Below are positions 1 to 64,000 of a stretch of DNA of 64,000 nucleotides, in pieces. The stretch's first letter is position 1, and every line of letters starts with the position of its first letter. This stretch comes from Squalus acanthias (Eukaryota): positions 88,414,001 to 88,478,000 of the forward strand of contig CM059432.1 in assembly GCA_030390025.1 (NCBI GenBank). Reading direction: 5' to 3'. A program made the translations under genes and the position numbers. The notes beneath the pieces are model-generated. The model searched no databases, had not been told where the DNA came from, and saw only the letters and a program-made list of their open reading frames with translations.

Positions 1-695
1 TTCACGACTGAGCCTCCACAGCCCTCTGGGGTAGAGAATTCCAAGGATTCACCACCCTCTGAGTGAAGAAATTTCTCCTCATCTCAGTCCTAAATGGCCG
101 ACCCCTTATTCTGAGACTGTGACCCCTGGTTCTAGACTCCCCAGCCAGGGAAACATCCTCCCTGCATCCACCCTGTCAAGCCCTGTAAGAATTTTGTATG
201 TTTCAATGAGATCACCTCTCATTCTTCTAAACTCTGGAGAATATAGGTCTAGTCTACTCAATCTTTCCTCATAGGATAATCCCCCCATCCCAGGAATCAG
301 TCTGGTGAACCTTCGTTGCACTCCCTCTATGGCAAGTATATCCCTCCTTAGGTAAGGAGACGAAAACTGTACATCATTTTCCAGGTGTTGTCTCACCAGG
401 GCCCTATATAATTGCAGTAAGACGTCTTTGCTCTTTTACTCAAATCCTCTTGTAATAAAGGCCAACATACCATTTGCTTTCCTCATTGCTTGCTGTACCT
501 GCCTGTTAACATTCAGTGATTTGTGTACAAGGACACCCAGGTCCCTCTGAACACCAACATTTCCCAATCTCTTACCATTTAAAAAATATTCTGCTTTTCT
601 ATTTTTCATACAAAAGTGAATAACTTCATATTTCTCCACATTATATTCCATTTGCCATGTTCTTACCCATTCACTTAGCCTGTATATATCCCTAT
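1..695 (-). mobile_element. CR1 LINE, 5'-truncated 3' part of ORF2 (subfamily B), runs off the window start
   Basis: Minus-strand ORFs [37 protein letters not shown] and [36 protein letters not shown]. Confidence 0.9.
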
Positions 696-699
696 ATCC

Positions 700-1812
700 C
701 ATGATCTACATTATCGCTTCCCCATTTCACTAGCCACCCCTCACACTCACCCTCATCCTACTGCAAGCATATCAACTAACAACACACAAGGGTAGGCACT
801 TGGGTGGTTTAGCCAATGTGAAGTTTCTGGTAATGTGCTGTCAAACATTGAAACCTTTATTTTCAGCACTTTGCGTTCTTGGACAGATTTGTGTGCATCT
901 TTGGAAGTGGCTTAGTGAGTTGTAGTGAATGGTGAGACATAACGTTCCCCCACGCAAGGGTGATGAGTGTGAAAGGAATGGCTTGGGCATTGTAAGAATG
1001 CTTTATGGTGTTGGTGTGGGGTGGTGCCAACCTGGCGCATCATTTGGCATCCAGGGTGTACAGTGTCAAGTGAAGTAAATGTGGCCATGGTGAGGCCATC
1101 CCTGGTGTCCCATGCAGCAATGTGGTTGGGTGCTGATGCCCTGTGTCCTGTGCAGCATCAGTCGATTGCAGAGAAGGCTGGTGTTGTTGTTGCTGCTGGT
1201 GTGCCTGGTGCTGCTGGTGTTGGGGCTGATCTTGGTGGGATTCTAATTCCAAGGTGAGATATTTTCAAGGGCAACGATGCTGATGGAATAGATGGCAGGT
1301 GAGGTTGAGATGACAGAAGCGATCTGTCAATGGTGAGAGAGGTTGTTCCAATGAGGTGGCACTGGATAGAGAGTTTGCTCCAAACACTTGCAAGCTGCAG
1401 AAAGCTCAATCTGTCTTCCAAATGTAGTAACCAACAGTTTCTGAGCTTTGAAAGTGAACAGCTGTAACATGGGATCTTTCATACAACTTTGGCAGCTGTT
1501 AGGTCATGAGATAATTCAATGCTGAACCCACTCACAACATGCTGAGCTGACGTGTAACCCGTGGGAGAGCACGTAAAATTGAAATGTAGGCTTAAAATAA
1601 CAGTTAATTGGATGTTAACAACCCATTTAATGATGTGAATTGCCTCCCCCGCCGCTTGGTGTCGGGTCTGTTCAGCGCCGACAGACCCGACACCTGGTAG
1701 ACTCGCGTGAAGGCGTGTTGACAGCGGGTTCCCTACCTGCTGTCAATCTTTGCTATTTTGACAGTGGACCCGCCTCCGAACCCGCCCTCTGAGTGCTGGC
1801 AAAATTCAGCCC
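700..1812 (+). mobile_element. PIF/Harbinger-derived non-autonomous element, right part (copy A)
   Basis: Ends in TIR-like AAAATTCAGCCC; 704-858 is the reverse complement of 1813-1968 of the neighbouring Myb-bearing copy. Confidence 0.6.
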
Positions 1813-2603
1813 AAAGATTTCAATGTTTGACAGCACATTAACTTCACATGAACATTGGCTAAAACAACCAAGTGCCTATCCTTGTGTGTTGTTAGTTGGT
1901 ATGATTTGACTAGGATGAGGGTGAGTGTGAGTGGTGGCTAGTGAGATGGGGAGGTGATAATGTAGATAGAGAGGGATGGGTGGAGGTGCAAAGTAAGTTG
2001 GTGTGAGTAAGGATGTGCAGGAATCGGGTAGGGAAGGCAGAGTGATGGGGATGTGATGAGTGGCACAGCAGGATGAGGTTGAGTGTGGCTTTGCAGTAAC
2101 ATTTTATGATCTACTGAGATCATTGAAAGGTTTGTGCCACTGCAGCCTGGTCCTCCTGACCACATCCCTGCTTGTAACCTCCTGTGCAATGTGCAACCAG
2201 GCTGCGTTGGTCTCCTGGGGAGGTCTCTTCCACCCATTGGAAGGGAAGAAAACCTCACTGCATGCTGTGACTCCCTCCATATGCTTATGGAGGGAGTAAA
2301 GGGAGAGCCTGGGTGCAGCCCTGCACCTCTGTGCAGGACTTATCAGTTTTTGCAGCACCTCAATGCTGTAGAACACTGACAGCACAAAGTCAAACTAAAT
2401 TTGCGCATGGTCCCTTTAAGGAAACCGGCTGATGACATGTCATCAAATGACATCATCAGACTCGCTTCCTTCAATTGGCCGGGAAACTCGCTGGGCAGGC
2501 TTAACAAGCCCAATCAGGGGAAAGTCATGTTGGAGGCCGGGATGGAGACAGCAGCAGGGTTGGGGCCCGCCACAGACCCGCCGAGGTAGGGAAAATCGCG
2601 GCC
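1813..2603 (-). mobile_element. PIF/Harbinger-derived element with decayed Myb/SANT-like ORF (copy B)
   Basis: ORF 2104-2385(-) APRLSLYSL..EVFFPSNG..AWLHIAQEVTSRDVVRRTRLQWHKPFNDL resembles the Myb/SANT (NAIF1-like) domain of Harbinger; terminus GGCCGCGATTTT flanked by TTA (2604-2606). Confidence 0.75.
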
Positions 2604-3221
2604 TTAGATTAGTGAACAGGGCAAGCAATTGTGTATCTCCATAACCAATTAGATTGAAGGATTGTGAAATAAATAGAGGAATGGTGGAGAAGGAAGTGTA
2701 AATTAGAGTGGGTGAATTCAATGTCAAATCAGATAAAGAAATAAAGAGAGGGAAAGAAAGATTGGATTAAGAGAGAGAGAAAAAAGAGATAGAAAGGAAA
2801 AGTAAAACATTTTGTTTTTAATTTTAAATTTAACATTTTTAAAATCTCCAACAATAAATACTTGAAGGAATGAGACTCCACACTTGTAATAGTGAATTTT
2901 CAGTGCCAGAGAGCTTGACTGGCAGTAATTAACACTTATCACATCATTAAATGGGTACTTGCACTTGTAGTGACAAGACTTAACTTTCTGTGGCGAGTTT
3001 AGTTCGTATCTACCGTGCATTTCACGCCATTCAATCTGTTTCAATGGTGAGGCAGACAGCGAGAAGCTCTTTTCGTGAAGCAAACGGTAGAATGGTGCAA
3101 CTTTTGGATATTGGCATTTAACCGTGCGCCTGCCCCTTGCCTGAAGTTGCTGTACCATTTACGCATAAATTACGGTGAGCGCCATTCACCTCACCATTAT
3201 TATTACAGCAAAATCTGGGCC
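2604..3221. mobile_element. Non-autonomous DNA-transposon-like repeat, same family as ~30000-30559
   Basis: Shares GAAGGAATGAGACTCCAC, CAGTGCCAGAGAG, GGCAGTAATTAA and the terminus GCAAAATCTGGGCC with the 30 kb copy. Confidence 0.7.
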
Positions 3222-3224
3222 ATT

Positions 3225-3400
3225 GTTTTTAATTTTTGGGCGATGCCGGCAAGACCACATTCATCGCCCATCCCTAGTTACCTTAGTGGGCATTCGGCAT
3301 TAACCATGTCGTGTGGGACTGGAGTCACACGTAGACCAGGCCAGATAGGGGTGGCAGGCTCCCTTCTCTTGTAGGTGTAAAGGATTTCAGTTCACAAATT
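3225..3400 (-). mobile_element. Degenerate short element: body of the tRNA-headed LINE plus its 3' tail
   Basis: cgcccatccctagttacc matches the tail at ~59235; ctggagtcacacgtagaccaggccagatagggg matches the body at ~62180-62215. Confidence 0.55.
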
Positions 3401-4374
3401 AACATGATGGCCCAGCTTTTCTGATTGATGTATCTGAGGTGACATTTACTGGATTCTGTAAAGCTGTATTGAATCCCGTACAATCAGTTTTAGTTTTGTA
3501 TTTAAAGTATCTGTAACCCTTCCAGGAGAAATTATTTTTGGCTTGAAAGTCAGAACTACAATAGGTTACAAAGCATTTGAATATGCACCAGAACATAAGG
3601 CTGGATTTTCCAATTCTCTGCTCACTAGGCTACAATTTTCCACCCATTCACTTTAATGGGCGGCAAATCATAGGCCGGCGGGTGCTGAAGCAGAAACCCC
3701 TCTAGCCAAACTCTTGTGCTTTCAACACCCCCATCACCTTCCAGTAAATTCTAAACCCACCACTGCTGCAAACTGCACTATTGTGTACATTAGGCTTTTC
3801 TTCTGCAGTAAGTGTTTGAATGTTGGGTAATCTGTAGTATAAGTCACACCGCACTTTCAGTCTAACACCTTGCAGTCATGTCTGATAAAGCTTTTATTAA
3901 TCGATGTTTTTGATCGATCAGTGTTTTTGCAGCACAGTCACTTTAAAAAAAAATCTGTTGGTCAGTTCTTGCCAGTTTTTTAGGTTGGTTTGTATGTTAT
4001 AGATGCAGCAATCAAGAAGATCACAGTCTTCAAAATTTCATGTTAAACAATGCTTACAAATAATTATAAGCTAGCTAAACTTTGAATTGAAATAATTAGA
4101 AACCAGAATGCAAATACATCAGTGGATTGCAACTACTGAAATGCACCTCTACATAAATGCACTTGATGCAAACATTTAGCACTTAACAATTGTGAGTTGA
4201 TGCTAGCTTCTGTCTACATTGGGATACTCTGCTTCAATGGTCTAAAAAAGATTCATGCTGCTGTTAGAGCACATCTCTGATCTGAGACTGATAGGTAGCT
4301 GTAGAGAACAAGCACAGCTGACAAGACAAGGTTACACTGCAGCCTGCACCTGAATGAAACGTGTGCTATACCAA

Positions 4375-5325
4375 CCAAGATGCAGAGATGCCGGTGTTGG
4401 ACTGGGGTGGACAAAAATGAGAAGTCGCACAACACCAGGTTATAGTCCAACAGTTTTATTTGAAATCACGAGCTTTCGGAGCGCTGCTCCTTCATCAGGT
4501 AAAGTGAAGGAATACAAATCAGCAAAGCATATATAGACAGAGAACAATGTGTAGCGTACAATGTCAGACGACTACAGTAAATCTTACTGACTGTATCTCT
4601 GCCGAGGTGTGATGGAGGGCAATCAGGTCAGTCAGGAAGGCATTACATCAAAGACACAGCAAAATACAGCTAAGACAATGAGGTGGGGTCACAGGGGGTC
4701 CAACGTGTCAAATGCTGCAGTCTGTATGGTTAAGCTTTTTACTTTTTTTTTAAACTGGAAATCACATCTGTGAACAAGCCAATGATGACTCGAGTCTGAA
4801 TGACTCTACGTCATGTAGCGTGACATGAAACCAAGATCCCGGTTGAGGCCGTCCTCATGGGTGCGGAACTTGGCTATCAGTTTCTGCTCAATGATTTTGC
4901 GTTGTCGTGTGTCTCGAAGGCCGCCTTGGAGAACGCTTATCCGTAGATCCGAGGTTGAATGTCCTTGACTGCTGAAGTGTTCCCCGACTGGGAGGTAAGA
5001 ATCCTGCCTGGCGATTGTTGCGCGGTGTCCGTTCATACGTTGTCGCAGTGTCTGCATGGTCTCGCCGATGTACCATGCTGCGGTGCATCCTTTCCTGCAA
5101 CGTATGAGGTAGACAACGTTGGCTGAGTCACATGAGTATGTACCATGTACCTGGTGGGTAGTGTCCTCCCGTGTGATGATGGTATCTGTGTTGATGATCT
5201 GGCATGTCTTGCAGAGGTTGCCGTGGCAGGGTTGTGTGGTGTCGTGGTCATTGTTCTCCTGACAGCTGGGTAATTTGCTGCGAACGATGGTACTTTTGAG
5301 GTTAGGCGGCTGCTTGAAGGCGTCT
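4375..5325 (-). mobile_element. Penelope-like retroelement, 3' fragment (GIY-YIG endonuclease + pseudo-LTR)
   Basis: ORF 4806-5330(-) AFKQPPNLK..PCHGNLCKTC..SANVVYLIRC..WYIGETMQTLRQRMNGHR..HF..GLN; downstream AATAAA and hammerhead core. Confidence 0.9.
4466..4502 (-). ncRNA. Minimal type I hammerhead ribozyme
   Basis: Minus strand reads ttac-CTGATGA-a-ggagc-agc-gctcc-GAAA-gc-TC-gtga: conserved core, 5-bp stem II, 4-bp stem I. Confidence 0.75.
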
Positions 5326-5416
5326 AACAATCACCAGGCAGGATTGACCCGAATGAGATACACAGGCTCTGATCTGTGACATATGTTGTATGGTCTTTAG
5401 GCTTTACTGCAAAGGG

Positions 5417-5564
5417 ATATTTGGGAATTTCCTTGGAGCTGCTCCTGCTCCGCCACCAGTACTTCGCCGAAAGTGTGGGAGAAACTCCGTAAATGGGGTT
5501 TCCGCCACATTTCCAATGAAGTTACGGCAGCTGAGCGGGAGGAGCCACAAGGAAATTCCTGGTC
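5417..5564. mobile_element. ~150-bp hairpin MITE (family also at 18773-18915, 45987-46143, 56321-56455)
   Basis: GAATTTCCTTG...CAAGGAAATTC arms with further internal complementarity. Confidence 0.6.
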
Positions 5565-5856
5565 TATATCATTATAGAAGGTCATCATTTTATCAAATGC
5601 TAAAAGCTGAACAGAATCCAACTAGTGCACCAGTGCAGGAAACCATGCCTTACATTTTGTGTGCTACTCGACATAGGCCACCATGCAAGTGGGACCTCAC
5701 ACAGGATAGCTAGTTAGGTATGTGCTGGAAGTTTCAACTGGAATGGCTATGCTGAAGCTGACTAACCAGTGATCCTCTGCTGCAAAGTGCCATTGGATGA
5801 TGGTTGAATTAGGCTTTACTATAAGGCCCCCCACACTTGAATAACCTCCTGATAAT

Positions 5857-6728
5857 GGCCTGAATTTTAATACTTTGGCGGGTTGGGAGTGGTGGGGGGG
5901 GCTCGGAAGCGGTCGGGAAACCTGGGAGAATGGGTTTCCCGTAGGCCCTGCTGGATTTAACAGCATCGCCTGATCTGCATGGGAAACCTCTGTTTCCCAC
6001 CCACTGGCTGCGGGCAGGTAGGCCTGTGGCACTAGGCCGCAGGGAGGAGAGAGGGTTGGATCGTGTGAGGGCTGGGGTGGTCAGGGGGGGCTGGAGGAGC
6101 ATGAGGGGGGCCGGAGGAGTATGGGGGGGGGTTGTGGGGGTGGTTGCAAGCGAAAACACATCGGGGGTCCAGGAGCATCATTGGAGGGCTGGAGGAGCGG
6201 GGGTGGGTGGGGTGGGCAGGAGCTCATCAGGGGGCTGGAGGAGCATGGGGGTGAACTTGCGGGGGTAATCGGAGGCCTGGAGAGGTTGGGTAATCGGAGG
6301 CCTGGGGGGGTTGGGGATCGGAGGCCTGGGAGGGGGATTGGAGTACTCTTGGGGGGAGCGGGCGGCGGTCACCGATCGCAGGGTGTGGGTTAGGCAGAGA
6401 TCCTGGATGCAGGAGGTAAGTGTAAACCTCCTGGATCTTGCAGTCCTCGCCTTCCATTAGCTGGCGTGGTTCACGAGACCTGCAAAACCTGACCAGCTAC
6501 AGTTAAATTTAAAATGGTGGTTAAATCTGAGGCATGCCAACCTCATAATATTTAAATGGCCAGCCCGCCTCCTGGGAGCGGGTTGGCCGCCCCGTTCCGT
6601 CCCGTCCTGCCTCTGTTAAAACCAGAAGTGTGCGGGTTGAAGTCGGGTTCTGGTCGGGATTCAGATTTTAACACTTTCACTTCCCACCCGATGGCAACCC
6701 ACCTCTTTTTTGGGGTTAAAATTCCCCC
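5857..6728 (-). mobile_element. Harbinger-type MITE with internal G-rich minisatellite
   Basis: TIRs GGCCTGAATTTTAA / TTAAAATTCCCCC; reverse complement is colinear with the split element at 8990-13063. Confidence 0.8.
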
Positions 6729-7640
6729 ATTGTATAGGCTCAAACACAAAACTGGTCACTTGAGTCAGGTTAGCAGAGGGCTGGCATCGAGTAACCGAAC
6801 TGCAGCATGGTGGGTATCTTCAGAAGAGAAGTGGAGTAAATTAAGAAAATAAATATAATATCTGTAAAACATGAAAAAGTTAATTACTGGGAAAGGAAAG
6901 TGATGAAAGTTTCTACAGAATGCATTATATTTATTCATCAAAAAATTTTTTTAATGGCAGACCTACAATTTCAATCCTTTGATCATGGGTGCTCCTAGGT
7001 TTATTCTCTGGTTTTGGAACATGTTTTAATTAAAAAAATCATAAATTTGACTGTTTTCCTAATTCTATCATTTTAAAATGTAATTCCCGTATGTAACATT
7101 TATGGGAATGAATGAAATTTTTAAATAATAAAATTCTCCTATTTTAAAAGCCAGGGGATTCCAACTCTGCCTTCAATCCCCTCTCTATTCCATTTGAAGG
7201 TGATGCAAAAATGATGATCTTACCATGGAATATATTTTGCATCCTGTGCTCACTCAATACATATAAGGGGTTAACTTTCCAAAAGTGGGCTCCTGGCGGG
7301 AAGCCTCGCCTGCTGCAATTTCCGATATGCGCCCTTGGTGGGCGAGGCTCCTTGCTGGAAGAATGAAGTCAGAGAATGATCCTGTCAAACAAATCACATT
7401 GCTGATAATACTGCATTCATTTGCCGAGTTTTTAGCTCTTGTGGTTTAGATGCAGAACTTTTTTTGTTTGTTTGCCAACGTCTCCACGACAACAGAGACA
7501 AAACCGAACGGACGTCTATTGTTAAATTTGTGCTTGAGCGAATGTTTACTGGATGTGGAGGAGGCTGTGTGGTGGTGTCCTCACTCAGGTCTCCAGTTGC
7601 TCTGCTTCTCCCTGTCCGTACAGAAGATGAGGTGAAGGGC

Positions 7641-7850
7641 TTTGTTTTTTAAATTATTCATTCTCAGAATGTGGGCATTGCGGCTAGGCCGGCATTGATT
7701 GCGCATCCCTAGTTGCCTCGAAGTTGGTGGTGGGCCTTCTCCTTGATACAACTGAGTGGCTTCATACGCCATTATAGAAGGCAGCAAAGTGTCAACCTCC
7801 TTGGTGTGAGACTGGGATCACATATAGGCCACTCGGGGTGGGGTGGGGGC
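7641..7850 (-). mobile_element. SINE-like internal-deletion derivative of the tRNA-headed LINE
   Basis: Tail homologous to 59183-59285 is joined at ~7746 to TACAACTGAGTGGCTT, identical to 62131-62146. Confidence 0.7.
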
Positions 7851-8989
7851 AGACAGGCAAAGAAAGAGGAGATCACAGTAATGGTGACCAGGATGGGAAC
7901 AGAAGCCCCAAAGTAAGTGCAGTTGATGGAAGGAAACCATAATAAACGGAGAAGGTAGGCTAGGGAACATCAGGAACAGACCAAGCAGGAACTCCGAGAG
8001 GTCCAGTAATTAAGGAGTGGCCCTGCAGCAGCCGAGAGCCGGTGGGGCAGTGGCAAATTCAAAAACTTACAGTCTAAAGGAAGACTGATTGAAAGGTGCA
8101 GTGGCAGCGCTGGTGGTGGAGCTGGCAGACCGGGGACACAGGTGCTACCACTGGTGGGAGGCCTGCACCAACATGCTGAAAATTCAAAGCATGTTCAATA
8201 GTTGGTGGTGCGGCAGCCTGTGGATCAGTAATCAGTTTAACATTTGGAATCCTATTGGAGCGGCACCTACTGGTGTTATGGGCAAGCAACACGGGGGGTG
8301 TCACCACTACTGTGGACATTTTAACATGAGAAACTCCTTAGGAATGTTTGTGTAGGATTTGTCAATGGAACATTTGGCTCACATGCAAATTTTATTGTAC
8401 AATAGATATATAAGGCTCTATCTCACTATCGAGTTTTGCAGGAGTCCCTTCTGGGTCCCTGCTGTTCACACTATTCCTGAACAATGTGGAAGAGTGTATT
8501 TCTAATAAAATTCTGCAATATGTAATGACACCAGGTTATGTAACAAGGTTACCAGAGTAGGGTATATTTATAGATACAAATTGACGAAGAAATAGCAGCT
8601 AAAATTTTTCAAGTATATAGTAACTAATTTCTTGTGTTCTTTATAACATGAGCTGCAGACAATCAAACCCTCATGTTTGATGATTAAGCCTAGTTTTCTG
8701 CAATCTGCTGACTGGTTAGCTCATTAATATACAGGAAAAGACCAACTGGTCCAATTAATTATAGGAACAAGTGAAAGTAAACATCTCCTTTTGTTCATAC
8801 ATGCAACATTGTATACAGTAAGGTTTATAGTAAGTGTTGAGGCTGTTAATGTGTCCAGAGATTGTCTGCCAGGTACCTGTCCATCCCATTCCTTTTTTAT
8901 TCTGTACCTTCATAACCAAATCCCCTAAAAGCTTCCACTTGCTCTCATTTCATAGAATCATAGAATCATACAGCACAGAAGGCGTCTAT

Positions 8990-11900
8990 GGGGGGAATTT
9001 TAACCTAAAAAAACGTGTGGATTGGGGGCATGGGTGTTGTTAAAGTGTTAAAAATCAGAATCCCAACCTGAACCCACCTCCAACCCACCCATTTTCGGTT
9101 TTAATAGGGGCAGGTAGCCAACCCGCTGCCAGGAGGCGGGCAGTCTATTTAAATATTATAACGAGGCTAGAATTAGATTAGACAAGCGTGTAGCAAAGGC
9201 AGAGTGGTTTTAATGGGAGATTTTAACTTTCATATAGATTGGGATAAGCAGACCTGTCAGAAAGGTAGTGAATTTCTTGAGTGTGTCCGGGATAGTTTTC
9301 AACAACAATATGTCCTAGAGGCAACAAGGGGGAAAGCCATATTAGATTTAGTAATGAGTAATGAGCCATATTTAGTTAACAGCCTAACTGTGCGTGAACA
9401 TTTATCCAATAGCAATCATAACATGATCGAGGTCAATGTAGTGTTTGAAAGGGAGAAACGTGAAACAGCTACTATGATTCTAGATTTGGGTGAGGCCAAC
9501 TTCAATGGGATGAGGCAGAGACTGTCCACAGTAAACTGGGCAAATCTGTTAATGGGTAAAACGACAGACGATCAGTGGGAGATGTTCAAAAAAGAATTTA
9601 ATGTGATACAGAACCAGTTTATACCCCTGAGGGGCAAGAACTCTACTTGCCAAAAAAAAGCCATGGACGACTATAAAGAGGTAAGGGACAGCATAAAACT
9701 AAAGGAAAGGGCATACAAAAATACAAAAAATAGCACAGATCCTGGCGAGTGGGAAAAATACAAAGAACAGCAAAGGGCCACAAAACAGATCGTAAGAGCT
9801 ACAAAAGGGAGTATCAAAAGAAACTTGCAAGAAATATCAAAATCAATACAAAGAATTTTTACAATTACATTAGGAAAAAGAGGGTAGTCAGGAGCAATGT
9901 TGCCCCCTTAAAAACTGATATTGTCAATGATAATAAGGAAATGGTGGACATGTTGAATAATTACTTTGTGTCAGTATTTACAGTAGAAGAAGAGGATAGC
10001 ATGCCAGAAATCCCAAGGAAACTAATATTGAATCGGGGACAGCGACTCAATAAAATTAACGTAAGTAAAATAACAGTAATGAAGAAAATAATGGCACTAA
10101 AGAGTGACAAATCCCCAGGGCCAGATGGTTTCCATCCCAGGGTTTTAAAGGAAGTAGGTGAGCACATTGCAGATGCCCTAACTATAATCTTCCAAAGTTC
10201 TCTCGATTCAGGAACCGTTCCTTTAGATTGGAATATTGCGTATGTCACTCCGCTATTTAAGAAAGGCGAGAGAGGGAAACCAGGGAATTATAGATCAGTT
10301 AGCCTAGCATCTCTTGTTGGGAAATTGCTAGAGTCTTAATTAAGGATAGGGTGACTGAACACCTCGAAAATTTTCAGTTGATCAGAGAGAATCAGCATGG
10401 ATTTGTGAAAGGCAGGTCATGCCTGACAAGCCTGATTGAATTTTTTGAAGAGGTGCCTAAAGTAGTAGAGAGGGGAATGTCTATGGATGTTATTTATATG
10501 GACTTCCAGAAGACATTTGATAAAGTCCCACATAAGAGACTATTAACTAAGGTAGAAGCCCACAGAATTGAGGGCAAATTATTGACCTGGTTAGGAAATT
10601 GGCTGAGTGACAAGAGACAGGCAGTAGGGATAATGGGTAGGTACTCAAATTGGTAGGATGTGACTAGTGGTGTCCCGCAGGGATCTGTGTTGGGGCCTCA
10701 ACTATTCACAGTATGTATTAACGACTTAGATGATGGCATAGAAAGTCATATATCCAAATTTGCCGATGACACAAAGATAGGCGGCATTGTAGGCAGTGTA
10801 GATGAAAGCATAAAATTACAAAGGGATATTGATAGATTAAGTGAATGGGGAAAAACTGTGGCAAATGGATTTCAATGTAAGCAAATGTGAGGTCATCCAC
10901 TTTGGACCTAAAAAGGATAGAACAGGGTACTTTCTAAATGGTAAAAAGCTAAAAACAGTGGAGGTCCAAAGAGACTTGGGGGTCCAGGTACATAGATCAT
11001 TAAAATATCATGAACAGGTACAGAAAAGAATCAAAAAGGCTAATGGAATGCTGGCTTTTATATCTAGAGGACTAGAATACAAGGGGGTAGAAGTTATGCT
11101 GCAGCTGTACAAAACCACACCTGGAGTACTGTGAGCAGTTCTGGGCACCACACCTTAGGAAGGATATATTGGCCTTGGAGGGAGTGCAGCGTAGGTTTAC
11201 CAGAAGGATACCCGGACTTCAAGGGTTAAGTTACGAGGAGAGATTACACAAATTAGGATTGTATTCCCTAGAATTTAGAAGGTTAAGGGGTGATCTGATC
11301 AAAGCTTTCAAGATATTAAGGGGAACTGATAGGGTAGATAGAGAGAAACTATTTCTGCTGGTTGGGGAGTCTAGGACTGGGGGGCACAGTCTAAAAATTA
11401 GAACCAGACCTTTCAGGAGTGAAATTAGGAAACACTTCTACACACAAAGGGTGGTAAAAGTTTGGAACTCTCTTCCGCAAACGGCATTTGATGCTAGATC
11501 AATTGTTAATTTTAAATCTGAGATTGATAGATTTTTGTTAACCAAAGGTATTAAGGGATATGGGCCAAAGGCAGGTACATGGAGTTAGGTCGCAGATCAG
11601 CCATGCAATGCTCATTCATTGAATGACGGAACAGGCTCGAGGGGCTGATTGGCCTACTCATGTTCCTATGTTAATCTCCATTTTGTGTTTAACTGTAGCT
11701 GGTCGGGTTTTGTACACTTTGTAAAACTTGCCAGCTACAGCAAGATGAGGACTGCTAGATCCAGGAGGTAAGTGCCTTTACACATACCTCCTGGATCCAG
11801 GGATCCTGCCTAACCCACCCCCTGCGATTGGAGACTGCCCCCACGAGGCCTCCGATCGCCTTCTCAGACCGCCCCCCCCCCCAACCGATGATCCTCAGGC

Positions 11901-13063
11901 CAGCCCCAATGTTCCCCCCCCTCCAACCCCCACAATGATCCTCGGGCTGGCCCAGTTGCTTCCCACCCACCCCCCCCCCGATCCTCCGGCCCCGATGCAT
12001 GATTCCCTCCCTCCCTCCCCACCCCCACCCCCTCCCCCCACCGATGCTCTGGCCCTGATTGTTGTTTCTCTCACTCCCTCCCCCCCACTGAAGCTCTGGC
12101 CCCGATCAGTGCTTCTCTCTCTCACATCCCTGCCGATGCTCTGCCCCGATCGTTGCTTCTCACCCTCCTTCCCCTCTACCGATGCTCTGGCCCCGATCTT
12201 CTCTCCCTCCTCCCGTTACCCCGGCCCCGATCTGTGAGGCGAAGTGGACCGCAGTCAGCGATTGCATTGAATGTAAGTAAGTATGAGTGCTGCTGACATT
12301 ATTCAGATTGCAGCCACGTAAGTAATACACAGCGATCGAAAATTATGTCTTATGTCTGTTGTTGCTATGTTATGTCCTATCGGCCATCCCTTTATTTAAG
12401 GCAAACAAGCTGCAGATTTTTATTTTGTTTCCTTTTTTCGGAATTTTTTATTTTGCAAAAAGAAATTGTGCATCCAAGGTCGTCATCTCAACAATTGTGC
12501 AGTTGCAAAGCCATCGGAAATTTCTCAGTCATCGCTGTGTTTGGGACTTAGGCTTTGCGGTAATAGACTGAGCACGGTGGGAACACGATACCATTGATCT
12601 CTTTTGTCATTGACTGATTTTTAATTTATTTTATATATATATATATATATATTGCTGCTCGCCAATATCGGAAAGTACTCGCCAGCCAAAGACTTTCTCA
12701 TGAGAGATTGCTTGTGTGCAAAACAAATCCCCTTAAAATTTTGCTTGGTTGTCGTTTTTCTCCCTCCTCCCAATGCTCCGGCCCCAATCCTCTCTTCCCC
12801 CCACCCCGCATCTTCCTCCGGCCCCCGACCACTCCCTGGTCCCACCCAATCCCTCCCTCCGCAGGCCTACCTGCCCAGAGCCAGCCAGTGCCCCAATCTG
12901 TCTGGCTGCGGGTGGGAAACAGGCTTCCCATTCAAATCAGGCCCTGCCATTAAATTCAGCAGGGCCTGCGGGAAACCCATTCTCCCGGGCTTCCCGACCG
13001 CCTCGGAGCCTCCCCCCACCCCCTCCCCAGCCCTCAACCCTCCTTCCCATTAAAATTCAGTCC
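8990..13063 (+). mobile_element. Harbinger-type MITE inserted in a CR1 3' tail and split by two internal insertions
   Basis: TIRs GGGGGGAATTTTAA / TTAAAATTCAGTCC, flanks tat/tgt; segments 8990-9168, 11671-12232 and 12760-13063 are colinear with 5857-6728. Confidence 0.8.
9171..11670 (+). mobile_element. CR1 LINE (subfamily A), 5'-truncated ORF2 with frameshifts (APE end + RT)
   Basis: VLMGDFNF, ILDLVMSNEP, KSPGPDGFHPRVLKE, NYRSVSL, QHGF, VPQGSVLGP, FADDTK; TGTTCCTATG tail. Confidence 0.95.
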
Positions 13064-13509
13064 TGTGCCTGTGCTGGCTGTTTGAAAGAACTATGCAATT
13101 AGCCCCAAACCCCTGCTCTTTCCCCATAGTTCTGCAAATTTCTCCTTTTCAGGTAGCTCAATCCCTTTTCTGGGCTTTTAAATAATTTTACACAACTCTT
13201 TGATTCCGTGGGTTCAACCCTTCAGCTAATTGCATTTGTCCTATTTCTGTCTCTTTACTCACTTAAGGGTATTCCTGCTGCTGTTGAATGCTCCATTTGT
13301 GTAACTCCTCTGGGGGACACTGACACATCCAGTTCTACTCTATCTGGCTCCTTGGGGACATCTCTTCCTTTTCTCCAATGCAGCATTTGCTGCTTGTGTC
13401 TTCTGTACATTCCAAAGGGTGAAAAGATCACATTTGCTCATTCACACGTAAAAGCCATATCCATTTTCTCCCCTTTTGATTTATCTCATTAGTGGTTGTT
13501 GAGGTTGAA

Positions 13510-14020
13510 TCCTTCCTTCCCCCACTTGTCCAGAACAGTAGAACCAGAGAACATGGCCTGTGCGTGAAGCGGGGCCGGGGGCGGGGGGAGGGTGGGGAGA
13601 GTTCAAATCAAAGCTAATCTGCAGAAACAATATTTCAGTGAGCGCGTGGTCAGTCTATGGAACAGGCTCCCGAGGAAGACAGTAGAAGCAGTTCGTATTG
13701 ACTTATTCAAATGAAAATTAGATAGATTTCTTTCAGAAAATAACCTTTTGGGATACAGTATATCAGTAATTTGAGACACGACGTGTGGTGAGTGTAGCAG
13801 GTTTAGGAGGAACAAGTGTACTTGGCCTATGGTTGCCAAAGCTCTCCACTACTGGGGTTTTCCTCGTGTCATATCTGGGTCTGCTGTAGACTAATTGATA
13901 GAGATTGATTGCTGTGATTAGTCAACAACTCTATTATCATGGTATCTGGCGACTGCCAGAAATGATGGAAGGTGAACTAGATGGACCTTGCCCTTTTTTT
14001 ATCTAGCAATTCCAATGCTC
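13510..14020 (+). mobile_element. CR1-like LINE 3' end (third family)
   Basis: CR1-like terminal ORF2 sequence and 3'UTR; reverse complement aligns with 15780-16173 and 16846 onward. Confidence 0.7.
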
Positions 14021-15779
14021 CTCTTTTTATTGCTTTTGTTGTTTTGAGTACTAATCTTCCTGAGACCTGGAGGGGCCACAGATTTTCTCATTCGGCTACA
14101 GCGAGCAGCCAGTGGGAAATGGTTAGTGTTGCAGATCGAGAAATCCAGGATCCTCGGGTGAGATCCCCTTACACTTTGTCAGTTTTCTTGCCCATAACAA
14201 TAACATCAGCCAGTTGCCTCGATCAAGATTTCACTCCTAGTCCTAATAATAGGGCTGTCCTACATCAGCACTCCTTTAAAGGAACAATGTTGCTGTATTG
14301 AAGAGTGTTTGAAAGCCCAATTCCTGGACTATTTAGAAAATGTCTGCTCCAAAAACTCAGACTCATGACAGCATCTGTGGTGGATGTAGTATCTGCTGCA
14401 GTAAAATCCTTTTACAGTGCAGTTTGATTGTTTTTAAAAGATAAAATAAAGTTTGTATCAGCAGATACAAACTCTGTGATGAATTCATATTGTTCCCTCT
14501 TGTATGCAGTGCATGGTAAAGAAAGTGCCTTGCAAGACACTGTAACATGGTGACACAGCCCCTTTAATTGATCGAGTGGGGAAAGCCTGGAAATCACTGT
14601 GATGCTAGTGCACTTTTGTTAAATTCCTCTTTCTCCTTAGGCGATAGCCAAGGTAAAATAGATGGGTCAATGATACCACTAAAATAATGGTGAGAAATTT
14701 GATGGGTGCATTGAGCATTTATATGACAACACTGCCAATAATAATATTTACTTCATAATATGGAAATAACTACCTAAATGTGCAAAAGAAGCATGCTGAT
14801 TCAGCACTGGCAGTATTAAATCTCTGGGTTGTAACAGGGTGAGTATTTGAATTTTATTTGACAAAATATCCAGCAGCTTTGACTTTGAATTTCTCATCTC
14901 TTGTAAAGATTGGCTTTGGTTGAACATCCTCAGCAGCAAGTACTTTACAACTCTTGAGGGCAAGGCAGCCCTGATTAGCACCATGGACAAGCCAATGGGT
15001 CACATCCCATTCTGATGTTTTTAATGCAATGTCTTGGTTTTGGAGACTACATGGAGATGTGCTACTGTTTTCAAGGATAGAACATCACTACAAGTTTGCT
15101 GATCTAAAGGTTGCAAAAGAGTTTTCTGCAACTCCCATTTCCTGTATTGTGATTAGCCAACTAAGTCCAAAAGAGTTTGGAGCAGAACATTTTTGGTTAT
15201 ATTGCCACATCTGAATGAAAAATCCCATTCACTTTGTTTTAGTCTTCAAAAGATTTGGTAGTTTGCATGTCATTTCTATTGCATGCAGTTATACAATCAG
15301 ACAGAAGTACAAGCCAAACTAACCATTAACAGGAAGTGGCCTTTTGGATTACTTGTGCCAGTAATTAAGGCCGAGTTGTACTTTAACAGAATAACTGCAG
15401 TCATAAATGGTGTTTGATTACAGTTTGATTTAATTTGCTATTAATGTGAAGTAAGCACAATGAGCGAGATCGTCTCAGTGGCAGTTACCAAAAGTATGTT
15501 AACTGCCAGCAATACTGTGATATAGAAATGATAAAAATATACTACTATCAGGGTTATAGTTTCCTTATATCTCTTTGGTGCCAGTAATAGAGATCTTGTC
15601 TGGACTTAAGGAAGAGGCTAGCCAATCTTCAATAAGACAGTTAGAAGTATTATCAACTCGCCACCTGATTTTCTCCTTGCATGTTAGGTGGTAATATTAG
15701 TAAGGTCAAGAGAATTTGGTTCTATCTCTATTCTATGGGAATAAATGTATTGTCTGCCTCCTGGCTCTAAATGGAAATG

Positions 15780-17440
15780 TATCTTAGGAACGTAGGTGTT
15801 GCGAGACAAAAAAAGACCAAGGTCCATCTAGTTCGCCTTCCACTATCCTGGTAGTCACACCGCCTCCCCCGAATGGCCTCCTTTAAAACTGGACATGTTG
15901 GAGGCGGGTCGGGGTCGGGTTGCCCACTTTTTTATTTTTAACCACCTCACCCGCCCTGGGGGTTAAAATTACCCCCCATGGGTCCAAAGTCGCCTGTTCC
16001 TCCCAAGCATGCTACACTTACCACATGTCATGTTTCACATATACTCTATCCCAAAATGTTATTTTCTAAAATATATCGATCTAATTTACATTTGAATGGA
16101 TCAATACTATCCGCTTCCATCATCTCCCCAGGGAGCTTGTTCCATAGATTGACCACTTGTTCACTGAAATAATGGAGGGAATTTTAACCCCCCTATGACG
16201 GGCAGGAGAGGGTCAGTTGAGAGGTTGGTTATCTCGTCAAATTTGCGAAACGCGACGTCAACCCATCACGAACATGCCAACTTCTGTTTTAACTGCAGTG
16301 GGTTTGGGAGTGTCCAAGTAACCCACTCTGGAGTGGTGGGTCCATGATTATAATATATAAATGAGGTTCCGTTCCTGATATTTGACAGTGAGTTAAATTT
16401 AACGTCTGCCGGCTGGGTTTCCCAGGGCACGGAAACCCGGCAGCTAAAGGGAGGCGGGAGAAACCGGATCCAGCAGGTAATTGCTTTTTATAGAGCTTTG
16501 CCTATGGGCCAGAAGGAGCAGGAGTACTCATCCCGGTCCCTCAAGCAAATCTTCTGCCGCTCCCCCTGCCCCAACCCCCCCTCCCTCCAGATTGCCAGTC
16601 CGAGCCCCCCCAACAACCCTCGATGTTTCCCGGTTGCCAGGGAACCGTTCCAGGCTGTGGCCTTCTACCGCTGGCATTCTCGCCCGACAGCCGGCCAGCC
16701 TCTCAATCTGGGTGGGAGATGGAGTAAAAAAAATTATAATGAGGTCCTACTGTTAAATTCATCAGGACCTCCGTGATCCTGGCATTCCCGGGTTCCCCTC
16801 CCCTTGCAAACATGCAAACACTCCCTCCCCGCAAATATTGGGGCCAATGTTTCCGCAGATTAATTTTTAAATTACTCCACTTCAAGTACAGGCCGTCTCC
16901 TGTTTCTGCTGTTCTGGACAAAGTGAAACACTTGTCATGGTCTACATTATCTAGTCCTTTAGAATCCTAAACACAGCGATCATATCACCTCTGAACCTTC
17001 TAATTTCCAGTAAGAATGTGCCCAAGTTACATAATCGCTGCTCATAATCCAATCCCTCCATCACCTCAATCATTCTGGTTGCTCTCTTCTGTATCCTTTC
17101 AATAGCTGCAATATCCTTTGTGTACTGCAGAGACCAGAACTGTACACAGTATTCTAAATGGCAGGAAATCCTCACTCTTTTGGCTTAATATTGAACTTTT
17201 AATACATCCCAAAATCTGATTTGTTTTACTTACTGCCACTGAACTTTGTTGCGATAGCTTCAATTTATTGTCAATCAGGACCACTAGATCTCTTTCATTT
17301 TCCAAGCACCTTATTTTCTTTCCAGTTAAGTAATAGTCCGTTCTTTGTCCCCATGTGAAGAACTATGCATTTGCCTGCATTGAATTTCATCTTCCACCTG
17401 TCTGCCTGATTCCCAAGTATTTCAAATCCTCCTGCAGCTT
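15780..17440 (-). mobile_element. CR1-like LINE 3' part interrupted by MITE pieces (15861-15976, 16174-16845)
   Basis: [35 protein letters not shown] and ERDLVVLIDNKLKLSQQ on the minus strand. Confidence 0.85.
16174..16845 (+). mobile_element. Harbinger-type MITE with perfect AAT TSD
   Basis: aat|GGAGGGAATTTT...AATATTGGGGCC|aat; removing it restores LINE sequence matching the 13.6 kb copy. Confidence 0.85.
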
Positions 17441-20400
17441 ATTCACCAGAGATATTGTTGTGTCATGTCCCTTTGCTTTTATCCATGTGTGCTGAATACC
17501 TCTTTGGCACTAAGATTGCTGCCACAATCCCAAGGCAATAACAATTCATTAATCCCACTGGGCAGAAATTTGCATGTATTTACAGTTCTTATTTCCTCAC
17601 TGCTACAAAGGGAAAATGACAGAACTGAGCAGACGTGGATTTCCCACCAGCACCAGTCCCCAGATATGTACTTCAAGAAATGTAAATTTTCAACAGCTTC
17701 ATAATATTAATAGAAGTAATTGGTTATATTTAGTCACAGGATAGTTTTGGATGAAAAAGACTTTTTTGCCCATTTGATTTTATCCTTCCAGAATACCAAA
17801 CCATCTGTGTATTATATATATGTATGTATCTGTGTGTGTATGTATATTCTGTATCTAGCTGCTTCTTAAGTAAGTCTAGTGATCTGGCGTTAAGAATTAT
17901 TTCTGACCATCTGTTCTTTTATTCGTTGTTTGAATATGGGTGAGTCCAGCTCCTTGGCTTCAACCACTATTAATCATCTTCTATGTAAAGAAATACTTTC
18001 AAACTTGCTCTTCAAAATTTTAAACCTGCCCCCTCTTGTTGGGAAATCAGCCAGCTCCCACGCCAGTGCCAATATGGTGGCGGCCACACCACTGGCGCAG
18101 ATTGGCGCAGGACCCCGCGCCCAGAAATTGGTATACGTTGTGTCTGTTATACGCCTGAAAAACTGGCGAAACATATACCAAGTTCTACACCAGAAATGTT
18201 TTTAAGCAAGTACTTTGTGACTAAACAGGTATGTCAGTGGAAACATGAACCAAACAACTTTTACCTTGCTCAGCTTATTTACAAAAGATGTTTCTATGTA
18301 CACGTGAGAATAAAGTGATCAAGCCCTCATGACTAATTGTTTATGAAACCCTAATCTATTTTATCTATATAGTCTAATCATGTTACTTAATGGCTGATAC
18401 GCTAAACCAAATGTCAAGATGTTTTGATAGAAGTTAATGAACTTATGTAAAACCATACTATAGTTATCAGGCAGAATAAGAATGGTTAAATTGCTAAGTA
18501 CTTCACGATTTAACTTGACTTTGTAGTGCTGGTAAGAGATTCTCTTTGGTGCTTTACTCACATTTGTACGTCAAGATGATCAAGAAAGAATGACCACATC
18601 ATTTAAACTTCCACTGTCTGCGTTTAAAAAAAACTTATCTTTACACAACATTATTCAATTAAAATTCTACTTGAAAACTATCAATTGAGTTGCAGTTAAC
18701 TCCAGGAAAACATTTGAGCAAAGAATTTCAATACATCAAATTACTTAATGAAAGAGCAAAATAAGGTGTGATCCCGAATTTCCATGTCCTGCTGTTGTAC
18801 CTTTGGCAGGATATCAGTGGAACCCCCAGAAAAACAATGTACAACGTCATTTTTTAGGCATTTATGCTGTTTCACTGGTGGTTCCTCCAATCTCCTGCCG
18901 GTGAATTTCCATGGAAAGTCCAGGCACAGAAATCCATTCACAGACTAGTGATTGTAAAACAGTCAGGTTACAAAGTGTGTGAAACAAAGCAGGTAGGATA
19001 TGCATGTTTCATTGTGGACCCAGTTAGTTGATAATTGTCTTTTATGGGAGAAGGGGAAGGAGAAGCGACAGACACTAGTCACAACCAGATATAATGATAT
19101 TATTTTACTATCTATGAAAGCATCATAACAATTTTACTGCTTTTGTACTCTTCTTGAGATATTTTCACTCTTGTGGATACACAGGGAAAATAACAATGAC
19201 ACCTTTGGAGAAAATACAGGAAAATATGTAGCCTGAGGAAAAAGTAGGATTATGATCAACTGCATTTTTGAAGTCTAATCAGATTGGGGTACAAAATGCT
19301 ATTTTAAAAAAATGAAGGCACTATCATCAGGAACATATTTGGTATTTTTTTCTTTGTAAGTATAAGGTTCAAAGATAGAAATCATATTGAAACACATCAT
19401 TATGCCACTCGCACATGATGACATCATGATGAAAATGATGACGTGATGACGATGAATGGCTCTTCCCAGGCAAAAAACGTTTGCTAAACAGACTTGTAGC
19501 AGACTGTTCTCTTTTTTTTGTGGGACTTTGCTGTAAGAAAATTGGCTGTCATTTGAACTTTCATAACAACAGTAATCTATTGGTTGTGAAGTGCTTTGGG
19601 ACATCCTGAGGATGGTACAACATGCTATATAACTGCATGTTCTTTTTTTTCTGTGTTTTATTTCATTTTGTTAGACTCAGAAATCCAGTACATTCACTTA
19701 TGTCATGAAACTTGTGAAATCTCAAATAGCATTTTTCCTCATTTAGCTGTCACTGCCAGTAAACAAAATGTGGCTTGTTGTTATTTATTATTTGAATTGA
19801 AACCTTTGGGATTGGTATAAGAAAGTATAATTTTTTTGCTCTTTGTTCAAGTAAGCCTCAAAATTGAGTATCATTGGGATGAAGGCACACAAAGTAATGT
19901 CACTTAACATGTGAAATCGATAATGTGGACTGATTTGGCTATCTTGAATCTAGTTGATAAATTAATACTCTAGCCTGTTTATATAGAGAGATGTTTTTAT
20001 ATACATGTTTTGATGAATAATTACTTTAAAGAAAGCTATTTTGCCAATTATCTGCCCTCTTACTCTCCTGAAAGTGCTCACTGTTACTGGGTTTGGTTTC
20101 ATGAGCGCTGATCTCATTCCAGTATTCGCTCATGTCGCCTTTCTTCAGCTGTGAGCCTGGAATAGCAGGCTATTGACCAAGCTGGCTATTAAGGCTGAGC
20201 CCAATCATGTCCTCACCTGGACTCCTTAATCATCACAGACTAGGAATTGAACCTGGAACATTTTGAACTTAATGCTGCCATCATCAATGTATTAGTTTTT
20301 TTAGTGACAATCATAAAGGTAGCAACTAGTTGTGATATTTTCCTACGTAAAATCAAAAAACCTGTTTCTGATTGCCACAGGTATTTCTGCTGATTTTGTT

Positions 20401-21747
20401 CAGCGAGTATTCTTGTCACTGTGTAAGACACAAGTAGCCATTTTTAGGTGGCAAATCTGAATGAGAAGTTCCTGGAGTAGTTTTTGAAAATATCAACAAA
20501 TTCTCTGATATTTCTGTTTTAAATAACAGATAAAACATCCTATCCAATTGCACACTGGTTGTTAAATGCCAAAACTTATCTACAGCAGATTTGTAGTTAG
20601 TTACACATTTACTTTGTGAAAATAGGATCCATCGCGTGACCCCCAAAAAAGCAACAAACAGCAAATTGCTAATTATTTATTCCTAACGTATTTTTAATGC
20701 TGTTGACCATTTGCCAAATGACACCACCAGTTCAGAAATTAAGGCTATGTGAAGATAAAGTAATACAATCTGGGAAGTGCACGAAATGTTCTTGTTCTGC
20801 AGCTTGAAAGTTGCTGCTATTAATCATTACCTGAAAGGCAATCAACACAAGTCTGATCTCTGTTCAAATATGCTTTTTTTAAAAACTGTTTTACTTTTTT
20901 CTTTCACAAGTTCATTGATGGTAATCATAGATTTACTGTGGTTGCAGCCTAAAGACACACACTGTCATTCATTTGAGTTGTCTGCAGTTTTATACCAAGG
21001 AATCTCCTGCTTGTTGCCGACATTACCACCTAAATGTGAGCCATCTTAGCAAAGTTTTTCATCTTTCAGTGTCGCTGCAGAAAATGGAATACAATAGGAC
21101 CAAGTCTGAGGTGCTTTTTCAGTATATTTAAAGATCAAACTCTGTCTTTTGATCTAAAATGAAATAGGTTTGTTTCCTTTGATTTAATTAACAGAATAAT
21201 TCCTTTGATGTAAAAGAAACAGTTCATTCCACTGTATAGGTTTTGAATGTGATGCACATATATTACTTTTAGTAGTTAGGAATGTTTGTGCCCCATATTA
21301 CTATTTAATTGTAAACAAATATATGAATTGCTTTAAGCTGTAAACTTCTGGACTGTGTGCTAATATCTGCTATTATGAAGAGTTTTTTTTAATCGTAACG
21401 TGATGTTAAACCCAGTAAACAGATTACTGCAACTGGAGTAAATGTCAATCCTTCTTACCTCTGTACATACCTCTGTACAGACAGAATATAGAAACGGTGC
21501 AGTTTTTCAAATCGTAGGCGACAGGGTCTGCTTATAGCAACTTTATGGCTGTTAAGTCATCGAGATAGAAGATGGTTGAAATTAGAACAATTGGTGGCAT
21601 CGCAGTGGGATATGTTACTCATAGACCAGATAGACTATGAAGATTAAATTGGACCAGCTGAAGCGTACGGCAATGGTATGGGCAAAACAGTCCAGAACCG
21701 GTTAAACTAACGAGGGCAGAAAAAATGAAGCAGCCTGCAAGCATTAC

Positions 21748-23608
21748 ATAAGGTAAGGTCTCATGGGATTGGGGGTAATATATTAGCACAGATAGAGGAT
21801 TGGTTAAAGGACAGAAAACAGAGAATTGGGATAAACGGGTCTTTTTCAGGTTGGCAGGCTGTAACTAGTGGTGTGCCGCATGGATCAGCTATTTACAGTC
21901 TATATTAATGACTTAGATGAAGGGACCGAGTGTAATGTATCCTAGTTTGCTGCTGATACAAAGCTAGCTGGGAAAGTAAGCTGTGAGGAGGACACAAAGA
22001 GCCTGCAAAGGGATATAGACAGGTTAAGTGAGTGGGCAAGAAGGTGGCAGATGGAGTATAATATGAGGAAATGTGAAGTTATTCACTTTGGTAGTAAGAA
22101 TAGAAAAGCAGAATAATTTTTAAATGGTGAGAAACTATTAAATGTTGGTGTTCAGTGGGATTTGGGTGTCCCTGTACACAAAACACAGAAAGTTAACAAG
22201 CAGGTACTACAAGCAATTAGGAAGGCAAATGGTATGTTGGCCTTTATTGCAAGGGGGTTGGGGTACAAGAGTAAGGAAGTCTTGCTGCAATTGTACAGGG
22301 CCTTGGTGAGACCACACTTGGAGTACTGTGTACAGTTTTAGGGGGAAAAATTGAGTTGCGCCCCCTTTGGGGCACTAACTTTGCCGGGGCGCTACTTATA
22401 GCGCTCTGAAAAAATTAACGCCCCCGCAGCCAAAATTCATCGGTAGCGCCCCAAGAGGGAAGCGGGGCGCTACTGGAAGTGCCCCGCCTCCCTCTTGGGG
22501 CGCTGCGAGGGGATGTCGCGGCACTATGTGCCGCAGCGCCACGCGGTACTGCAGGCCTTCCTTCCCTTCTTAAAGGGGAGGGGCCTTGTGCAGCGCGACC
22601 CGGGGCCCAGCTGGGCCACCAGGGATCGGAGTGCCGGCAAAAGAGCCGGGCACTCAAGGGAAGTACCGGGCTCACGGAGCGCAGCCGGCACTCCGCGGGG
22701 GGGCTGGTCAGGAGGCCGGGGATGGCAACGGGGGCAGGTGCTGGCAGGCGGCCAGCAACAAAAATGGCCGGCTGGCACCTCGCCTTTAATTAGCGCCGCC
22801 CCGGCCACAGGTAGGCCCCCTGACCCCGTCGGACATAGCGTCCGGCGATAAGTCGGGGCGCGACCGAAGATCGCAGCTGGGACGTGAGCGGGGCGCTGCG
22901 CACTGCGATGACGTCATCGCCGGCGGCACAGCGCCGCGGGGCACTAACAGTTACCGCCGTCGCTAACCTCCCACTGAATTTCCTGGGAGGTGTTGGCAGC
23001 GCCGCGCCCGGGCACTAGTTGCTTGCGCCCCATTAGCGCCCTAAACGGGAGGCACAAAGCAACCAAATTTTTAGGCCTTAGTCTCCATACCTGAAGAAGT
23101 ATATACTTGCCTTAGAGGTAGTGCAACAAAGGTTCACTAGATTGATTCCTGGGATGAGAGGGTTGTCTTTTGAGGAGAGGTTCAGTAGAATGGGCCTCTA
23201 CTTTCTGGAGTTTAGAAGAATGAAAAGTGATCTCATTGAAACATATAAGATTCTGAGAGGGCTTGACAGGGTAGATGCTGAGAGGCTGTTTCCCTGGCTG
23301 ACGAGTCTAGAACTATGGGTCGCAGTCTCAGGATAAGGGGCAGCCATGAGGGACTGAGATGAGACATTTCTTCACTCAGAGGGTTGTGAATCTTTGGAAT
23401 TTTCTACCCCAGAGGGCTGTGGATGCTCAGTTGTTGAGTATATTCAAGGCTGAGATCGATAGATTTGTGGACTCTAGGGGAATCAAAGGATATGGGGATC
23501 GGGAGGAAAGTGGAGTTGAGGCCGAAGATCAGCCATGATCTTATTGAATGGCGGAGCAGGCTCGAGGAGCCATATGGCCTACTCCTGCTCCTATTTCTTA
23601 TGTTCTTA
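21748..23608 (+). mobile_element. CR1 LINE 3' part split by a MITE
   Basis: RT region, then HLEYCVQF before the insert and QQRFTRLIPGMRGL..SDLIETYKIL after it; TTCTTATG tail. Confidence 0.92.
22341..23077 (+). mobile_element. GC/CpG-rich Harbinger-type MITE, TTA TSD
   Basis: tta|GGGGGAAAAATT...AATTTTTAGGCC|tta; excision restores CR1 cagttttagtctcc. Confidence 0.9.
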
Positions 23609-23819
23609 AGCATTGAACTGAGCAAATCTGGTAGAGGTTCAATGGACAGACTGTTCACTAGAATAGGATACAAAGCAAGGCCGTGTCTGCCAAGCCAAAG
23701 GTACAGCTCAGTCCAGAAGATTTTGGCAGGAACAAGAAAGGGGTATTGGTTCAAAAATGGAATTCAAAACTATCCACTGACAAAGAACTGAAAGTATTGC
23801 TGCAGCTAGAAAGAACGAT

Positions 23820-24172
23820 GAAAGAACTTTATACTGCATTTTCATGTCCTCAAGCCATGTAATCATTGTTATTTTGTAAGCAACTACTGTAGCCAAATTG
23901 CACACAGCAAGGTCTCAAAAATAGCAAATGAGATAAATAAACAGCTAAAAATTGTTTCTGTTGGTGTTGCTAGATGAATGACTGTTGGTCAGGACACCAG
24001 AAAAACTTTGAATAATGCCTTGGGATCATTTACAACCACATGACCAGACAGATGAGGCCTCAGTTCATTCAGTGTTTCTTCTGAAACCTCCAACAGAGTC
24101 AGCCTAGATTATGTGCTCGAGTCCCAGCCTTCTGACTCCGAGGCAAGAGTGCTGCCCCGGCCAAGGCCAACA
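23820..24172 (-). mobile_element. Deu-domain tRNA-derived SINE, degenerate
   Basis: Colinear with 58685-59137 (gtcagcctagattatgtgc, ttctgactccgaggcaagagtgct). Confidence 0.65.
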
Positions 24173-24306
24173 TGGATAATGGCACCTAAGGGCATATTAG
24201 CGTGAATTATTAAAAGCAGTCCACAAAATTCCATTCACTGAGTAGAGCATAGTGCCATTTATGACTAAATTTTAAAATTATGTTCAAGGAGGTGACACTA
24301 TATTTT

Positions 24307-25185
24307 GGGGGAAAAATTCAGTTGGTTTGCGCCTCCCGTTAGCGCCTTAAGAGGGCACTAATGGGGCGCAAAGCAACTAGCGCCCGTGCGCGGCGATGTT
24401 TGCGCCGCTCGCGAAATTAACTAGACATTTTGCGGCGGTGCTAAACACTACTGCCACGATCTCCTGTGCCGGCAGATCGTGACGTCAGTCGAGTGTGCAA
24501 CGCCCCGGTAGCGCCCCGGACCGGATATTGAGTGGCGCCCCCTGCCTTACCGCCTGCCGCTAGCAACGACAGGTTGAGGGGAGCGTTTTGCAGTCATGAA
24601 GGGACTGGGGGAGCGCTATTTAAAGGCGACCACTTCCTGCCTTTTTTTGTTGGTGACATTTTTGCACCACGCATTCTGAGAGAGAGAGAGAGAGACTTCT
24701 GGAGAGATTCAATGCTGTGTGAAGGAGTTTTGGGTACTGAGCAGCACTTTGCAGGTTCATTTTGATTTGCCCTTCCTTGTATCGATTTAGAAGAGACTGT
24801 GGGGGCTGCACTCTGAGCTCTTTTCCTGGCCCTCTTCATTGTTCTTTCCAGCAGATTTGATGGCCGAGATTCAAGGCTGCAATGAGCAGGATGTGGATGG
24901 AGAGCAAGATCAACCCTCCCCTTTAAGAACTGGCCGGTGCCATTTTGTCTGTGTTCCATTGCTGACTGACATCACATGAGCTTCGCCAGCGCTCTGAGGT
25001 AGCGCCTCGCTCCTCGGCCTTTGCGCCTTAAGACAGGCGTGAAGCGCCTGATTTAGCGCTCCAATCACCTCCAGGGGCGATAAAAGCCAAGTTTGCATTC
25101 GGAGGCGATAATTAGCGGCAGGCGCTAATCTTTGCGCCCGGACGATAATTGCGCCCCAAATGGGGCGATACTGAATTTCTCCCCC
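24307..25185 (-). mobile_element. GC-rich Harbinger-type MITE, TTT TSD, opposite orientation to 22341
   Basis: ttt|GGGGGAAAAATTCAGT...ACTGAATTTCTCCCCC|ttt; its left subterminus matches the reverse complement of the right end of 22341-23077. Confidence 0.88.
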
Positions 25186-25486
25186 TTTATAACATATTAA
25201 GATAAACCTGGGGATTGAACCAAAGTTGGATTGCAGTCCCTACCAATTACTAATGAAGCTTTTGAAAGGGTGGGCATGATGCAATGGTTCCACTGACTGT
25301 CAAAAAATGCAACTTCCTAATGTTGGATATCCAATGCACTTGTGTCAACTGAGGTAGAATTAGTTGTCATTACTCTGTAATCTGTTCATGGGTCAGGCCT
25401 AATGTTAAGATCCTTATGATGTGCTGGGCAACTGTAATGATGTGATTTATATTATCAAGATAACATCTCGGAGTCATAAATATTAA

Positions 25487-25987
25487 GGGGTAAAAATTGT
25501 GTAGTGCCCCCTTTGGGGCGCTACCTTCGCTGGGGCGCTAATTTTAGCGCCCCGAAAAGGTTAGCGCCCCCGCGGCCGATTTTCCCAGGTATCGGGAGTG
25601 CCGGCAAATGAGCCCTGCACTCAAGGATTGCCGGGCTCACAGAGAGCAGCTGGCATCCCGCGGGGGGGCTTCATGGGGGCCGGGGACAGCAACAGGGGCA
25701 GGTGCTGACAGGTGGCCAGCAACAAAAATGGCCGCCTGCCACCTCCCCTTTAACTAGCACCGCCCCAGCCGCAGGTAGGCCCCCCTGACCCCGGCGGACA
25801 TAGCGTCCGGCGGTAAGTCGGGGGGCACCACCCAATGTTACAATGAATTTTGCGGGAGGCGTTAGCGGCGCCACGCCCAGGCACTAGTTGATTTGTGCCC
25901 CGTTAGCACCCTCTTCGGGGGTAGCGCCGCTAACGCCTCCCACGAAATTCAGCGGGAGGTTAGCGACGTCAACCGAATTTAGCCCCC
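25487..25987 (+). mobile_element. GC-rich Harbinger-type MITE, TAA TSD
   Basis: taa|GGGGTAAAAATT...AATTTAGCCCCC|taa; interior highly similar to 22341-23077, with deletions. Confidence 0.9.
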
Positions 25988-26320
25988 TAAGTCTACTATA
26001 TTATCATACATTGGCGATGAGGAGGTGGCTTTATGCATCCTGACTACCCATGAGAACAACATATTTAGTTGAGAGTAAGAAAGCTCTTTGGTGGAAGAAA
26101 TTGATTTGGGCCAATAGCTGTTGTCTGAGTAAAGACAAAGGCTGGAGAGATATTCCACAACTTTTAGCAGCAGATTTCAGGAAAATCTAGCAACACATGG
26201 CAGTTTCTTCACATAGTAGAGATGGGCTTGGAGAACTGGGAAATAACACATGTAGGGAAAGAAGTGGAGGTGGTGCTACATTTTGGTCCTTCAAAGGACA
26301 GGGCACAGGGGAGGCATTAG

Positions 26321-26521
26321 GGCCGTGCAATTGCACAGGATCCTGAGTGGATCCAGACCCCGTAGCCGGCTGCCACTGGCAGCATTGGCCAGTCCAGGCA
26401 GGCTGAGGTCTCAGCCTAACGCACTCCGTTTCTGCATGACTTGTCTGTATGGACCTTCCCCCAGCATCGGTGAAGTCAGGTGCCGCGTTAGGGCCTTGCA
26501 ACCCTGTGTAATTGCACAGTC
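26321..26521. mobile_element. Small TIR element
   Basis: GGCCGTGCAATTGCACAGG ... CCTGTGTAATTGCACAGTC (19-bp imperfect TIR). Confidence 0.55.
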
Positions 26522-28816
26522 AGGTGCCCCAAGCGGATCCAGTGCCCAAACATTTGCAAAGGACTCCCACAAGGCAAATGCTGCCCCTGCCTGGGCATCG
26601 CATGGTGCTCATTCCACAAAAGATAATTCTACGTAGATTACAGAAAATTAGTTGATGAGTTCTTTATGCCTCACATGGGGGATATATTTTTGAAGTTCAA
26701 AAGTGCTATGTATATCATGACTCTTGACCTGAGCAGATCTTGTTAAATGCTGAAGCCCAAATAAACAGAGTACTATACACCCATGAGGTAATATGACATT
26801 ATGTTCAGCCCTATATAATAATATCAGTCATTTCAATGAGTTTGGTAGCTAGAATACATTAAATCTAGTGAGCAGATTACTGCAAGTAGGGCAACTGTTA
26901 ATCACTTCTGTCATATGTCTGTGAGGATGGAGTATAGAGAAAAAATAGCTTCTGGATCACAGATCAGGAGGTCCATTCATGGGAATTTAAGGCCTTTGGA
27001 ACTATATTAAAATGAATAATTCCTACTGCAAATGTTAGCTACTTGAACGAGTTGACAAATCAGCAATATTTTATATAGTAACTTTTTGTCCCATGATTTT
27101 GGAGTTACATTGATGTAGCCAATTTTCAAACTATTTTATATTTAAAAAAAACACACACAGGAAGCTTGTGTGCAATTTAAAAAAAATAGATGCTTTCTGT
27201 TAATTTCCCTTTTTGTCAATCTCATACTTCTGACTGATAAAGAAAAGGGAGGAATCACACAGCATCAATGTTAATAAACCTGCTGTACATATCCTGGGTA
27301 GTGCAGTGTTAATGTCTGCCTGACAGTTGGGGTCTGTGGCAGTGGTTAGTGTGATGGAGTTCAGGCGCACTGTGCTTTGGGTGAATGAATGATTAGCTGG
27401 GCTGTGGTACAAATATTTGCAAACTGGCTGTTGTCCCTGCTATTTATAGAAATCTTAAGCAAGGGGAGTGGCTGGCAGAGTAGTTTAGAACATTATTATC
27501 CTTTTGCCTCTGGAGCCTGGAGCCTGGCCTTGAAGCGAGCCAGGATTGATAGGATAAAAGTCTCCTCTGGAGACTAAAGGGGACCTGAATGAAACGTGTT
27601 GGGGAGGCTCAACTATGTTCCCAATTGGCATGAGAGAGACCACATGGGCAGCTCCTGTGGGAATTAGAAATGTAGCATAAGTGTAGTATGTGTTCCCTTT
27701 GCAAGTTGGGCTTAAAGCAACTTGCTAGGACAGTGAAGCGAGTTTAACCTGATCTAAACTAAGAGTGTTCACATGTAACTTGCTGGAACTGACCACCTTC
27801 ATGAAATAAAGAATTCACCATCAAATATTTATGAATCAAAAAATAAAATCATGATCGATGCATCAACTAGTTATATTTTAATTAGGATTTTCTTATATAA
27901 AGTATTAATGATTAACAGAAGCACATTCAACTTAGTAGTCATAATTATTTGCCTAAAGCACCACTGACACCACAGAAATGCACAACTAAGCGAAATATCC
28001 ACAGGTAAATGGCACCTTCAGTTATGTACCAGTATACTTTGCATATCAATGCATTTATTTTTTCTCACTCCTTCCCCCCCCCCCCCCCCCCCGGCTCTCT
28101 TAAAGGCATTGCCTCCTTGTTGAAGTATGGTTCCATGGGCATTGATTACCTCTAGGGATCTTGTTCAAATGGTCTTTTTTCATATGTGAGCCAAGGCGGT
28201 GAGTGTTGCAAGGCTATTCGAACAGAAGGAGAGGTAGAATGCATCACAACCAAACAAAGTCCTTTGCTCACCTACACATTTTCACCTTGGTAGTGTTCAA
28301 GATTGGGAGCATTGGCCAGTTACTCCTTCCCAAACTCATGCAGTTCATCAGTTAGCTAAGCAGTCACAAACTCCACTACTCTCTAATCGAGGGAGCAGTT
28401 AGTAGGGTGCATACATAAAGTATATACAGAAGTTCATAACTCAAAGGGGGCTCCATTCCATTAGCTTTTTTATGGTCTCATCCACTTGAGGTGCTGCTTT
28501 TAATGTCTTGTTAACCTGAACCCCCCCCCCCACCAATACCTTTTCTCTTCCACATCACCCAGCTTTCCCTCATTCAAAGTGTAATTAACACTTTGGTCTT
28601 TTTTTTAACCGAAATATACCACATTTACTGACATTGAATTCCCTAGGGCACTTTTTACTCATTATGTCCATACTTGCCAACGATACTAATTCAGAAGGCA
28701 TATTAAATAATTCTGAGGACCAAAAGAAGCAGCAAGATATATTGATATGCCTCCTAACTTAGTATCATCTGCAAGTATGGACACCACTCTCTCTAGCCCT
28801 ATATCCAAAACATTGA

Positions 28817-29464
28817 TTTTTTCTTTATTTGTTCATGGGATGTGGGCGTCGCTGGCAAGGCCAGCATTTGTTGCCCTTGAGAAGGTGGTGGTGAGCAGCC
28901 TTCTTGAACCGCTGCAGTCCGTGTGGTGACGGTAATCCCACAGTGCTGTTCGGGAGGGAGGTCCAGGATTTTGACCCAGCGATGATGAAGGAACGCCGAT
29001 ATACTTCCAAGTCAGGATGGTGTGTGACTTGGAGGGGAACTTGGAGGTGGTGGTGTTCCCATGTGCCTGCTGCCCTTGTTCTTCTAGGTGGTAGAAGTCG
29101 TGGGGTTGGGAGGTGCTGCCGAAGAAGCCTTGGCGAGTTGCTGCAGTGCATCTTGTAGATGGTACACACTGCAGCCACGGTACGCCGGTGGTGGAGGGAG
29201 TTAATGTTTAAGGTGGTGGATGGGGTGTCAATCAAGCGGGCTGCATTGTCTTGGATGGTGTCGAGCTTCTTGAGTGTTGTTGGAGTTGCACTCATCCAGG
29301 CAAGTGGAGAGTTTTCCATCACACTCCTGACTTGTGCCTTGTAGATGGTGGAAAGGCTTTGGGGAGCCAGGAGGTGAGATGCTCGCCACAGAATACGCAA
29401 CCTCTGACCTGCTCTTGTTGCCACAGTATTTGGCTGGTTCAGTTAAGTTTCTGGTCAATGGTAA
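28817..29464 (-). mobile_element. 3' fragment of the tRNA-headed LINE family
   Basis: ORF 28825-29424(-) [41 protein letters not shown]; same tail as the 59183 copy. Confidence 0.9.
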
Positions 29465-30559
29465 TTTAAATGAAAGAATGACAAACTGTTTTCTGATTGG
29501 AGGACCAGGCCCACATGATCCCAGGTGCGCTTCCACACAGGCTGCGTCCCCGGGATCCGTGGGCCATTACGCTGCCCTCCTACTCGCAGCGTCAGAGCGC
29601 AAGTTTACGAAGAAGGGCTGCCATTAGGTAGCTGCATATTCTTTTCACAGGTCGGCAAAGTACTCCAGAGGTACGCTGCCGACCGCAATTTTTGGCCCAT
29701 TGTTTTTGTGTTCAGAAGGCAGTTGAGCTTTAAGGGCTAGAGACTGCCTATTTTTCTTTCAAAAATGACAGCCTTGCTTTAAGAGAGTGCAGCCTCGCTC
29801 CAGCGACACTACAGCGACGTGACACTGGGCCTCCTGCTGAGCACACAGCCTGAAGCAACACGTTCATCGCTGGGCTGTGCGCTAAAATCATTCAAATCAG
29901 CAGGCAGCACCAAAATAACGTGTTGCCTGCGCTTTCCAAATGGTCGCGAGCAAATCTTGCCCCGCGGTGCCACCGCCCATTTTCAGGCCTTATAGAATTT
30001 CTAAGTTGCAGAGCCTAAACCAGGAAGTGCAAGTTAGAATATTTAATTCAATGCCAAATCATGTACAGAAAGTAAAATAAAGAGAGAGAAAGAAAGATGG
30101 GATTAAGAGAGGGAGATAAGAGACAGTAAGAAAGGGGAAAAAAAATTAATCCTATAAAATCTGCAACAATAATTAAAATCTGAAGGAATGAGACTCCACG
30201 CTTTTAAAAGTAAATTTCCAGTGCCAGAGAGGTTGTTTGGCAGTAATTAAGACTTATTGCACTGTTAAAAATTCATTTACACTTGAATGCACCAGCCCTA
30301 ACTGTTTCTGATGAGTTTAGTGGGTATCTAATAGGTAAGTACCACAACTTCATGCCATTCCATGTGTTTCAATGCCGAGTCTCTCGGCGAGATACTGTTA
30401 TAGCGAAGTTTCTGGAGGAGCAGGGCAACTCGACAGCAACTTCCTGATTTCCACGTTTAACTGTGCATGTGCGGTCACTGGAAGTTGCTGTCTGATTTAC
30501 TTCTGAATAATGGTGAGCGCTGATAGTTTCACCATTATTTCTACTGCAAAATCTGGGCC
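29465..30559. mobile_element. Cluster of non-autonomous DNA-element pieces
   Basis: GC-rich segments ending AATTTTTGGCCC (~29698); ~30000-30559 is homologous to 2604-3221 and ends GCAAAATCTGGGCC. Confidence 0.6.
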
Positions 30560-32459
30560 ATAGTGTTTTCCATTGTAATATGTTCGCATATGCTTTTTCC
30601 AGTATAAAGGCATGGCACAGGAAGTAAGATTAATACGTACAAGAAGTGTGTGCTATATGTAAGATGTTTAACATATATGTGAGAGAGAGATTGATAAAAA
30701 AAGATAGGTAGATCCCTTACAATCTGTCTTTGTGCAGAAAATGAAGTGTTAATTGCCCAAAAGCCAACCAAAGTGCCTGACTCTGGAAATGTCCTCCTAT
30801 GATTGCTTGCGTAGACCTTTTGGGATATAAATTGAGGGTATTGACCGCACAGTCAGATAGAAGCCTCTTGCTGCAGGTCTTTGTGGATCAGGTGGCCTGT
30901 CTCAGTCAGTCTCCTTGCTGAGCTGAGACTCACCATGCACAGCTGCTTAGTCATGGCCGGGTGGCTGACTCTATTGAAGTAAATATGCTGCCTACAGTGT
31001 TTGTTCTGTGAGTTGTGTGTCACTGATGGCCTTTACCCTCTTGATCGGTCCTCTCCTCTTGCTGCTACACCAAGATACCACCAATGGCCTTTGCACCTGT
31101 TCCAGATAACTCCTTTAAGCTGGTTAAATCTGGGTGTCACCTGGAGTTCAATACTTATAATTCCTTTATAACTAAACTCTTCCCCCTTTTAAAACTCTGT
31201 AGAAGTTTCTCCTGATTGACCTTGAATAAGGCCTTAACAGGTAACAATCTGTTTTTGTTTTTCACTAATTTTCCTGAATTAATTTTGAATAGGAACAATT
31301 CTCACAGCAGAGCTAAAGAAAGACAAATGGTCCAATCTATTAGTGTTGCACCACTTTTACGCACATCTCTACTGTGAAGAGAAGAAAATATGATCCTATA
31401 ATGCCAAATCAGATTTTTACTGCTCGTGTCTGATTCAAGCAGATTATATCCCAGCATGATGAAGTGGGATACTCTCTTGGAATTTATTTTTTCATGAATG
31501 TAACCTTGTAGATAAGATTAGATTTTTTTCAGAATATCAGTTGCTTTTAAAATTATTGGAGGCAGGGGGCAGAACATTGAATGCTGAACGAGTACAGATT
31601 TAATAGTTGTAGAGATAAGATATATGAAGCTTTCTTGGTTCCTTTTAATGGTGTAATGCAAAATCAGATAAGACTTGGTAGATTGTGACTATTATCTATG
31701 TTTTCTGAAGAAAGCATTTTTCACTATCTTCAATATGAGCTGTGTAAAGTATTTTATAGTTCTTCAGTTGGAATTGTGTTTACTTTCCAAGTTCAGCTGC
31801 ATAAGCAACATTCAGTGATATCCAGCGTACAATAACAAAGCAGGTTTATAGTTTTTGGCACTATTGTGATTTTATTTTTCAAATGTAGTTTAGAACAAAT
31901 CATAAAACAGAAATTGACAGAGAATAATTCATGAGGGGACCTCAGCCAGTATAGAACTGATGAAGTCACGTGTGCTGTTCCCGATTGTGCCCAGTATGTA
32001 TAACTGCTTCATGTTCATAGAGAATATTTATACAGTAAAAGTGCTAAGGAAACTATATAAAAGATATGCAGATGTCCCCTCTGTGTGTAGAATAATGTAC
32101 AGTTTGGAGTTTGTTATAAAGTAGGGGTTGAGATGATGCCATAGACTACAAAAGTGAACCTCAAGTAGTTTATCACTATCATCCAAAGATCAATGTATTC
32201 CTGCTTTAGAACACACTCTCGAGTGTGCTAATTCATTATAATAGAGAGAAATATTGCGGCTTCTTACCTTTTTTCTATTTTTAACTTACTCTGTGGAACT
32301 TTGTGACATTCCAGCAATGGTTATCAAACTATCAAACACAGAGCATCATTTAATATAATAAGTGAAGAGGACATTCAGCACTTTCATTGTATATAGAAGG
32401 CATTTGCCTTATTTTGTATCCTAATTTAAATGATAATGTTGGTACATCTTCTGAGGATT

Positions 32460-33011
32460 CGCACAGTCTAATAGGTCAAGTTTTGTTGCATTAAATCTAG
32501 CCTCATTCTGTTTTCCGTTGACTTTGCAAATAAATATAATTAGCAGTAATTGCCAAAGTTGAACAAACAGCCACAACATTTACTGGTAACAATTGAAAAA
32601 TTAAGTCCAATACACTTGATCAATATTGATATCTTCCCTTTACACTTCATTTATGTTTCAGTGTAACTATATTTTTATGTAGCAAAGTCCTCTTTAGAGC
32701 GCTTAATGTAATTAGAAAGCCAATAGCTATTGCTGACTTTCAATGTCAAATGATAAAGCACACACTAAAATCCCATGGAAATCATAACCTCAGTTGGGTA
32801 CTCTTGGTCCAGAAGCCACAGCTAACATAACTGTGCAGAATGAGTCCATGTCTTCAAGGACTCCTCCCATTCCACCACATAAAGTTATACAAGCTGATCA
32901 CGTAGTTTATTGTGGGCAGCATTTCAAAATTCTGAATGTGTAAAAGACAATCTAGTGGATAGTGCTGTCGGATAGTGGGACGTATAAGACATAGCTGTGT
33001 GTACATTCATA
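32460..33011 (+). promoter_or_regulatory. Putative proximal promoter/5'UTR of HNF4G exon 1
   Basis: Directly upstream of the ATG and repeat-free. HNF4-type motifs TGACTTTG (32519-32526) and CAAAGTCC (32683-32690), FOXA-like GCAAATA (32526-32532), CCAAT (32720), GATA TGATAA (32751). Motif match only. Confidence 0.55.
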
Positions 33012-33126
33012 ATGAGGCTGTCTGAATCGTTCTTGGATATGGACATGGCAAATTATAGTGAAGCTTTAGACCCATCTTACACTGCTTTGGAGTTTGAAAA
33101 TATGCAATTGCTGTACAGTGCCCATG
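33012..33126 (+). CDS. HNF4G: HNF4G coding exon 1 (AF-1 region)
   Basis: ATG at 33012 gives [38 protein letters not shown] + G, then donor gtaagt; too short for the ORF track. Confidence 0.92.
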
Positions 33127-36100
33127 GTAAGTTACAGTAGTTGGTTGATAATGCATTGCTTAGTTATGAAGATCAGTAGGTTGAAGTAATGTGAAGAACC
33201 AAAAGTAAATTGTATAAAGAATTGTTGAACTTAAAATAAGTTTTACTGTAGTTATGGTTAGGACTTCTCTATTGAGATTCTTTCTTTCACTCTTAATAAG
33301 TGACAGCATATTTGGCAGTGTTGTTGTGAATCTGGGTACTTTGTTTTTTAAATCATGTGCCACCCACTTGCAGACTGTCAATTAGTGTGTCAACAGCTTA
33401 AAGTAAAGTCAGCTGGAGTATTCCTTGCTTCATTTATTTCAATCCTATAATTTTTAGTCTTTTGACAACTTCAACAGAAAAAAGACTTAATGTACATTTC
33501 TGAGTTAAATGTCTTACTTAATTCATTTACTCAATTCATTTAATTTCATTGGAACAGGCATTCCAATCATTGAGCTTTTTTTTCCAGAGCTTAAAAATTG
33601 TACACAACCAGTTTTTGGACGAGATGAGAAGTGAAATTTATAAGAGGCTGGTGACCATGTTAATTAGATATCAAGCTAATGGTTACCTCGTCTCTTCACT
33701 GATTATTTAACCAGTGTAAAGCTTTTAACTATTGGTTATTCTTTTATGAGCTCAATACAGGATTAACTATGTACTTGTATGTACATCAATATTTATTTCA
33801 GATTATTTGTGGCATACTGGTTTATGTAACGTGAGCTTAGAAATTACTGTTGGTGATATTAGCAGATGACTGCTTAATACGTTTGTATAACATTCCTCAG
33901 TTCATTATTTAATGAACATATCATGCATCCCAACAGTAATTTCTGGGCTATGATGACTTAAACAATAGTTTCGATATTTGTCACATTGGCACTCTCAGAA
34001 TCTAATACTATTCAGGGTAAGTTTTAAGGAGGATTACTTTCTAAAACCTCCAAAGAAGGAGAGTTTCCCAACGCAAGTGGGAGAGTTAAGAGGAAGAGAT
34101 CAAATTGAAGTTATGAATGATTAAATTCTACAGACTAGTCCCACTTACATAGGAAATATTCCTAATGACTTTCAGATTGTGGTTCAGATGATATTATAGT
34201 CCTGCTACACTAGTTTATGTTTTGTCCTTGATATCATAGTGCTTAAGAGTAATTATTTGTTGGCAAATGTACAAGACTTGTCATTTAAGAAATCATTTAT
34301 GGTTACTTGTTAGAAGACAGCAGATATTTTTGTAACTGTGCCAATGTCAGTCTTAATCATTTCCATTTGAAAGCATGCCTAAAGTTCCACTGCTCCCTCT
34401 TCTGAGCATTAGAACTGAAAGAGAAAGTACATTGTTCCCTGTTTGGATTTGTATTAAATTACAAATTATAGTTTAATATAGTTTTGATTTCTCCATCCCT
34501 GAATCAGCCTTCTGAAACCATACGGAGATTATGTGATTTTGAATTTATGCAACTGGCCTGAAATTGACTAAGTACAACACTGCAAAATGATGCAAAACTA
34601 CTTTAAATAAACACATCCATTTCTAAAAGATGGCTGTTTTTACAGATTTTGATAGGTGTTTTATTGCATATAGTTGCCATATGTGATCAAAGAATAACTG
34701 TGATAGCAAAATTAATGTTCAAGTGAATTTTTAGATCCTTTTGCTTCTGACAGTACAAAGACACTCATCAGAATAATAAAGGCATTTGATGTGGCTCACT
34801 TTGTAGTGTAACATAACAGCACATACTAATTGAAATGGCAAGAGAGGATGACAGGTGTCTGTTAGTGAAGATTTTTCATGGCTTTGTAACTGCGCTGCCT
34901 GCTAAGTATAACTAAGTATGTTCTTTCCTCACTCAGACACTTCTCCAACAGAGACAAACACCATGAACACATCAGACAATAGTATTAGCACTTTGTGTGC
35001 AATCTGTGGGGACAGAGCAACAGGAAAACACTATGGTGCCTCCAGTTGTGATGGATGCAAGGGTTTCTTCAGGCGAAGCATAAGGAAGAGCCATGTATAC
35101 TCCTGCAGGTACACCACTTCGATCTCCTGCTTATACCGTATTGACATTGCCAAGTGACCCAGAGTAAAAATGTGAACAAGCAATCATCAGTTTTACTAAA
35201 GAATCCCTTCTGCTTGTGTTTTGGTTCTGAAGTAGTCTCAATGATGAGAGCTGGCAGTGTAGCAATTATTGTAGTAAACCAAATCTACAGTTTTAGGACC
35301 GAAAACAATCTTCAAGATTATTCTTAATTTATTCACAGCATTTTGTTTGGATTAGTTTTCATGGTATAAAGATGTTTTGTTTCAAACATTACTGATTACT
35401 TACAAATAAGGTTTATTTTAATCTTATTGCTTAACTTTTGGATAGGTGGAAATTTTTGGGTGTGTAGCTGAACCATACAGACCAAGAAAGTTGTAGCTTC
35501 AATCTGTAGTCTATGCAGGATGGCACTTGTCTTTAGGGTAGGCAAATGAAAAAAGTTGGCCAGCGTTCCTGGTTCTGATAGTGCCCAGTGTCCCCTACTG
35601 GAAAGCTGTATGTGTTGATGTTGAGTGGAGATAGGATCAGGCTCAGCTGAGATTGGGCCCATGCTCCATATATAGGTTGCTGACACTCACTGTCTAGGCT
35701 CCACATGAAGAATGGTTGATATAGTGAGCTACTACTGCAATTCAGGGTAGAATATGGGACTGGATAAGAAACTGGTAAAAAAAACCTAACAGTACTCATG
35801 AGAAATGTACATACAACGACAACAAAAACAACTTGTATTTATATAGCGCCTTTAACGTAGTAAAACATTCCAAGTTGCTTCACAGGAGAGATAGCGAACA
35901 AAATTTGACACCGAGCCACATAATGAGATATTCGGGCAGATGACCAAATGCTTGGTCAAAGAGCTAGGTTTTAAGGAGAGTCTTAAAGGCGGAAAGAGAG
36001 GTAGAGAGCTGGAGAGATATGAGAGGGAATTCCAGAGCTTAGGGCATAGGCAGCTGAAGGCACTGCTGCCAGTGGTGCAGCGATTATATTTGGGGTTGTG

Positions 36101-39100
36101 CAAGAAGCCAGAATTGGAGGAGCACAGATATCTCAGAGGGTTGTAGGGCTAGAGAAGGTTACAGAGATAGGAAGGGGCGAGGCCATAGAGGGATTTGAAA
36201 ACGAGGATAAGAATTATAAAATTGAAATGTTGCTTAACCGGGAGCCAATGTAGGTCAGCGAGCACAGGGGTGATGGATGAATGGGACTTGGTGCAAGTTA
36301 GGAGACGGGCAGCAGAGTTTTGGATGACCTCAAGCTTACGCAGGGTGGAAGATGGGAGACCGACTAGGAGTGCATTGGAATACTCAAGTCTAGAGGTAAC
36401 AAAGGCATGAATGAGGGTTTCAGTAGCAGATGAGCTGAGGCAGGGGCGGAGTTGGGTGATGTTATGGAGGTAGAAATAGGCGTTCTTAGTGATGGCATGG
36501 ATATGTGGTCAGAAGCTCATCTCAGGATCACATATGACACCAAGGTTGTAAACAAACTGGTTCAGTCTCAGACAGTTGCCAGGGAGAGGGATGGAGTCGG
36601 TGGCTAGGGAACGGAGTTTGTGGCAGGGTTTGAAGACAATGGCATTGGTCTTCCCAATATTTAGTTGAAGCAATTTTCTGCTCATCCAGCACTGGATGTC
36701 AGACAAGCAGTTAAACAATTTAGAGATAGTGGAGAGATTGAGAGAGGTGGTGGTGGGGTAGAGCTGGGTGTCGTCAGATACATGTGGAAACTGCCGCTGT
36801 GTTTTTGGATGATGTCGCCGAGGGTCAGCATGTAGATGAGAAATAGGAGTGGGCCAAGGATAGATCTTGGGGGCCACAAGACGTAACGGTGCAGGAGCGG
36901 GAAGAGAGGAAGTTACATGAATGCAAGAGGCCATTGGGTCCATCTGTCTGGTCCCAAAGTTTGAAAAAATACCATATACTATATAGCACTTTATCTCCTA
37001 CAATTCTGGGACAGGCTAGATAAACCCGTGAGTCTTTTCCAGGCTGTTATTTTCATATGTTCAATTCTTCCCTCTGCCAAATATCTATCTCACTCTTGAA
37101 TTTACCAGCACTATCTGTCTCCAGTGCCTCCCTGGGCAGTCTGTTCCAAACATCCACCACCCTCTGCATAAAACACTTAAATCTAAGATAGCTGTTCTGC
37201 TTCCTTTCGCTTGAGCTTGGATCTGTGTCCTCTTGTAGAGTTTGTGATTATGTTATACATATTATTCAGATTTACTTTATCTTTACCCCTTAGAATTCTG
37301 AATATATGGCTTTAAATCCCTTTTTCCCATTTGTAAACATTTCCAATTTCCAGAGACTCTCCTCAGAGTTTAGGTGCCCAATCTAGGGTATCAAGTTAGT
37401 TATCCTTCGCCAAAACCTCCCCAATCTTTGGATATTGTACAGTGACCATAATTGTACAATTTATTCTGAATTGGCTGAATAAGTGCTTTGTGCAAGCTAA
37501 ATGTAAATTCATCAGACTAGGGAAGGGGAGTAAGCAGTGGGAATAGGAACATAGGAACAGTAGTAGGCCATTCAGGCCCTCGAGCCTGTTCCGCCATTCA
37601 ATGAGATCATGGCTGATCTGCGACCTAACTCCATATACCCGCCTTTGCCTCATATACCTTAATGCCTTTGGTTAACAAAAAGCTATCAATCTCCGATTTA
37701 AAATTAACAATTGATCCAGCATCAATTGCCATTTGCGGAAGAGAGTTCCAAACTTCTACCAACCTTTTATGTGTAGAAGTGTTTCCTAATTTCACTCCTG
37801 TAAGGTCTGGCTCTAATTTTTAGACTATGCCCCCGAGTCCTAGATTCCCCAACCAGTGGAAATAGTTTCTCTCTATCTACCCTATCTGATCACCTTAATA
37901 TCTTGAAAACTTCAATCAAGTCACCCCTTACCCAAAGTGGATGACCTCACATTTGCCTACATTGAAATCCATTTGCCACAGTTTTGCCCATTCACTTAAT
38001 CTATCAATATCTCTTTGTAATTTTATGCTTTCATCTACACTGCCTACAATGCCGCCTATCTTTGTGTCATTGGCAAATTTGGATATATGACTTTCTATCC
38101 CATCATCTAAGTCAATAATAAATACTGTGAATAGTTGAGGCCCCAACACAGATCCCTGCAGGAAACCACTAATCACATCCTGCCAATTAGAGTACCTACC
38201 CATTATCCCTACTCTCTGTCTCCTGCCGCTCAGCTAATTTCCTAACCAGGTCAATAATTTGCCTTCTATTCCATGTGCTTCAACTTTAGTTAACAGTCTC
38301 TTATGAGGGACTTTATCAAATGCCTTCTGGAAGTCCATATAAATAACATCCATAGTCACTTCCCTGTCCACTACTTTCGTCACCTCTTCAAAAAATTCAA
38401 TTAGGTTCGTCAGACATGACCTTCCTTTTACAAATCCATGCTGGCTCTCGTTGATCAGCTGATCATTTTCAAGGTGTTCAGTCACCCTATCCTTAATTAT
38501 AGACTCTAGTAATTTCCCGACAACAGATGTCAGGCTAACTGGTCTATAATTCCCTGGTTTCTCCCTCTCACCATTCATAAATAGTGGAGTGACATGCACA
38601 ATTTTCCAATCTAAAGGAACAGTTCCTGAATCAAGAGAACTTTGGAAGATTATAGTTAGGCCATCTGCAATGTGCTCATCTACTTCCTTTAAACCCCTGG
38701 AATGGAAACCATCTGGTTTCTAGGGTTTTGTTACCCTTTAGTGCCATTATCAAGGTGATATAAACAGGCTAAGCGAGTGGGCAAGAACATGGCAAATGGA
38801 ATATAATGTGGAGAAATGTGAAGTTAATCACTTTTGTCGGAAAAATAGAAAAGCAGTGTATTTTTTAAATGGTGAGAGATTGGGAAATGTTGGTGTTCAG
38901 AGGGACCTGGGTGTCCTTGTACAAGAATCACTGAAAGTTAACATGCAGGTACAGCAAGCAATTAGGAAAGCAAATGGTATGTTGGCCTTTATTACAAGAG
39001 GATTTGAGTATAAGAGTAAAGACATCTTACTGCAATTATATAGGGCCCTGGTGAGACCACACCTGGAGTATTGTGTACAGTTTTGGTCTTCTTACCTAAG

Positions 39101-42100
39101 GAAGGATATACTTGCCATAGAGGAAGTGCAAAGAAGGTTCACCAGACTGGTTCCTGGGATGGGGGGATTGTCCTATGAGGAGAGATTGAGTAGACTAGGC
39201 CTATATTCTCTAGAGTTTAGAAGAATGAGAGGTGATCTCATTGAAATATACAAAATTCTTACAGGACTTGACAGGGTCGATGCTGGGGAGTCTAGAACCA
39301 GGGGTTACAGTCTCAGAATAAGGGGTCGGCCATTTAGGACTGAGATGAGGAGAAATTTCTTCACTCAGAGGGGGGTGAATCTTTGGAATTCTCTACCCCA
39401 GAGGGCTGTGGAGGCTCAGTCGTTGAGTATATTCAGACAGAGATCGATAGATTTTTGAATATTAAGGGAATCAAGGGATATGGGGATGGTGCAGGAAAGT
39501 GGAGATGAGGTAGAAGATCAGCCATGATCTTATTGAATGGCGAAGCAGGCTCGAAGGGCCAAATGGCCTACTCCTGCTCCTATTTCTTATGTTCTTATGT
39601 TCTTATTTTTTTCATTACTGTTATTTTACTTCTGTTGCTTACATTAATTTTGTTGAGTCCCTGTTCCTGATTCAATATTAGTTTCCTTGGGATAAATAAG
39701 TAAAATAGTTAATAGTCCACACAACACAACACAGAAGGATCTGAGGACTACTCATGGACATTTTCTGGGACTTATACTCTATTCCTCTGGCTATACTCTC
39801 TAAGATCTTTGCTTTCTTTACAGTTGCTGCACACTATGCTGACAGTTTCAGTAACCCATCCACGAGTACTCCTCAGATCCTTCTGTGTTGTGTTGTGTGG
39901 ACTAATAACTATTTATCTTATATTCCCACTGCTTACTCCCCTTCCCTAGTCTGATGAATTTGCACTAACATTAAACAATACTGTCAATCCCACTTTGTAA
40001 ACTATCCAATTCTCTCTGTTTTTGGTCCACTTGTCTTACTTGCAACCCCCCTACCCTCTTCCACTGCCAACGCCCCCCACCTTCCTGTCCCCAGCCACAA
40101 GTCTTGTATTCTCAGCAAAACTAGGTAGTTTTGTTTCTGACTCCACTTCCAAATCACTTATATACATTGTGAACAGTAATGGCCTGAGTACTGATCCCTG
40201 AGACTGCTGGTTACCTCCCATCCTTGTTGATGCAATGCCATGTATAGCAGTTGAATACTATGAATACATATAGCCATAACAATATAGCGTAAGTCTACAT
40301 AAATTACGTTAAGGCCTCAGTGCACTTAGACCATTCTTTGGATACTCTGTCCAGTTTTGGCTACCATGCACAAAAAAGGTATACTGAGTAAAGTGAAACC
40401 AAACTAAACCCAGGTGTAAAAGGGTGAGCTATGATGAAAGATTAGAGAAACTTAAGTGATACAGTCTAGAAAGAAGGTGTTTAAGAAGGCACCTCACTGA
40501 AGTAGGAGGCTATGACTGAGTTGTGTCCCCTGGGCCACAAAGAGAGATGGCACTATCAGTGGCCGGCAAGCTCACCGCTCCCCTCAACTTTGATGCCATT
40601 TGATGTGATCATTTCAAGAACTATAGGGGAAATCTCAAGATGTAGACATTTTATTTCCCTTTTGAGCAACTGATATTCCTTTCTAGACAATGAAAGAATG
40701 ATGTAATGATGCAACAAAGAGGGTGAAATTCAACTTCAGAGGGGGTGAAAAACAGGCAGTAGAGAATTGGCAGTCCGCTATTCACCCTGCCTGATTTTCC
40801 TTTCCATTCGCTTCAATGGAGAGGATAATCAGGCGGGTGTATAACAGGCGGCCAATCTGCTACCCCCCGTTTTGCGCCCTTTGTCGAAGTTGAATTTCAC
40901 CCCCAAAGTGTCCAAAGAATAGAACACGATTCCTTCCTTACATATTCATAGGTGTGTCTACCCCGTTAATAACCAGAGTCGCAACACCCTTCTGACTCTG
41001 TCTCCCAGATAAGTGAACAATTTGTTTCTCCTATGGCATGAGCTATTTCTGGTTATAGTATCTACCATTTGTTCCATAGTGTCCCCTCTTGTTACATGCC
41101 AGTTTTGAACTTAAACATAAGAGCAGTGAAGATTTAGGCAGGTGATTGGCCCATGGAGGCTCCTTCATATGGTATATGCTCTTTCCCATAGTTGTATATG
41201 TAATGGTATTTGCATATCTACAGTATTTCACTTCCAGTTTACTTGACTTACTACGTCCTTGCTCATAATGTTCTGTCAGTGCTGCAATTTAGGAATATAT
41301 ATCTGCTACTTTTTTCATTTTTATGTGTATCCTCTGCTGTTAATTTATAGTGATATTAATACTTTACCTTTATGTTCTTCTTTAAGTTCTGCACTTTAAT
41401 CTGGAGCTCCCACTAGCTCCTCCAAGTCATTCAGATCAAATAGACTCCTTCCATGACATACTGCCATACTTGTTGCCTTTTTTGGATAGTCGGGGGCCAA
41501 CCTCCATTCTCATGTTTGTCCATTACAGCTGTTGCCAGTACATCCAACCTGGTCATTTAAACTTGACATTGAGGCATTTTGCACAATTATTGCACGCTCC
41601 TAAGATGCAGTAACACTCCTTTTGGCATTTGTAACAGTTAAGTGACTTATTAACTGTTTGAGAAGTGTTACAAGATCATTATAACAGATGTGTCATAATT
41701 GGCTTTTTTTTTACAATTTCCACTAACTGTACCACATTCTTAGAAATCATAACATTTTAAACTAAGCATTCCTGCAGTTTCAATAGCGGGACATAATTTT
41801 TTTTAAGAAATGGGCATGCCTCCTGTTTTTCTTGAACTGAGAAAAATCTAGGTCTAAATGCTGGGATTAGAGGGTTAACGTACTGCAGGGACGAGCTCCA
41901 AGTGAGCCAAATGGTTTTTTCTCACTCTTGATTTTTCTTATGTCCTTGTGTACCACAGGCCTGCTGTTGCTTGTGTAAATGTGTTCCAACATGAGCCATG
42001 ACCTTCAAGAAAGGAGGAAAATAGAGAGGAAAATAACCAGGAGGGAAATGAGTGAAACAGCAATACTGATTATTCTTGTTTAGATGAGTCGCTGTGTTTA

Positions 42101-45100
42101 GAAATAGGGAGCAGGAACTTGACATTTTATCTTTTTCAGTTTCAGAACTTAACTTTTTAAAATCCTAATGACAACTCTGACTGTGTGTTCTGGTTCATAG
42201 TTAGTTAAGAGTTTGCTATATGAACCCTCAGGTTTAATCGGCAGTGTGTTGTTGACAAAGACAAGAGGAACCAGTGCAGATATTGCAGATTGAAGAAATG
42301 TTTTCGAGCTGGCATGAAGAAAGAAGGTAAGACTGGCAAAAGATGATCAATTGAATCAATGGCCTAGAATTTCCTTGAAATGACTTGCACCACTGTTGCA
42401 CCTTTAAGAAAAAAAGTGTTGTATCTACTGGTGGCCTCTAGAGGAAGATACATATGAGTTTCCTGGGTCTCTTACTTGCATTCCCATTGGTCCAGGTATT
42501 GGTATAAAACAGGTGTAAGTAGCTGAACTACCTGGAAACTTCTATGCAGCCTTTACAAACATAGTTCAGCCTTAACTCTTCAGAAGTGGAATGGGGACAA
42601 ACAAGTAAGAGAGGAACAATGCTTGGCTCTTTCACTTCACTCGTGAAGAAGTTTATTTCATGGCTTATCAGTATTTTTATTACAGTTGTACCAGCTGTTC
42701 CCAAAGCGCAGCAGGGCATGGCACCAAGCCAAAGAATAAAAGAATGCACAACTTCACTCATTCAGACCCCCAAGCCTTTCTGGAGGACACTGAAGGCAGG
42801 ATGAACAGGCTCCTGGGTGGGTGCCACCAAGTAACCCAGAATTATGAGGTGTGCCACCTGGAGGGAGGTGGCACCAGCACTGACTGCCAATTCTGTCACC
42901 CCCCGGGACTGCAGAACAATGCTGCAAAAAGTTCCACATCCTCAGCAGGGCTGGCAGAGTAACACACTAGACACTCGCCATTTTCTTCCTTGCCCACCCT
43001 AGGCATGATCACACTTGTCAATCTCTCAAAGCAACATCTGCATAACTAATCCTTCACAATGCTCTCTGGTTAAGGAGGGGCTCCAACTCAGCATCTTGCA
43101 CTATGGCTACCCAGCTCCCCTCACAGCAATTACTTATATGCACAACCCAAATCCCCTTCCTCCACTTCAACAGCATCATAACCCCATATCTCTTCACCTC
43201 TCTCATGCCACTTGGCACATACTCAACTACCAGCCTTACCCTCATTCACTATATCTTCTTGTAGGACAATTTGGCACACAATGCCCATCAAAGGCAGGCC
43301 ACCATAGGGGCATTTCCACCTTTAAACCCCTCACCGCAGGTTACTGACTGCCATTGTCACCTTGGCATCCCCGTGAAACATCACACAGACACAACATTCC
43401 AATCCCTTCTTGATTTCCTGAATCCCAAGGGAGTGATGCTCAGTCACTCTTGGCTTCTTCCTTCCTTTTTTGCAGATCCACCACAGTAATGGATGGCACA
43501 GGAGGAGGAAGATGGTAATGATGATGATGAAGAAAAGGATTATGAGGATGAAGTCACCCAGGGTTCGGAGCTGCATGACCCTGGTGTCCCTCTGGATAGC
43601 AGCACATGCCAAGCCTCCAGCATTCCCCTCAGCACTGCACCGGTGGATCATGCGAGGTGGTGCTAAGCTGCCAAGGAGCAAGCTCAGGCCCATGAGCCCT
43701 TTGTAGAGCATGATCCTAGCCCTTAGAAGGCAGGGGAAAAAAACAAGAACAGTTGCCCATAGGGAATGCTATACCTGCCTCTGAGAAGCCCCAATGGCAG
43801 GTAGGGAGTGGGGTGTGTCTGTAAATCTGCCGGTGGTCTGACCCTGTGAGAAGCAGTCTAAAGCAAGTGCAGGTGGCGGTAGGCAGAATGGCAAAAAAAT
43901 ATGAATTAAAAATTCTCCAGCCTCTTCTGTTTCAGGAACTCCTCACTTTCATCTTAAACAGCTGATCCTGACAGTTGCTGCGCCTCACAGAACCGTGTCT
44001 AACTTACCCCGGGTGCATCAGCAGTCAAAATCCAGGAAACTTGATGGTGCTTTGCCACTGGCTCTCAGTTTGACATATTCAAATGAGGCCAGTGGTGACT
44101 TGGCAGGCGGATTGTGGCCTGGAGGTCAGGTGTAGCCAATCGCAGCACTCCCGATCTTCTGGCCATGAATTCCAGGAGTGCAGTGAAGCAGGCACACTGA
44201 TTCCTGATCTGCGCTGTCATCGAGTGACACTCCCTGCCTGAAATAGAATCTTGAATTTTGAGGCTTTAGAATCCTGGGCCCATTAATTACATACAAACTT
44301 TCATCTGTGTCCAAGGCCTTTTTGATAGCGTTCAAAAATATAATGTGACCAGATAGTTTTCAGAAATGGCTGAACAGCACATTACATATCTGTTGTATTT
44401 GCGGTCTACCAAATACCCTTTTATTATTGATTATGTTGCATTGTACTGGTATATCATACAAAATGGTTAATACAGTAATATTTTCTGAAGTTGTTTAATA
44501 CAGTTCAATGCCTTCCACTCTGGGTAATAAAATTGTATTTGAAGGCCAGATGTAAATGTATGTTGTATTGTAATGTACTGGTTAAATATAAATGTGGAAA
44601 GTATACTACTGAGCTGGTATAAACAGCTGCCATAAACCTTAACCTGTGAAACTGTTTATTTAACTTTAAATACTACAAACCAGTACACCAGTCGATCAGT
44701 AGGTATTTGGAAATAGATTGGAATTCCAATAATTGTATAAATTGAGTTTAATGTTTAAAAGAAATAAAATCTTATTAAAAATGAAGATTAATTTGGGCTT
44801 TTAGACAAATTGAAAATAAGCCAAGCCATGAAATGTGAATGTAACCCTGACTTTCTTTTTATCATTCTTGATTTTGCGCAATAGATCGGTCCTTTATTAA
44901 CTGCTGGACTGATACATCTTCTGCACTATTTCTTGCTATATGTAGACAAGTTTCATGTTTGAAAATCTACTTCACTTTACTGAAAAGCTTTTTTCAATAT
45001 GTAATGTCTTTTATTTTAAAATACCACAAAAGTATTCTTTAAATGCTTCATCTTGGTTACAAAGTTAGCCTAATTTGTTTCAATTAAAATAAGATAGTTA

Positions 45101-48100
45101 AGGGGAGGGTGAGGTGTAGAGCACAACGTGCCTTTTTCCTGTACTAAACAAGTCCTAGTCTCAACAAGTAGGCTGGGCACAAGATTATTTATTGAATGAG
45201 GCTTATCTAACATTCATCTTGTGCCCATGCCACAAGTTAAGAACATCCAGTTCTGAATGGGATAATTCATCTCTTCCTTTGCTGCTGCTGCTGCTGATAA
45301 TACTGTAGTAATGTTATTGCGAAGAACAGGATAGCAATGCTGTTTTTTGTGGATATTTCCCCAGAATTTTAACAGGATAGAACACAGTTAGAGTGCCAGT
45401 AAAATTGACCTTAAACCGTGTTTTAAGCTCTAATGCAAGAATTGCAGAATTATGTTTAACTAATGGTTTTATATAACAAAATGAATATTATGACCAGCAA
45501 AGAGGGACAATATTAGCAGTTTCAAGGAATGGATAATTAAAACACTTTCAGAGCTGGTGGAGCACATAATGTTGGTGATTAGCTCTGTGTGAAGACAGTG
45601 CTCCACATTAGCGGCTGTCAAACCACCTGGGAGATAAAGCTTCATTAGAACTGCATCTGGAGCAGGTTTCTGATACTCAGCCATGTACAAAAGATACTCT
45701 TGATTTCAGAGGGTTCGGTGCTGGATAACAAAAATGTTTCTTCTTTAGCTGTACAAAATGAGCGGGATCGAATAAGTAACAGAAGGAACAATTACGAGAG
45801 CAGCAGCTCACCCTCTATCAACACGCTGGCTCAGGCTGAAGTTCTTTCTCATCAGGTAGAGCAGATAAAGTACAAGACTTTGAATTTCTCTCTCCTCTTG
45901 CTTCTAATTTTCCATTGTTGTCTCCTGCTGCCACGCTTCATCCTTCAGACAGGAAGGAGAGATGATCATGTCAGTTCTCAGTACAAGTGCGGGAATTAGC
46001 CTGAGGGTTCTTCTGATTAGCCACCGTAACTTTGCTGAAAGATCGGCTGAGACCCAGGATGCACGTGCAAACACAGTTTCCATTGATCTTCCATCAAAAT
46101 GACATTGGCCGATTGGGAGCACTCCTGAGGAAATTCCTGCCACTTATTAAACAGGATTTGAAGTAAAACTTTTTCAGATGTAATCTCAGCTTTGAGTAAA
46201 CCAGCCACCTGTGAAGATCTATTGTTTTGACAGAATTGAATTGCTTGGTAATATTTTACTGTATTAAAACAGACCAAGTCATCATGGGCTTTCTAATGGG
46301 GCATTTATATTGTAGGCCATTTAGTGGATCAGTGTTGCTGCCTACTGTTTTGGTAGTTGGAAACAGTGCCATTTATATTATGAGGCAGGCTCCACAGCAC
46401 CAGGAACAAGCTACACAGGGACAAGCACAGTTCTTTTAGTTTGTGTTTGTGACTTGGCACCTGTCCAGTGTATGTTGCCTTAAGGCTGGAGAAAGAATGT
46501 AAAGGCTGGAAAGCACATTACTGCTTTGCTGGCCTATACAGGTATGGCCACTTTTATCTCTGACAAACTGACCGACTTCTGTTTATATTATCATTGCAAC
46601 CACAGTTTCCTCCTGAGGTGCCCACAGAAACTCTCTGTTGGTGGGGCACATGACTTCAATAGACAGCAGCACCACCTCGTTTCTCTCTGTCGCTGACAGC
46701 AGGGTTGTCGTCAATGCCAGGGCAGTAAAGTGAATGTGCTAGAAGAAACTCTGCATGAAGCTCCTTTGTCACTAGAAGAAAGGCACAGCTAGCCACGTTA
46801 CACACATCTTTCTTAATGTGCACACAACATTTTGCTCACAAAGCAAAGAATATATCAAATTACAGTTTGACCTATATACTGTATTGCACTATGAGGGCAG
46901 AATACCAGCATGGAGTTAAATCATTGTGATTTGCTAGCTTAAAGTTGGCACCATAAGATCAACATAATATGTAACTTTTGGAGAAATACACTTGAATAAC
47001 ACACTGTAGCTACTGTGTAAACTGATCATTGTTAATTTATCATATGATATATCAGCCGCTTTTTTTTACTTTTTAAAGTTGGACAATTAATTTCCTCAGC
47101 ATAATTTTGAATGAAATCAGAGGTTTGGCTTATATCATGACAAGGATAAATAGGTGCATTCAATTAATATGCTACATGAGAATTGTTTTTTAACAACACT
47201 TACCAATAAAAATGCATTTACGACAAACAAAACAATGAATCCTTTTTAATGAACTACATTTAAAAAATGGGGAGCTGATGCTCGGTGTTAAATATTTCAG
47301 TTCCAATGCTTTTCACAAAAAGTTAATTAACTTTCAAAGACTTCACGTGGTATGGTTTTATGACATTCTTTACAAACAAAACACTTTTTTTTGGTTGACT
47401 AATTTTTCTGGCTCCATGTTTTATTTTCAATGGTATCATACTACCAAAAACATGAATCTTTTTAAAAGTCAGAAACCTGTTTGCAGGTTCTTTTAAAATC
47501 TCATTGATGGTGGACAAACAACAGGCTGCACATTTCCATTCACATTAGTCACTAGTGGAGCAAAAATAATCTCATTTGGTTTTTTAATTATCTGCATGAA
47601 TGCTTCTTTGGATCGTGTTCTGGGAACAGCAACTGCTTGTGAAAACAATTAACATTTCCTGAGCTGTAATTTAATTTGGTCCCGGTTTTTGTTTCCCAGC
47701 AGATCACCCTCTCAGCTTCTGCAGCAAGCACAGACATTACCACAAAGAAAATTGCTAGTATTAGTGATGTCTGCGAGTCAATGAAGGAACAGTTGCTGGT
47801 TTTGGTGGAATGGGCAAAATACATTCCAGCGTTCTGTGAGCTGCCGTTAGATGATCAGGTAAAGTATGAACACTTCCAAAACGGTCATTTAGCTTTTTAC
47901 TGGAGAGTTTTATATCAACTCATGGCTGAATTGAGTGTGTGTATGCGTGTATGTATTTGCACTCACACATCCATATATGCATATATCCATGCATGTGGAA
48001 TTGCTGTAATCCTGCCTACATTGAAGGACATTTGGGAAGGACCTGGATCGATAGTAATTAAAATCTGAGCAAATTCTGACTGATCAAAACAGCAAGTAAA

Positions 48101-51100
48101 CTTGTAGCCTAGATATTCAACATGATGTACCTATGGTATGACAAATATACTGAGGGTAAGTAATGCTGCTGGCTGCTATTCAATGACTCAACTGTAATTT
48201 TAGTTACAAATTGTATTCTACCTGTCCTTAAAATTTCCAGAGAAAAATTAGGAAAAATAAAGTTGAAGAAATTGGTGCTGTTCCAAGTTCAGCCAACTTA
48301 AAGTGGCCACTCAGCTAAGTTCCTTCTGGAGACTCTGGCACGAGAACTCAAGATTTATCATAGCTAAAGCTGTTAGATAATGGCATCACATAGCTGTGGG
48401 ATCTGAAACTTCAATCTTTGGATACACTGCTCTGCGACGAAGAATCTAATTTTTAATAAACAATAAGTTGCAGTGACTTTTTTCATTAATATAAAAAGAC
48501 TTGCATTTCGAAAGCGCCTTTCACGACCTCAGGACGTCCCAAAGCACTTTACAGCCAATGAAGTACTTTTGAAGTGTAGTCATTGTTGTAATGTAGGAAA
48601 CTAAGTATAATCGGTACATTCCACTAATGAAAGTTTTTCACAAGTAAAAGAATCTCCATAATGTATCACTATTATTGAACCATAAATTTATTCCATGGCT
48701 CTTATCAATTCAACTTCATTGGTCATTCAGTTCATTACAATTTGTGGGATCTTCTTATGTACCAAGTAGTAAAGTGGTATGTTCGTGTAATTGTTATGGT
48801 ACTGGACTAGCAATCTAAAGGTTGTGAATTTAAATCCTACCAAGTTGTGAAATTAAATTCAATAAATCTGGTAATTTATGGGCTAACATCAGGAAAAATG
48901 ATCAAAAGCTGCTAGGTTGTCATGTCCATCACCCCCAATATTGCTGACTGACCAATACACTACATTTTAAATTCTTGTCTTTTTCTATAAACCCCTCCAT
49001 GGCTCTGCTCTGCCCTGTCTCTACAGCCTTCTGTGTATTCCCACTCCCATTGCCCCACCGTTGATGGCAGAGTTTTCAGCCGCCTCTGTTGTAATGTTTG
49101 GAACTTCTCATCCTTTGCACACCAAAGGTTTCCCCCTCTCAAAACCTCCTCAAGACCTAGCTTTTTGACCAGCTTTCAGTCTTCCTTCCTAGTCTTTCCT
49201 TTTCTGGCTCTGTGTCCATGTTCCTCACAATTATTTATGAAGCCTCTCAGAATGTGTTTCTTTATATTAAAGGCACTCTATAAATATACATTGTTGACAT
49301 GCTCTGAGGTGTTTCTGAGAAATGTAATTAGGTGCTGTATAAATGCATACCTTTACTTTTTTTCTCTAAATAGAAAACATAATCAATTTATCCTGTGTGC
49401 AGCCTGATAATAAGTCAGCTTTCTTTAGAAAGATTTTGAGTGAGTCTTTGGATAACTCAATGGGTAAATGTGCTCTGTGATGTGAAACTAAGCCATAGAG
49501 GCCAGAAAGTCAGTGCTGAGTTAGCTGATCTCTGCTGGGGAGTGCGCTCGGTTGGAGAGCTTGGGCAAGGTAGGGGAAAGGTCAGCTATCGTTCTTGCTT
49601 CTGAGTGCTAAGCAGAGATGCTTACTGGAAAGTGCATGTGCAGCTGTTTCAAAGTGGAACTGACCACTGTAGAAACTATCCCTTTATATAAACAAGAAGG
49701 TTTCTGCAGCACAACACCTGTGAGCTGATCTCACTGAACCACTTCGGGAAGCTTGAAATATTAAAGTGGTTAAAGGCTTTAATGGGATACGGTCTTATTA
49801 ACTTAACTCCAATGATGCATAGACATTACTTTGATCGCCAGCGCATTTAAAATGATAAGTTATAGCTAGTGCTGAGAATTCATGATTTTTAAGGACTTCA
49901 TTTTCACTTTTTTTAATTAGTTTATGGGATGTGGGTGTCGCTGGCAAGGCCAGCATTTATTGCCCATCCCTAATTGCCCTTGAGAAGGTGATGATGAGCC
50001 GCCTTCTTGAACTGCTGCAGTCCATGTGGTGAAGGTACTCCCACAGTGCTGTTAGGTAGGGAGTTCCAGGATTTTGACCCAGCGATGATGAAGGATCAGC
50101 GATATACTTCTAAGTCCGGATGGTGTGTGACTTGGAGGGGAACTTGGAGGTGGTGGTGTTCCCATGCGCCTGCTGCCCTTGTCCTTCTAGGTGGAAGAGG
50201 TTGCGGGTTTGGGAGGTGCTGCCGAAGAAGCCTTGGCGAGTTGTTGCAGTGCATCTTGTAGATGGTACAAACTGCAGCCACGGTACGCCGGTGGTGGAGG
50301 GAGTGAATTTTTAAGGTGGTGGATGGGGTGCCAATCAAGCGGGCTGCTTTGTCCTGGATGGTGTCGAGCTTCTTGAGTGTTGTTGGAGCTGCACTCATCC
50401 AGGCAAGTGGAGAGTATTCCATCACACTCCTGACTTGTGCCTTGTAGATGGTGGAAAAGCTTTGGGGAGTCAGAGGTGAGACACTCGTCACAGAATACCT
50501 AGCCTCTGACCTGCTCTTGTTGCCACAGTATTTATGTGGCTGGTCCAGTTAAGTTTCTGGTCAATGGTGACTCCCAGGATGTTGATGGTGGGGGATTCGG
50601 TGATGGTAATGCCGTTGAATGTCAAGGGGAGGTGGTTAGACTCTCGCTTGTTGGAGATAGTCATTGCCTGGCATTTCTGTGGCACGAATGTTACCTGCCT
50701 CTTATCAGCCCAAGCCTGAACGTCATCCAGGGCATGGACTGCTTCATTATCTGAGGAGTTGTGAATGGCGCTGAACACTGTGCAGTCATCAGCGAACATC
50801 CCCATTTCTGACCTTATGTTGGAGGGAATGTCGTTGGTGAAGCAGCTGAAGATGGTTGGGCCTAGGATACTGCCCTGTGGAACTCCTGCAGCGATATCCT
50901 GGGGCTGTGATGATTGACCTCCAACCACCACAACCATCTTCCTTTGTGCTAGGTATGACTCCAGCCAGTGGAGCATTTTCCCCCCGATTCCCATTGACTT
51001 CAGTTTTACTAGGACTCCTTGATGCCACACTCGGTCAAATGCTGCCTTGATGTCAAGGGCAGTCACTCTCACCTCACCTCTGGAATTCAGCTCCTTTGTC

Positions 51101-54100
51101 CATGTTTGGACCAAGGCTGTAATGAGGTCGGGAGCCGAGTGGTCTTGGCGGAACCCAAACTGTGCATCAGTGAGCAGATTATTGGTGAGTAAGTGCCGCT
51201 TGATAGCACTGTTGATGGCACCTTCCATCACTTGGCTGATGATTGAGAGTAGACTGATGGGGCGGTAATTGGCTGGATTGGATTTGTCCTGCTTTTTGTG
51301 GACAGGCCATACCTGGGCAGTTTGAGTATTTATAAAGCTCATTCCACTGACCAATGCAAAAATCTCAAACTACTTAGGAACACTGACGTATCTCTCTCTC
51401 CCGTTCTTTCATCACTGTGTGAAATCAATATACATTACAGCAACTGGGATTAGGTTCAGACCTGCCTCCGCCTCCATCACCCCATCTCTGGACAGATCAC
51501 CTCCTAGTTCTCCACCAGAAATAATGAAAGGTTACCCTGCCACCAGAAACCTGGCAAAAAAAATGGACTAGAGGATGCCCAAACCCAACTGGTAAAATGT
51601 CTGACAAGGATTTGATACCCCCAGTAGATACAAGGCACCAACTATTTGCAGTGTGTCGCCAGCCACTGACTTCAGGATAGGAACATTTGTGGTTTTCACA
51701 TGCAGAAGAACATCCTCTGCCTCTTCATGTGCGTGCAGCTATCTTTTTACAAGAACAGTAAACTCCCCTGCTCCACTGACTTTGCAGTCTCAGCCATACT
51801 GTTACAAGGTGTTGCTGAGTGTAGGCTCTTCCTCAGGCTACTTTCATGCAATTTCTAGTGCCTGCCTAAGATTGGCATAAGCAGTGGTATAGTGACAGAC
51901 CATCTACCTTGTTCTTTTGCTTGCGGGTGGTACATGATCTGGGGAAGGGGACCCAGCAAGGGGAACAGAGGGTGCATGTCCTCAAAGAAGGGTAGAGACC
52001 TTCAAAAAGTAGATGACCAAATTTGAAATAATTCAAATTGGACAAAATTTAAATGATTTTAGATGAGCCATAAATTGCCCAATTGGAGTCATTTCAACTT
52101 TGGAATTTGTTTTGGACCTGATCTTAACTGGAATTAAGAGCCAGCATTTGATTGCCACTGTTTCCTTGATTTACAGTATCCTGTCACATACTCTATATAG
52201 CTTGGCATCATTTTAAAATGGAAGTGTTATTTATGGGAGCCACATGTTGCCAAACAAGCATACTAACTTTGGCTGACACTAGAAATTTATAGACAGATTT
52301 AAAAAGAGCCATTAATTATACTTTTTAAAGTAATTGTTTTTAACTAATCCTATTGTGCAGTACATTTCCTAACATCATAAATAATAAAAAGCTACCCAAA
52401 ATTTGATGGAGCTTCTACAATTTTGACTTGTTGGTTGGCGGCAAATTAGGGGGTGGAGGGGGGTCATAGAATAAAACTGTTTGAAGCTTAGAACCTAGAC
52501 TAATTAAGATTAATCATACTGTTTTCATTCACAATTGTCAGTATATAGTGTTAGAAATTACTTATTAGTTGCACATTATGTAGTTTTTAACTTCCCTATA
52601 TATGTTGTTGTGAAATTAGGTTGCTTTGTTGAGAGCACATGCCGGGGAACACTTGCTGCTTGGAGTGGCAAAACGATCCATGTTATACAAGGATGTTCTA
52701 TTACTAGGTAAAATTTCCTTCAAATTCATCTTTCTTTCAGGTATCATTTAAAAAATATATATATTCCATAGAACTAATGCACTATAATTATAGTGAGCAA
52801 TTCTTATTTAAAAAAAATACAATACTGACCATTTATTGCCATTTTCAACAGGGAATGATTATGCCATACATCGTAACAGTCCAGAAATGGAAATTAGTCG
52901 GGTGGCAAATAGGATTTTGGATGAGTTGGTGCAACCGTTCCAAGAAATTCAGATAGATGACAATGAATATGCCTGCTTGAAAGCAATTGTTTTCTTTGAT
53001 CCAGGTCTGTACAAATTTTCACATCAGAAAGAACGTTTAGCATTGCATCATTGTGACAAGACATTGTGCCTTCCACTGGAAGTAGCAAATAGTTCGGAAC
53101 CTATCTGATGAATCAAAATTAGAGCTACAAGTTTTAAGAGCCTGAAGTTGAGGTTTGAATTGCTTCTCTACCTTTTGATAATGAAATGCTGTTTTTTTTA
53201 GTCAGGAGAACTAATTTTGCAAAACTGGCATTCCTGGTGGGGAGCCCTGTCTACTCTCCACGCCTGAATTCCCAATATGCGCTCGCAACTAGAAAGACTC
53301 TGTACCAGGAGTGTGATTTTGTAAAATGACCCCTACTATAATGTGTTTAAAATGTGTGCCTTTACACAAATCAGTATTCATGTCACTAATTCCTCCGAAC
53401 TCGAATGGTACCATGAGGTCTCCACCTGTTTGGAGATTTTTTTCTCCCTTCAATAAAATAAAAATTGAAACACCTTTACATGCATGTATTATGAAGCCAG
53501 GCTGTCCCACAGTTTTAGCGGTACATTTTGAAGAGAAATATGCATTTGAAAATGCCTGAATATGTACAAATTAACATTACTCCATATGTGTATGGATTTG
53601 GATAAAAATGTTAGTTGTTCCAATCTAGCAAAAACGAAACAAGTCTTTGTAACAATTATCTCTAGGAAGGTCTGAAAGAGCTCACCGTTGCACCTCCGTC
53701 CATATGAATGGCTGTAGGATCTCACCGGCATGGATAAAACTAGATAAAACAAATAAAAATCAAGTTCAAATTTCAGAGAATTTGGCTGTGGGAACAACCA
53801 TCACGGAAATACCTTTCATTGCTAATCTTAGTATTACTCAACTTATTGAGGGTGATTTTAACTGTGGGTGAAACATTGAAGTCAATGTAAATAAAAATCA
53901 GGAGAGATGTGTAACGGGCGGCTAAATCAATAGCACAGTTTTGCCCTATCACCCAAACTCAAAATTACCTCCGTTAGAACATTTGGTGTACCAGCGAAAG
54001 GAAATTTAAAAGAAACAGGTGGATAGTAACTTGAGATGTTTTAACTACTTTAAAGATGCTATATAAATACAAGCAGTTGTTGTAGTAGAGAATTGTATAT

Positions 54101-57100
54101 AATTGCAACAGTTAAGCAAGCTGGAAAATATATTTAGGGCCTCATCAGAGGGGCCGGGATGGCATTTCAGGAAACTCTCACCAAAAACAGGAAATAGCTT
54201 CCTTTAAATATAATTACATTGAATTGCATTCAAATGAATACACTTGCAAGTTCCTGTGATGTATGCCAGGAATGCCGGGGCTGGCATGGTTTCTGCCACA
54301 TCCAAAGAATGGCATGAGCATATGAATGTGTTGTTATCCAGAGAGACAGCAACTTCATCTGAACCAACTCTAGCCACACCCTTCTACTGGATGCTGCCCC
54401 ACCTTGCTGATTACCATGACAACAGACCTGATGGCATCAATGAGATCAATAAAACTCTGACGAACAGTTGTCTCAATGTGATCCCAAGCATGTGGAAACT
54501 GGAAGGGAGCATGTGTTCCATACTGCAACCCAAGGCTTCTATAGGAGCCATCTGAACATTCGTGAGATACACTGGCATCACTGCAGATGTCTGTGGTGGT
54601 GTACAGTTATGTGAATCTGTTAGCACTGCATAGCTGCAGGTGGTGGACATCTCCACATCAGCCATGAGCTCTGGTACAATCTCCAAAAAGGTTCTGTGCT
54701 CAAAATGCATCTTGTAAAAGCAGGCCTCATGAGGTCCAATTCCCTGGGGTGTGGATAGATCTGAGCTGACCCTTCAGGCAGCAAGTTCCTGCTCCTTCTC
54801 TGCTAGCAGTTAGGAATATAGGAACAGGAGCAGGCCATTCAGCCTCTCAAGCCTGTTCCATGATTCATGGCTGATCTGTGCCTCAACTGTGTGTGAAAAA
54901 GTGCTTAAATGGCTTAATTCTAATGTTAATATTACGCTTGTTCACTTGTGTTGTGTGGATTACAGGATCAACCCTCCTGTACCTATCTATCTAAATCCCT
55001 CTGAATGGATAAACCTGAGCTGATGTTTGCAGCAGTATAAGTGAGTGACGCTAGATGCTGTAGGTGTTGGGCTGGTCGGGGCCACTGGGTTTCCTGAGAC
55101 ACAGCTAGAAAAAAAGAGATGCTGTCCTCATTGAACTTTGAAATATACCTTATAGCACAATGTGCCACATGGTCTTGTGCTTTACTGTATGCTTTGGTGC
55201 CAGTGAGAGAGTGAGCAAAGTGAGAATGAAAAACATGATAAGGATGGTAGTAAGGCTAAGGTGGGGAAAGGCCTAAGGCTTCTTTATCAGATTCTCCCTC
55301 CAAGCCCTCTCACTCAATGATCTTGGGGATGGCCTCTTCAAAGTTACTCAAGGCCCTAAATTTGGTGGGGGAAGGGACTTCCTCCCATGAGGATTTGTTC
55401 CCTCCTGTAATGTGGAACCTTCTCCTGCAGAAGAGCAGAGGGAAAAAGTTCAAGTTGTTAGGCACATGATCAAGTATCATCATACAGCCCATCGTGATTA
55501 CATATCATGGAGATGCATTCAGATGAAAACTTTGCTTTGGGGAATCTCTTTCAGGCTGAGGTGGGTGCAAATTCTCTCATCGCACAAACACAAAAAGTCA
55601 ATGTTCTAGATGTTCTAATCAGCGTTAGGTTGGAAATATTAGTGGTGATTCAGTAATTTGCCACTGTGGAGAGTGGCACCACTTGGGAAATGACAGGCAT
55701 ACAGCCTATAATTTTTTTGTCTATTAATTGTAGCGGATGGAAAATCATCTGTATTGTCCACAGTCGTCAGTTGTACAATAAAAAATGTCTTTTTCACTGA
55801 CTACATTTTACTAAACAAATCCTCAGTCTGAAAGGTCAATTGCTATTGGGCAACCTGCACTTCTTTGACACCTAATGTGAGTTTGTCTTATGCTACGGCT
55901 TATAGCCTTCTCATCCCCTCGTGACAAATATGCGTACAAATTTTTATTTCATCTTACATTTATTTTCCCGCAGATGCTAAAGCTTTAAACAATCCATCAA
56001 AAATCAAGAATATGCGTTACCAAGTGCAAGTTAGTTTGGAGGATTACATTAATGATCGACAGTATGATTCCCGAGGACGATTTGGAGAGCTGCTACTGCT
56101 GTTGCCTACTCTTCAAAGTATAACTTGGCAGATGATCGAACAAATTCAATTTGTCAAACTTTTTGGATTAGCTAAAATTGACAACTTGCTCCAAGAAATG
56201 TTGCTAGGAGGTATGTATGATTTCTTATTAGTTCAAGATAATTGTACTACACAGTTTATTAAATAATCCAATGAGAAACTCAAAATGTTTTCCTGTTTTA
56301 ATTTTTTACTTCAGTGATATCACTGGGAATTTTCTCCTGGGACCTCCTGATCGGCCGCTGTAACATCGGCGGATACACCAGATAAATGTGTAAACAGGGT
56401 TTCTGCCAAAGTTTCAGTGGCTGATCGGGAGAACCCGCGAAGGGATTCCTGCCACACATCTCATTGAAACTGTTTTTTCAGTCAATTTTTATGTTTTGTA
56501 TAACCAAAATGAACATTATTAGCTGCACAAATTGGCTGTCTTGTTTGCCTACAGAAATGAGTGACTACACTTCAAAAAGTAATTCATTGGCCTTAAACCA
56601 CCCTTCTTCACCCACCCATTTTTAAAATTAGTTTTCCTCATTTTCCCCAGAGAACAGTAGTTTGGAAGGTGATCCATTCTCATGCTTCTGCCAATGCTAC
56701 TCTAATTGCAGTTCAGCTTGATTATTCTGCTGATATCTTCCTTTCCTGTGATGAAGCATCTTATTTTCACTTGATATCTCCAATCTGACACTCTTGAAAT
56801 TGGAAATTCTTCATGTGAGAAATTACGGGCAAAATCCTGTGTTCTACGATTCTGTGATGCAATGTGTTAATGGGGCACATTCTGTGACACGAGCAAACTG
56901 CATGTGGAGGTTCTGACATTCTAGCAAATCGGTGGTGTGGTAGGTTTTGTTTGATAGTCATCCATAAACCTTCCCAGCTCTAGTGAAAAGTATGAAATTC
57001 TCAAGTTTCTCTTGACTGTAGCCCCTCAACCCTGGTAACATCTTAGTGAATTTACGCTGCAGCTTATCCATTACTTTTATATCCTTTCAATAATGGGGTA

Positions 57101-58564
57101 CCCAAAACTATGCACAATACTCTGACTGCGGACTTATTAAGGTCTTGTACAAGTTTAGCATTACTTCCTTACTTTTTTACTCTATGCCTCCAGGCACGAA
57201 ACTGAGAATTCTGTTTACTTTTTTACGGACATATCTATGTGTACGGTCACCTGTAAAGACATATGTATCTGCACACCAAGATTCCTCTACTCCATTTAAA
57301 ATCTTACTATTGAAGGTCTATTTCCTGTCTCTAGTCGTACTTCAAAAAATGCATTACTGCATTTTTTCTTACATTGCACTGCATTTGCCACCTATCTGCC
57401 TATTTGCATAAAATTCTTTTGTCCAATATTTTAGTAGAGGCATTAACATTTTAAAAATAATTTTTAGGTCCAAGTGGTATCGGATACAGTTGCCTAGTGG
57501 TTATGGTACCAGACTTGTAACCCAGAAATTGTGAGTTTACAATCTCACCATAGTAAATGGTGAAATTAGCCATAAAAGTTTCTGAATTATTATTAAAAAT
57601 TCAACTGGTTCACTAATGTCATTCAGGAAAGCCTGCATCCCTACCCAGTCTGGCCTACATGTGTCTCCACCCCCACACTGTGTGGTTGACTTTTAATCCC
57701 CTCAGTTGTAAAGAATTAATACAAAGTTTAAAATAACTTAGACAATCTCAACCCCGTGAGATCCTCCTGGGGACTGGTGTCTAAGTTGGGAGAACTATCT
57801 CACAGACTAGTCAAGCAACAGCCTGATATAGTCGTACTCACAGAATCATATATTTAAAAAAATATATATGCATGATTATTCTATTCTGTAATCCTGGTAT
57901 TTGTATAACTTTGCTCTCACAAATAAAGTAAACACAACTGATCATTAACTCCAGGTAGTGATTGCATCAACTCACCATTGTTTTATTCTTTTAGCAAGGT
58001 ATAGTTGAATGTTCAAGTGGAAGTTTCATGTGACTAGTTAATAAGAATAGTTCAGAAATTATGTATTGTCTTCCGATCACATTGACAAAGTATTCCAGCA
58101 TCAGCTCACATTTTTGTATGGGTGCGTGTACCTCGACTGTAACTTTTACCAGTCCTTTCCAGTTTTAATGAGTGTATAGTTTACAAAAGTACACAATGGA
58201 TATTTACACAGCTGAATATTTGGCATTATATAAAAATTTTAACTGCTCTAATTTTATGTTTAATTACTATGCTTCATTTGTAAACTTACAAAAAATCAAT
58301 TGCATTTTGCCAGAATGGACTGATGTGTTCACCAAAAATTTGGATCTTTTAATGTTAATTCTATAAAGTGCATGTATTTCAAGAAGCATTGTTGTGTGCA
58401 GTACATATTTTAGAATGTTCTTTTATTTCCCTTCTTTGCAGGTACAAGTAGTGACCAATCCCACCTCCATCATCCTGGACACCCTCATGTAGCCCAGGAT
58501 CCAGTAACAGGCCAGACTATTTTGATCAGTTCAATGCCTGCAGCAGTTCACAGTGAACAGATGT
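33012..58564 (+). CDS. HNF4G: Hepatocyte nuclear factor 4 gamma (NR2A2), spliced CDS exons 1-9, 3' end outside window: join(33012..33126,34937..35108,42232..42326,45749..45855,47703..47858,52620..52707,52852..53004,55974..56210,58442..58564)
   Basis: Exons splice in frame via GT-AG (lengths 115,172,95,107,156,88,153,237,123). Encodes the C4 zinc-finger DBD ([28 protein letters not shown]) and the LBD with AF-2 (LLQEMLLGG). [16 protein letters not shown] and [10 protein letters not shown] match gamma rather than alpha or beta. Confidence 0.93.
34937..35108 (+). CDS. HNF4G: HNF4G exon 2 (zinc finger 1)
   Basis: Acceptor ctcactcag; (D)[56 protein letters not shown](R); donor gtacac. Confidence 0.96.
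35813..36907 (-). mobile_element. L2-clade LINE 3' part
   Basis: [25 protein letters not shown] / [26 protein letters not shown]; 3' end aaggcgctatataaatacaagttgtt on the minus strand. Confidence 0.88.
37546..39692 (-). mobile_element. CR1 subfamily A copy with ~375-bp internal deletion, split by a subfamily B copy
   Basis: ORFs 37928-38203 and 38234-38599 closely match 9171-11670; 39607-39692 continues the sequence interrupted at 38750. Confidence 0.92.
38751..39606 (+). mobile_element. CR1 subfamily B, 5'-truncated, nested in the subfamily A copy
   Basis: ORF 38796-39458 [21 protein letters not shown]..; (TTCTTATG)n tail; TTAT at both junctions. Confidence 0.95.
40719..40904. mobile_element. 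186-bp fold-back MITE, AAA TSD
   Basis: aaa|GAGGGTGAAATTCAACTTC...GAAGTTGAATTTCACCCCC|aaa with a palindromic interior; relatives at 53848-53972, 63758-63867, 3599-3707. Confidence 0.85.
42232..42326 (+). CDS. HNF4G: HNF4G exon 3 (zinc finger 2)
   Basis: Acceptor ccctcag; (R)[31 protein letters not shown](A); donor gtaaga. Confidence 0.96.
42361..44280 (+). mobile_element. Harbinger-derived element with two-exon Myb/SANT pseudogene
   Basis: TIRs GGCCTAGAATT / AATCCTGGGCC, flanks aat/cat; frameshifted [38 protein letters not shown], then [13 protein letters not shown] after an acceptor. Confidence 0.75.
45749..45855 (+). CDS. HNF4G: HNF4G exon 4 (T-box/hinge)
   Basis: Acceptor ttctttag; (A)[35 protein letters not shown]; donor gtagag. 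Confidence 0.95.
47703..47858 (+). CDS. HNF4G: HNF4G exon 5 (LBD start); alternative start 47700 via CAGCAG acceptor
   Basis: [52 protein letters not shown]; donor gtaaag. Confidence 0.95.
48925..49300 (+). mobile_element. Old L2 3' fragment
   Basis: L2-like 3' sequence ending ttaaaggcactctataaatatacattgttg. Confidence 0.55.
49908..51323 (-). mobile_element. tRNA-headed LINE family, 5'-truncated RT-containing copy
   Basis: ORF 50488-51354(-) [44 protein letters not shown]. Confidence 0.93.
52620..52707 (+). CDS. HNF4G: HNF4G exon 6
   Basis: Acceptor aaattag; [29 protein letters not shown](G); donor gtaaaa. Confidence 0.95.
52852..53004 (+). CDS. HNF4G: HNF4G exon 7
   Basis: Acceptor ttcaacag; (G)[50 protein letters not shown](D); donor gtctgt. 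Confidence 0.95.
54130..55600 (-). pseudogene. Possible decayed Harbinger Myb-like gene (exon 2 onward), with a CR1 tail at ~54810-54960
   Basis: Minus strand ctgcag|[15 protein letters not shown] from 55424 resembles the post-intron segment at 43265; boundaries uncertain. Confidence 0.4.
55974..56210 (+). CDS. HNF4G: HNF4G exon 8 (AF-2)
   Basis: Acceptor ttcccgcag; (D)[78 protein letters not shown](G); donor gtatgt. Confidence 0.96.
56960..57410 (-). mobile_element. Old CR1 fragment
   Basis: Degenerate reverse complement of the CR1 EYCVQFW region (cccaaaactatgcacaatactc). Confidence 0.6.
57485..57851 (+). mobile_element. 5' fragment of the tRNA-headed LINE (head + body + first APE codons)
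   Basis: Box A-like TTGCCTAGTGG (57490-57500), body CTGGTTCACTAATGTC, then [27 protein letters not shown] (57771-57851). Confidence 0.8.
58442..58564 (+). CDS. HNF4G: HNF4G exon 9 (F domain)
   Basis: Acceptor ctttgcag; (G)[40 protein letters not shown] + T; donor gtaggt. Confidence 0.9.
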
Positions 58565-58684
58565 GTAGGTATTTTTTCCACATATCTGAATGCACATTTT
58601 TAATATGGAATTTTGAATTGGCTGAAACTTTTATGAAAGTATTAGCATCCTCTGTGATGGCAATAGCAATGAGGCAAGAAATAA

Positions 58685-59137
58685 ACAAAGAATTTACATT
58701 TATATAGTGCCTTTCATGTTCTCAGGATGTCCTAAAGTGCTTCACAGCGAATAAGGTACCTTTGAAATTTAGTTACTATTGCATTGTATGGAAATGCAGC
58801 AGCCAATTTGTGCAACGCAAGGTTCCACAAAGAGCAAGGAGAGAAATGGCCAAATAATCTGTTTTAGTGGTGTAGGTTGAGTGTTAAATGTTGGCCAAGA
58901 CACGGAGACCTTCCCCGATCTTTGAATAGTGCAATGAACCTTTTACATCCACTTGAGAGGGCAGCCGGGGATTCGGTTTAACGTCTCATTTGAAAGAAAG
59001 ACAGCACTTTCAACAGTGCAGTACTTCCTCAGTAGGCACTGAAGTATCAGCCTAGGTTATGTGCACAAGTCCCTGGAGTGAACTCACAACTTCTGACTGA
59101 GAGGCGAGAGTACTATCACTGAGCCAAGGCTGACACC
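58685..59137 (-). mobile_element. Deu-domain tRNA-derived SINE with L2-type tail, near full length
   Basis: Minus strand: head gtgtcagccttggctcagtg, central atgagacgttaaaccga..ctgccctctcaagtggatgtaaaag, tail aaggcactatataaatg. Confidence 0.8.
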
Positions 59138-59182
59138 TATAATTTGAGTTACATTACAATGAAATTATATTTACAGTATATA

Positions 59183-62100
59183 TTTTATTATTCGTTCCTG
59201 GATTGTGGGCGTCGCTGGCAAGGCCAGCATTTATTGCCCATCCCTAATTGCCCTTGAGAAGGTGATGGTGAGCCACCTTCCTGAACCGCTTCAGACCTTG
59301 TGGTAAAGGTACTCCCACAGTGCTGTTAGGGAGGGAGTTCCAGGATTTTAACCCAGCGACGATGAAGAAACGGCGACATACTTCCATGTCAGGATGGTGT
59401 GTAACTTGCAGAGGAACTTGCAGGTGATGGTGTTCCCATGCGCTTGCTGCCCTTGTCCTTCTAGGTGGTAGAGGTCGCGGGTTTGGGGAGTGCTGCCGAA
59501 GAAGCCTTGGCGAGCTGCTGCCGTGCATCTTGTAGATGGTACACACTGCAGCCACGGTACGCCGGTGGTGGAGGGAGTGAATGTTTAATGTGATGGATGG
59601 GGTGCCAATCAAGCAGGCTGCTTTGTCCTGGATGGTGTTGAGCTTCTTGAGTGTTGTTGGAGCTGCACTCATCCAGGCAAGTGGAGAGTATTCCATCACA
59701 CTTCTGACTAGTGCCTTGTAGATGGTGGAAAGGCTTTAGGGATTCAGGAGGTGAGACACTCACCGCAGAATACCTAGCCTCTGACCTGCTCTTGTAGCCG
59801 CAGTATTTATGTGGCTGGTCCAGTTTAAGTTTCTGGTCAATGGTGACTCCCAGGTCAATGGTGGACTCGGCGATGGTAATGCCGTTGAATGTCAAGGGGT
59901 GGTGATTAGACTCTCATTTGTTGGAGATACTCATTGCCTGGTACTTGTGTGGTGCGAATGTTACTTGCCACTTATTAGCCCAAGCCTGAATGTTGTCCAG
60001 GTCTTGCTGCATTCGGGCATGGACTGCTTCATTATCTGAGGACTTGCGAATGGAAATGAACACTGTGCAAATATCCCCACTTCTGACCTTATGATGGAGG
60101 GAAGGTCATTGATGAAGCAGCTGAAGATGGTTGGGCCTAGGACACTGCCCTGAGGAACTCCTGCAGTGATGTCCTGGGGCTGAGATGATTGACCTCCAAC
60201 AACCACAACTATCTTCCTTTGTGCTAGGTATGACTCCAGCCAGTGGAGAGCTTTCCCCCTGATTCCCATTGACTTCAATTTTACTAGGGCTCTTTGATGC
60301 CAGACTCGGTCAAATGCTGCTTTGATGTCAAGGGCAGTCACTCTCACCTCACCTCTGGAATTCAGCTCTTTTTTCCATGTTTGGACCAAGGCTGTAATGA
60401 GGTCTGGAGCCAAGTGGTCCTGGTCGAACCCAAACTGAGTATCGATCAGCAGGTTATTGGTGAGTAAGTGCTGCTTGATAGCACTGTCGACGATACCTTC
60501 CATCACTTTGCTGATGACTGAGAGTAGACTGATGGGGCGGTAATTGGTCGGATTGGATTTGTCCTGCTTTTTGTGGACAGTACATACCTGGGCAGTTTTC
60601 CACATTGTCGGATAGATGCCAGTGTTGTAGCTGTACTGGAGCAGCTTGGCTAGAGGCGCGGCTAGTTCTGGAGCACAAGTCTTCAGCACAATAGCCGGGA
60701 TGTTGTCGGGGCCCATAGCCTTTGCTGTATCCAGTGCGCTCAGCCGTTTCCAGATTAAACCTGGAGTGAATCGAATTGGCTGAAGACTGGCTTCTGTGAT
60801 GGTGGGGACTTCAGGAGGAGGCCGATATAGATCATCCACTCGGCACTTCTGGCTGAAGATGGTTGCAAACGCTTCAGTCTTGTCTTTTGCACTTGCGTGT
60901 TGGGCTCCACCATCATTGAGGATGGGGATATTCCTGGAGCCTCCTCCTCCCGTTAGTTGTTTAATGGTCCGCCACCATTCATGACTGGATGTGGCAGGAT
61001 CGCAGAGCTTTGATCTGATTCGTTGATTGTGGGATCGCTTAGCTCTGTCTATAGCATGCTGCTTCTGCTTTTTAGCATGCATCTAGTCCTGTGTTGCAGC
61101 TTCCCCAGGTTGGCACTTCATTTTTAGGTACACCTGGTGCTGCTCCTGGCATGCTCTTCTGCACTCCTCATTGAACCAGGGTTGGTCCCCTGGCTTGATG
61201 GTAATGGTAGAGTGAGAGATATGCCGGGCCATGAGGTTACAGATTGTGGTGGAATACAATTCTGCTGCTGCTGATGGCCCACAGCGCTTCATTGATGCCC
61301 AGTTTTGAGCTGCTAGATCTGTTCTGAATCTATCCCATTTAGCACGGTGGTAGTGCCACACAACACAATGGAGGGTGTCCTCAGTGTGAAGATGAGATTG
61401 TGCGGTGGTCACTCCTACCAATACTGTCATGGACAGATGCATCTGCGACAGTTAGATTGGTGAGGTTGAGGTCAAGTAGGTTTTTCCCTCGTGTTCTCTC
61501 ACCACCTGTCGCAGGCCCATTCTGGCAGCTATGTTCTTCAGGACTCGGCCAGCTCAGTCAGTAGTGGTGCTACCGAGCCACTCTTGGTGATGGACATTGA
61601 AGTCCCCCACCCAGAGAACATTCTGTGCCCTTGCTACCCTCATTGCTTCTTCCAAGTGGTGTTCAACATGGAGGAGTACTGATTCATCAGCTGAGGGAGG
61701 GCGGTAGGTGGTAATCAGCAGGAGGTTTCCTTGCCCATGCTTGAGCTGAATCCATGAGACTTCATGGGGTCTGGAGTCAATTTTGAGGACTCCCAGGGCC
61801 ACTCCTTCCCAACTGTATACCACTGTGCCACCACCTCTGGTGGGTCTGTCCTGCCAGTGGGACAGGACATACCCAGGGATGGTGATGGAGGAGTTTGGGA
61901 CATTGGCTGAAAGGTATGATTCTGTGAGTATGACTATGTCAGGCTATTGCTTGACTAGTCTGTTGGACAGCTCTCCCAATTTTGGCACAAGTTGCCAGAT
62001 GTTAGTGAGGAGGACTTTGCAGGGTCGACTGGGCTGGGTGTGCCTTTGTCGTGTCCGAAGCTGCTGCCAAGGTCGATGCCGGGTGGTCTGTCCGGTTTTA

Positions 62101-62436
62101 TTTTTATTGTTGTTTTTCGTAGCGGTTGTGTACAACTGAGTGGCTTGCTAGGCCATTTCATGGCCCACATTGCTTTGGATCTGGAGTCACATATAGGCCA
62201 GACCAGGTAAGGGAGCAGATTTCCTTCCCTAAAGGACATTAGTGAACCAGATGGGTTTTTACAATAGTTTCATGGTCACCATTACTGATACTAGCTTTTT
62301 GTTCCAGATTTATTTAATTAACTGAATTTAAATTCCCCAGATGCTGTGGTGAGGTTTGAACTCACGTCTCTGGATCATTAGTCCAGGCCTCTGGATTACT
62401 AGTCCAGTAAGCTAACCACTATACTACCGTTCCCGC
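59183..62436 (-). mobile_element. Near-full-length non-LTR retrotransposon (CR1/Jockey-like APE-RT) with a tRNA-derived 5' end
   Basis: APE motifs (TNIWQL..PDIVILTESYL, TTYRPPS, VGDFNVHHQEWL), 373-aa RT ORF 59961-61082, C-terminal ORF 59244-59699; box A 62416-62426, box B 62353-62363. Confidence 0.92.
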
Positions 62437-62487
62437 TATAGGGCAGAAATTGTGGGACCCCATTTCATTCCATTATGTGTCACTTTA

Positions 62488-62765
62488 GTCAGTCTGCCCT
62501 CTCAGGTGGATATAAAAGATCCCATGGCACTATTGGAAGAAGAGATGGGGAGTTCTCCAGGTGTCCTGGCCAACATTTATCCCTCAACCAACACCTATCT
62601 GGTCATTTATTTCATTGCAGTTTGTGGGACCTTGCTGTGCACAAAGTGGCTGCCAAGTGGCTACAACAGTGACTACATGTTAAAAATACTTTAGTAGCTG
62701 TAAAATGCTTTTGGACGTCCTCAGGTCATGAAAGGCACTATATAAATAAAAGTTCTTTCTTTTTC
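62488..62765 (+). mobile_element. Deu-domain SINE, 5'-truncated
   Basis: gtctgccctctcaggtggatataaaagatcccatggcactatt...aaggcactatataaataaaagttctttc. Confidence 0.8.
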
Positions 62766-64000
62766 TTTATTGCTTATGGCACAGGTAACACAGAACGTAA
62801 ACTTGAGCACAGGGTCACCTTTAGCACACCAGAAGAATGAGTTGTACCAGGATCCTCTCGGCACCTTGTAGCTGATACCAAATCCTGACCTCGCTCCTGC
62901 CCAGCTGCTACAGTTTAGCATGACTCACCCACACTACAGCTTCTCCTCAAACCAATTCAGTCCATCCCCACTCCATCACAGTGATTAGAAACATCAGCAG
63001 AGAGTTAGCAGTAATCCCAAACCAAATCAATTGTTTACAACAATATTAATTTTCTGATTAAAAAGGTATTAACAGCACTTGGTTTCCTATTTGAATTTGG
63101 GATTAGTGGTTTTGTCTGTTGTAAGTGATTGTTCACACCGTGTGCCTCAGATGTAAGTGGACTACAATCTAATTCAATTAATCAATTGAGACGATGCCAT
63201 GACCAGAGCTAGCAAAATACAGGCAGAACCATGATCGAATGATTATACTTCTGCCATCAAGATACTGCAATGCTTTATTCCTGATACTGTAAAGTTTATT
63301 AACAATGGTATTGTTTTGGTTTTCTTGCCATTCTGTACAGCAAGCATTGTGCATGGATGAGTTAGCATAGCATAAGCGAAATAGGAATAAAAGTGATGAT
63401 GCCACAAAGTGTAAGGTGTATGGTCTTCCCCGATGGTAGTACAGCAATGCCAGATTTGTTCCTGTACAAGGTAGCTTATCATTTCCATTTTTACAAAATC
63501 AGTTTATAATTAGGATGCTGTAGTGTCAAGATTATTTTAATAAAAGTCTAAGCAGATGTGAGCTTGAGAAACATCTCACAGAAAGTCGAGTTTCCAGATA
63601 TAGAATCCTTAAATAAAATTAATAAAATATTTTTTTAGTGTTTTAAATACTTTTTAATGTTATGTATATTTTTGTTAAAAGCTTGAAGATAATGTTCATA
63701 CTAAAGAGACCTTGTTGTTTAGAGTTAGGAAACACCCAAGAGGAAACGCATCAGATTGGGTTAGAGTTTCAACTTGTTGCCCGGGTGTAAACTGGAATTG
63801 CGGATTTACTGCCCATTAGAGAAACCATCTGGTTTTTATTTCTGGGCGGCAAGTTGAAAATCCACCCTATTGTTATTTCTCCCCTTGTTTGTGACTAATG
63901 TATAATAAAATATTATCCACTCTATTGAAAATTTAGAGTGCTGATGTCCCTAGGCTAATGCACAGCTAAATAAAGTGTACCACTGTGCTGCTCAGTCAGC

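Follow-up and report, generated by a model that had tools for sequence, protein, structure and literature searches.

The window analysed here is a stretch of 64,000 nucleotides from Squalus acanthias (GCA_030390025.1, contig CM059432.1, positions 88,414,001 to 88,478,000). Close to one end it holds a 3.25-kb retrotransposon on the minus strand, which begins with a GGG at 62434, rather than at 62436 as the first-pass annotation had it, and finishes in an A-rich end at 59183. The element opens with a tRNA-derived head (62348-62434, including the terminal GGG) that contains a box A and a box B and matches the Rfam tRNA model. Behind it come a body, or 5' untranslated region (62161-62347), and a hairpin (62136-62160) with a 7-nt anticodon-like loop, CUAGCAA, a hypothetical candidate for a PKI-like codon-anticodon mimic. 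Located 12 nt behind the hairpin is an invariant GCT codon in the frame of ORF2 (62121-62123), a candidate non-AUG start point, and this is followed by a basic, Lys/Arg-rich in-frame leader (62022-62120) and by ORF2 proper (59244-62021), which encodes an APE endonuclease and a reverse transcriptase (RT). In the frame overlapping the leader lies a short ORF; the subfamily to which this copy belongs lacks the AUG of that ORF. The element closes with a 3' tail (59183-59260), likely the recognition site of the RT; all of these features are on the minus strand, and both body and tail are common to short derivative SINEs. Pfam places Exo_endo_phos at 61943-61557 and RVT_1 at 61082-59964. The first endonuclease strand starts at 62021, 332 nt after box B, and the single ORF carries both APE and RT, which agrees with the earlier reading of an APE-RT coding region close behind box B and no ORF1.

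This copy is a dead, decayed full-length element. Its identity to the majority sequence of the family is 92.8%, its body has lost 8, 1 and 13 nt in three deletions, and its ORF2 is broken by in-frame stops and frameshifting deletions, one of which (at 60069) hits the RT core. A search for a target site duplication (TSD) around it found none. None of the copies examined is intact, their identity to the majority being 92-97%.

The surroundings are dense in repeats. On either side of the element lies a SINE copy, the two being related and in opposite orientation (58670-59140, minus strand, and 62495-62770, plus strand, with arms at 58683-58781 and 62664-62762); they resemble the Deu-domain SacSINE1. 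Further pieces of the same family in the window are two 5'-truncated copies (49909-51323 and 28820-29462, both minus strand) and a degraded 5' fragment (57602-57850, plus strand), while about 7660-7831 and 3237-3369 (both minus strand) are old truncated copies of the body-plus-tail derivative. A C-rich, minisatellite-like array with units of 34-63 nt occupies 11962-12789. A very young canonical CR1 family was also noted; it was probably active recently, since identity is about 100% over 701 nt in all 40 copies scored and its 966-codon frame is open.

A tRNA-like head as part of a genome-wide unit

The head has box A at 62426-62416 and box B at 62363-62353 on the minus strand, exactly where the first-pass annotation had seen them. 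Either box by itself is no more frequent in the window than chance predicts (7 matches versus 5.98 expected for box A, 11 versus 11.35 for box B). Together the two boxes fit the Rfam tRNA model at 62427-62348 with 26.3 bits (E 0.023), which is under the gathering score of 29 bits and covers model positions 7-64 only; an intact copy reaches an E of 0.0039. ARAGORN reports no tRNA gene in the head, and a full cloverleaf with acceptor stem is not formed. Between the two boxes is a 21-nt tandem duplication (62407-62368). By eye, this duplication can form a hairpin, and in the consensuses of other species the letters differ and pairing is still possible. The loop at the anticodon position of the head reads AGT, which we read as Thr-like. 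The loop of the head (CTAGTAA, 62405-62399) and that of the hairpin in front of the ORF (CTAGCAA, 62150-62144; both minus strand) differ by one base, and because of this the pre-ORF hairpin may be a duplicated tRNA arm.

A query spanning head to endonuclease was compared with the genome, and all 40 scored places, of which the window copy is one, matched it nearly end to end. An unbiased sample came from a search with the endonuclease only, which gave 29 non-self loci among 40 scored. The head is reached in 11 of these (8 contiguous, 2 with internal deletions and 1 interrupted), and the other 18 are 5'-truncated at staggered points, their upstream flanks having no sequence in common except for one 65-nt pair away from the junction. 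No alternative 5' end was found among the 29. Conversely, 27 of 29 loci picked by head and body only continue into ORF2, the tail is present in 28 of 40 head-bearing loci fetched, and the motif at the junction of body and ORF has 3,634 exact matches. The head is thus a family trait that travels through the genome together with body, ORF and tail as a single unit, with the head at the same junction in thousands of copies. The earlier observation is confirmed, and the interpretation placed on it is partly supported.

SINEs with the same head and body do exist, and in a repeat-dense region one of them could have inserted accidentally ahead of a LINE truncated at its 5' end. This reading of the locus is vanishingly improbable and is refuted by the genome-wide sharing of the junction, which recurs in five species as well; moreover, the head here has neither a tail nor a TSD of its own, and neither a different 5' untranslated region with an ORF1 nor a head with a tail of its own was found when we looked for them. 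The first-pass annotation had also proposed TSDs enclosing head and tail as a check. Among 22 testable full-length copies (13 LINE and 9 SINE), only 3 have a match of at least 6 nt, versus 1.0 expected from shuffled pairs; TSDs are useless as a test here, because the family shows none consistently.

Sequence comparison identifies the element as an elasmobranch Zenon (CR1-Zenon) LINE, a family that is abundant in this shark. Zenon LINEs are described from sharks and rays, and all Zenons are reported to lack ORF1 and to have a poly-A tail (PMC13343379); the present element likewise has a single APE and RT ORF without ORF1, and its head-to-tail copies have A-rich ends and no microsatellite tail. 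The first 400 nt of the published SquAca_Zenon-1 match our majority almost letter for letter by eye. Its named relatives are SquAca_Zenon-1, -2 and -3 and the Zenon-1 elements of CarCar, RhiTyp, ScyCan and HypSab, about 3.3 kb long with a single APE-RT ORF, no ORF1 and an A-rich tail; we see no difference in sequence to set our element apart, and by eye the tRNA head stands at the start of each of their seven consensuses, which come from five species of sharks and rays (PMC13343379). In a quick RT tree, which holds no labelled Zenon reference, the element stands apart from the canonical CR1 of the shark, in a 19-row group of unlabelled relatives (SH-aLRT 88). Three predicted shark proteins, P0002 (aldo-keto reductase-like), P0008 (SVEP1-like) and P0010 (GPR139-like), hold pieces of Zenon ORF2 with an identity of 69-88%, either as exonised copies or through errors of annotation.

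The first-pass annotation left it open whether the family had been described. The family, its consensus and the absence of ORF1 are known, and the head is published there as sequence, unremarked: the main text of PMC13343379 does not mention tRNA, promoter, polymerase, translation or start codon, and its supplement does not mention tRNA. Since these terms are absent from the text, the head, the avoidance of T-runs, the missing AUG and the derived SINEs appear to have gone without comment in that paper. A full-text literature search with three motifs of the element returned no paper; Repbase or Dfam may annotate the head. The absence of ORF1 cannot be put down to the head, because all Zenon elements lack it (PMC13343379).

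The further suggestion that the family acquired its head from a tRNA or SINE is plausible, since the head is missing from Zenon of hagfish and coelacanth (first 400 nt, which are also rich in T-runs) and from metagenome relatives: head and body have no blastn match in 80 metagenome loci, where lenient ARAGORN matches looked like noise. The SINEs of this genome, however, resemble deletion products of the LINE rather than a donor, and no donor SINE was identified. No motif of body or tail was found in the searched files of the MetaSINE supplement, and the body was not placed in the Meta, Deu or CORE superfamilies (PMC4824008, PMC5499810).

Among the closest known systems are tRNA-derived SINEs (SINE2), including bipartite LINE-derived ones such as Bov-tA and SINE2-1_ACar (PMC5786205, PMC4494074), which have a box A/B head, a body and a LINE tail. 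The head of Zenon, tRNA-derived with box A and box B, is of the SINE2 kind and the derivative of about 390 nt has the same layout, but in the known cases the head sits on a non-autonomous LINE remnant, whereas here an autonomous LINE carries it. The derivatives are short and non-coding, as SINE2 elements are; the 3.3-kb form is not. A LINE with a tRNA-like sequence has been noted for RTE-1_DAn and elements related to it, of the RTE clade (PMC5786205), a likeness by description only.

T-run depletion, probable Pol III transcription and short derivative SINEs

Pol III terminates when it meets at least four consecutive T. In the Zenon majority sequence (3,307 nt) we count 651 T, 91 TT, 7 TTT and no TTTT, whereas a young CR1 of the same genome (2,900 nt) has 630 T, 155 TT, 39 TTT and six runs of four or more. 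Individual Zenon copies contain 0.18 such runs per kb, compared with 2.73 in 76 other CR1-group segments, a control set of mixed age with Zenon masked. A second comparison used 71 usable ORFs from the 80 metagenome loci. TTTT is present in all 71 of these related ORFs and absent from the Zenon majority, and the ratio of observed to expected TTT is 0.25 in Zenon versus at least 0.64 (median 1.18) in the relatives. The T fraction of the element (0.19-0.20) is lower than in all 71, and Phe makes up 1.9% of its residues, versus a median of 5.0%. The Zenon deficit grows with run length (observed/expected 0.70 for TT, 0.25 for TTT and 0 for TTTT) and is strongest for T, with A- and G-runs undepleted and C-runs mildly so. 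Finally, 65 of 553 singleton changes to T in the 29 full-length copies produce a run of at least three, whereas not one of the 32 shared ones does (p about 0.02).

Because T-runs are depleted, transcription by Pol III gains support that is independent of the head, and a tRNA-type promoter at the 5' end together with T-run avoidance makes it likely. We therefore regard the element as probably an autonomous LINE transcribed by Pol III. Such an RNA would quite probably be uncapped, would have to avoid oligo-T terminators and would end in the flank.

On the contrary reading, the head would be the relic of a capture or would serve Pol II as a promoter, or the elements would ride on host transcripts made by Pol II. 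The T-poor strand would go back to something else, for example the need to avoid splicing or decay signals, or biased mutation in this lineage. Pol II transcription is the general rule for non-LTR retrotransposons, and it has been proposed that the processivity of Pol III keeps elements of this sort from exceeding about 1.3 kb (Kojima 2024; PMC10886601). The long branch of the element in the quick RT tree (0.88) makes a lineage-specific composition possible, the stingray consensus has by eye a degenerate box B, and the absence of TTTT is not significant when TT content is held fixed in dinucleotide shuffles (p 0.22) or in synonymous-codon shuffles (p 0.12; uniform codon choice alone gives p 0.001). 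Against these points, the deficit becomes deeper the longer the run and affects T most; a CR1 of this genome does not show it, and new variants in the source lineages show it as well. By eye, box A and box B persist from species to species despite divergence of the sequence between them. We consider the contrary reading unlikely, and retain Pol III as the probable polymerase. Retroelements with small-RNA-derived Pol III promoters are known in the TRIMp3 group (Cassandra, Helenus and Ajax; PMC10886601), but unlike Zenon these belong to the LTR elements, are non-autonomous, do not code for a protein and reach about 1.3 kb at most.

The derivative elements, of about 390-420 nt, unite head and body with the final 75-100 nt at several junctions; two junction motifs of these short forms have 163 and 509 exact matches. 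Their 5' breakpoints fall between the hairpin and GCT, and their 3' parts include C-terminal codons of ORF2. The simplest reading is that the SINEs arose by repeated internal deletion of the LINE, although tail exchange within one ancestral SINE may be an alternative. On the deletion reading, the RT would bind the 3' tail and copy full-length RNA as well as internally deleted RNAs, and the latter would become SINEs at once because the promoter is inherited. Lepidopteran Zenon offers a parallel in the Persaeus SIDE, short internal-deletion derivatives of a single-ORF Zenon that have arisen more than once; unlike the derivatives here, Persaeus is stated to be without tRNA homology or a Pol III promoter (PMC6740152). 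The short forms also turn up, as loose ends, in contigs of other organisms.

The start of ORF2 translation

The family majority has one open frame of 973 codons, which opens just upstream of GCT. Its first Met is residue 286, beyond the endonuclease, such that no AUG precedes the endonuclease in frame. Variants shared among the 29 full-length copies comprise 50 synonymous and 38 non-synonymous changes and no stops in ORF2, compared with 390, 972 and 54 among singletons. The ORF2 frame was used, under purifying selection, without an upstream in-frame AUG. Because the family lacks a normal start codon, an unusual route of translation may apply; how LINE ORF2 starts without an AUG is described as an open question, and an IGR IRES start in LINEs has been speculated on only (PMC3894237).

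The last ~160 nt of the body are almost invariant in the five published elasmobranch consensuses compared by eye, and AGC in the hairpin loop and the GCT codon vary little apart from CpG decay, while the linker and the bases downstream differ between subfamilies. In 43 of 50 copies, among them 16 of the 23 that vary in length, the distance from GCT to the endonuclease is divisible by 3, a count to be read with the 3- and 6-nt repeats of the leader, which by themselves favour in-frame deletions. By eye, GCT is in frame with the leader in four non-dogfish consensuses and out of frame in the three SquAca consensuses. In relatives the leader begins with a Met and is basic (NKNK in P0004), and the in-frame leader here is similar to it. 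Contigs of four other organisms, which we guess to be RNA and used for sequence variants only, not for starts, strand or level, have the same AGC/GCT pattern.

These features suggest that the conserved body may well recruit ribosomes, with ORF2 beginning in frame at or just after GCU. A more specific version is that AGC in the hairpin loop pairs with GCU as a codon-anticodon mimic, as in the IGR IRESs of dicistroviruses, a tentative analogy that we lean against. The resemblance to the Type 6 dicistrovirus IGR IRES lies in a conserved stretch of ~170 nt that ends in an anticodon-like hairpin beside a non-AUG in-frame codon; it is a resemblance only, since Rfam gives no match to Zenon, and a CAGCC loop, covariation and a demonstrated PKII or PKIII are all lacking (PMC12221177, bioRxiv 10.1101/2024.04.17.590008). 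Geometry and invariance of hairpin and GCU fit a PKI, and one common stem variant of the hairpin retains a G-U pair. However, a 3-nt complement near GCU is expected by chance, the 29 full-length copies show no compensatory change between AGC and GCU, and Rfam IRES models give no match up to an E of 10. The hairpin is no more stable than shuffled sequences (z -0.42), and it is for these three reasons, the ordinary stability, the missing compensatory change and the missing Rfam IRES, that the mimic is rated so low. The whole region folds no better than shuffles either (z 0.35), for a PKII/PKIII ribosome-binding domain with L1.1, SLIV and SLV motifs a helix listing gives no convincing nested pseudoknots, and the hairpin motif has no match in viral contigs. 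Short IGR IRES subtypes may not be covered by Rfam.

A rival account, which would apply whatever the polymerase, starts ORF2 at a conserved out-of-frame AUG (MKPDG...) and gets into the endonuclease frame by slipping -1 at GCA AAG, immediately ahead of the first endonuclease strand. Each of the five species has this AUG in its consensuses, as do 53 of the 102 LINE copies here, and the short frame that it opens overlaps the start of the endonuclease in the -1 phase. By eye there is no canonical slippery heptamer, and cross-species changes in the overlap favour neither frame. The AUG is also absent from a subfamily that accounts for about half of the copies (14 of the 29 full-length ones, including the window copy), whose majority sequence nevertheless has an open frame, with diagnostic differences of 13 synonymous versus 11 non-synonymous, and the AUG-less variant makes up about 50% in contigs of two other organisms. 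Frameshifting from this AUG is unlikely.

On balance, the explanation that we find likely for the whole is that the tRNA-type 5' end of Zenon itself drives Pol III through 3.3 kb and that the AUG-less frame is started cap-independently near the in-frame GCU. The strongest form of this, a retrotransposon outside the Pol II/cap system, made as Pol III RNA, stripped of T-runs and most Phe, started at GCU by a pseudoknot of the dicistrovirus type and giving rise to SINEs by simple internal deletion, would be rather unlikely to hold in its entirety.

In the textbook division, LINEs are transcribed by Pol II and coding, and SINEs are transcribed by Pol III and non-coding. A LINE with a tRNA promoter, kept across sharks and rays, would break this division, if true. 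A long Pol III transcript would then be translated, and the choice of promoter would have reshaped the amino acid content of the encoded protein. It would also provide a direct route for the birth of SINEs, from LINE to SINE by deletion. The start of ORF2 without an AUG is testable in Zenon with a 350-nt fragment.
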